Shown here: positions 1 through 45,144 of the stretch, piece by piece | Position numbering within the stretch: the first letter of the stretch is position 1 | Layout: each line of letters starts with the position of its first letter | Source of the DNA: an uncultured bacterium | Lineage (GTDB): Bacteria > Patescibacteriota > Minisyncoccia > Phycocordibacterales > UBA9973 | Assembly: GCA_903894955.1 (NCBI GenBank) | Contig: CAITSA010000004.1 | Span: 1-45,144 of the forward strand | Direction: 5' to 3' | Length of the DNA: 45,144 nt | Notes under the pieces: generated by a model | Seen by the model: only the letters and a program-made list of their open reading frames with translations | Databases searched by the model: none | What the model was told of the DNA's origin: nothing | Translations under genes and position numbers: made by a program

Positions 1-30
1 AAGCAATTCTTACTTTGTATACACAAATCA

Positions 31-1128
31 ATGCAAAAGAAAAAAGTGAAAAAAGTCGATAAAACAGTAGGTGGAGTTGTGCTCGAAGATACCTTAAAAG
101 CAATTCAAACAAAATTTGGTGAAGGATCTATTATGAAATTCGGTGATTCGCCAAAAGTAGACATCAATACAATACCAACTGGTTCTATTGGTCTTGATAT
201 GGCGCTTGGTGTCGGAGGAATACCGCGTGGTAGAATTATAGAAATTTTTGGTCCAGAATCTTCTGGAAAAACAACTCTTTCTCTGCACATTGTAGCCGAA
301 GCTCAGAAAAAGGGTGGGGTTTGCGCTTATATAGATGCCGAACACGCAATGGATCCAGATTATACAAAAAAGCTTGGAGTCAATATAAATGATTTGCTTA
401 TTTCTCAACCAGATAATGGCGAGCAAGCCCTCGAAATTGTAGAGTCCTTGGTCCGAACTGGAAAAATTGATGTTATCGTCGTAGATTCCGTTGCTGCCTT
501 AACCCCTAAAGATGAAATCGAAGGCGATATGGGAGCATATCATGTTGGTAAACAAGCCCGTCTAATGTCTCAAGCCCTTCGCAAACTGACGGCTATCGTC
601 GCCCGATCTAAAACTGTTGTTATTTTTATAAATCAAATCCGCATGCAAATCGGAGTGATGTTTGGTAATCCAGAAACCACCCCAGGAGGAAAAGCCTTAA
701 AGTTTTATACTTCTGTTCGACTTGATATTCGAAAAATCGCCCAAATAAAAAAGGGAGAAGAAGTGGTGGGCAGTCGTACCCGTGTGAAGGTAGTAAAAAA
801 CAAAGTGGCCGCTCCATTTAAGCAGACAGAGTTTGATATTATTTACAACGAAGGTATTTCCAAAGAAGGTGAGATTATGGCTTTAGGAGAGAAGTTCAAA
901 ATTATAGAAAAGACTGGGAATTCGTATTTCTACCTGCCTGCCGGACAGGCAGGCACGCCAGCTGGCGAGAAAGCACCTGCCCGACACGCTGACGCGAGCC
1001 ATGCGGGCGGGGAAAAAATAAAATTGGGAGTAGGCTATGATTCTACCCGCACCTTCTTGAAAGAAAATAAAAAAACATCAGATCAAATCTTAAAAGAAAT
1101 TCGCAAAAAGTTTGCCGAGGAAGTATAA
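31..1128 (+). CDS. recA: Recombinase RecA
   Basis: GPESSGKTT Walker [40 protein letters not shown]; C-terminal region carries two palindromic in-frame inserts. Confidence 0.99.
933..953. repeat. 21-nt palindromic element in frame in recA (CCTGCC...GGCAGG family)
   Basis: CCTGCCTG-CCGGA-CAGGCAGG, perfect 8-bp stem; encodes LPAGQAG. Confidence 0.85.
976..1011. repeat. 36-nt hairpin element in frame in recA (CCTGCC...GGCGGG family)
   Basis: CCTGCCCG...CGGGCGGG ends (one G-T pair); encodes [12 protein letters not shown]. Confidence 0.75.
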
Positions 1129-1151
1129 AGATATCTTTTTTTTCTTTTAAT

Positions 1152-1179
1152 TTGATTTAATAAATTAATCTGTTAGTAT
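1152..1179 (+). promoter_or_regulatory. Putative sigma70 promoter of efp (extended -10, probably leaderless)
   Basis: TTGATT at 1152, 16-nt spacer to TAGTAT; extended -10 TGTTAGTAT ends 7 nt before ATG 1187. Confidence 0.55.
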
Positions 1180-1186
1180 ATTGGTT

Positions 1187-1765
1187 ATGGCTCAATTAGA
1201 ATACAGTGCAATTCGTGAGAAAAAAATAATTATCCATGATGATGAACCATGCGAAGTGGTAGAGTCTCATGTCGCTCGCACCCAACAAAGAAAACCACAA
1301 AATCAAGTAAAATTACGAAGTTTAATATCTGGCAAGGTCTTCCCTGCCACATATCATGTTTCTGACTCTGCAATGGAGGCTGATGTTGCAAAACGTGAAA
1401 TTACTTTTTTATATTCTAATAAGGGTGAATTTTGGTTTTGTGACCCAGAAGATAAAAGTAAAAGATTTAAATTAGCCGAAAACCTTATTGGAAACACTGC
1501 TAAATTTTTAAAACAAAATGGAAATGTCACCGCCCTCGTCTGGGACAATGACGATGAAGAAACAATTATAAAAGTCACTCTACCTATTAAAATGGAATTT
1601 CTTATAAAAGAAGCTCCACCGGCTGTCCGAGGAGATACTTCAAAGGGTGGGATGAAGGTTATTACCTTAGAAAATGGTACAACTCTAAATGCACCGATGT
1701 TTATAAAAGAAGGAGATAAAGTAAGTATCAATACGGAAACTGGAGAATATGTAGAACGAGTATAA
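1187..1765 (+). CDS. efp: Elongation factor P
   Basis: FLYS..FWFCD, PAVRGDT, LENG..APMFIKEGD..INTETGEYVER; ATG at 1187 preferred over TTG 1181. Confidence 0.95.
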   Translation: MAQLEYSAIREKKIIIHDDEPCEVVESHVARTQQRKPQNQVKLRSLISGKVFPATYHVSDSAMEADVAKREITFLYSNKGEFWFCDPEDKSKRFKLAENLIGNTAKFLKQNGNVTALVWDNDDEETIIKVTLPIKMEFLIKEAPPAVRGDTSKGGMKVITLENGTTLNAPMFIKEGDKVSINTETGEYVERV

Positions 1766-1780
1766 TTTTTAACCTATTAT

Positions 1781-2611
1781 TTATTTATAGATAAAACTTT
1801 TTTTAATAGTTCTTGGGTCAAGTAAAGGCAATTCTTTTGGCGCGTCTGATAGTTTACGAAGCCTAAAAGAACTACAATGATCTGCACGATTATCGGCAAA
1901 ACCCGGTACAAAAAACACCTCAATTAAATTGCTATATTCTTTTTCAATTTTTTCTGTCCAAACTTTTAAAAGATTATTGAAAGCAATTGGTGTCTGCACA
2001 AACATAATACCTTCTTCAGCAAGTAATTCATACCAAATTTTTAAAATTTTACTAACGGTATATGGTTCTATAGGAACAAATTCCAGACCTTTTGCCATAC
2101 GGGACACTATAAAGTCCACTTTTTTGCCTTGCAGTAACTTGTTCAGAGATTCATATGTTTTAAGGTCAAAAATATCACTTACTAATGTTTCGTGATTTAT
2201 TTTTTCATCTTTCTTCTGGGATCGAGCTAAATCTTTCCCCTCTCGGTGGTCCACAAGAGTAACTCCTACAGATTTAGCAAAAAACCCTCGTGGAAATGAT
2301 TTAAAAACACTGGAACCAATCCCTCCAAATTCTACCCCAATCGCTTTTCCCTTTTTGGTTTCAAGACATTCTTTGATATAACGTGTCAGGTTCTTATTTG
2401 ACCTCGGTAAAATATAATAAAATGATTCAGCAAAAGGTATTCCTTTAGAAGTAGAATAGTCATCTAAAGAGGAATCTAAGAAACCATAATGTTTATCTTT
2501 TTTTATTTTCTCTTTTCCGTAAATTTTAAAATTCTCAATTTTTTCTTGATTTCTTTTAATAACCTTTTCGCTTTCTTCTTTATTTGTTGGGAATCTTTCA
2601 AAATCACTCAT
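1781..2611 (-). CDS. Hypothetical protein, possible class I SAM-dependent methyltransferase fold
   Basis: VEFGGIGS motif-I-like, VDFIVSR, LLAEEGIMFVQ; ATG 2611 follows an extended -10. Confidence 0.5.
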   Translation of the reverse strand: MSDFERFPTNKEESEKVIKRNQEKIENFKIYGKEKIKKDKHYGFLDSSLDDYSTSKGIPFAESFYYILPRSNKNLTRYIKECLETKKGKAIGVEFGGIGSSVFKSFPRGFFAKSVGVTLVDHREGKDLARSQKKDEKINHETLVSDIFDLKTYESLNKLLQGKKVDFIVSRMAKGLEFVPIEPYTVSKILKIWYELLAEEGIMFVQTPIAFNNLLKVWTEKIEKEYSNLIEVFFVPGFADNRADHCSSFRLRKLSDAPKELPLLDPRTIKKSFIYK

Positions 2612-2646
2612 AAAAATATGATAACACAAAATTGAAAACCTAGCTC

Positions 2647-2674
2647 AAAAAAATCCTCTTCTGAGGATTGTTTT
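2647..2674 (-). terminator. Intrinsic terminator after rpsR
   Basis: AATCCTC/GAGGATT 7-bp stem followed by a T run on the minus strand. Confidence 0.6.
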
Positions 2675-2678
2675 AATT

Positions 2679-2879
2679 TTATTTAACCACGAAAGGCAGT
2701 AAGCCTAGAAATCGTGCATGTTTGATAGCATTCGCAAGTGCACGTTGATTCTTGGAAGTTACGCCTGTGCGTTTATGGCTCACTATTTTACCATTAGGAT
2801 TTAAAAATTTCTTTAAAATTTCAATATCCTTGTAATCTATATATTTTATATTGTTGGCTGAAAAATAATCTTGTTTCAT
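2679..2879 (-). CDS. rpsR: 30S ribosomal protein S18
   Basis: IDYKDIEILKKF..GKI...RTGV..KNQRALANAIKHARFLGLLPF; follows rpsF-ssb; lacks the Zn cysteines. Confidence 0.97.
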   Translation of the reverse strand: MKQDYFSANNIKYIDYKDIEILKKFLNPNGKIVSHKRTGVTSKNQRALANAIKHARFLGLLPFVVK

Positions 2880-2894
2880 AATTTGGTTTTTTAA

Positions 2895-3350
2895 TTAAAA
2901 TGGAATGTCCTCAGGATTAATGTCTTCTTCTGGGTATTCTATAGAATCTACTTCTCCTCCTTCAGAAGCTGGGGCTTTTGACCCTGCGCTGGATGTTCCA
3001 ACACTTCCTCCTGTATTACCTCCCTTGGGACCAAACTGAGTACGATCAGCGACTATTTCTGTGCGGTATTTCTTCTCACCACTAGTCTTATCATCCCAAC
3101 TTCTAGTCTGCATTCTTCCTTCAATTAATATAGAACTTCCTTTTTTCATATATTGAGCCACTGTCTCTGCTTGGCGTCCGAAAACTACTATATTGTGATA
3201 ATCAGCTGATTCTTGACGTGCTCCATTTTTATCTTTCCAAACACGATTAGTAGCGATAGAAAATGTGCAAACTTTTATACCAGAAGGCAGTGAACGAAGT
3301 TCTGGATCACGAGTAAGATTTCCTATTAATATTGCTTTATTTAAATACAT
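2895..3350 (-). CDS. ssb: Single-stranded DNA-binding protein
   Basis: NKAILIGNLTRDPELR, EGRMQTRSW, acidic C-terminal EDIPF. Confidence 0.98.
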   Translation of the reverse strand: MYLNKAILIGNLTRDPELRSLPSGIKVCTFSIATNRVWKDKNGARQESADYHNIVVFGRQAETVAQYMKKGSSILIEGRMQTRSWDDKTSGEKKYRTEIVADRTQFGPKGGNTGGSVGTSSAGSKAPASEGGEVDSIEYPEEDINPEDIPF

Positions 3351-3355
3351 TTGGG

Positions 3356-3400
3356 TTAGGTTTTAGGTTCTAGCTTCTAGTCACTAGCACCTAGTTACTA
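3356..3400. repeat. Degenerate 7-bp tandem repeat (CTAG core) between rpsF and ssb
   Basis: CTAG at 3370, 3377, 3384, 3391 and CTA at 3398: strict 7-nt period. Confidence 0.7.
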
Positions 3401-3404
3401 ATAA

Positions 3405-3908
3405 TTAGACTGCGACCATCGCTTCTATTTCTTTATCAATTTCTTCTTTGTTGATAGGAACAGCTTTCTCATTTACATTCCTCTCTGTCTTTGTTTTTCT
3501 ATATGTCATCTCTCCGCGCACAAATCTTTTTGCATTGATTGTATTTTTTCTAACTGTTTTTAATATTAAAAATCGAACAAAATTAGGATCGAGGTCAAGG
3601 CGCTTTTTCAATTTCAAAATTTTATCTGAATCCATCGTAAACTTAACCCAACCAAAATACGCTGTTTTAAATTTATTACGTACATTAGCTACAACTTTAA
3701 CCATAGGATAAGCAAGATTTAACATCTTTGGCATTTCGTCAGAGATAGCAATACCATCTAGTGAAGAAATAAGTTCTTTTAAATTACCAACGGTAACTGG
3801 CACATCAAGCTCAGGAAGTGTAGGCACTAAAAGATAGCCAATCTCATAAACCCGAGAATTAGCATCTGTCTCTATTTTATTTTCATCTTTATTTTCCACT
3901 TCTGACAT
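3405..3908 (-). CDS. rpsF: 30S ribosomal protein S6
   Basis: YEIGYLL, LAYPM, AYFGWVKF, VRFLILK; rpsF-ssb-rpsR synteny; start 3908 (alternative 3917). Confidence 0.9.
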   Translation of the reverse strand: MSEVENKDENKIETDANSRVYEIGYLLVPTLPELDVPVTVGNLKELISSLDGIAISDEMPKMLNLAYPMVKVVANVRNKFKTAYFGWVKFTMDSDKILKLKKRLDLDPNFVRFLILKTVRKNTINAKRFVRGEMTYRKTKTERNVNEKAVPINKEEIDKEIEAMVAV

Positions 3909-3965
3909 AGGTTTCATACTATCAAAAAGACCTTAAAAAGTAAAGTCTCAATGATTATTTATTAT

Positions 3966-4805
3966 TTAAATTCCAAATATTCGTTTAGCATTTGTGACAA
4001 CAGCTAGGGCAACTTCAGCTTCTCCTAGATTTTTTATCTCAGCAATTTTTCTGACAATTTCTTTCACATAAACAGGCTCATTACGCTTACCGCGATAAGG
4101 TACCGGAGCGACATAAGGAGAATCTGTATCAGTTAGGATCATGTCGAGTGGAATATTTTTAATAACTTCATTGTAGTGAAAGCCTGTTCCGTCCTTTTTA
4201 GGAGGGAAAGTGATAGCACCAGCAAACGAAACCATAAATCCAAAATCTACAAAACCTTTCGCTTCTTCCAATGTACCAGAAAAAAAGTGAACTACACCTT
4301 TTACTTTTGCGTATTCTTTTAAGATGTTTAAGGCATCAACATAGGCATCTCTGATGTGCAACATCAGAGGCTTATTAAGTTCATTGGCAAGTTCTATCTG
4401 TTTAATAAATACTTCCCTTTGTTTTGCGATTAATTCTTTCTCCGCATGATAATAATCTAGCCCACATTCACCAATAGCTACCACTTTTTTATCTTTTATA
4501 AATTCTCTATAAATATTTTTATCGAAAATTTCTCCACGAGAGGTAAATTCTCCTCCCTCTTCCCCTAACTCCTGTTTATCATGATGTGAAGCACTAGTAT
4601 GTATCGGATGCAATCCAATAACTGCATACACGCCCTCTTTGTATTTATTTGCTAGTTCAATCGCCTTTTTGGATGTATCTACTTGTGTACCAACATTTAT
4701 TACCCAAGTATCGTTTTCCAAGGCACGTTTAATTACCTCGTCTCTATCAGCGTCAAAAGCTTTAAAATTTACATGACTATGTATGTCTATATACTTGGGC
4801 ATCAT
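3966..4805 (-). CDS. tatD: TatD family DNase
   Basis: IDIHSH, GLHP, AIGECGLDY, LHIRDA, TDSPY, RNEP. Confidence 0.96.
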   Translation of the reverse strand: MMPKYIDIHSHVNFKAFDADRDEVIKRALENDTWVINVGTQVDTSKKAIELANKYKEGVYAVIGLHPIHTSASHHDKQELGEEGGEFTSRGEIFDKNIYREFIKDKKVVAIGECGLDYYHAEKELIAKQREVFIKQIELANELNKPLMLHIRDAYVDALNILKEYAKVKGVVHFFSGTLEEAKGFVDFGFMVSFAGAITFPPKKDGTGFHYNEVIKNIPLDMILTDTDSPYVAPVPYRGKRNEPVYVKEIVRKIAEIKNLGEAEVALAVVTNAKRIFGI

Positions 4806-4813
4806 AAATGCAA

Positions 4814-5200
4814 TTATACCCCCACCAGACCTCCCCCTACATTAGGGTGAGGCCCAGATGAAAGTTTCATTTTAATCTTCTTCAACACTTCGTCAATATT
4901 ACCACTTATCTCGCTATTCCAAAAACGCAAAATTTTTATGTCGTTCATCAATAAATAATTATCTCTTTCTTTATCATAGTCTTTATTTTTTAAATGCTGG
5001 GAACCATCTAATTCAATACCTATTCTTTTTTCTGAACAATAAAAATCTAAAATGTAAGGACCAGCAGAATATTGCCGAACAAATTTGAAACCTAGATTTT
5101 TTCTCCGCAAACTATTCCATAGTAATTTTTCTTCTTTGGTTTCATTGTGGCGTAGTTCTTTACGTCTTGGTTTAAATTTTGGATCATTATATAAAAACAT
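4814..5200 (-). CDS. DUF559 / Vsr-like PD-(D/E)XK endonuclease domain protein
   Basis: RRKELRHNETKEEKLLW..LR, KFVRQY..GPYILDFYC, IELDGSQH, DKERD, ILRFWNSEI. Confidence 0.9.
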   Translation of the reverse strand: MFLYNDPKFKPRRKELRHNETKEEKLLWNSLRRKNLGFKFVRQYSAGPYILDFYCSEKRIGIELDGSQHLKNKDYDKERDNYLLMNDIKILRFWNSEISGNIDEVLKKIKMKLSSGPHPNVGGGLVGV

Positions 5201-5253
5201 ATGTATACATTTTCCCTCACCCTAAAGTAGGGGGAGGGTTAGGGTGGGGGTAT
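4816..5253. mobile_element. Candidate cassette: DUF559 gene between inverted ~38-nt hairpin repeats
   Basis: Left 4816-4852 ATACCCCCACCAGACCTCCCCCTACATTAGGGTGAGG; reverse complement of right 5214-5253 ATACCCCCACCCTAACCCTCCCCCTACTTTAGGGTGAGGG; sits between metG and tatD. Confidence 0.7.
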
Positions 5254-6711
5254 TTAATCCTTTCGTAAAAACAAAGGTTTTTCTGGCTTTTTGTTTTCTT
5301 TAATTAATTTCTTTAAAATAATATTTGTCTCTGGCATTATTGGATTTAGCATCCGAGCTATCTCATACAAACAAATAACCATATCGGAAATCAAAACTTT
5401 TCCCTTTTCTTCATCTGTTTTCACCACCTTAAATGGTTCCCGCTCTTGAATAAATTTATCTAACTCCCCTATTTTATTCCAAACATGATCTACTGCTTGT
5501 TTAATATCAAACTTTTCAAAAAAATTAAAATATTCCGCAAAATCAGATTTCTCTGGAATTTCTGGACATTTATCTAAATATTTTTCAGATAAAGTTAAAA
5601 TACGACTGGCTAAATTCCCCAACCCGTTTGCTAATCCAGAATTGTAAGCTTCTTTAAACCTTTCCATTGTAAATGGACTATCCTCAAATGAGGATATTTC
5701 CCGCAAAAGAAAATAACGCAATGCATCAGGCCCATATTCTTTCACAATATCATTCGGATTAATTACATTACCAAGCGATTTTGACATTTTAATTCCTCCT
5801 TCACCAGTAATAAAACCATGATAAACAATCGTATCTGTCGTTGGTAAACCAGCAGACATCAACATCCCTTGCCACATCACAGACTGAAATTTAACCATAT
5901 CTTTACCGGCAGTCTGGACAGTTTTTCCGTCTTGCCAAAATTTTTCAAACTTTCCCTTACTATCGGGCCACCCTAAGGTGGAAATATAATTTATGAAAGC
6001 ACCAAACCAGACATACATAACTTGAGTGTCATCTCCGGGTATTGGTATACCCCAAGAAAAACGTTTTTTATTACGAGAAATTGAAAAATCTTCCATGCCA
6101 TTTTGTACAAAATCAATTGCCTCAATTCTCCTCCACTCTGGAAAAATTACTTTGTCCCCTGCAAGATATTCTAAAAGTTCTTTTTTGTATTTTGTTAATT
6201 TAAAAAAATAATTCTCTTCTTCAACCATCTCTAATTTTTGAGTTGGATGAAGAGAGCAAAAACCATTCATCAAATCTTTCTCAGTAATAAATCTTTCACA
6301 TCCCACACAATAAAGTCCTCTATATATTTTTTTATAGATATCTCCTTTTGCTTCACAAAGACGCCAAAATTCTTGCGCAGCCTTAATGTTTTCTTTGCTA
6401 GTAGTCCGAATAAAATTGTCATTAGAAAGATTTAAGGTTTCTTTTAAGTTCAGAAACTTTTCTGCATAATAATCAACATATTCTTGAACATTCTTGCCCT
6501 CTTTCTGACTTGCTTCCCAGATTTTCTGCCCATATTCATCTGTACCTGTACTAAAAAAAACATCTTTGCTCAAACGTTGATAGCGCGCAATAACATCTGA
6601 TTGCACAAGCTCAAGTGCAAAACCAATATGAGGATCAGCATTTACATAAGGAATAGTCGTCGTAATATAGAAACTTTTTTTATCGGGATTCATCCCGTTA
6701 GAAATTTTCAT
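5254..6711 (-). CDS. metG: Methionine--tRNA ligase (short form, no C-terminal OB domain)
   Basis: ITTTIPYVNADPHIGF, TGTDEYGQK, CVGCE, YVWF, KMSKSLGN; alternative start ATG 6693. Confidence 0.97.
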   Translation of the reverse strand: MKISNGMNPDKKSFYITTTIPYVNADPHIGFALELVQSDVIARYQRLSKDVFFSTGTDEYGQKIWEASQKEGKNVQEYVDYYAEKFLNLKETLNLSNDNFIRTTSKENIKAAQEFWRLCEAKGDIYKKIYRGLYCVGCERFITEKDLMNGFCSLHPTQKLEMVEEENYFFKLTKYKKELLEYLAGDKVIFPEWRRIEAIDFVQNGMEDFSISRNKKRFSWGIPIPGDDTQVMYVWFGAFINYISTLGWPDSKGKFEKFWQDGKTVQTAGKDMVKFQSVMWQGMLMSAGLPTTDTIVYHGFITGEGGIKMSKSLGNVINPNDIVKEYGPDALRYFLLREISSFEDSPFTMERFKEAYNSGLANGLGNLASRILTLSEKYLDKCPEIPEKSDFAEYFNFFEKFDIKQAVDHVWNKIGELDKFIQEREPFKVVKTDEEKGKVLISDMVICLYEIARMLNPIMPETNIILKKLIKENKKPEKPLFLRKD

Positions 6712-6771
6712 AAATAAAATCTAATAATTTTTTAAAGAATGAAACATGGTTTATATTATTTCTAACGGGAT
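6692..6771. repeat. Perfect 14-bp inverted repeat pair (ATCCCGTTAGAAAT / ATTTCTAACGGGAT)
   Basis: 6692-6705 and 6758-6771 with a 52-nt AT-rich spacer; arms overlap the metG 5' end and the AI-2E gene stop codon. Confidence 0.75.
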
Positions 6772-7844
6772 TCATTTTTAGTTCGAGCTAAAATTTTATT
6801 TTTTTCAACATCACTTAAAAATTCCATCAAAATGACAGCCATCGGAATGGAAAGAATCGCTCCCCAAATTCCACCCAATTCAAAACCAACTACCACCGCT
6901 AGAATAATCACAATTGGAGAAAGACCCACTATCTTTTTTATCAAAAGCGGAGTAAATAGAAATACATCAAATTCATGAACAATGAGATAAGCTCCTAATA
7001 CCATGAAGGCACTACCAAATCCGTTAGAAAGATAAGAAAAAGCAAAAACCGGAATCATTGCTACCAAAATACCATAAGGAACCATCTCCATTATTCCAGT
7101 GATAATAGCGAGCAATAACGCATATTCTATCCCTAAAAGAGAAAGGATTAAATAAATGAGGACCCCAACAACAAAACCGAGAAGCATCTGCCCTTTAACC
7201 CAAAGACCTATTTTACGGCTTGCTCGTGTCCATAAGTCGACTATATAATCATCATATTCGATAGGAACGATGATGTGCAAAAAATTCTCTATCCCTTTTT
7301 CTTGAACTGAAAGATAAAAAGACACCAGAACAATTAAGATGCAATTGAAAATACTACCAAAAGACACAGAAAGAATTTGCACAAACCCACCAGAGAGATT
7401 CAGAACAAAGGCTTTTGACACAGACAAGAGGTTGGCAATTGAAATATGTCCAGAAAGAGCGCTGACAATATTTTTTGCACCGGAAAATGCTTCGTTTTGG
7501 AAAAAACTCAAGAAAGGAGCATCAGGGAAATAGGCTGAAAGAAAAGTGGAGAAATTATAAACTTCTGTTATTAAAAGCGGAGCAAAAAGGTAAAACAGTC
7601 CACCCAAAATAAGCAGGGATATAGCATAAAAAAGAACAATCCCAAAAACTCTATTTTTTATTCCTAGTTTGCGAAAATGCGGAACAGATGAATCTATAAA
7701 AGAAGCGATAACAATAGCGGTTAAAACCACCAAGACTAAATCTCTCAATAAATACAACAAAAATATAAAAAGAGGAACTAGGAAAAATTTTATGATGGTG
7801 CCGGTGGATATAGAAATATGAGAAATGTCACTTTTTTCAGCCAT
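6762..7844 (-). CDS. AI-2E (PerM) family transporter
   Basis: About 8 hydrophobic segments; WVKGQ, MVPYG, VGLSPIVIILA, GAILSIP patterns. Confidence 0.9.
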   Translation of the reverse strand: MAEKSDISHISISTGTIIKFFLVPLFIFLLYLLRDLVLVVLTAIVIASFIDSSVPHFRKLGIKNRVFGIVLFYAISLLILGGLFYLFAPLLITEVYNFSTFLSAYFPDAPFLSFFQNEAFSGAKNIVSALSGHISIANLLSVSKAFVLNLSGGFVQILSVSFGSIFNCILIVLVSFYLSVQEKGIENFLHIIVPIEYDDYIVDLWTRASRKIGLWVKGQMLLGFVVGVLIYLILSLLGIEYALLLAIITGIMEMVPYGILVAMIPVFAFSYLSNGFGSAFMVLGAYLIVHEFDVFLFTPLLIKKIVGLSPIVIILAVVVGFELGGIWGAILSIPMAVILMEFLSDVEKNKILARTKNESR

Positions 7845-7953
7845 AAAAACATAATACCATAAAATATACCCCTCCCCAAATAAAGAGAGGATGCCGTAGT
7901 GGAAGATGTTAGAACTATGTTTGAAAGATTAAATGATACAAGTATTTATATTC

Positions 7954-9135
7954 TTAATTTAATCTTAAAATAGCAGATTTACTATGAGCATTTAACCCTT
8001 CAACTGATGCAAGGTTGGCGGTAATTTTACATAATTTTTTTGCTCCTGTTTTGGTTATATATTGGTAAGTTTGTATCTTGATGAAATCTTTAACGGATAA
8101 TCCTCCCGTATATTTTGCAGCTTTGCCAGTAGGAAGAACATGATTTGTTCCACTGCAATAATCTCCAAAAGCAACTGCTGAATAACCACCCAAAAATAAA
8201 GAACCATAATTTTTTAGTTTATTCAAAAATCTTTTAGGATTCTTGATTTGCAACTCTAAGTGTTCAGGGGCAAATTCATTTGCTATTTTTATAGTATCTT
8301 CTAACTTTTTGACCTTAATTATCTTTAAATTTTTTAGAGATTGTTTTGCTATGTTTTTAGTCGTTATATTATTTAATTGAGTTTTTAATTCTTTCTTAAC
8401 TTCTCTAATCAATTTTAGAGAATCTGTAACAAAAACAAGTTCTGCATTAAAATCATGTTCTGCTTGTGCTAATAAATCTGCTGCTATAAAAACAGGATTT
8501 GCCCATGCATCAGCTATAATCATAATTTCACTTGGACCAGCCAAAAAATCTATTCCGCAATCTCCATATATCTTTTTCTTTGCCTGAGTTACATAAATAT
8601 TACCAGGACCAACTATTTTATTTACTTTTGGTATAGTTTTAGTTCCATAAGCCATGGCAGCTATTGCTTGAACACCACCGATTTTATAAATTGAACTAGC
8701 CCCTGCAAAATGTGCAGCAACTATTACTTCTGGTTTAATTTTTGGTGAACAAGCAATAATATTTTTTACTCCAGCTATTTTTGCTGGGATTATACACATT
8801 AAAGCTGTTGAAAGTAGCGGGTAACTTCCACCGGGTATATAAACCCCGACTTTCTCAATTGGTATTATTTTTTGACCGAGTATCACCTCGTCTTTTTTAT
8901 ATTCAAAATTTTTAAATTGTTTATATTGTTCTTTTGCAAATCTTTCTATATTTACAGCAGCCAATTTTATTGTTTCTAAAGTTTTTTTATCTATATTTTT
9001 ATATGCTTCTTCTATTTCTTTTCTGCTAACTTTAAAGGACTTAATCTTTTCTCCATCAAAAATTTTCGTGTATTTGTTTACAGCCTTATCGCCATTTTTC
9101 CTCACATCTTCTATTGTAGAACTTACTATTTTCAT
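7954..9135 (-). CDS. hisD: Histidinol dehydrogenase
   Basis: YIPGG, GGVQAIAAMAYGT, GPGNIYV, AGPSE, AQAEHD, APEHL, GDY..GTNHVLPT, EGLNAH. Confidence 0.93.
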   Translation of the reverse strand: MKIVSSTIEDVRKNGDKAVNKYTKIFDGEKIKSFKVSRKEIEEAYKNIDKKTLETIKLAAVNIERFAKEQYKQFKNFEYKKDEVILGQKIIPIEKVGVYIPGGSYPLLSTALMCIIPAKIAGVKNIIACSPKIKPEVIVAAHFAGASSIYKIGGVQAIAAMAYGTKTIPKVNKIVGPGNIYVTQAKKKIYGDCGIDFLAGPSEIMIIADAWANPVFIAADLLAQAEHDFNAELVFVTDSLKLIREVKKELKTQLNNITTKNIAKQSLKNLKIIKVKKLEDTIKIANEFAPEHLELQIKNPKRFLNKLKNYGSLFLGGYSAVAFGDYCSGTNHVLPTGKAAKYTGGLSVKDFIKIQTYQYITKTGAKKLCKITANLASVEGLNAHSKSAILRLN

Positions 9136-9221
9136 ATTTTAAAATCATAGCAGAGTAGAACTGAAAAGTCATTATTTTTTATAGATATTTTATAAAATTC
9201 TAATTTAGATGAAAGGTAATA

Positions 9222-10499
9222 TCAGAATTTGAGTATTTTGAGAAATTTGGCTTTTTCAAGATTTTCTTCGAAAGGTCCAATGAGCGCTAAATTGAGTTTG
9301 TTATTTTGGAAAATATCCTTAGCTAAGTTTTGAATTTCGCTGGCTGTTACTTTGCGTATTTTCTCTGCTCTATTTTCCACACTTTTGATTTCACGTTTTA
9401 AAAGTTCTTGTCCTCCAAAAAAATTTGCAATGTCATCACTTGCCTCTAATGAGAGTTTCATATTCCCTATCAAGCATTCCTTTACTTTATTTAATTCTTC
9501 TTCGTCTACTTTTTCTTTTTTTAGAATATTACATTCATGCAGTACGGCCTTGATTACTTCTTCTATCCTTTTATTGTCCACCCCAGCAGAAATTTGAAAA
9601 AATCCATGGTCAGTATAAGTATCATTGTAGGCATGAACATAATAACCAACACCCATCTCTTCACGAAGCTTTTGAAAAAGTCTTGAACTCATTCCCCCTC
9701 CTAAGCACCCTCCCAATACTGTAAGCACAGCACTTTTCTTACTAAATAAATTTAAACTCCGTACTCCTAAAACAAAATGTGTCTGATCTGTTTTTTTGAA
9801 ATTAATTAACACTCTCGGACTTTTTTGTCTTTCTTGTACTTTCACCTTCCCTACTTTTTTGCCCCGTTTTATTTTTCCAAAAATTTTATTTACTTCACTC
9901 ATTACTTGCTTCTCTCCCACTCCCCCAGCTACAACTAAAACTGTAGCCTCTGGTAAATAATGAGCTTTTTTATACGTGACAAAATCATCCCTCTTCATTT
10001 TTAAAATATTTTTTTTCTCGCCAGCGATATTCCAGCCCGCAGGAGTATCCCCATAAAGTAATTTCATAATTAAGTCTTGCACATGTCTTTGAGGCATATC
10101 TTCATACATATTTATCTCTTCTATAATTACCCCTTTTTCTTTTTGCATCTCAACGTCAGGAAAAGTGGAATTTAAATAAATATCTGAAACAATATCAAAA
10201 ATCTTACTAAAATGTTTAGCGTCGGACTTCGCATAATATCCCGTGTATTCTTGAGCGGTAAAAGCATTATATTGGCTACCCAGAGCATCTAATTCTTTGG
10301 AAATATCAATAGCTTTAGGTCTTTTGTTTGTACCCTTAAAACACATATGTTCCAAAAAGTGTGAAATTCCATTCACCTTTTTTGTTTCGTATTTTGAACC
10401 TGCTTCCACCAACACCAACACTGTCGCTGTTCCATTATCTTTCATTGGAACAGTAACAACCCGTAGTCCATTCTTTAAAACTTTTTTTGAAAATTTCAT
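9222..10499 (-). CDS. M16 family (pitrilysin/insulinase) Zn peptidase
   Basis: Inverted zinc motif HFLEHMCFKGT, NAFT, EKGVIIEEI, SSRLFQKLRE. Confidence 0.95.
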   Translation of the reverse strand: MKFSKKVLKNGLRVVTVPMKDNGTATVLVLVEAGSKYETKKVNGISHFLEHMCFKGTNKRPKAIDISKELDALGSQYNAFTAQEYTGYYAKSDAKHFSKIFDIVSDIYLNSTFPDVEMQKEKGVIIEEINMYEDMPQRHVQDLIMKLLYGDTPAGWNIAGEKKNILKMKRDDFVTYKKAHYLPEATVLVVAGGVGEKQVMSEVNKIFGKIKRGKKVGKVKVQERQKSPRVLINFKKTDQTHFVLGVRSLNLFSKKSAVLTVLGGCLGGGMSSRLFQKLREEMGVGYYVHAYNDTYTDHGFFQISAGVDNKRIEEVIKAVLHECNILKKEKVDEEELNKVKECLIGNMKLSLEASDDIANFFGGQELLKREIKSVENRAEKIRKVTASEIQNLAKDIFQNNKLNLALIGPFEENLEKAKFLKILKF

Positions 10500-11837
10500 T
10501 TAATCTATTTTCTCTTTAATGTAATTTTTTAAATCAGTTACTTTTATTCTTTCCTGCTCGCCTGTATCTCTATCTCGCACGGTCACCGTGTCGTCAGAAA
10601 GTGTATCAAAATCAACCACTATACAAAAAGGTGTACCGATTTCATCTTGTCGACGATAACGCTTACCGATATTGCCATTGTCATCCCAAGCTACTCGTCC
10701 AAACTCGGCCTTAAGAGGAGCATAAACTTTTGTATTAGCATATTCCACAAGTTCTGGCTTATTTTTGAGAAGCGGTGAAACAGCACAAATCACCGGCGCA
10801 ATACTAGGTTTAAACTTAAGATAAACTCTCTTTTCTTTTTCACCTGCCCCGTCGGAAGCTTGCTTTCCTTCGGGGTCTTCACTATAAGCAGAAAGTAAAA
10901 CTGCAAGCAAGGCTCTCCCCACTCCAAAAGTCGGCTCAATGACGTGTGGCACTGTTTTTCCTCCTTCTTCTTCATCTATATAATCTAATTTGTGAGTTTT
11001 TAAATCAAAATCTGCGCGATAAGCTAAGCCAAAAAGTTCTTTATTGCCAAAGGGAAAATCAAAATAAAAATCAATAGTTCGGCTGGAATAATGTGCTCTG
11101 TCTTCTTTTGAAACTTCCAGCTCATGCACTTTCCCCATATCAATACCTACTTCTTCCATCCAGTCGAGCATTTCTCCTTTCCAATATTCAAAATATTTTT
11201 CCCAATCTGTTGGTCGAATAAAATATTCTATTTCCATTTGTTCAAATTCGCGAACTCTAAAAATAAAATCACGTGGGGCTATCTCATTTCTAAAAGCTTT
11301 CCCTATTTGCGCCATCCCAAAAGGAATTTTGGGATGAAAAGCATCTACGGTGTTTTTAAAATTTACAAACATCCCTTGGGCTGTTTCTGGTCGCAGATAT
11401 GATATGGAAGTACTTTCTTCGGTAGCGCCAATATGAGTTTTGAACATCATATTAAATTGCTGGACCTCGCCAAAACCCCCTCCACAATCAGGACATTTTT
11501 TCGCATCTTCAATTTGATCAGTACGAAATCGATGATGACATTTTTTACATTCTACTAAAGGATCGTGGAAACCTTCCACGTGCCCAGAGGCTTGCCAGAC
11601 TTCCGGACGCATTAAAATCGCCGCATCGACACCATACATATCGCGCCTGCTATCAACAAATTTTTTCCACCAATTTTGAGTAATATTATTTCTTAAAGCC
11701 ACACCAAAATGTCCTAAATCCCAAGTACCTGCCAAACCACCATAAATCTCCGAACCTTGAAAAATAAACCCGCGTCTTTTACAAAGCGAACTTATTTTTT
11801 CCATTAAATTATCTTCTTGGTTTTTTATTGCTTTCAT
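10500..11837 (-). CDS. glyS: Glycine--tRNA ligase, alpha2 type
   Basis: YLRPETAQG, GKAFRNEI, FRVREFEQME, HVIEPTFGVGR, IGKRYRRQDEIGTP. Confidence 0.97.
   Translation of the reverse strand: MKAIKNQEDNLMEKISSLCKRRGFIFQGSEIYGGLAGTWDLGHFGVALRNNITQNWWKKFVDSRRDMYGVDAAILMRPEVWQASGHVEGFHDPLVECKKCHHRFRTDQIEDAKKCPDCGGGFGEVQQFNMMFKTHIGATEESTSISYLRPETAQGMFVNFKNTVDAFHPKIPFGMAQIGKAFRNEIAPRDFIFRVREFEQMEIEYFIRPTDWEKYFEYWKGEMLDWMEEVGIDMGKVHELEVSKEDRAHYSSRTIDFYFDFPFGNKELFGLAYRADFDLKTHKLDYIDEEEGGKTVPHVIEPTFGVGRALLAVLLSAYSEDPEGKQASDGAGEKEKRVYLKFKPSIAPVICAVSPLLKNKPELVEYANTKVYAPLKAEFGRVAWDDNGNIGKRYRRQDEIGTPFCIVVDFDTLSDDTVTVRDRDTGEQERIKVTDLKNYIKEKID
10843..10876. repeat. 34-nt hairpin element in frame in glyS (TGCCCCG...GGGGT family)
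   Basis: 26/34 identical to the ileS copy at 15771-15804; encodes PEGKQASDGAG. Confidence 0.8.
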
Positions 11838-11846
11838 TTTTTGTAA

Positions 11847-13778
11847 CTAATTAACTACGATACCACCACCCTGAGGCAAAGCTGTGTCATTATCAAGCTT
11901 CGTCGTAAGCCTTATTTTTTTTACTGTTACATCCACATTAGCAAAATCATCATGTCCAGTCAAAACTGCATCATTTATAATAACCGGGAGAGTATCAACT
12001 TGAGAAATTGAAGGCTTAAAAGAAACCTGAAAAGAAACACTGCGGGCAGGAGCTGTAATTCCAGAACCTTTTGGTATTCTGTCTATATTCCAAATTATTT
12101 CTTTAGTAAAAGCATTATAGGTTAAATTTTCATTCTGCGGAGAAATTGGTCCTACAAAGTTCACCCATGAAGGAAGAGTGGTAGTTATCTGCGCTTTGGA
12201 AATACTATTAGCGGTATTAGAAAGAGTCCACACCACGGTGTAAGTTGTCGCTTGGTCAACTTTAGGAGGTATCGGGCCAGTATTCACAAAAGGTCCAGAA
12301 TAATAAAGTGCTTTCCCAGAAAAACCAACATCCGAAATAATTCGAATAATCGCTCCAGTCGAATTATCAAGTTCGTTGACATCAGAACCCTCAACCGCCT
12401 GTTTACCAGAAATACTGACATCTATATTAACAGAAGGATCGGTTAATATTACACCAGCCGTCGAGAACGAAGAAGCTGGAGAAAAAGAAAAGGCCACAGA
12501 ATCTGAGTCACCCGAATTTATTTCTGCCATTTGACTTTTAGAATTTTTATCCCAAGTGATTGTATCACTAGATGAATCATAAAAACCTTGTTGTGCATTT
12601 ATGGTCTTACGATTAAAAGCATTTCCGGAAATTTTTGCCTTTATTTGTAAATCATTTACCTTAGTGTCTAAATTATTAGCATAATGAATTTCTGCGCTTA
12701 TTGAAGTCTTGGCATCTATCGCATATTCTCTTTGATATACACCATTAATAAAAAGATTTGCTTCAATGAAAGGTTTTTTAATTGCTACAATACTTTTGAT
12801 TGAATTAAAAATAACATTAATAATAGATTTATCTGTATCTGACTGTGATCCACTTGAAATATTAAAAGTTTTTTCTTCTCCATCAAAAACATCCACCATC
12901 TTACCAGAGATTGAGATATCATGTTCCACTCCAGGAACAATGTCACCCAGATTCCAAACATTATTACCAAAAGAAGGTGCTGGCACAGAATTTTTAAAAG
13001 TAAATCCCAACGGATAATCAACCTTAACTAATATGTTAGGAGTTGCTTTAGTGGCGTTAAGGGTAGCTTTCACATTGAAGGTAATGTCTTGATTAGGACT
13101 GATGGTAAGTGGGGCATCTACCGAAAGATTGATGGGGGTAGAGCGTATTGTTACTTCATAAGGTTTTTCTTTGACAAAAATAGCATTGGACCCAGCTACT
13201 CGATATTCAATACTTATTTTTATTGGAATAATGCTCCCCTGTTCTCCAAAAAGCACCATTTTTACATTTTCATTTCGGACGGCTCCAGCTGGGATTGTTC
13301 CTAGAGAGATGCGGAGATGTTCTGTGTCAGAAGATAAATCAGTAGCCGAACCTTTTGGGTATTCTAAAACAAGATCAACTAAATCAAGTTCGGAATTATT
13401 TCTGTTCACAATTCCAATAATCAGTGGAAGCTCGTCACCCCCCGCTGTAAAATTATTTCCAAGTATGGAAATATCAATATTATTATTAGAAACAGTATTT
13501 CCTCCAGCAAAAAAAACAAAAGCTGCATAGCCTAAAGTTAAAACAAAGAAAATTACAGAAAAAATAAAAAATTTCTTAAAACCAGATGTTTTCATAAAAA
13601 ATTTCTCTTGAGCATCAAACTCAGTTTCTTCTTTTGTCTCCCAAGAATCAACGATTTCATTTTTAGGAACATAGGAAAAAATATCTCGATGCTCTATTTT
13701 AGTCTGATAATTTTTACTAAAAAGCTTACTTTTTAAATCTTCAAGCCTGTTAAGCTTATTCATATCATCTAACGACAT
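11847..13778 (-). CDS. Membrane-anchored hypothetical protein with beta-sandwich (DUF11/Ig-like) extracellular domains
   Basis: Single N-terminal TM segment followed by Ser/Thr/Asn-rich beta-type sequence (YPLGFTF..SVP, TTYTVVWTLSN). Confidence 0.6.
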   Translation of the reverse strand: MSLDDMNKLNRLEDLKSKLFSKNYQTKIEHRDIFSYVPKNEIVDSWETKEETEFDAQEKFFMKTSGFKKFFIFSVIFFVLTLGYAAFVFFAGGNTVSNNNIDISILGNNFTAGGDELPLIIGIVNRNNSELDLVDLVLEYPKGSATDLSSDTEHLRISLGTIPAGAVRNENVKMVLFGEQGSIIPIKISIEYRVAGSNAIFVKEKPYEVTIRSTPINLSVDAPLTISPNQDITFNVKATLNATKATPNILVKVDYPLGFTFKNSVPAPSFGNNVWNLGDIVPGVEHDISISGKMVDVFDGEEKTFNISSGSQSDTDKSIINVIFNSIKSIVAIKKPFIEANLFINGVYQREYAIDAKTSISAEIHYANNLDTKVNDLQIKAKISGNAFNRKTINAQQGFYDSSSDTITWDKNSKSQMAEINSGDSDSVAFSFSPASSFSTAGVILTDPSVNIDVSISGKQAVEGSDVNELDNSTGAIIRIISDVGFSGKALYYSGPFVNTGPIPPKVDQATTYTVVWTLSNTANSISKAQITTTLPSWVNFVGPISPQNENLTYNAFTKEIIWNIDRIPKGSGITAPARSVSFQVSFKPSISQVDTLPVIINDAVLTGHDDFANVDVTVKKIRLTTKLDNDTALPQGGGIVVN

Positions 13779-13798
13779 ACTATGATTATACCATCATT

Positions 13799-14377
13799 TT
13801 ATAAATGCGTCTCTTTAAGAGCTTTATTTATTTGACGTAACACTTGAGACCTTGATTTTGAAAATTCAAATATTAAATTCTCTTCAAATGGAGATTTGAT
13901 TATACTTTGCAAAGCTTTGTCTCCACCAATATAACCCAGATTGTCTAACATTCGCAAAACAATAAGGGCTTCAACGTTACGTAAATGTTCCGCTTTAGCT
14001 TTTTCTAAAACAGTCAAACCATTTATTAAATCAACAAACAAAGCTTCGTTCGGCTCTATCCCCGCAAGTAATCTTTTTAACAATTTAGCAATGTTGAAAA
14101 AAACTTCAAAAGTTCCATGATTTTTTACAATTTGTTCTAACTTGTTTGTCTTTGAAGCGCTAGTTAAACGCCAAAAATCTTTCCCTTGCACAAGGTCTAT
14201 TTTCACATAAGCAAAGTCTTGCAATACAAAACGCAATTTCGAAGACATTTTACGAACCCCTTGCGCTGAGGCATAAACCATACCCAAGTCACGAGTAAAA
14301 ATAGAGTAATATTTTCCAGCTTCACCGTAATTTTTACTCCCTAAAATTAAACCCTGCGTGTGATAAATATGATGCAT
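13799..14377 (-). CDS. recO: DNA repair protein RecO
   Basis: HTQGLILGSKNYGEA, IFTRDLG, AQGVRKMSSKLR, LGY. Confidence 0.88.
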   Translation of the reverse strand: MHHIYHTQGLILGSKNYGEAGKYYSIFTRDLGMVYASAQGVRKMSSKLRFVLQDFAYVKIDLVQGKDFWRLTSASKTNKLEQIVKNHGTFEVFFNIAKLLKRLLAGIEPNEALFVDLINGLTVLEKAKAEHLRNVEALIVLRMLDNLGYIGGDKALQSIIKSPFEENLIFEFSKSRSQVLRQINKALKETHL

Positions 14378-14383
14378 TTTATT

Positions 14384-17300
14384 CTATTTGATCACGAAAT
14401 TTTTTAATTCTAAGATTATAGGAGCAATAGACTCATTGTTTATATCCTCTGGTTTTATTTTACATTTTGCAAAAATTTGTTTTTCAATTTGTCTTATGGC
14501 ATTTTCAAATGCGTCTCGTTCAGGCGTATTTTCTTTATGATGTGCATAGCGCTTTCTTAAATCCACAAGTCTTTGTTCTATACTTACTACGCCAAAAATC
14601 CCCACGCGTTCATCACAGTAATCAACGATTTTTTTACCCCAATCCATAGCAGAAGAAATATCGGGTGCACCTAGAAAACTAATGGAATTGATTAATTCCA
14701 CTACGCGTTCACTCACGTTTATTTCTTTGGCAATTTTTGAGTGAGCAGAATATTCATTTTTGCCATATTTTTTAATGTACTCATTTTGAACATTTTGCCA
14801 ATATTCTATTCCTTCTGGTTCATTAAGTTCAGAAAAATAATTTAAGTCAAATTTAATAATATTTCCCATATCGTGAAGCAGGCAGGCAGTGATAATTTCT
14901 TCTTTTGGTAACGGCTCGGTAAAATTATCACAAATCAAAGATGCCACTGCCGCCGTTCGGAGCATATGTTCCTGCAAGCTCGGCATGATTTTATATTTTT
15001 TATATATTGTTTCAATAGGAAGAGGCATCTTGTCTCCTGGGTTAAGACCGAGCTTTTTTCTTTGATCTTGAAGCTCTCGCATAAACTCACGATACTCCCC
15101 CTCTGCTTTGAGTGCTGGAGTAATATTTATATCGAGTTCTACTTCTGTTTTTAAATTTTTATTTTCTAAAATATCTTTTACATTTATTTCATCTTTTATC
15201 AGATCAGCAAATTCTTTTCCTAAAACAAAATTCTTAACTTCTAGTTTAGAAAGTGGTTGACGCACTTTTAATCCAGCTTTTTGTCTAGCTTCAAGCCCCA
15301 AAGTTACAATTTTTCTGACTATCTCCATATTGTCTATAACCCCCTCCTTCTCCTCCCCTTTATTAAGGAGGAGGTTGGGTAGGGGTATAATTCCAAAAAG
15401 TTTTAATTGTTTAGCAGGCCAATTTTCCAAATGCACACTTTCTTTATCACTATCTGTTTTTAATTTCAGCCAAATATCTTCTGCTGTAAACGGAGCAAAG
15501 GGAGCCATAATTTTAGTAAGAGTTTTTAGTACAAAATATAAAGTCGCTCTTGCCCCGTCCTCTTTGGCGGGGTTTGTTACCTCTTCTTTAATACGCTCAC
15601 GGGAACGACGTAAATACCAAGTAGAAAGGTCGCCAATAAAATCTTTTATTCCTCTGACGGGTTCCAATAATTTATAATCATCCATTTTCTTTGTAGATTC
15701 ATCAATCAATTCATCTAATCGCGCTAAAATCCATTGGTCAAGCACATTTTTTGACTTGGGTTTATCTCGACTTGCCCCGTAGCGAGCTTGCTCTGCTATG
15801 GGGTAAAGTTCATAAAACGCAAGTACGTTATAGAGCAAAGTAAAAACTTGTTGATGTAGTAAGGAAACAGTTTTTTCATCAAAATTTTTAGATTCACCTG
15901 GTTGATTAACCGAGTACATCCAGAGACGAAGTGTGTCGACACCATATTTATCCATCGCATCCCATGGATCAACAATATTACCGAGAGATTTAGACATTTT
16001 CTTCCCTTTCGCATCTAGTAAATGTCCTAAGCAAATGACATTTTTATAAGCTTTCCCTCGTCCCATCAATACCCCAACAGCATGAAGGGTATAAAACCAT
16101 CCTCGAGTCTGGTCAATCGCTTCAGAGATAAAATCAGCAGGATAACCCACACCGTCTACCCATTTTTTATTCTCAAATGGATAATGATCTTCCGCAAAAG
16201 GCATACAGCCAGAATCTAGCCAGACATCCATCACTTCTTTAGTTCTTACTAAATTTCCACCACAGGAACAAACAAGTTTTACTTCATCAATATATGGTCG
16301 GTGTAAATCAAGTTCATAATCTTCATTATGTGGAAGGGGTACAAAATCAAGTTCTACCACTTTAGCATTAGGAAAATCTATAGTTTTATTTATTAAATGT
16401 TTGGTTGTTTCAGCATCATTTAATCCCTTTATCCCAGCTGAAAGCATATTGGCCGGTCCCTCATGAGTAACAATTAAAATATTTCTATCTTTGTATTTAT
16501 TTTCAATATCATAAAGAAAACTTGTCATTCTTGATTTAACTTCTTTGCAAGATTCCCCATTCTTTGGTACACAAAGATACCAATCTTGTTTGGACTTAAA
16601 ATCAAAGTATTCTTCCCATGTTTTTCCGTTAAAAATTCCAGTATTTATTTCTCTAATTCTCTTATCAAAAATAAAATTGTTATTTTCAATTTCTAATTCT
16701 TTTTTTACAATTTCTGCAGTTTCTTTAGTTCTCGTAAGATCAGAGGAAATTATTAAATCTATTTTTTTATTTTTTATTTCAGAAATGGAATTCAAAACCT
16801 GTTTCTTTCCTGCTTTGGTTAAATGATCTGCACCTCCAACTTCTGAACTTATTATATATTTTACATTGCTTTCTGCCTCACCATGTCTCATCACAAAATA
16901 TTTGTTACCAGATTTTTTTGTTTTTTCTTTTATTTCTTGAATGCTGCCAATAACCTCAACCTTCTTGCAAGTTTCACAAACCCAAACTGGAAGGGGTGTA
17001 CCCCAATATCGTTCACGAGAAATTGCCCAATCTTTTATCTCCTCCAACCATTGTCCAAAACGCCCATCGCGAATATGCGCTGGCTCCCAATTTATTTCTT
17101 TATTCTCCTTAATCATCTTTTCTTTTATTTTTGGATCAGAAACTTTGATATACCAAGAATCTCGAGCATAATAAATAAGCGCTGTTTTACATCTCCAACA
17201 ATGAGGATAAGAGTGTTCATATTTTTCTTTTTTTAACAAAAGTCCTCTATGGGCTAAATCTTTAATAATATCAACGGCTACTTCTTCGTCCCGCACAAAT

Positions 17301-18514
17301 CTACCTTCGAATATTCCCGTTCCGGGTAGAAATTTTCCATCCAAGCCAACCAAATGATGCTTGGGTAAACCAATCTTTGTGCCAAGTTCAAAGTCATCCT
17401 GTCCATACATTACTGCTGTATGCACCACACCCGTACCGTCTTCAGTGGTGACAAAATCCGCTCCGTAAACTTTATAAGCTTTTTCTAGTTTTAGTTTTTC
17501 ACTTTCAGAAATAATATTTTCTAAATATGGATATAATGGTTCGTATTCCAAGCCAACTAAGTCTTTACCTTTTAATTCTTTTATCACCTCATATTCCCCA
17601 TCTATTACAGAAAGCCGATTTTTAGCGAGAATTAAAAATTCGTTTTCCCCGCCCGCCGGCGAGGCAGGTTTTTTTATTTTTACATAATCAATATTTTTTC
17701 CAACCGCTAAAGCCACATTACCAGGTAATGTCCACGGGGTCGTGGTCCAAGCAAGAATGTAGCTATCAGTGGAAATATCGCTCTTGCGGGGTGTCTCGCA
17801 GGCTGACGAGCCGAGAGGCAGCGCTGTGTCAGCAGACACAGACAGCGACCCTGCGGGAGTGATATTTCCACCTACTATTTTAAATTTTATATACACTGAT
17901 AAATCTTTTACATCTTCATAACCCTGCGCAAGCTCATGCGAAGAAAGAGCGGTTCCGCACCTTGGACACCAAGGTACAACTTTATAATCTTTAAAAAGTA
18001 AATTTTGATTATTTATTTTTTTAATAATATTCCAAACAGACTCAATATAATCGTTGTGATATGTCACATACGGATTTTCTTGGTCAGCCCAATAGCCCAT
18101 CCTTTCTGTGAAATTTTTCCATAATCCAATATATTCCCAAACACTGTCTTTGCATAATTTATTGAAATCTGAAATACCATAATTTTCAATATCATTTTTT
18201 GATTTAAACCCAAGCTTTTTTTCTATCTGTAATTCTACTGGTAAACCATGTGTATCCCAGCCCCCTTTGCGACGAACATGAAAGCCACGCATAGTTTTGT
18301 ACCTTGGAATAACATCTTTAAAAGAAAAAGGTACCATCGTATGTAAAACTGGCTTAGAATTTGCTGTAACTGGGCCATCATAGAAAATAAATTCTTTTCT
18401 TCCTTTCGATTGTTCTAAGGATTTTTCAAAAGTTTTATGTTCTTTCCAAAATTCTAAAACACGCTCTTCACGAAGAGCCGCGTCAGATTTTTTATTTGTA
18501 TTTTTTTCTTCCAT
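14384..18514 (-). CDS. ileS: Isoleucine--tRNA ligase (type 2) with inserted histidine-phosphatase domain and C-terminal HD domain
   Basis: DGPVTAN, GWDTHGLPVE, WTTTPWTLPGN, GTGVVH, DWAISRERYWG, DQTRGWFY, KMSKS; Ile T-box upstream; RHGE insert; LLHDMG C-terminal domain. Confidence 0.96.
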   Translation of the reverse strand: MEEKNTNKKSDAALREERVLEFWKEHKTFEKSLEQSKGRKEFIFYDGPVTANSKPVLHTMVPFSFKDVIPRYKTMRGFHVRRKGGWDTHGLPVELQIEKKLGFKSKNDIENYGISDFNKLCKDSVWEYIGLWKNFTERMGYWADQENPYVTYHNDYIESVWNIIKKINNQNLLFKDYKVVPWCPRCGTALSSHELAQGYEDVKDLSVYIKFKIVGGNITPAGSLSVSADTALPLGSSACETPRKSDISTDSYILAWTTTPWTLPGNVALAVGKNIDYVKIKKPASPAGGENEFLILAKNRLSVIDGEYEVIKELKGKDLVGLEYEPLYPYLENIISESEKLKLEKAYKVYGADFVTTEDGTGVVHTAVMYGQDDFELGTKIGLPKHHLVGLDGKFLPGTGIFEGRFVRDEEVAVDIIKDLAHRGLLLKKEKYEHSYPHCWRCKTALIYYARDSWYIKVSDPKIKEKMIKENKEINWEPAHIRDGRFGQWLEEIKDWAISRERYWGTPLPVWVCETCKKVEVIGSIQEIKEKTKKSGNKYFVMRHGEAESNVKYIISSEVGGADHLTKAGKKQVLNSISEIKNKKIDLIISSDLTRTKETAEIVKKELEIENNNFIFDKRIREINTGIFNGKTWEEYFDFKSKQDWYLCVPKNGESCKEVKSRMTSFLYDIENKYKDRNILIVTHEGPANMLSAGIKGLNDAETTKHLINKTIDFPNAKVVELDFVPLPHNEDYELDLHRPYIDEVKLVCSCGGNLVRTKEVMDVWLDSGCMPFAEDHYPFENKKWVDGVGYPADFISEAIDQTRGWFYTLHAVGVLMGRGKAYKNVICLGHLLDAKGKKMSKSLGNIVDPWDAMDKYGVDTLRLWMYSVNQPGESKNFDEKTVSLLHQQVFTLLYNVLAFYELYPIAEQARYGASRDKPKSKNVLDQWILARLDELIDESTKKMDDYKLLEPVRGIKDFIGDLSTWYLRRSRERIKEEVTNPAKEDGARATLYFVLKTLTKIMAPFAPFTAEDIWLKLKTDSDKESVHLENWPAKQLKLFGIIPLPNLLLNKGEEKEGVIDNMEIVRKIVTLGLEARQKAGLKVRQPLSKLEVKNFVLGKEFADLIKDEINVKDILENKNLKTEVELDINITPALKAEGEYREFMRELQDQRKKLGLNPGDKMPLPIETIYKKYKIMPSLQEHMLRTAAVASLICDNFTEPLPKEEIITACLLHDMGNIIKFDLNYFSELNEPEGIEYWQNVQNEYIKKYGKNEYSAHSKIAKEINVSERVVELINSISFLGAPDISSAMDWGKKIVDYCDERVGIFGVVSIEQRLVDLRKRYAHHKENTPERDAFENAIRQIEKQIFAKCKIKPEDINNESIAPIILELKNFVIK
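15336..15389. repeat. 54-nt hairpin element in frame in ileS, related to the DUF559-flanking repeats
   Basis: Minus strand ATACCCCTACCCAACCTCCTCCTTAATAAAGGGGAGG versus ATACCCCCACCCTAACCCTCCCCCTACTTTAGGGTGAGG; encodes IPLPNLLLNKGEEKEGV. Confidence 0.7.
15549..15573. repeat. Short hairpin element in frame in ileS (TGCCCCG...GGGGT family)
   Basis: CTTGCCCCGTCCTCTTTGGCGGGGT; encodes PAKEDGAR. Confidence 0.7.
15771..15806. repeat. Hairpin element in frame in ileS (TGCCCCG...GGGGT family)
   Basis: TTGCCCCGTAGC/GCTATGGGGTAA stem with inner GAGCTTGCTC; encodes PIAEQARYGAS. Confidence 0.8.
17648..17668. repeat. 21-nt element in frame in ileS (CCTGCC...GGCGGG family)
   Basis: Minus strand CCTGCCTCGCCGGCGGGCGGG, same length and ends as the recA elements; encodes PASPAGG. 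Confidence 0.8.
17769..17871. mobile_element. 103-nt MITE-like structured element in frame in the ileS CP1 region
   Basis: 24-nt terminal inverted repeats (GTGGAAATATC...GATATTTCCAC, 20/24) with three internal hairpins; adds about 34 aa. Confidence 0.8.
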
Positions 18515-18528
18515 ATTTAAAATTAAGC

Positions 18529-18584
18529 TAAATAAAAAGTCCGTCCTCGTGCAACTAAAAAATTAATTGCGCAAGGACGGACTT
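18529..18584 (-). terminator. Intrinsic terminator of the ileS T-box
   Basis: AAGTCCGTCCTTGCGCAATTAA / TTAGTTGCACGAGGACGGACTT stem followed by TTTATTT. Confidence 0.85.
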
Positions 18585-18712
18585 CGCCGTGGTACCACCT
18601 TGTTTTTTACCCGCTTTTGCCGGGACTTCTCATTACGGCTATAACGGGCTTACCCGTCGGGTTCTACTTATTTTCTTCCCGAAGCTCCGAGGTGATTACC
18701 CCTTCAACGCTT
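18529..18712 (-). ncRNA. T-box riboswitch (Ile, AUC specifier) upstream of ileS
   Basis: T-box AAGGTGGTACCACGG (18587-18601), antiterminator partner CCGTCC, AGTA/GAA Stem II, CCGTTA pseudoknot motif, short Stem I loop GGTAATCA. Confidence 0.95.
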
Positions 18713-18815
18713 GTGTATAAAATATAACATTACAAGAAAAAGAAGACAAGGTAGATGGTCACTTGTTTTCTTAAACCTTGATGTAAAGAGTTAGTATTAA
18801 ATATTAATACCACTT

Positions 18816-18977
18816 CTACCACTTCCCTCTCTTGTGTGCTCTTTTTCGGCGAGGTTTTCTCCTCGGCCGAGACATTAAATTGGAGCATTCTTTCTTGGCG
18901 CAATGAAATCGAATCTTTTCTATTGGAACAGTGGGGTCTTTTTCGCAATAATAATAACGATTACTCTTCAGCTTCAT
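18816..18977 (-). CDS. Small basic Cys/His-containing protein (53 aa), not in the ORF track
   Basis: MKLKSNRYYYCEKDPTVPIEKIRFHCAKKECSNLMSRPRRKPRRKRAHKRGKW; AAAGGGG 5 nt before ATG. Confidence 0.55.
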   Translation of the reverse strand: MKLKSNRYYYCEKDPTVPIEKIRFHCAKKECSNLMSRPRRKPRRKRAHKRGKW

Positions 18978-19169
18978 TTTTTCCCCTTTCTGTTTCGTAG
19001 ATATAGTAAATCTACGAAAACAAAGTAAGTTAAATTCAAAAAACTTTCCTAATTAATTATAAACTAAAGTTGACTAAATCAGAAACCTTCATTTTTTTCA
19101 GAGCAATGATGAAAAAACCTTATTGACTCTAAAGTCTTATAGTAAGAAAGGTTCTAGTAAGTTATAAAT

Positions 19170-19541
19170 TTACTTAACTAAAGTGGATTGCTTTTTGTTA
19201 AGAAATAATAAAACAATAAAATATATTACAGAGAATAAAGAGGATAAAATTAACGCTGAAGTACTACGGTCATAACATATTATTTGTGAACAGATTGACT
19301 CAATTTGAGACAATATAATAGCATTTATGACAATGAAAATTATTATGGTCAATAGAAATGATTTATATTTGATATTTTTTAAAAAACTAGAAAAAAATAG
19401 CAAAAAGGTTAACGGTAACAAAACTCCAAATGCTGGATGAAACAACTCGGCATTATATGGATTTAAATAATGAAAATTCATGAGGATAACAAATAGCACT
19501 AAAACAAAAAATATTGTTGTAATAATAAATGGTTTTTTCAT
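19170..19541 (-). CDS. Small 4-TM membrane protein
   Basis: Four hydrophobic segments, CSQIIC loop; starts 1 nt after the upstream gene's stop. Confidence 0.7.
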   Translation of the reverse strand: MKKPFIITTIFFVLVLFVILMNFHYLNPYNAELFHPAFGVLLPLTFLLFFSSFLKNIKYKSFLLTIIIFIVINAIILSQIESICSQIICYDRSTSALILSSLFSVIYFIVLLFLNKKQSTLVK

Positions 19542-19542
19542 A

Positions 19543-22500
19543 TTAATTTAAATTATCTAATAATTGATTCAACAAGGTAATTAATGTTTGTGCATCAGCT
19601 GGAGCTAATTGTTTTGGTTTTTTGTTTTCTTTGTGTTCTTTTTCATGCTCTCTCTCATTTTTTCTTTCTCTTCCCTGTCTGTCTTTCTCATTTTCTTTTG
19701 GATGTATTGTTAATGCTTTTTTAAATTGTTCTATTTTTAATTTTGCTTTATTTATCTTGCCTTTTTGAATTGCTTTTATTGTATCATCAATTCGTTTTGT
19801 GAGCATATTTTTTTGCTGTTTAGATATATCAAAAGATTCAACTGTCTTTTTCATTATCTGAAGGAAAAGTATCGGATCGAAAGTTGTATTAGGGATAATA
19901 GTAAAATCTGTTACTCCATCTCCTGTCACGTCTAATGCCAACTGTGGAGTTCCAGTGCTCTGATTAAGAGTTATTTCTGCTTGAGTTTGGGTGGTTACTG
20001 GAATATCTACAAAAGAAAAAGTGGTAGATGTGCCGTCTGGTAAAACTTTTTCTGAATCATAAGTAAATGTTCCTATATCTGTTCCTTGAAGTTTAACCTT
20101 AGACATTTGATCTTCTGGAAGATTAATATATTTCCCCTCGCCAAATTCTAAATATGATGAGTTTGGGATATTTTCTTCAGCATAACAAAAATCAGAATCC
20201 GATAGGCAAATTTCCCCCGTATGATTGCCACCTGCATTGTATGCATCAAGAGTAACAGGCGAATGAATCGAAATATGGAAGTGATTAGATGTATCTACTG
20301 GAACAGTTGTGCTTAAGTACGCAGAATTTTCCAATGGTAATTCTTGTATCGTATTTGATATGAAACTTAAAAGAGAATCTACTTCAAAAATATTTCCATG
20401 CGTAATGTTTGCATCAAGCGGAAATTTATCGTTATTCATTTGAAATAAATTCACCCAATACTTCTCCACATTACTATTCACAGAACTCATATATTGAGCA
20501 CTCGGGACAACTACTGTATTGTCTCCGTCAGATGTAAATCGTGGACGCTCATCCAATATAAAACCACATCCAAGTGATTGAGTACATGCTTTTGGATAAT
20601 ATTCAAAACTAGCAACAGTGTCCAACCCCCAGCCTGCCACTTCTATCACCCGCATACCTGTCGGAGGAATCCATGCATCTATGCTGTGATGTAAAATTTC
20701 TGCTTTAGAAAATAAGTCCGGTGATAAACTAATCGGTAGGTTTGGTTCATCTACCAACGGATCTATCCTGCCTTCTGCGCCAAAAAGAAAATCTTTGTAT
20801 TCAGCATATGAACTAATCGCGCTGCCAAAAGTCTGGACAAGTTTTGTCGTAATGTTAGAAGGAATCGCATCATCCACAAAAGTTGCCGGCGAAGCACTCA
20901 CTCTGTTTATGTATTCCTTGCTTGGCAAAAGCCCGTAAGCACCAGGCATATTTCTCCCAAGTTCCCGAGCATTGACTTCATCTACAAGCAACCCCCACAA
21001 CATGCTCTGGTCATACCCGTGCAATATTGCCGGCACGGCACTAGCTGTGCCGATTTCTGGCGACGCTACTAAGATCAGCACATCCACGCTGTTAATCAAA
21101 TTATTTCTTTCTGCAATTTTATCATCTTGTAGTTTTTTTAGTAAAGCTTTAGCTAAAAGTCCACCATTGCTATGCGCAATGATAGTAACTTTTCCATTTT
21201 TATTTTTAGATGAATCAACAAGTGATTGCAGAGTATCAACTAGCGAAACTATACCCGTTTGATATTTCGTTCCATTAGTTACAATATCATCAACACTTTG
21301 CCGCCAATCATAAGCAAAAGGTTTCCATTCACCAATTTTTTTATCACTTACTAATTTATCCATCATCTCGGTAAAACTTTTATAAACATCTTGCGCCGGC
21401 AAGCCCAGTGACATCGGCATATTCGCTTCATTTATAATATCTTTAGTATAAATATTTGGGTCTTGGCTCGTCCCATCTGAATTTAAATATAAACTCGTTA
21501 CCTGTGTGCGACTATGGGGCTCCCAAAGTTGATCTTCTGCAGGAATACCTAAAATAGTTTTTTGTTTATATAACCTACTTGCTTCAATCCCAGGCAAAAA
21601 AAGCACACTGGAACAACATTTAGATTTTCCAAGGGGGTCACTAGTAAGCCATGGATCAAATAACACATTGTCGGAAACTTTGTCACCTGAACCATCTGGA
21701 TTCGAAAAATGCATTGGCCCAGAAGCATCACCCCACCAAGTGTTTTTAAAATCTATGGTGTAAGTATCTTCATCTGCAAATGCTTTCTCTGGTTGAAACA
21801 AGTTAGCAAGCCACAATAACGGCTTTTGCCAGTTGTAACATGGAACAGGACTTCGCATGTCATTCAATACTCCATAATCAGAATTATTATAAATCGAGAG
21901 ACCATTTGTTTGGTAAACAGAACCCGGAGAATAATCTTCCTGATTAAGATGAATACCAATATTATTATTTATAATTTTTGTATTTGAAATAATTACGTGG
22001 GAATTTCCATAATCATAAATCCCCTTACGATTTTTTTCAAAAACAGAATCTTTGATACTAACATCTAGAACTCCACATATAGATAATCCAATGTCTGAAT
22101 AACGAACAACAACATTTTGCAGAGATATGTGGTTCGGAGATGGATTAAAACCATTTGAAACTATTATCCCATACCAAATATTCTGAGAGGTATCTGAAAT
22201 ATCTGGAACACTAGCTGATCCATCTCCATTTGTATCTCCTCCCACTGAATCATCGGCCAAACTAGTAAAATAAATTTTATTATCAGCTGAACCGAGAGCG
22301 TTGAAAAATCCTCCGTTACTCATATCGATTTCAGCATATGGAGCAAATTTTACAATCACCCCTCCCTCAATACTCAGAGACGAACCACTAGAGATATAAC
22401 TATAGTTGTCAATAACATAAGGGCTATTTGCTAAGTTCCAAGTAACGTTTCCGTCGATGCTTCCCGATATATGCGTCTCAGCAAAAACCTTCGGAGTAAA

Positions 22501-22563
22501 AACAAAAAGAGTGCTAAGAAAAAACAAAAACGAAAACAAAATTATCAATTTTCGTTGGTACAT
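19543..22563 (-). CDS. Secreted protein: beta-helix N-domain plus alpha/beta-hydrolase (LCAT/lipase-like) domain
   Basis: Signal peptide (..VFA|ET), W....SPY beta-helix start, DFKNTWWG, LPGIEASRL, FAYDWRQ, AHSNGG nucleophile elbow, DGDNTV, HGNI. Confidence 0.75.
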   Translation of the reverse strand: MYQRKLIILFSFLFFLSTLFVFTPKVFAETHISGSIDGNVTWNLANSPYVIDNYSYISSGSSLSIEGGVIVKFAPYAEIDMSNGGFFNALGSADNKIYFTSLADDSVGGDTNGDGSASVPDISDTSQNIWYGIIVSNGFNPSPNHISLQNVVVRYSDIGLSICGVLDVSIKDSVFEKNRKGIYDYGNSHVIISNTKIINNNIGIHLNQEDYSPGSVYQTNGLSIYNNSDYGVLNDMRSPVPCYNWQKPLLWLANLFQPEKAFADEDTYTIDFKNTWWGDASGPMHFSNPDGSGDKVSDNVLFDPWLTSDPLGKSKCCSSVLFLPGIEASRLYKQKTILGIPAEDQLWEPHSRTQVTSLYLNSDGTSQDPNIYTKDIINEANMPMSLGLPAQDVYKSFTEMMDKLVSDKKIGEWKPFAYDWRQSVDDIVTNGTKYQTGIVSLVDTLQSLVDSSKNKNGKVTIIAHSNGGLLAKALLKKLQDDKIAERNNLINSVDVLILVASPEIGTASAVPAILHGYDQSMLWGLLVDEVNARELGRNMPGAYGLLPSKEYINRVSASPATFVDDAIPSNITTKLVQTFGSAISSYAEYKDFLFGAEGRIDPLVDEPNLPISLSPDLFSKAEILHHSIDAWIPPTGMRVIEVAGWGLDTVASFEYYPKACTQSLGCGFILDERPRFTSDGDNTVVVPSAQYMSSVNSNVEKYWVNLFQMNNDKFPLDANITHGNIFEVDSLLSFISNTIQELPLENSAYLSTTVPVDTSNHFHISIHSPVTLDAYNAGGNHTGEICLSDSDFCYAEENIPNSSYLEFGEGKYINLPEDQMSKVKLQGTDIGTFTYDSEKVLPDGTSTTFSFVDIPVTTQTQAEITLNQSTGTPQLALDVTGDGVTDFTIIPNTTFDPILFLQIMKKTVESFDISKQQKNMLTKRIDDTIKAIQKGKINKAKLKIEQFKKALTIHPKENEKDRQGRERKNEREHEKEHKENKKPKQLAPADAQTLITLLNQLLDNLN

Positions 22564-22649
22564 TTAATTTAAAATTAGTTATATAGTTTAATTTTCCCAC
22601 AAATTACAAACAAAGCTAATATGAGGTGTGGAAAACTTTTTTTTAATAT

Positions 22650-24251
22650 TTATTTTCTTAACCCAAGTTTTTCAAGTCTAGCGGTAATTCCTCCTCTTTT
22701 TCTTCCAAAACTTTTCATTAAGTCAGCTATTTTTATACCAGACACGAATAACTTTTTTAATTCTTCGTCTTGCTCTTTACTCCACGGACGATACGCATTG
22801 GGATGTTTTTCTCGAATTTCAGAAAAAGGTTGGGGGTGCGCCGTACTCGGCGCACCCTTTTTTGTTTCTTTTTTAATTTGTTTTTTTATCTTCCCGCCAC
22901 ACGCAATTATAAAATCACTGTGCATTTTTTTAAGATCCTCCAAAGAGAGTTTTCCAAAAACTTTTTCTGCTTCTTTAGATTTATTTTTAAAATCAATATC
23001 TTTTTCTAAAATTTCTGGATGCACTTTAAGTGCACGCTCGTTTATCCCAAGTAAGTAAAGTCCAGAAAGTCTGCGTACTCGTGAAAGAGCCACATAACCC
23101 TGCCCAAATTCAAAAACTTGGGACAAATCCATGGTCGCTGCATCCATGCTCATCCCCTGACTCTTATGCACGGTTATCGCCCAGGCTAACCGAAGAGGAA
23201 TTTGGGTTATCTGCGCACGAATTTTACCATTTTCTTCTACCGTCCAATCCATCGGCGCAATCTTAATACTGCGTCCGTTTTTGGTTTTAATGATAGGATG
23301 TCCGCTAAATTCTTCAAAACCTGTCACTATACCCAGTGTCCCATTCACAAATCTTTCTTTTTGATTATTTTTTGTGCACATTACCACCGCACCCTTTTTA
23401 AGCTCTAGCTTTTCTGGAGACAAACATCCCTTCTTTAAAGTTTCTACCACCCTATCATTTCCACTCTCGGACATTTTAAATAATTTCATTCCCTCTTCTA
23501 ATTTCGCAAGCTCTCTGTTATTTACTACGTCCACATCCACATTATGTGAGAAAAGTTTTGTAATGTTCAAAGGAGTATCATCTACTTCAATCTGCCGAGA
23601 TAAAATATAATTCAAATTTTCTTTTGAAACATTATTAGCACGTATTGCCGAAAGCACTGAAAGAAAATTGGCATCATCCTGACGATGCTGTTCCATTAAA
23701 TAACAAATAATTGGTCGTGCCCTTTCCCAAGCCCCGCTTCTATAAGCAAAAGTTTCCATAAATCCGATCTCCGGGGAAAGTGTATTTTGTTTATTTTCTT
23801 TTACATCCCTTCTTATAATCGGTGGTAATTGAAAAAAATCACCAACCAGAACAACCTGTATTCCACCAAACGGTTCATCATTCTGTTTTATTTCCCGACA
23901 AACAATATCAAGCATATTGAGCATGTTAGGGGAAAGCATAGAAATTTCATCTATAATCAGCACTCGTGTCCGACGGACACGCTTGCTAACATATTCACTA
24001 CTGGCAATTTTATCTAAATCATATTTGTCTAATTTTGTTTTAATACCGATTCCACTCCAAGAATGAATAGTCATCCCGCCAATGTGCGTTGCGGCAATCC
24101 CCGTGGAAGCGGTAATAGCCGGCTCTATCCCACAAGAGCGCAAATAATTTACAAAATTATTTACGGTGTGCGTCTTTCCTGCCCCAGGTTCACCCGTTAA
24201 GAAAACATTTGCGCCAGTTTTTAAAATATCTAAAGCTTGATCTTGGGTCAC
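22650..24251 (-). CDS. PIF1-family (SF1B) DNA helicase with C-terminal helical domain
   Basis: GEPGAGKT, TIHSWSGIG, IIDEISM, GDFFQLPP, QIPLRLAWAITVHKSQG, YVALSRV; GTG start. Confidence 0.93.
   Translation of the reverse strand: MTQDQALDILKTGANVFLTGEPGAGKTHTVNNFVNYLRSCGIEPAITASTGIAATHIGGMTIHSWSGIGIKTKLDKYDLDKIASSEYVSKRVRRTRVLIIDEISMLSPNMLNMLDIVCREIKQNDEPFGGIQVVLVGDFFQLPPIIRRDVKENKQNTLSPEIGFMETFAYRSGAWERARPIICYLMEQHRQDDANFLSVLSAIRANNVSKENLNYILSRQIEVDDTPLNITKLFSHNVDVDVVNNRELAKLEEGMKLFKMSESGNDRVVETLKKGCLSPEKLELKKGAVVMCTKNNQKERFVNGTLGIVTGFEEFSGHPIIKTKNGRSIKIAPMDWTVEENGKIRAQITQIPLRLAWAITVHKSQGMSMDAATMDLSQVFEFGQGYVALSRVRRLSGLYLLGINERALKVHPEILEKDIDFKNKSKEAEKVFGKLSLEDLKKMHSDFIIACGGKIKKQIKKETKKGAPSTAHPQPFSEIREKHPNAYRPWSKEQDEELKKLFVSGIKIADLMKSFGRKRGGITARLEKLGLRK
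22834..22857. repeat. 24-nt perfect hairpin in frame in the PIF1 linker
   Basis: GGGTGCGCCG-TACT-CGGCGCACCC, 10-bp stem; encodes GAPSTAHP. Confidence 0.75.
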
Positions 24252-24329
24252 TGCACCATTCTACTACATTTTCTTTGTATCCACGATGCCTAAAGATAAA
24301 TCCACCAAAGCCTTGCTTCGGCTAAATCT

Positions 24330-25001
24330 TTAATCAATATTATTCTTATTTTCATTTATTAAAATAGTTGCAATGTGTTGTGCCTCTTGCTCTGTAAATA
24401 TATGCGAAATATGATTGGAATTTTTATTCAATATCCATGTTCTAGAATTTTCTTCATTAAATTTTTCCAGTCCTTTTAGATGTAATTGATTGTAATCTTC
24501 TTGTTCTTTAAATTGCTTTTTAGATTCTGTCCCTGCGGACACACCATCCTTCGCCCACTCAAGAATTAACTCAATAATTTTTTGATCAGAAATATTATTT
24601 TTTTTCAAACACTTAAAAAGATATGGGGCAAAAGTCCAAAACATTTTCGTATCTTGACCCTCACTATTTATTACACAAACAATTTTACTTAATGGTCCTC
24701 CTTTTTTTACTAAAACATCATCTCTGTATTTCAAATAAGCGATAGCAAAATCTCGTTCTGTGTTAGAATGTTTTAACATTCTTAATATATGAAGCCCATC
24801 ACGACTAGTCAATTTGCTTAATTTTTTTGATAAATCATCCGACAAATTACAATCGTGTATAGCTTTTCTCATACCGTCAGGACCATCATAATATGGTTTT
24901 TCAAGGTCAGCAAAAGGTTGTAAAAAATCTTTAATTTCATTATATTGAATTTCTTGTTTTAAACTTTTGTCCTCTCTGTTATTTTTTGATATTTTTTCCA
25001 T
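24330..25001 (-). CDS. Hypothetical protein
   Basis: 223-aa ORF with ATG, co-oriented with neighbours; no motif recognised. Confidence 0.6.
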   Translation of the reverse strand: MEKISKNNREDKSLKQEIQYNEIKDFLQPFADLEKPYYDGPDGMRKAIHDCNLSDDLSKKLSKLTSRDGLHILRMLKHSNTERDFAIAYLKYRDDVLVKKGGPLSKIVCVINSEGQDTKMFWTFAPYLFKCLKKNNISDQKIIELILEWAKDGVSAGTESKKQFKEQEDYNQLHLKGLEKFNEENSRTWILNKNSNHISHIFTEQEAQHIATILINENKNNID

Positions 25002-25027
25002 AAATATATTAAGGTGATTTTTTATTC

Positions 25028-34650: not shown

Positions 34651-35016
34651 ATGGACACCTGTATTTTTTGTAAAATTATAAAAAAAGAAATACCAGCTAA
34701 GATAGTTTACGAAGATAAAGATTTTTTGGCTTTTTTAGATATCAAACCAATGGGTCCAGGACATACCCAGATAATACCCAAAAAACATTACCGCTGGGTT
34801 TGGGACGTACCTAATGTTGGAGAATATTTTGAAGTTGCTAAAAAAATAGCCTTAGCTCAGAAAAAAGCATTTAATGCAGACCTTATACGTTCACAAATTT
34901 ACGGTGAAGAAATATCTCATGCTCACATTTGGGTCTGGCCAGATACCGTAGGTGACGAAAAAGATTTTGAGGGCAATGCAGAGAAAATTATTTCTTCTCT
35001 TCAATTAATGCCTTAA
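34651..35016 (+). CDS. HIT family protein
   Basis: CIFCKII, AFLDIKP..PGHT.IIPKKH, HAHIW; ATG 34651; 3' end overlaps pgk by 29 nt. Confidence 0.92.
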   Translation: MDTCIFCKIIKKEIPAKIVYEDKDFLAFLDIKPMGPGHTQIIPKKHYRWVWDVPNVGEYFEVAKKIALAQKKAFNADLIRSQIYGEEISHAHIWVWPDTVGDEKDFEGNAEKIISSLQLMP

Positions 35017-36217
35017 GTGCTGGAAGCTCTTTTCCAGCTAAAAATTCTAAGGTTGCCCCTCCCGCTAGACTCACGTGCGAATAGTCCTCTAAGTTTCCAT
35101 ATCTGCAAGCAACGTCAATTGTATCTCCACCAGCAATAATTGTTTTACCTGAAAATTCTTTACTGAGATTTTTCATAGCGTTCAAAACAGCCCTGGATCC
35201 TTGAGCAAATTTTTCGTCTTCAAATTTTCCCATCGGGCCTCCCAGAAAAACAGTTTTAGATTTTTTTATAATGTCTGAAAATAATTTTTGAGTTTTGGGA
35301 CCAATATCTAGAGCCATCCATTGATCTGGCACTCCATCACTTAAAATATCAATAACTTTAACGGAAGTTCCATCAGAAACGACGAGGTCCTCTGGACAAA
35401 CAATTTTATCTTTATGGAATTGTAGTATTTCTTTTGCATAAATAACCCAATCTTTTTTTTCACGTCTTTTTTCGTCTACAAAAACATCCTCAATAAATGA
35501 GGCTCCAAGTTCTCGGCCTTGTGCTTTCAGAAAAACATGAGCTAACGCTCCACCCACCAAAACTTTATCTGCTATTTTTAATAAATTATTTACAGCATCA
35601 ACTTTATCTGAAATTTTTGCTCCACCAATAATGACCGTAAAAGGTCTTGGTGGATTCTCTATTAAATTAGAGAGCATTTCAACTTCATGTTGTAAATAAA
35701 GTCCAGCTACTGAAGGTAAATGTCTTTCAATTCCAGTTGTTGAAGCATGAATTCTCATCGCTTGAGGAAATCCATCAAAAACAATAAGGTCTTTACCCTT
35801 GCAAAGCTGTTTTGCAAAGTCGTCATTGTCGTCTGTCTCTTCTTTGTAAAAGCGAACATTTTCAAGCATTAAAATATCACCCTGTTTCATTTGAGAAATT
35901 TTTTCATCTACTTCTCTCCCGATACAATCATCTACTTTAGTAACTGGATGGTTTAAAAGCAAAGAAAGTCTTTTGGCATGAGGACCCGTGCGAAGATTCT
36001 CTACAATTTGACCATTAGGACGTCCCACATAAGTAAGAATTACAATTTTACAATTTTCTTTTAATAAATATTGGATAGTTGGAAGAGTGGCCTTAATTCG
36101 CATGTCATCTGATAATTCTAAAATACCATTTTTTTCTTCTACATCAATATCATAAGGAGCTCTATATAAAATAGTTTTGTTGCTTAAATTTACACTGTCC
36201 AAGGTTTTGAGTTTCAT
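34988..36217 (-). CDS. pgk: Phosphoglycerate kinase (divergent N-domain motifs)
   Basis: LENVRFY, IIGGAKISDK, LDIGPKT, GPMGKFE, GGDT, GGATLEFLAGKELPAL; follows tpiA. Confidence 0.93.
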   Translation of the reverse strand: MKLKTLDSVNLSNKTILYRAPYDIDVEEKNGILELSDDMRIKATLPTIQYLLKENCKIVILTYVGRPNGQIVENLRTGPHAKRLSLLLNHPVTKVDDCIGREVDEKISQMKQGDILMLENVRFYKEETDDNDDFAKQLCKGKDLIVFDGFPQAMRIHASTTGIERHLPSVAGLYLQHEVEMLSNLIENPPRPFTVIIGGAKISDKVDAVNNLLKIADKVLVGGALAHVFLKAQGRELGASFIEDVFVDEKRREKKDWVIYAKEILQFHKDKIVCPEDLVVSDGTSVKVIDILSDGVPDQWMALDIGPKTQKLFSDIIKKSKTVFLGGPMGKFEDEKFAQGSRAVLNAMKNLSKEFSGKTIIAGGDTIDVACRYGNLEDYSHVSLAGGATLEFLAGKELPALKALIEEKK

Positions 36218-36239
36218 ATTTATTGGTAAAATTTCATTT

Positions 36240-37004
36240 TCATAAATTTTCAGCAATCTTAATAATATTCAAAAACTTTTTTGCATCCAAACTAGCCCGA
36301 CCGGGGAGCAAGCCATCTACTCCTCCGTTTTTCAAAAAATCCTCAGTATCTCTTTCGTTAACTCCTCCACCATAAATAATTCTGACCGTTCCAGCCTCTG
36401 CCCCAAATTTATCAGACAGAATCTTGCGAATAAAAATAACCATCTCTCTAGAATCGGCAGAGGTAGCATCTTTACGATTAAGGGTACTTGAAAGCGCCCA
36501 AACCGGTTCGTAGGCAATAATGACTTTTGAAATTGAATTTTTAGAAATTCCAATCAAACATTCTTCTAACTGTGTTTTAACTAAATTAAAATAACTATGC
36601 TCTTCATCACGGACACTTTCTCCTACGCATAGGATTGGTACGAGACTAGAAGTAAGTGCTCCTTTTATTTTTTTATTTATATCCTGATTGTTTTCTCCAA
36701 TTGTTCGTCTTTCTGAATGACCTAATATGACATATCGAACACCAACATTATAAAGCATCTCTCCAGATACTTCTCCGGTATATGCCCCCACTTCACCCCA
36801 AAATGAATCCTGAGCACCAAGTTTTATTTTACTGGTTCTAATTTTTTTTAATCTCTCTAAATATAAAAAGGGCGGACAAATAACAACTTCTGTTTTTTTA
36901 ATAGAAGACATACCTTTCGCCACACCGCTAAATAACTTTTCCGCTTCTTTGAGCGTAAGCGGATTCATTTTCCAATTTCCGATGATAATTTTCTTATTGA
37001 GCAT
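36240..37004 (-). CDS. tpiA: Triosephosphate isomerase
   Basis: GNWKMN, GAYTGEVS, GHSERR, AYEPVWA. Confidence 0.97.
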   Translation of the reverse strand: MLNKKIIIGNWKMNPLTLKEAEKLFSGVAKGMSSIKKTEVVICPPFLYLERLKKIRTSKIKLGAQDSFWGEVGAYTGEVSGEMLYNVGVRYVILGHSERRTIGENNQDINKKIKGALTSSLVPILCVGESVRDEEHSYFNLVKTQLEECLIGISKNSISKVIIAYEPVWALSSTLNRKDATSADSREMVIFIRKILSDKFGAEAGTVRIIYGGGVNERDTEDFLKNGGVDGLLPGRASLDAKKFLNIIKIAENL

Positions 37005-37045
37005 ATAGCAAATTATATCATAATGCGTTAAAATATAAATAACTT

Positions 37046-38368
37046 ATGAAGTATGCTAACCAAAAGGGGTTTACCTTAATTGAAATGTTAGTTGGAAGTG
37101 CTGTCTTCGTTGTTATCGCACTTGCTGCCTATCAAGCTTTTAGTGTATTAATGGCTACCACTTTATATACTCGAATAAAAGTATCCGCTACCGAGTTAGC
37201 AAATGAAAGATTTGAAATTATTCGTAATTTGCCTTATAGCGATGTTGGAATAGTAGGAGGGCTACCTGTAGGTAAAATTGTGCGGGTTCAAAATATTACA
37301 CGAGATAATTATTCTTTTACCGTCCAAACGACAATTAGAAGTGTTGATGACCCTTTTGATGGAACCATCGGGGGTAGTCCTAATGATACTTCACCGGCTG
37401 ATTATAAATTAGTAGATTTAGATATAACATGTTCTAGTTGTAAAAATTTTTCTACCTTAAGTTTCACCACACTAATTGCTCCGCATGCACTAGAAACTGC
37501 CTCTACGAATGGAGCTCTCTATATGAGAGTAATTGACTCAAGTGGTATAGCTGTCCCGTCCGCTTCTTTCCATATAGTCAACACCCACACAAGTCCAGCT
37601 ACTGTTATAGACGAAACCACAGATAACACAGGATGGGTTAAAATAATTGATGCACCACCAGGCACGAATGTTTATAATATCAGCGCCACAAAATCAGGAT
37701 ACACCACAGACCAGACATATCCTATCGGTGGAGCTGCTGGAGCAAATCCTGTAAAACCAGACGCGACTGTTGTAACCAAACAAGTAACTCAAACTAGTTT
37801 TGCAATAGATAGAACTAGTTCACTTACAATTAATACAGTAAACTCTTCATGCGTAGCTTTACCTTCTATTGGATTTTCTTTGACTGGAACAAAATTAATT
37901 GGTACCAATGTCTTTAAATACCCAACACATAATTTCACCACAGATTCTGCTGGTAATTATAGTCTCCCTAGCTTAGAGTGGGATACTTATTCAGCCTTAC
38001 TTACTTCCGCTTCATACGATTTAGCTGGTACAACTCCTCTACCAACTTTTGGAATAAACCCAAACGAAAGTAAAAACCTGCAATTAATAGCCGTTCCTCA
38101 TTTAAATAGAGCCCTGTTGGTTTCTGTCAAAACATCCGCAGGAGTGACCATAGATGGCGCCACTGTTCGTCTGCAAAAGAGTGGATTTGACCAAACGCAA
38201 ACAACAAATTCTGGTTCATGTGCGACCCCAGGGCAAGTTTTTTGGAATGGACTAACAAACGGAACATATACTTTAACTGTTACCAAAACAGGCTATCAAA
38301 CAAACACCATTGCAAGTTATTCTGTCTCCTCTACTTGGCAAAATTTAAATGTAACTTTGACTCCTTAA
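37046..38368 (+). CDS. Prepilin-type (PilV-like) minor pilin with carboxypeptidase-regulatory-like domains
   Basis: QKG|FTLIE class III signal; YNISATKSGY and YTLTVTKTGY beta-sandwich repeats. Confidence 0.85.
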   Translation: MKYANQKGFTLIEMLVGSAVFVVIALAAYQAFSVLMATTLYTRIKVSATELANERFEIIRNLPYSDVGIVGGLPVGKIVRVQNITRDNYSFTVQTTIRSVDDPFDGTIGGSPNDTSPADYKLVDLDITCSSCKNFSTLSFTTLIAPHALETASTNGALYMRVIDSSGIAVPSASFHIVNTHTSPATVIDETTDNTGWVKIIDAPPGTNVYNISATKSGYTTDQTYPIGGAAGANPVKPDATVVTKQVTQTSFAIDRTSSLTINTVNSSCVALPSIGFSLTGTKLIGTNVFKYPTHNFTTDSAGNYSLPSLEWDTYSALLTSASYDLAGTTPLPTFGINPNESKNLQLIAVPHLNRALLVSVKTSAGVTIDGATVRLQKSGFDQTQTTNSGSCATPGQVFWNGLTNGTYTLTVTKTGYQTNTIASYSVSSTWQNLNVTLTP

Positions 38369-38370
38369 AC

Positions 38371-38997
38371 ATGAATCATAAAATAAAAAATGATAGAACT
38401 GTCTCATTAAACCAAAGTGGATTTACTATTATCGAAACTCTTATTGGAATAGCAATTTTTATTTTAATAGTTGGAGTACTAACTCTTTTTTCAAAAAATA
38501 TATGGACATACAATTCTATCATAAACTCAGAACTCACTTCTGTGAACACTAACCGAATAGCTTTAAAAACTATGGTGGCAGAAATTCGTACAGCCTCTTC
38601 TGGAAGCAATGGAGCCTACGCTATTAGTCTCGCTAATTCAACAAGTTTTACTTTTTATTCTGATATATATGACAATGGATTAAAAGAAAAAATAAGATAC
38701 TTTTTAAACGGAACAAATTTACAAAAAGGTGTAATAGTTCCAACTGGAAGCCCTCTTGCTTATACCGGAAATGAGGTTATTACTACTATGGTGCCTTATG
38801 TTACCAACTCTTCTATTTTTGATTACTATGATGAAAATTACGATGGCACAACAGCTCCATTAGGAGCACCCGTAGATATATCAGAGATAAGATTAGTAAA
38901 AATAACTGTTACTACTAATAATAATCCTGGCAGATCAGCTTCACCTATAACAATATCTTCACAGGTAACACTCCGAAATATAAAAGATAATTTATGA
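38371..38997 (+). CDS. Prepilin-type (PilW/GspJ-like) minor pilin
   Basis: QSG|FTIIE, AEIRTA, IRLVKITV, SSQVTLRN; ATG 38371. Confidence 0.85.
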   Translation: MNHKIKNDRTVSLNQSGFTIIETLIGIAIFILIVGVLTLFSKNIWTYNSIINSELTSVNTNRIALKTMVAEIRTASSGSNGAYAISLANSTSFTFYSDIYDNGLKEKIRYFLNGTNLQKGVIVPTGSPLAYTGNEVITTMVPYVTNSSIFDYYDENYDGTTAPLGAPVDISEIRLVKITVTTNNNPGRSASPITISSQVTLRNIKDNL

Positions 38998-40445
38998 CAA
39001 ATATTAAAAAAAATAATGGAATAATTATAGAACAAGTATTAGTCTTTGGATCTGTGGCCATGATAGTTATCAGCGCCTTGGCTAGTTTCGCCGCTACTAC
39101 AGTAAGAGCCAGTAGAGAAACTTTCAATCGTGAACAAGCCTTTCAATCAGCTGAAGCTGGGATAGATTATTATCGATGGCATTTGGCGCACGCTTCAACT
39201 GATTTTCAAGACGGTACAGGCACAGCTGGTCCCTATGTTCATTCATTAAAAGATAAAGATGGAAACACGGTTGGACAATTTTCTCTGACGATTACTCCCC
39301 CTACTCAAGGTTACACATTAGTTAAAATAAAATCTTCCGGTTCATCATCTCTAGACCCTACACAGACGAGAACAATCTTAACTCAGGTCGCTAAACCATC
39401 CATTGCCGAACACTCTTTTGCTGGAAATAGCGCAATGCGTTTCGGAACAGGTACAGAAGTTTTCGGATCTATATTTTCAAATGGAGGAATACGTTTTGAT
39501 GGAATTGCGCACAACCTAGTCAGTAGTGGTGTAGCAACTTATACAGACACTGACGGTGATGCTTGTACGACTAGTGATTCCTATGGAGTTCATACTTGCC
39601 TATCTCCCGCTGATCCAACATCACCAACTGCGCTTCCTAATCGTCCAGATGTATTTAATTCTGGACGCCAGATGAGTCAACCAACAATTGATTTTTCAGG
39701 CTTTACTGCTGATATTGGAAGTTTAAAAACAATTGCTCAAGCAACTGGATTCTATAGAGATGCAGCTGGAACTGGTTTTGTTGGTTATCATATAGTTTTA
39801 AAAACAAATGATACTTTTGATTTATATAAAATAAATTCATGGGCAAGCGTAGGTAATTGCGATAACTCAGGTTCTGAAGATTTAAGTTGGAGTATTGGCA
39901 CCCAAACCTTGCAAGGCAATTATGCTTTTCCTATAAATGGAATAATTTTTATCCAAGACCATTTAGTAGTTGATGGACAAATAAATGGGGTCCGACTGAC
40001 TATCACGGCTGCTCTTTTGCCTGAACCATCTGACACAACTAAATTTAAAAATATAATAATAAATAATGATTTATCTTATACCAACTACGATGGCACGGAC
40101 TCTATCGGCCTAGTGGCACAAGGTGGAGTGATGGTTGGAATGATTAGCGATGATAATTTAAAAATAGATGGGGCATTAATGGCTCAACACAACAAGGTCG
40201 GAAGATTTTTTTATTCGGGAAGCGGTTGTACTTATGGACATCGTTCAATTATTTCACTCTATGGAATGATTGCTTCTTATTCCAGATATGGGTTCGCTTT
40301 CGTAGATAGTCATGGAAATTTTTCTTCTGGTTATGTAACCAGAAACATAAATTATGATGCGAATTTGCTTTATGCTCCACCACCTGAATTCCCCCTTACT
40401 TCTGATCAATATCAGATCCTCTCATGGCAAGAAGTCAAAAATTAA
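38994..40445 (+). CDS. PilX/GspK-like minor pilin
   Basis: NG|IIIEQVL hydrophobic N-helix, QAFQSAEAGIDYY, C-terminal YD..L...PPP.FP and SWQE; ATGA overlap with upstream pilin. Confidence 0.8.
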   Translation: MTNIKKNNGIIIEQVLVFGSVAMIVISALASFAATTVRASRETFNREQAFQSAEAGIDYYRWHLAHASTDFQDGTGTAGPYVHSLKDKDGNTVGQFSLTITPPTQGYTLVKIKSSGSSSLDPTQTRTILTQVAKPSIAEHSFAGNSAMRFGTGTEVFGSIFSNGGIRFDGIAHNLVSSGVATYTDTDGDACTTSDSYGVHTCLSPADPTSPTALPNRPDVFNSGRQMSQPTIDFSGFTADIGSLKTIAQATGFYRDAAGTGFVGYHIVLKTNDTFDLYKINSWASVGNCDNSGSEDLSWSIGTQTLQGNYAFPINGIIFIQDHLVVDGQINGVRLTITAALLPEPSDTTKFKNIIINNDLSYTNYDGTDSIGLVAQGGVMVGMISDDNLKIDGALMAQHNKVGRFFYSGSGCTYGHRSIISLYGMIASYSRYGFAFVDSHGNFSSGYVTRNINYDANLLYAPPPEFPLTSDQYQILSWQEVKN

Positions 40446-41659
40446 TTTATACTTCCTAAAATTGAATAAAGTGGCGAAATCATGGAAATAGCAAAAAATC
40501 CAACTCCTGCACCGATAACAATCATCAATAATGGTTCAATAATAGTGGAAAGATTTTTAGTTTTATTTTCAACTTCACCTTCATAAAACAAAGCAATCTC
40601 CAACAACATATCAGACAGTTTTCCGGTCTCTTCTCCAACTTGAATCATTTCTGACATCATGATGGGATACAAATTAACATTAGCTTCAAATGCACTAGAA
40701 AAGGGCTCACCTTTTTCTATCGCTCCCCTTGCTTCATTTAAAACTTTTTTATAATAAGTATTTTGAACCACATCTTGCGTTATTTCGATTGCTCGCGTTA
40801 AAGAAACACCAGAAATCAAAAGTGAAGAGATGGTACGTGCTGTACGAGCAGAATTTAATTCTTTTGTTAAATTATTTACAACTGGAACTTTTAAGACAAT
40901 AAAATCAATATAAGATGCCAACATCTGGGATCGAAAAATGAAATATAAGCCACAACCTATCCCAAACAAAAGTACAAAAGTGAAGACTAAATTATGTGAA
41001 AAGAAATTACCACAAAAAATCAACAGTCTAGTAGAGAAAGGTAGAACAACCCCAAGTTCTTTAAAAGTACTCGCTAAGGTGGGTACCACAAAAGCAAACA
41101 GCAAAACGCCAATAACAATCATGGCTGACATAATTATCCCGGGATAGATAAGCGCTCCTTTTATTTTTTTATTCAAAGAATTCGACTTTTCTAAATTCAA
41201 TCCAATATCCGAGAGAGCACCAGCAAGATTTCCTGACTCTTCTCCGGCTCGGACCATGGAAATAAAAAGTTTTGAAAAAACATCAGGAAATTTTGAAAGG
41301 GCGGAAGAAAAAGTTTCCCCAGAATCTATGTCATTGGCCATCGAAGTTAAAATTTTACCAAGTTTTGGATTTTTTGTTTGTTTTTTTAAAACAGACAAAG
41401 CCCTAGAGAGAGAAAGTCCCGCCTTAATCATTCCACTTAAATTTTTAGTGAAAATAATCAGCTCTGCATTCTTCACTTTTGAAAAAATGCCAGCTAATGC
41501 TGAAAATTTACTAAGAAAATCTTGGTTTTTTTCGGTAATTGATAATGGAACGCAACCCCGAGAACGTAATTCACGAGCCAGAGCATAGCGATCAGTCGCT
41601 TCTAGAATGCTTTCAAAAATTTCTCCTGTCTTTGATTTTGCGCTGTATGTAAAAAGCAT
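40442..41659 (-). CDS. pilC: Type IV pilus / T2SS platform protein (PilC/GspF)
   Basis: AGEESGNL, ALIYP, VGEETGKL, IIEPLL. Confidence 0.95.
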   Translation of the reverse strand: MLFTYSAKSKTGEIFESILEATDRYALARELRSRGCVPLSITEKNQDFLSKFSALAGIFSKVKNAELIIFTKNLSGMIKAGLSLSRALSVLKKQTKNPKLGKILTSMANDIDSGETFSSALSKFPDVFSKLFISMVRAGEESGNLAGALSDIGLNLEKSNSLNKKIKGALIYPGIIMSAMIVIGVLLFAFVVPTLASTFKELGVVLPFSTRLLIFCGNFFSHNLVFTFVLLFGIGCGLYFIFRSQMLASYIDFIVLKVPVVNNLTKELNSARTARTISSLLISGVSLTRAIEITQDVVQNTYYKKVLNEARGAIEKGEPFSSAFEANVNLYPIMMSEMIQVGEETGKLSDMLLEIALFYEGEVENKTKNLSTIIEPLLMIVIGAGVGFFAISMISPLYSILGSIN

Positions 41660-41661
41660 AA

Positions 41662-41928
41662 TTATTTAACTATCAACTTTAAACCAAGACCATTCGTTAT
41701 TTTTTGAACAAACGAAAGAGTTGGATTAATGTTGCCAGTTTCAAAACGAGCAAGAGCTGATTGGGTTACCCCTATCTTTTGAGCTAATTTTCTCTGGGAC
41801 ATACCTTTTTTATTTCTAGAAATTATAAGGGCTCGAATTATTTGAAATTCTGGTTGCATCTCAGTGTAAGCTTTTCTTACTCCAGGTCTTTTAAATGCTT
41901 CTTTTTTGAATTGTTCTAAAGTTTTCAT
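41662..41928 (-). CDS. XRE/HTH antitoxin (HigA-like)
   Basis: GMSQRKLAQKIGVTQSALARFETG..NPTL; directly downstream of the toxin. Confidence 0.88.
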   Translation of the reverse strand: MKTLEQFKKEAFKRPGVRKAYTEMQPEFQIIRALIISRNKKGMSQRKLAQKIGVTQSALARFETGNINPTLSFVQKITNGLGLKLIVK

Positions 41929-41954
41929 ATTTTCATGATATCATATATGCTATC

Positions 41955-42266
41955 TTATTGCAAGTAACTTAACCTATCAATAACTATTCTGAGCTCTTTT
42001 TTAGGTATTTTTTGACTTTTTTTAACAAAAGAATGTAACACCCAAATATTCTCATTATAAAAAGTATAAAATATCCTTATAGATAAATTTGATATTACTC
42101 TTAATTCATAAACATTTTTTGCTATTTTTTTGGATCTAGGAGGTCTGATTTTTTCACCTAATTCATCCAAAAGCTCAAGAGAATTTATAACTTTTGATAC
42201 AGTAGAATCATCAAATGATAATAAAAAAGTTTGAATGTCGTCTTTAATAAATCTTACTCTGTTCAT
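41955..42266 (-). CDS. RelE/ParE superfamily toxin (Gp49/HigB-like)
   Basis: PPRSKKI..NVYELRV, IRIFY, VLHSFVKKSQKIPKKEL. Confidence 0.88.
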   Translation of the reverse strand: MNRVRFIKDDIQTFLLSFDDSTVSKVINSLELLDELGEKIRPPRSKKIAKNVYELRVISNLSIRIFYTFYNENIWVLHSFVKKSQKIPKKELRIVIDRLSYLQ

Positions 42267-42292
42267 TTTAATTTCATTTATAATTTTTCAAC

Positions 42293-44086
42293 TTACTCCG
42301 AAACAACTCGAAATACTTCTTCTAAAGTGGTAACACCTAAAACTGCTTGGAAAACCCCGTCTTCAATCATGGTCATCATCCCCTCTTTTTTTGCCTGCAC
42401 TTCTATTTCATCCTGAGAACTTCCTTTGATCATCATTTCCCTTATCGTAGTGGTAACTTTTAATACTTCATGCATTCCAATACGACCTGAATATCCATCT
42501 TCAAATTCAGCACTTTTCACTGCTTTATAAAAAGGAATTTTATCCCAAGTACTATTCAGATCGACAACGTTTTCAGTTTTCAAAAACTCAAATACTCTAT
42601 CTAAATCAACAATTTTCGCAAGATTTTTTATCTCAGCTGATGATAAAAAATACTTTTCTTTATTAGAAATAAGTTTACGTACCAATCTTTGGGCAATAAT
42701 TGTTTTCACGGTGGCTGTTATTAAAAAAGGCTCAACTCCCATGTCCATTAGTCTTGGAATCGCGCCAGCAGCCGAATTAGTGTGAATAGTAGAAAGAACT
42801 AGATGCCCCGTCAGCGACGCATTAACTGCTAGTCCAGCTGTTTCACCATCACGAATTTCTCCCACCATGACAATATCTGGATCTTGACGCAACAATGAAC
42901 GAAGCCCATTAGCAAAAGTTAATCCAATTTCTGGTTTAACTTGTGTTTGATTAACTCTCGGCATTTGATATTCAATAGGATCTTCAACTGTTGAAATATT
43001 AACTTCCGGCCTATTCAAAAGATCCAGTAAGGTATAAAGAGTAGTTGTTTTACCACTTCCGGTCGGACCAGTCGCAAGCACCATACCAGTTTTTTGTTTC
43101 AATGAATTATGTATTCGCTCTAACCCTTCACCATGAAATCCAAGCACTTCTAAAGAAAAACCGTGAGCATTTTCTTTTAAGATTCTAATGACTGTTTTTT
43201 CCCCAAAAAAAGTTGGTAAAGTAGAAACACGAAAAGAAATTTTTTCTCCGTTTTGTTCTATTTTAAAGCGTCCATCTTGAGGTAATCTTTTTTCATCCAA
43301 TTTTAAATTGGACAATACTTTAATACGTGCAGTTATCCCAGAACCAGCATGTTTATCTAAAACCATCGCATCATGCAGAATGCCATCTATTCGATAACGT
43401 ACTGTGAGATCATTCTCCCCAGGCTCAATATGAATATCAGAAGCATTTTGCAAAATCGCGTGAAAAATCAAAGAATCAACTATTTTTATCACTGGCAAAC
43501 CTTCTGCCATTTCTTTTAATTCTAATTCCAATTCTGATTTTTCAGTAAAATTTTCTCCGTCTGTTTGATTCGATAAGTCTTTTTCCGAAGAAAGATTCAG
43601 CTTAGTACTTTCTTTTTGAATAATATCTTGAAATTCAGATTTCAAACTTTGCCGATATTGTACCAAAACAGACCTAATCGAAATAGTATCAGTCAGGCGA
43701 GGTAAAATTTTTAATCCAGAACGTTTTTTTATAAAATCAATCACTGACAAATCATCAACATCCAACATTGCTACTTCTAAAGTATTTTCATTTTTATCAC
43801 CTTTTTTATAAGCAATAATATTATAGTTGCGCGCAATCGGCTCTGGGATCAGAGATAGTACAGAAAAATCTATTTTCTGTTTATCTAAACTAACAAATGG
43901 AATTCCTAAAACAAAAGCCTCCATTCTTTTCAAATCCGTTTCAGATATCTTGCCAAGAGAAAGTAAAACATCACCTATCTTTTGTTTTTTAGTTTTAGCT
44001 TTTTGAAATGCCTCCTCAAGGTCTGTCTTAGACACAAGTTTGCCATCTAAAATAAATTTTTTTAATTGTTCTTCATCGATGGTCAT
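42293..44086 (-). CDS. pilB: Type IV pilus assembly ATPase (PilB/GspE)
   Basis: ASDIHIEP, RLPQDGR, GPTGSGKTT, LRQDPDIVMVGEIRD, TGHLVLSTIHTN. Confidence 0.96.
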   Translation of the reverse strand: MTIDEEQLKKFILDGKLVSKTDLEEAFQKAKTKKQKIGDVLLSLGKISETDLKRMEAFVLGIPFVSLDKQKIDFSVLSLIPEPIARNYNIIAYKKGDKNENTLEVAMLDVDDLSVIDFIKKRSGLKILPRLTDTISIRSVLVQYRQSLKSEFQDIIQKESTKLNLSSEKDLSNQTDGENFTEKSELELELKEMAEGLPVIKIVDSLIFHAILQNASDIHIEPGENDLTVRYRIDGILHDAMVLDKHAGSGITARIKVLSNLKLDEKRLPQDGRFKIEQNGEKISFRVSTLPTFFGEKTVIRILKENAHGFSLEVLGFHGEGLERIHNSLKQKTGMVLATGPTGSGKTTTLYTLLDLLNRPEVNISTVEDPIEYQMPRVNQTQVKPEIGLTFANGLRSLLRQDPDIVMVGEIRDGETAGLAVNASLTGHLVLSTIHTNSAAGAIPRLMDMGVEPFLITATVKTIIAQRLVRKLISNKEKYFLSSAEIKNLAKIVDLDRVFEFLKTENVVDLNSTWDKIPFYKAVKSAEFEDGYSGRIGMHEVLKVTTTIREMMIKGSSQDEIEVQAKKEGMMTMIEDGVFQAVLGVTTLEEVFRVVSE

Positions 44087-44097
44087 TAGTTAGATTA

Positions 44098-44135
44098 TAG
44101 CAAAAAAATCTACCGAGGGGTAGATTTTTTTGCTA
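44098..44135. terminator. Bidirectional intrinsic terminator-like hairpin
   Basis: Perfect 17-bp arms TAGCAAAAAAATCTACC / GGTAGATTTTTTTGCTA, 4-nt loop; lies downstream of the surface-protein gene. Confidence 0.8.
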
Positions 44136-44153
44136 ACTTTTATACTACAAAGA

Positions 44154-45144
44154 TTAATTCTCTATCACCCCCGAACTTTTCTTTTCGTAACAAGATGAAG
44201 TTCCGCAAGTCCAAGTATACCTAGAAGCACTAGTTTTTTTATTCGTGCCAGTATCACAAGTATGATCAGTCGGACCACCAGAGCAAACATCACCGTCACA
44301 TTTAAAGTGTTTCATTGGAGGTGTACAAGTTGGGACACTACCAACTGGATTAACTACCACTTGTACTTGTGAAGAAACATCCGTAGTCTCTGACTTTGAA
44401 CAGGTAATAACATAAGTATATGTGCCAGCAGTTAGACCAGTGATAGTTTCAGATGATCCACTAAATAACTTTTGTCCACTCCAAGACCCCGAGGCTATAC
44501 AAATATCTGGAGTGCCAGTGGTTGACCAAGTTAAAGTAGTTGAATTTGTAGGAAATGTCATAGAGGTTGGCGAAGCAGTGAGAATTACGGAAATAGAATT
44601 TGCCAAACATTTTGTCCCATCCCAAGTAGCCCCTGCTGCACAACTTGCAGTAGCAGTAGCAGTAGCAAGTTGTTTAGCATTATTATAAAGATACAATGTT
44701 CTTGCTTGATGGACACCTCCGTTTATGTAAGAGATCACAACATCTGATTTGACTCCTACATCATAAGTACCTACAGTTGGAGGCTTAGCAGGACTTGAAG
44801 TTGAAGAAACAATTGGAAAGTTAGCTGAAGTACTTCCACCATCGTCGGTATTACTAGTTACAGCCGATCCAAGAACAACTTCAGGATTTGTTACAGTCCA
44901 AGACATGCTTGCGTTACAACTACTTGCTCCGGATGAAATAGTACAATTAGAAGCAACTAAGACACCGGACATTCCTGGATTATTTTTACATGTAGCTGTA
45001 GTTCCATCCCAAGTAGTCCCTGCAGCACAGCTCGCGGTCGCTGTAGCCGTGGCAAGTTGTAATGCATTGTTGTAAAGATAGAATGTTCGTCCAGTGTATG
45101 GAACAACTAGAGATTGACTGCCTGATTGAGGAGTAGTTAAGGTA
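44154..45144 (-). CDS. Ser/Thr/Cys-rich repetitive surface protein, 3' part (5' end beyond the window)
   Basis: Frame stays open from 44972 to the window edge; repeated RTxYLYNNAxQLATATATASCAAGxTWDGT; TLTWST..C.ASGSW PKD/Ig-like module. Confidence 0.8.
   Translation of the reverse strand, partial: TLTTPQSGSQSLVVPYTGRTFYLYNNALQLATATATASCAAGTTWDGTTATCKNNPGMSGVLVASNCTISSGASSCNASMSWTVTNPEVVLGSAVTSNTDDGGSTSANFPIVSSTSSPAKPPTVGTYDVGVKSDVVISYINGGVHQARTLYLYNNAKQLATATATASCAAGATWDGTKCLANSISVILTASPTSMTFPTNSTTLTWSTTGTPDICIASGSWSGQKLFSGSSETITGLTAGTYTYVITCSKSETTDVSSQVQVVVNPVGSVPTCTPPMKHFKCDGDVCSGGPTDHTCDTGTNKKTSASRYTWTCGTSSCYEKKSSGVIEN

What the first reader, a model, noticed from the sequence alone, without database searches (positions are those of the whole stretch)
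4814..5253. DUF559 nuclease gene boxed by inverted REP-like hairpins: candidate nuclease-plus-repeat selfish system
Seen: the 438-bp segment between the metG stop and tatD consists of a DUF559 gene between two inverted ~38-nt repeats. They share an 11/11 outer block (ATACCCCCACC) and a 22/23 hairpin block. Each folds into CCTC-C-CCCTA/TAGGG-T-GAGG with the same single mismatch, and one repeat encodes the protein's C-terminus. A related element lies in frame in ileS (15336-15389), and a possible decayed one at 7866-7890. Known: metG and tatD are commonly neighbours; REP/REPIN repeats flank their RAYT (HUH) mobiliser in this inverted layout; DUF559 is a Vsr-like PD-(D/E)XK fold whose role is, to my knowledge, not established. 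Inference: DUF559 may act as a non-HUH mobiliser of these hairpins, perhaps nicking mismatched stems as Vsr nicks mismatches.
Basis: partly seen in the sequence, partly recalled or inferred. Interest (0 to 1): 0.9.

Follow-up and report, generated by a model that had tools for sequence, protein, structure and literature searches.

The report
DUF559 nuclease boxed by BoxC repeats
A small nuclease gene of unknown function sits between two inverted copies of a GC-rich repeat long known in E. coli as BoxC, and this pairing recurs across many bacterial groups, which suggests that the nuclease is the missing partner that spreads these orphan repeats.

Summary
A 128-aa DUF559 (Vsr-like) nuclease gene (4814-5200, minus strand) fills the metG-tatD gap. 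It is bracketed by inverted ~38-nt GC-rich repeats, which shuffled sequence does not produce. The repeats are not REPs. They fit the BoxC / PIT / intrastrand-triplex motif (TM) described in E. coli and more than 260 genomes, for which no mobilising activity was found (PMC4666352).

- All 3 DUF559 genes of this genome are boxed this way; one lies in frame inside leuS.
- 23 of 32 relatives' loci and 61 of 79 loci from many phyla exceed the 99th percentile of controls.
- In 30 congeners the metG-tatD site is empty in 16, holds a DUF559 cassette in 7 and a gene-less repeat in 1.
- Genomes with DUF559 carry many gene-less hairpins: 23 of 34 against 2 of 47, and 24 of 44 against 19 of 257 class-wide. 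RAYT-like genes do not explain this.
- The nuclease is under purifying selection and resembles homing endonuclease I-Bth0305I.
- E. coli ycjD lies 168 nt from a BoxC copy.

Best reading: a mobile nuclease-plus-repeat system. The mechanism is inferred, and the mismatch-nicking idea is unsupported. I found no paper linking DUF559 to these repeats.

The parts
3966..4805 (-). tatD (TatD-family DNase), the downstream host gene. In 16 of 30 congeners its ATG abuts the metG stop.
4816..4852 (-). 3'-side repeat of the cassette. Read on the minus strand it is CCTCACCCTA-ATG-TAGGGGGAGG-TCT-GGTGGGGGTAT, a three-block C-G-G motif of BoxC/PIT/TM type, diverged from the consensus. It encodes the disordered C-terminal tail of DUF559, and the stop codon lies at its outer end (4814-4816).
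4814..5200 (-). DUF559 gene, 128 aa, a Vsr-like PD-(D/E)XK nuclease. The motif residues D57, E68, G71 and H74 are invariant and D70 is nearly invariant in 30 relatives. dN/dS is 0.04-0.16.
5214..5253 (+). 5'-side repeat of the cassette: CCCTCACCC-TAAAGTA-GGGGGAGGG-TTA-GGGTGGGGG-TAT. It fits the published TM(ECO)/BoxC consensus, with loop 1 one base longer and one A>G change in block 3.
   Evidence: consensus read in PMC4666352
5254..6711 (-). metG (methionyl-tRNA synthetase), the upstream host gene, in the same orientation as the cassette.
15336..15392 (.). Gene-less palindromic copy (C-C-G-G) of the same repeat kind, in frame in ileS.

Best explanation
The segment 4814-5253 is a compact cassette of about 440 bp that moves horizontally. 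It consists of a Vsr-like DUF559 nuclease gene bracketed by two inverted copies of the BoxC/PIT/intrastrand-triplex motif (TM). I read DUF559 and the TM repeats as one selfish system, arranged like RAYT-REP/REPIN. The nuclease gene is single-copy per subfamily and sits between inverted repeats. The many gene-less TM hairpins scattered through the same genomes are its non-autonomous partners, including copies in frame in ileS, leuS and metG.

Shown here:
- the architecture and its recurrence across phyla;
- presence/absence at orthologous sites;
- co-occurrence of repeats with the nuclease;
- purifying selection on the nuclease;
- element phylogeny that disagrees with the flanking host genes.

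Inferred:
- The nuclease recognises the TM (sequence or folded form) and cuts at or near it.
- The break is repaired by copying from another TM-bounded locus. The ~25-nt outer halves of a palindromic TM would serve as homology arms.
- This would convert a gene-less TM into a gene-carrying one, or back, and spread TM-bounded DNA, with or without cargo.
- How TMs reach naive sites is not known. All 24 aligned copies end TACCCC...GGGGTA, so insertion at TA is possible.
- The C/T-rich then G/A-rich blocks translate into Pro/Ser/Gly/Glu-rich linkers, which would explain why in-frame insertions in essential genes are tolerated.
For: (1) All 3 DUF559 genes of this genome are boxed by inverted C/G hairpin repeats of three different sequence families. 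One (C11 ~4095-4560) lies in frame inside leuS.

(2) Flanking inverted-repeat score against same-geometry control windows:
- 23 of 32 loci from this genome and relatives exceed the 99th percentile of 1557 controls.
- 61 of 79 scored loci do so against 3890 controls, out of 80 kept from 591 relatives in a species-level genome collection that included Saccharibacteria, Proteobacteria, Nitrospirae, Chloroflexi, Verrucomicrobia, Bacteroidota and one Bathyarchaeia.
- A C/G hairpin lies within 220 nt on at least one side in 30 of 32 and 79 of 80 loci, and on both sides in 23 and 62. The background is 0.21-0.24 per kb.

(3) Polymorphic sites.
- metG-tatD in 30 congeners: 16 abut (-4 to +4 nt), 7 hold a DUF559 cassette (2 of them with a cargo ORF), 1 holds a gene-less TM of the window family.
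- leuS loop in 30 congeners: 18 short loops, including the nearest relative G087 (93% identical N-terminus); 3 DUF559 cassettes plus 1 composite; 2 gene-less TMs in frame.
- A gene-less copy before the recR-like gene is absent from 5 of 5 relatives.

(4) Co-occurrence, counting genomes with 5 or more hairpins.
- With strong DUF559 23 of 34, without 2 of 47. The reversed-pattern control is equal in both groups.
- Class-wide 24 of 44 against 19 of 257, odds ratio 15.
- Stratified by RAYT-like Y1_Tnp: Y1+ DUF+ 20 of 28, Y1+ DUF- 2 of 27, Y1- DUF+ 3 of 6, Y1- DUF- 0 of 20.
- The exact window-family hairpin occurs in 8 of 81 genomes, and all 8 carry DUF559.

(5) The nuclease looks functional. Eleven columns are invariant in 30 sequences of 30-78% identity. 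dN/dS is 0.04-0.16. The profile hits 3HRL at 4.6e-32 and I-Bth0305I (3R3P) at 1.6e-4. The fold matches 3HRL (TM-score 0.84 relative to the target) and 3R3P (0.75). PHROG homing-endonuclease families hit as well.

(6) Horizontal movement to the same site. In L113 the DUF559 core is 92% identical (dN 0.044, dS 1.16), while the flanking metG is 63% (dS 2.06) and tatD 70%. In G003 it is the reverse, 57% against 82%.

(7) E. coli K-12. The 3' end of ycjD (DUF559) runs into a C/G hairpin, and TMECO no. 9 of 23 lies 168 nt downstream.
Against: - No biochemical activity is known for DUF559, and no strand-transfer enzyme is present in the cassette. The 'paste' step is therefore unexplained.
- No target-site duplication beyond an ambiguous terminal TA was seen in 24 copies or in two filled/empty comparisons.
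- The association is not absolute. 11 of 34 (genus/order sample) and 20 of 44 (class sample) DUF559 genomes have fewer than 5 hairpins. 19 of 257 genomes without a strong DUF559 have 5 or more. One of them, G110, is a single-contig, 100%-complete genome with 17 hairpins and no DUF559 at E <= 0.01.
- Cognate pairing is not strict. G043 has 5 window-family hairpins, but its only detected DUF559 belongs to another subfamily.
- DUF559 copies within one genome are at most ~79% identical, and that only over short stretches. There is no sign of recent intragenomic copying of the gene.
- Two opposite arrangements occur, repeat outer arms distal or proximal to the gene, 11 loci each among the 80. A single insertion model does not explain both.
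- Related genomes are not independent, so the p-values overstate the case.
- The whole-genome DUF559 search can miss genes. Its control did not ring in E. coli, although K-12 carries ycjD.
Confidence: 0.55

Rival explanations
1. DUF559 is a free-standing homing endonuclease gene that only lands in pre-existing TM repeats, or in conserved host sites. The TM repeats spread by some unrelated route, and the nuclease does not mobilise them.
For: - In the window cassette the outer half-blocks equal the gene-less consensus (CCTCCCCCTA / TAGGGGGAGG), while the inner blocks are variants. This looks as if the gene with short inverted ends sits in the loop of one palindromic TM.
- A gene-less TM occupies the same metG-tatD site in G043 and the same leuS site in G008 and G003.
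- Subfamilies recur at one site across species, with phylogeny that disagrees with the flanks.
- The protein is homologous to I-Bth0305I.
- A complete genome has 17 hairpins and no DUF559.
Against: - It leaves the origin of the repeats unexplained.
- In the genus/order sample repeats are almost never abundant without DUF559 (2 of 47).
- The reverse arrangement, with repeat arms proximal to the gene, is as frequent as the window's among diverse loci.
- Empty sites (TAA-N-ATG, or the AT-rich leuS loop) bear no likeness to a TM, so a TM-specific enzyme would not cut them.
Confidence: 0.22
2. DUF559 is a host-serving, structure-specific nuclease that processes hairpin or triplex structures formed by TM repeats. 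It limits the instability they cause and is kept linked to them by selection, not by mobility.
For: - Purifying selection is strong: dN/dS 0.04-0.16.
- There is a single copy per subfamily and no recent duplicates.
- TM loci are reported as more rearranged among E. coli strains (PMC4666352, abstract and discussion passages).
- It co-occurs with repeats.
Against: - It does not explain why the gene itself is boxed by inverted repeats in 62 of 80 and 23 of 32 loci.
- It does not explain insertion in frame into leuS.
- It does not explain the patchy presence, 31 of 48 congeners.
- It does not explain why the element is younger than its flanks in L113.
Confidence: 0.1
3. The hairpins are only expression signals of the cassette (terminator, mRNA stabiliser or translational insulator), and the dispersed copies are unrelated look-alikes.
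For: - The hairpins abut the ORF on both sides, within roughly 10-50 nt of the start, and overlap the 3' end.
- The cassette lies inside an operon, in the host orientation, in 7 of 7 metG-site cases.
Against: - The hairpins lack T runs and lie inside reading frames.
- PIT elements were reported to show no promoter or terminator activity (PMC4666352, introduction and discussion passages).
- 24 gene-less copies share both termini and both arms with the cassette.
- Shuffles give 0 three-block motifs against 13 observed.
Confidence: 0.04

Closest known systems
BoxC / PIT element / intrastrand triplex motif TM(ECO) of E. coli and many bacteria (Bergler 1992 as cited; Hoyne/Maher 2000 as cited; Holder et al. 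2015, PMC4666352)
   Same: It has the same three-block layout, CCCTCNCCC-loop-GGGNGAGGG-N3-GGGNGAGGG. The window's right repeat fits it. Copies are often paired in inverted orientation, dispersed and polymorphic between strains.
   Different: The published work treats the motif as an orphan repeat and DNA-structure element. It states that no mobility activity was found near it, and the words endonuclease, DUF and Vsr do not occur in the text. Here the motif brackets a nuclease gene. It also occurs inside coding frames, whereas E. coli copies were reported as always intergenic.
REP/REPIN with RAYT (HUH Y1 transposase)
   Same: A single-copy gene is flanked by inverted hairpin repeats. Many gene-less copies occur in the same genome, and repeat abundance tracks the gene.
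   Different: The enzyme fold is PD-(D/E)XK/Vsr-like, not HUH. There is no GTAG/CGTC head. RAYT-like genes in this same genome have their own, different hairpins, and they do not predict TM abundance.
Vsr-like homing endonucleases: I-Bth0305I (PMC3239194) and the family found in fractured genes/split inteins (PMC2677866); for both I saw only the search listing and abstract
   Same: The catalytic domain is homologous. The gene is inserted at conserved sites of essential genes, with a patchy and horizontally incongruent distribution.
   Different: There is no intron and no intein. The gene is boxed by repeats that also exist gene-less in many copies, which is not a feature of described homing endonuclease genes.
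Rickettsia palindromic elements (RPE), which insert in frame into protein genes (recalled; no paper read here)
   Same: Short palindromic repeats are tolerated in frame in essential genes.
   Different: The sequence is unrelated and no nuclease partner is known. This is a likeness by recall only.
E. coli YcjD (DUF559) and N. gonorrhoeae NGO0050 (PDB 3HRL)
   Same: They belong to the same protein family: NCBIfam PRK09767 at 8e-24, 3HRL at 4.6e-32. ycjD also runs into a C/G hairpin and has TMECO no. 9 168 nt downstream.
   Different: In K-12 only the 3' side shows the repeat; the 5' side has an unrelated 17-bp hairpin. The function of both proteins is unknown.

Membership tests
Pfam DUF559 (PF04480) | Profile score above the gathering cut-off over the whole domain | tested here: met
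   108.8 bits against 20.6, covering positions 6-108 of 109
Vsr-like PD-(D/E)XK nuclease fold | Fold likeness to solved members, and conserved acidic/His motif residues | tested here: met
   Foldseek gives 3HRL TM-score 0.84 and 3R3P 0.75 (both relative to the target), with 1VSR at rank 18. D57, E68, G71 and H74 are invariant and D70 nearly so in 30 sequences. Which of these residues are catalytic is inferred, not tested.
Vsr proper (very-short-patch repair) | Match to the Vsr family (PF03852), and a partner cytosine methyltransferase with a T:G mismatch context | tested here: not met
   PF03852 is not among the Pfam hits at E <= 0.01 and there is no PF03852 match in the genome. The neighbours are metG and tatD. 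I did not search for dcm.
BoxC / PIT / TM(ECO) repeat | Three blocks, CCCTCNCCC N3-6 GGGNGAGGG N3 GGGNGAGGG | tested here: met
   5214-5250 matches with loop 1 of 7 nt and one A>G in block 3; 0 of 100 shuffles match. The left repeat is more diverged.
BoxC / PIT / TM(ECO) repeat | Forms an intrastrand triplex | not testable with these tools
   Only hairpin folding could be computed.
REP/REPIN-RAYT | HUH Y1 transposase between the repeats | tested here: not met
   The boxed gene is DUF559. The four Y1_Tnp matches of the genome lie elsewhere. Three of them (C26, C3, C14:17997-18221) have other hairpin families beside them. No hairpin was seen beside the fourth (C14:174-425), which lies at a contig end.
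Homing endonuclease gene | Site-specific presence/absence at a conserved host site, with phylogeny incongruent with the host | tested here: met
Homing endonuclease gene | Cleaves the empty allele of its own site | not testable with these tools
   This needs an enzyme assay.
Intein / group I or II intron host of the nuclease | Hint domain, or an intron RNA, around the gene | tested here: not met
   No Hint domain in the leuS product. No Rfam family at E <= 0.1-1 around the three cassettes.
MITE / DNA transposon | Terminal inverted repeats, a target-site duplication and a cognate transposase | tested here: inconclusive
   Inverted ends are present (TACCCC...GGGGTA in 24 of 24 copies). The only possible duplication is the palindromic TA. 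There is no DDE, HUH or recombinase gene in the cassette.

The most novel reading that the evidence does not exclude
DUF559 proteins are the long-missing mobilisers of the BoxC/PIT/triplex-motif repeats found in hundreds of bacterial genomes, E. coli K-12 included (YcjD). Together they form a new class of transposase-free mobile element, driven by a Vsr-like PD-(D/E)XK nuclease that recognises a three-block hairpin/triplex-prone DNA. Because the repeats encode flexible linkers, the element can carry cargo and can sit in frame inside essential genes.
Probability: 0.35. Interest if true: 0.9.

Novelty: new variant of a known kind. Interest (0 to 1): 0.8.

Why it matters
Two old orphans would explain each other. 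BoxC/PIT/TM repeats have been catalogued since the early 1990s. They are present in more than 260 genomes and are linked to local genome instability, yet they have no known function or spreading mechanism (PMC4666352). DUF559/YcjD is a very widespread nuclease family with no assigned role.

A physical and statistical link between them gives a directly testable hypothesis in E. coli K-12: ycjD against its 23 BoxC copies. If it holds, it adds a nuclease family outside HUH, DDE and the recombinases to the enzymes that drive repeat proliferation.

The link also bears on how ultra-small CPR genomes with no intergenic space tolerate selfish DNA, namely as in-frame linker-like insertions in aminoacyl-tRNA synthetases. 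In addition, it flags a source of spurious Pro/Ser/Gly-rich tails in annotated proteins.

Tried and rejected
- Mismatch-nicking (Vsr-like) reading: rejected as unsupported. The stem mismatch is not T:G, it shifts position among close relatives, and it is absent from many cassettes and from the gene-less copies.
- REP/RAYT membership: rejected.
- Intron or intein host: none found.
- Defence-system reading: PADLOC gave only two marginal hits, E 6e-4 and 2e-3.
- Target-site duplication: I looked for one in two filled/empty pairs with G087 and in 24 aligned copies. Nothing appeared beyond the terminal TA.
- Recent intragenomic copies of the gene: none found in G033, G001, G028 or G075.
- Strict cognate pairing of repeat subfamily and nuclease subfamily: not upheld.
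- 'Decayed' copy at 7866-7890: not confirmed.
- Sequencing runs: no RNA holder was listed. Contigs of four lake-water runs of one study were laid on the window. One 134-nt contig of X2 joins 4802 to 5269 with 31 other letters, about 92% alike and with side 30. It most likely comes from a related organism with an empty site and is not evidence of excision. Parts without cover mean nothing.
- Supplementary files of PMC4666352 (flanking-gene tables S2, S7) could not be seen. They may list ycjD as a neighbour of TMECO 9.
- Literature: searches (9 of 10 used), plus passages read in PMC4666352, PMC3424549, PMC1189080, PMC2267715, PMC3184786 and PMC10969869, gave no paper linking DUF559/YcjD to BoxC/PIT/TM repeats. 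Subscription journals are not covered.
Full report
**What is there.** The window comes from a 627-kb, 35% G+C, 31-contig genome (77% complete). Its closest named relatives are Candidatus Nomurabacteria, in the Patescibacteria. On the minus strand, metG (5254-6711) is followed by a 128-aa ORF (4814-5200) and then tatD (3966-4805). The ORF is a full-length DUF559 domain (PF04480, E 1.7e-31).

It is bracketed by inverted GC-rich repeats at 4816-4852 and 5214-5253. The 11-nt outer block is identical in both, and these are its only two exact copies in the genome. The 23-nt hairpin block is 22/23 identical, and no shuffle reproduces it. The 3' repeat encodes the last 13 residues of the protein, and the stop codon sits at the repeat's outer end. 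In an AlphaFold model (mean pLDDT 83.7) that tail is disordered. Only the 'decayed' copy at 7866-7890 could not be confirmed.

**What the repeats are.** Each repeat has three similar blocks. On one strand these are a C-rich block, a G-rich block that pairs with it, and a second G-rich block. The right repeat reads CCCTCACCC-TAAAGTA-GGGGGAGGG-TTA-GGGTGGGGG. This fits the consensus CCCTCNCCC N3-6 GGGNGAGGG N3 GGGNGAGGG given for the E. coli 'TMECO' motif, apart from one extra loop base and one A>G (consensus read in PMC4666352).

That motif is the BoxC repeat of the 1990s and the 'PIT' element of 2000. Holder et al. (2015) report the following; I read the outline, sections 15 and 18, Table 1 and several passages.
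- There are 23 copies in E. coli K-12.
- It occurs in more than 260 genomes, with very many copies in cyanobacteria and Neisseria.
- It forms a triplex in vitro.
- Variability around the copies is raised.
The words endonuclease, DUF and Vsr do not occur in the text.

**The pairing is general.** This genome has three DUF559 genes, and all three are boxed by inverted C/G hairpin repeats of three different sequence families.

I scored the best inverted repeat between 170-nt windows on either side of the DUF559 core and compared it with same-geometry windows elsewhere in the same loci.
- 23 of 32 loci exceeded the 99th percentile of 1557 controls. These were the 3 of this genome plus the best 29 of relatives.
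- 61 of 79 did so among the 80 best of 591 relatives found in a one-genome-per-species collection; one locus had too short a flank. Those 80 include Saccharibacteria, Delta-, Beta-, Gamma- and Alphaproteobacteria, Nitrospirae, Chloroflexi, Verrucomicrobia, Bacteroidota and one Bathyarchaeia.
- Their repeats share the same blocks (CCCTCACCC / CCCTCTCCC / GGGAGAGGG).
- A simple detector found a C/G hairpin within 220 nt of the core on at least one side in 30 of 32 and 79 of 80 loci, and on both sides in 23 and 62. The background is 0.21-0.24 per kb.

Two mirror arrangements exist. In one, the outer arms are distal to the gene, as in the window: 13 of 32 relatives and 11 of 80 diverse loci. In the other, they are proximal: 11 of 80. 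These 80 loci were chosen by likeness to the Nomurabacteria proteins, so the result holds for this clade of DUF559, not for every DUF559 domain.

**Gene-less copies.**
- The genome holds 13 three-block motifs, 6 of them palindromic C-C-G-G forms. A block shuffle gives none.
- Four share the exact hairpin of the window cassette.
- Some lie between a stop codon and the next ATG. Others lie in frame in ileS (window 15336-15392) and in the C-terminal part of leuS.
- 24 copies of this family from 8 genomes all end TACCCC...GGGGTA. Their flanks share nothing more.

**Presence/absence at orthologous sites.**

The metG-tatD junction in 30 congeners:
- 16 have the metG stop abutting the tatD ATG (-4 to +4 nt).
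- 1 has a 13-nt gap.
- 7 hold a DUF559 cassette, always in the metG orientation. Two of these carry an extra ORF between the left repeat and DUF559: a glyoxalase-family gene (43 bits) and a weak nucleotidyltransferase-like gene.
- 1 (G043) holds a 65-nt gene-less copy of the window family.
- 1 has an AT-rich palindrome, 3 have other inserts, and 1 is unresolved.

The loop of LeuRS between NWIGRSEG.EI.F and KVFTTRPDT in 30 congeners:
- 18 have a 17-25-aa loop.
- 3 have the repeat-DUF559-repeat cassette in frame, and 1 has a composite.
- 2 have a hydrolase-like domain.
- 5 are intermediate. Two of these (G008, G003) hold gene-less three-block repeats in frame.
- 1 is too diverged to score.

The nearest relative, G087 (93% identical N-terminus), lacks both the cassette and the 51-nt C-terminal copy, while the rest of the protein aligns almost letter for letter. 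The leuS product carries DUF559 at residues 264-368. There is no Hint domain, and no intron family is detected. It is therefore a plain in-frame insertion. One locus of each 30 comes from the unpublished genome G091.

**Co-occurrence.** The pattern CCYCYCCN{4,12}GGRGRGG gives 6 hits in this genome and 0 in a shuffle. I used it to count hairpins per genome.
- Across 81 genomes (this one, 48 congeners, 32 other genera of the order), genomes with a strong DUF559 match (E < 1e-15) have a median of 10 hairpins, or 8 after subtracting two per gene. The others have a median of 0.
- Five or more hairpins occur in 23 of 34 against 2 of 47. The reversed pattern is equal in both groups.
- In a class-wide draw of 301 genomes the figures are 24 of 44 against 19 of 257, odds ratio 15.
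- The genome also has four RAYT-like Y1_Tnp genes. At least three of them have other hairpin families beside them.
- Stratifying by Y1_Tnp shows that the hairpins follow DUF559: 20 of 28 against 2 of 27 where Y1_Tnp is present, and 3 of 6 against 0 of 20 where it is not.

Against the simple picture, orphan repeats exist. G110 is a closed, complete genome with 17 hairpins and no DUF559. G043 has five window-family hairpins, but its nuclease belongs to another subfamily. Many DUF559 genomes have few hairpins. Related genomes are not independent. The whole-genome family search also has misses: its control did not ring in E. coli, although K-12 has ycjD.

**The protein.**
- Thirty relatives of 30-78% identity keep R22, E29, W33, R47, Q48, D57, F58, E68, G71, H74 and R84.
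- dN/dS of the core is 0.04-0.16, with saturated dS.
- A profile hits 3HRL (N. gonorrhoeae, 4.6e-32) and the catalytic domain of the homing endonuclease I-Bth0305I (1.6e-4).
- The model's best structural matches are the same two, followed by Vsr-like domains of mitoribosomal proteins and PvuRts1I/AbaSI, with Vsr itself at rank 18.
- It is not Vsr proper.

**Movement.**
- Copies within one genome are old; the best nucleotide matches are about 67-79% over parts.
- Between genomes, element and flanks disagree. Identity of DUF559 at the metG site does not follow MetG identity (rho 0.22, 36 pairs).
- In L113 the DUF559 core is 92% identical to the window's (dN 0.044, dS 1.16). The adjoining metG end is 63% (dS 2.06) and tatD 70% (dS not computable).
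- In G003 the reverse holds: 57% against 82%.
- Saturation limits these figures. They nevertheless point to horizontal arrival at the same site more than once.

**E. coli.** In K-12, ycjD (b1289, annotated as a DUF559 protein) lies between sapF and fabI. Its last codons run into CCCTCTCCCTGAAAGAGCGAGGGGG. TMECO no. 9 of the published Table 1 (1351239-1351204) lies 168 nt downstream. The 5' side shows only an unrelated 17-bp hairpin. The BoxC reference cited by Holder et al. is the envM (fabI) paper, which is this neighbourhood. That BoxC was first seen at exactly this spot is my recollection.

**Reading.** I put 0.55 on this.
- The step from 'associated and mobile' to 'the nuclease cuts the repeat and thereby spreads it' is inference.
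- The window cassette looks like a gene with short inverted ends lying in the loop of one palindromic copy. The outer halves match the gene-less consensus, and the inner halves are variants. This suits copying by break repair with the outer halves as homology arms.
- The mirror arrangement and the arrival at naive sites remain unexplained.
- Rivals: a pure homing endonuclease that uses pre-existing repeats (0.22), a host-serving structure-specific nuclease (0.10), and mere expression signals (0.04).

**Novelty.** Both parts are known separately. I found no paper joining them: nine searches, plus passages in six papers. The library lacks most subscription journals and the supplements were closed. 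I therefore call it a new variant of a known kind (a repeat family with a dedicated nuclease), with a categorically new mobility mechanism as the boldest reading not excluded.

Noticed in passing
G000 genome-wide; in the window at about 930-955: A second, more abundant palindrome family, CCTGCCTGC-CGG-CAGGCAGG, makes up about 20 of the 96 GC-rich hairpins listed in the genome (4 in a shuffle). It has no evident partner gene.
   Followed up: no
G000 C26:14995-15279, C3:1616-1852, C14:174-425, C14:17997-18221: There are four RAYT-like Y1_Tnp matches. At least two are flanked by their own hairpin families (CCACTGAGGCAAGACCTCAGTGG; ACTAGCGAGGACAGTCCTAGCTAG). So classical REP-RAYT-like systems coexist with the DUF559-TM system.
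   Followed up: partly
window 14384-18514 (-), ileS: IleRS is 1376 aa. It carries an inserted histidine-phosphatase domain (residues 540-705) and a C-terminal HD domain (1182-1228), besides the in-frame repeat.
   Followed up: partly
G000 C11:3374-6682 (leuS); L194 (G087 leuS); L050, L054, L037: LeuRS of this genus is a mosaic. G000 has a NUDIX domain at residues 552-646. G087 has a ~160-aa hydrolase-like insert at another site. G013, G039 and G026 have ~196-aa hydrolase-like inserts at the DUF559 site. In G026 that insert lies next to a three-block repeat, as if it were in-frame cargo.
   Followed up: partly
L024 (G026 leuS cassette): A repeat-like peptide (NNLTPALPERKGENADG) interrupts the DUF559 domain itself. 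It appears to be a nested insertion of a gene-less copy into the nuclease gene.
   Followed up: no
L077 (G033 metG): MetG carries an in-frame Pro/Gly-rich stretch (HHPALKGTPPQAGGED) that looks like another translated repeat.
   Followed up: no
L193 (E. coli K-12 1351040-1351410): About 100 nt downstream of ycjD there is a partial duplicate of the gene's own 3' end (about 45 nt), just before TMECO no. 9. This suggests a past rearrangement or replacement of the cassette end.
   Followed up: no
L076 (G022 metG-tatD): Here the DUF559 cassette and a small extra ORF are flanked by ~115-nt direct repeats. Each repeat is made of two opposed three-block motifs.
   Followed up: no
window 4802/5269, run X2: A short contig from the same lake-water study joins the metG end to the tatD start without the cassette, at about 92% likeness. 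It is probably a co-occurring relative with an empty site.
   Followed up: partly
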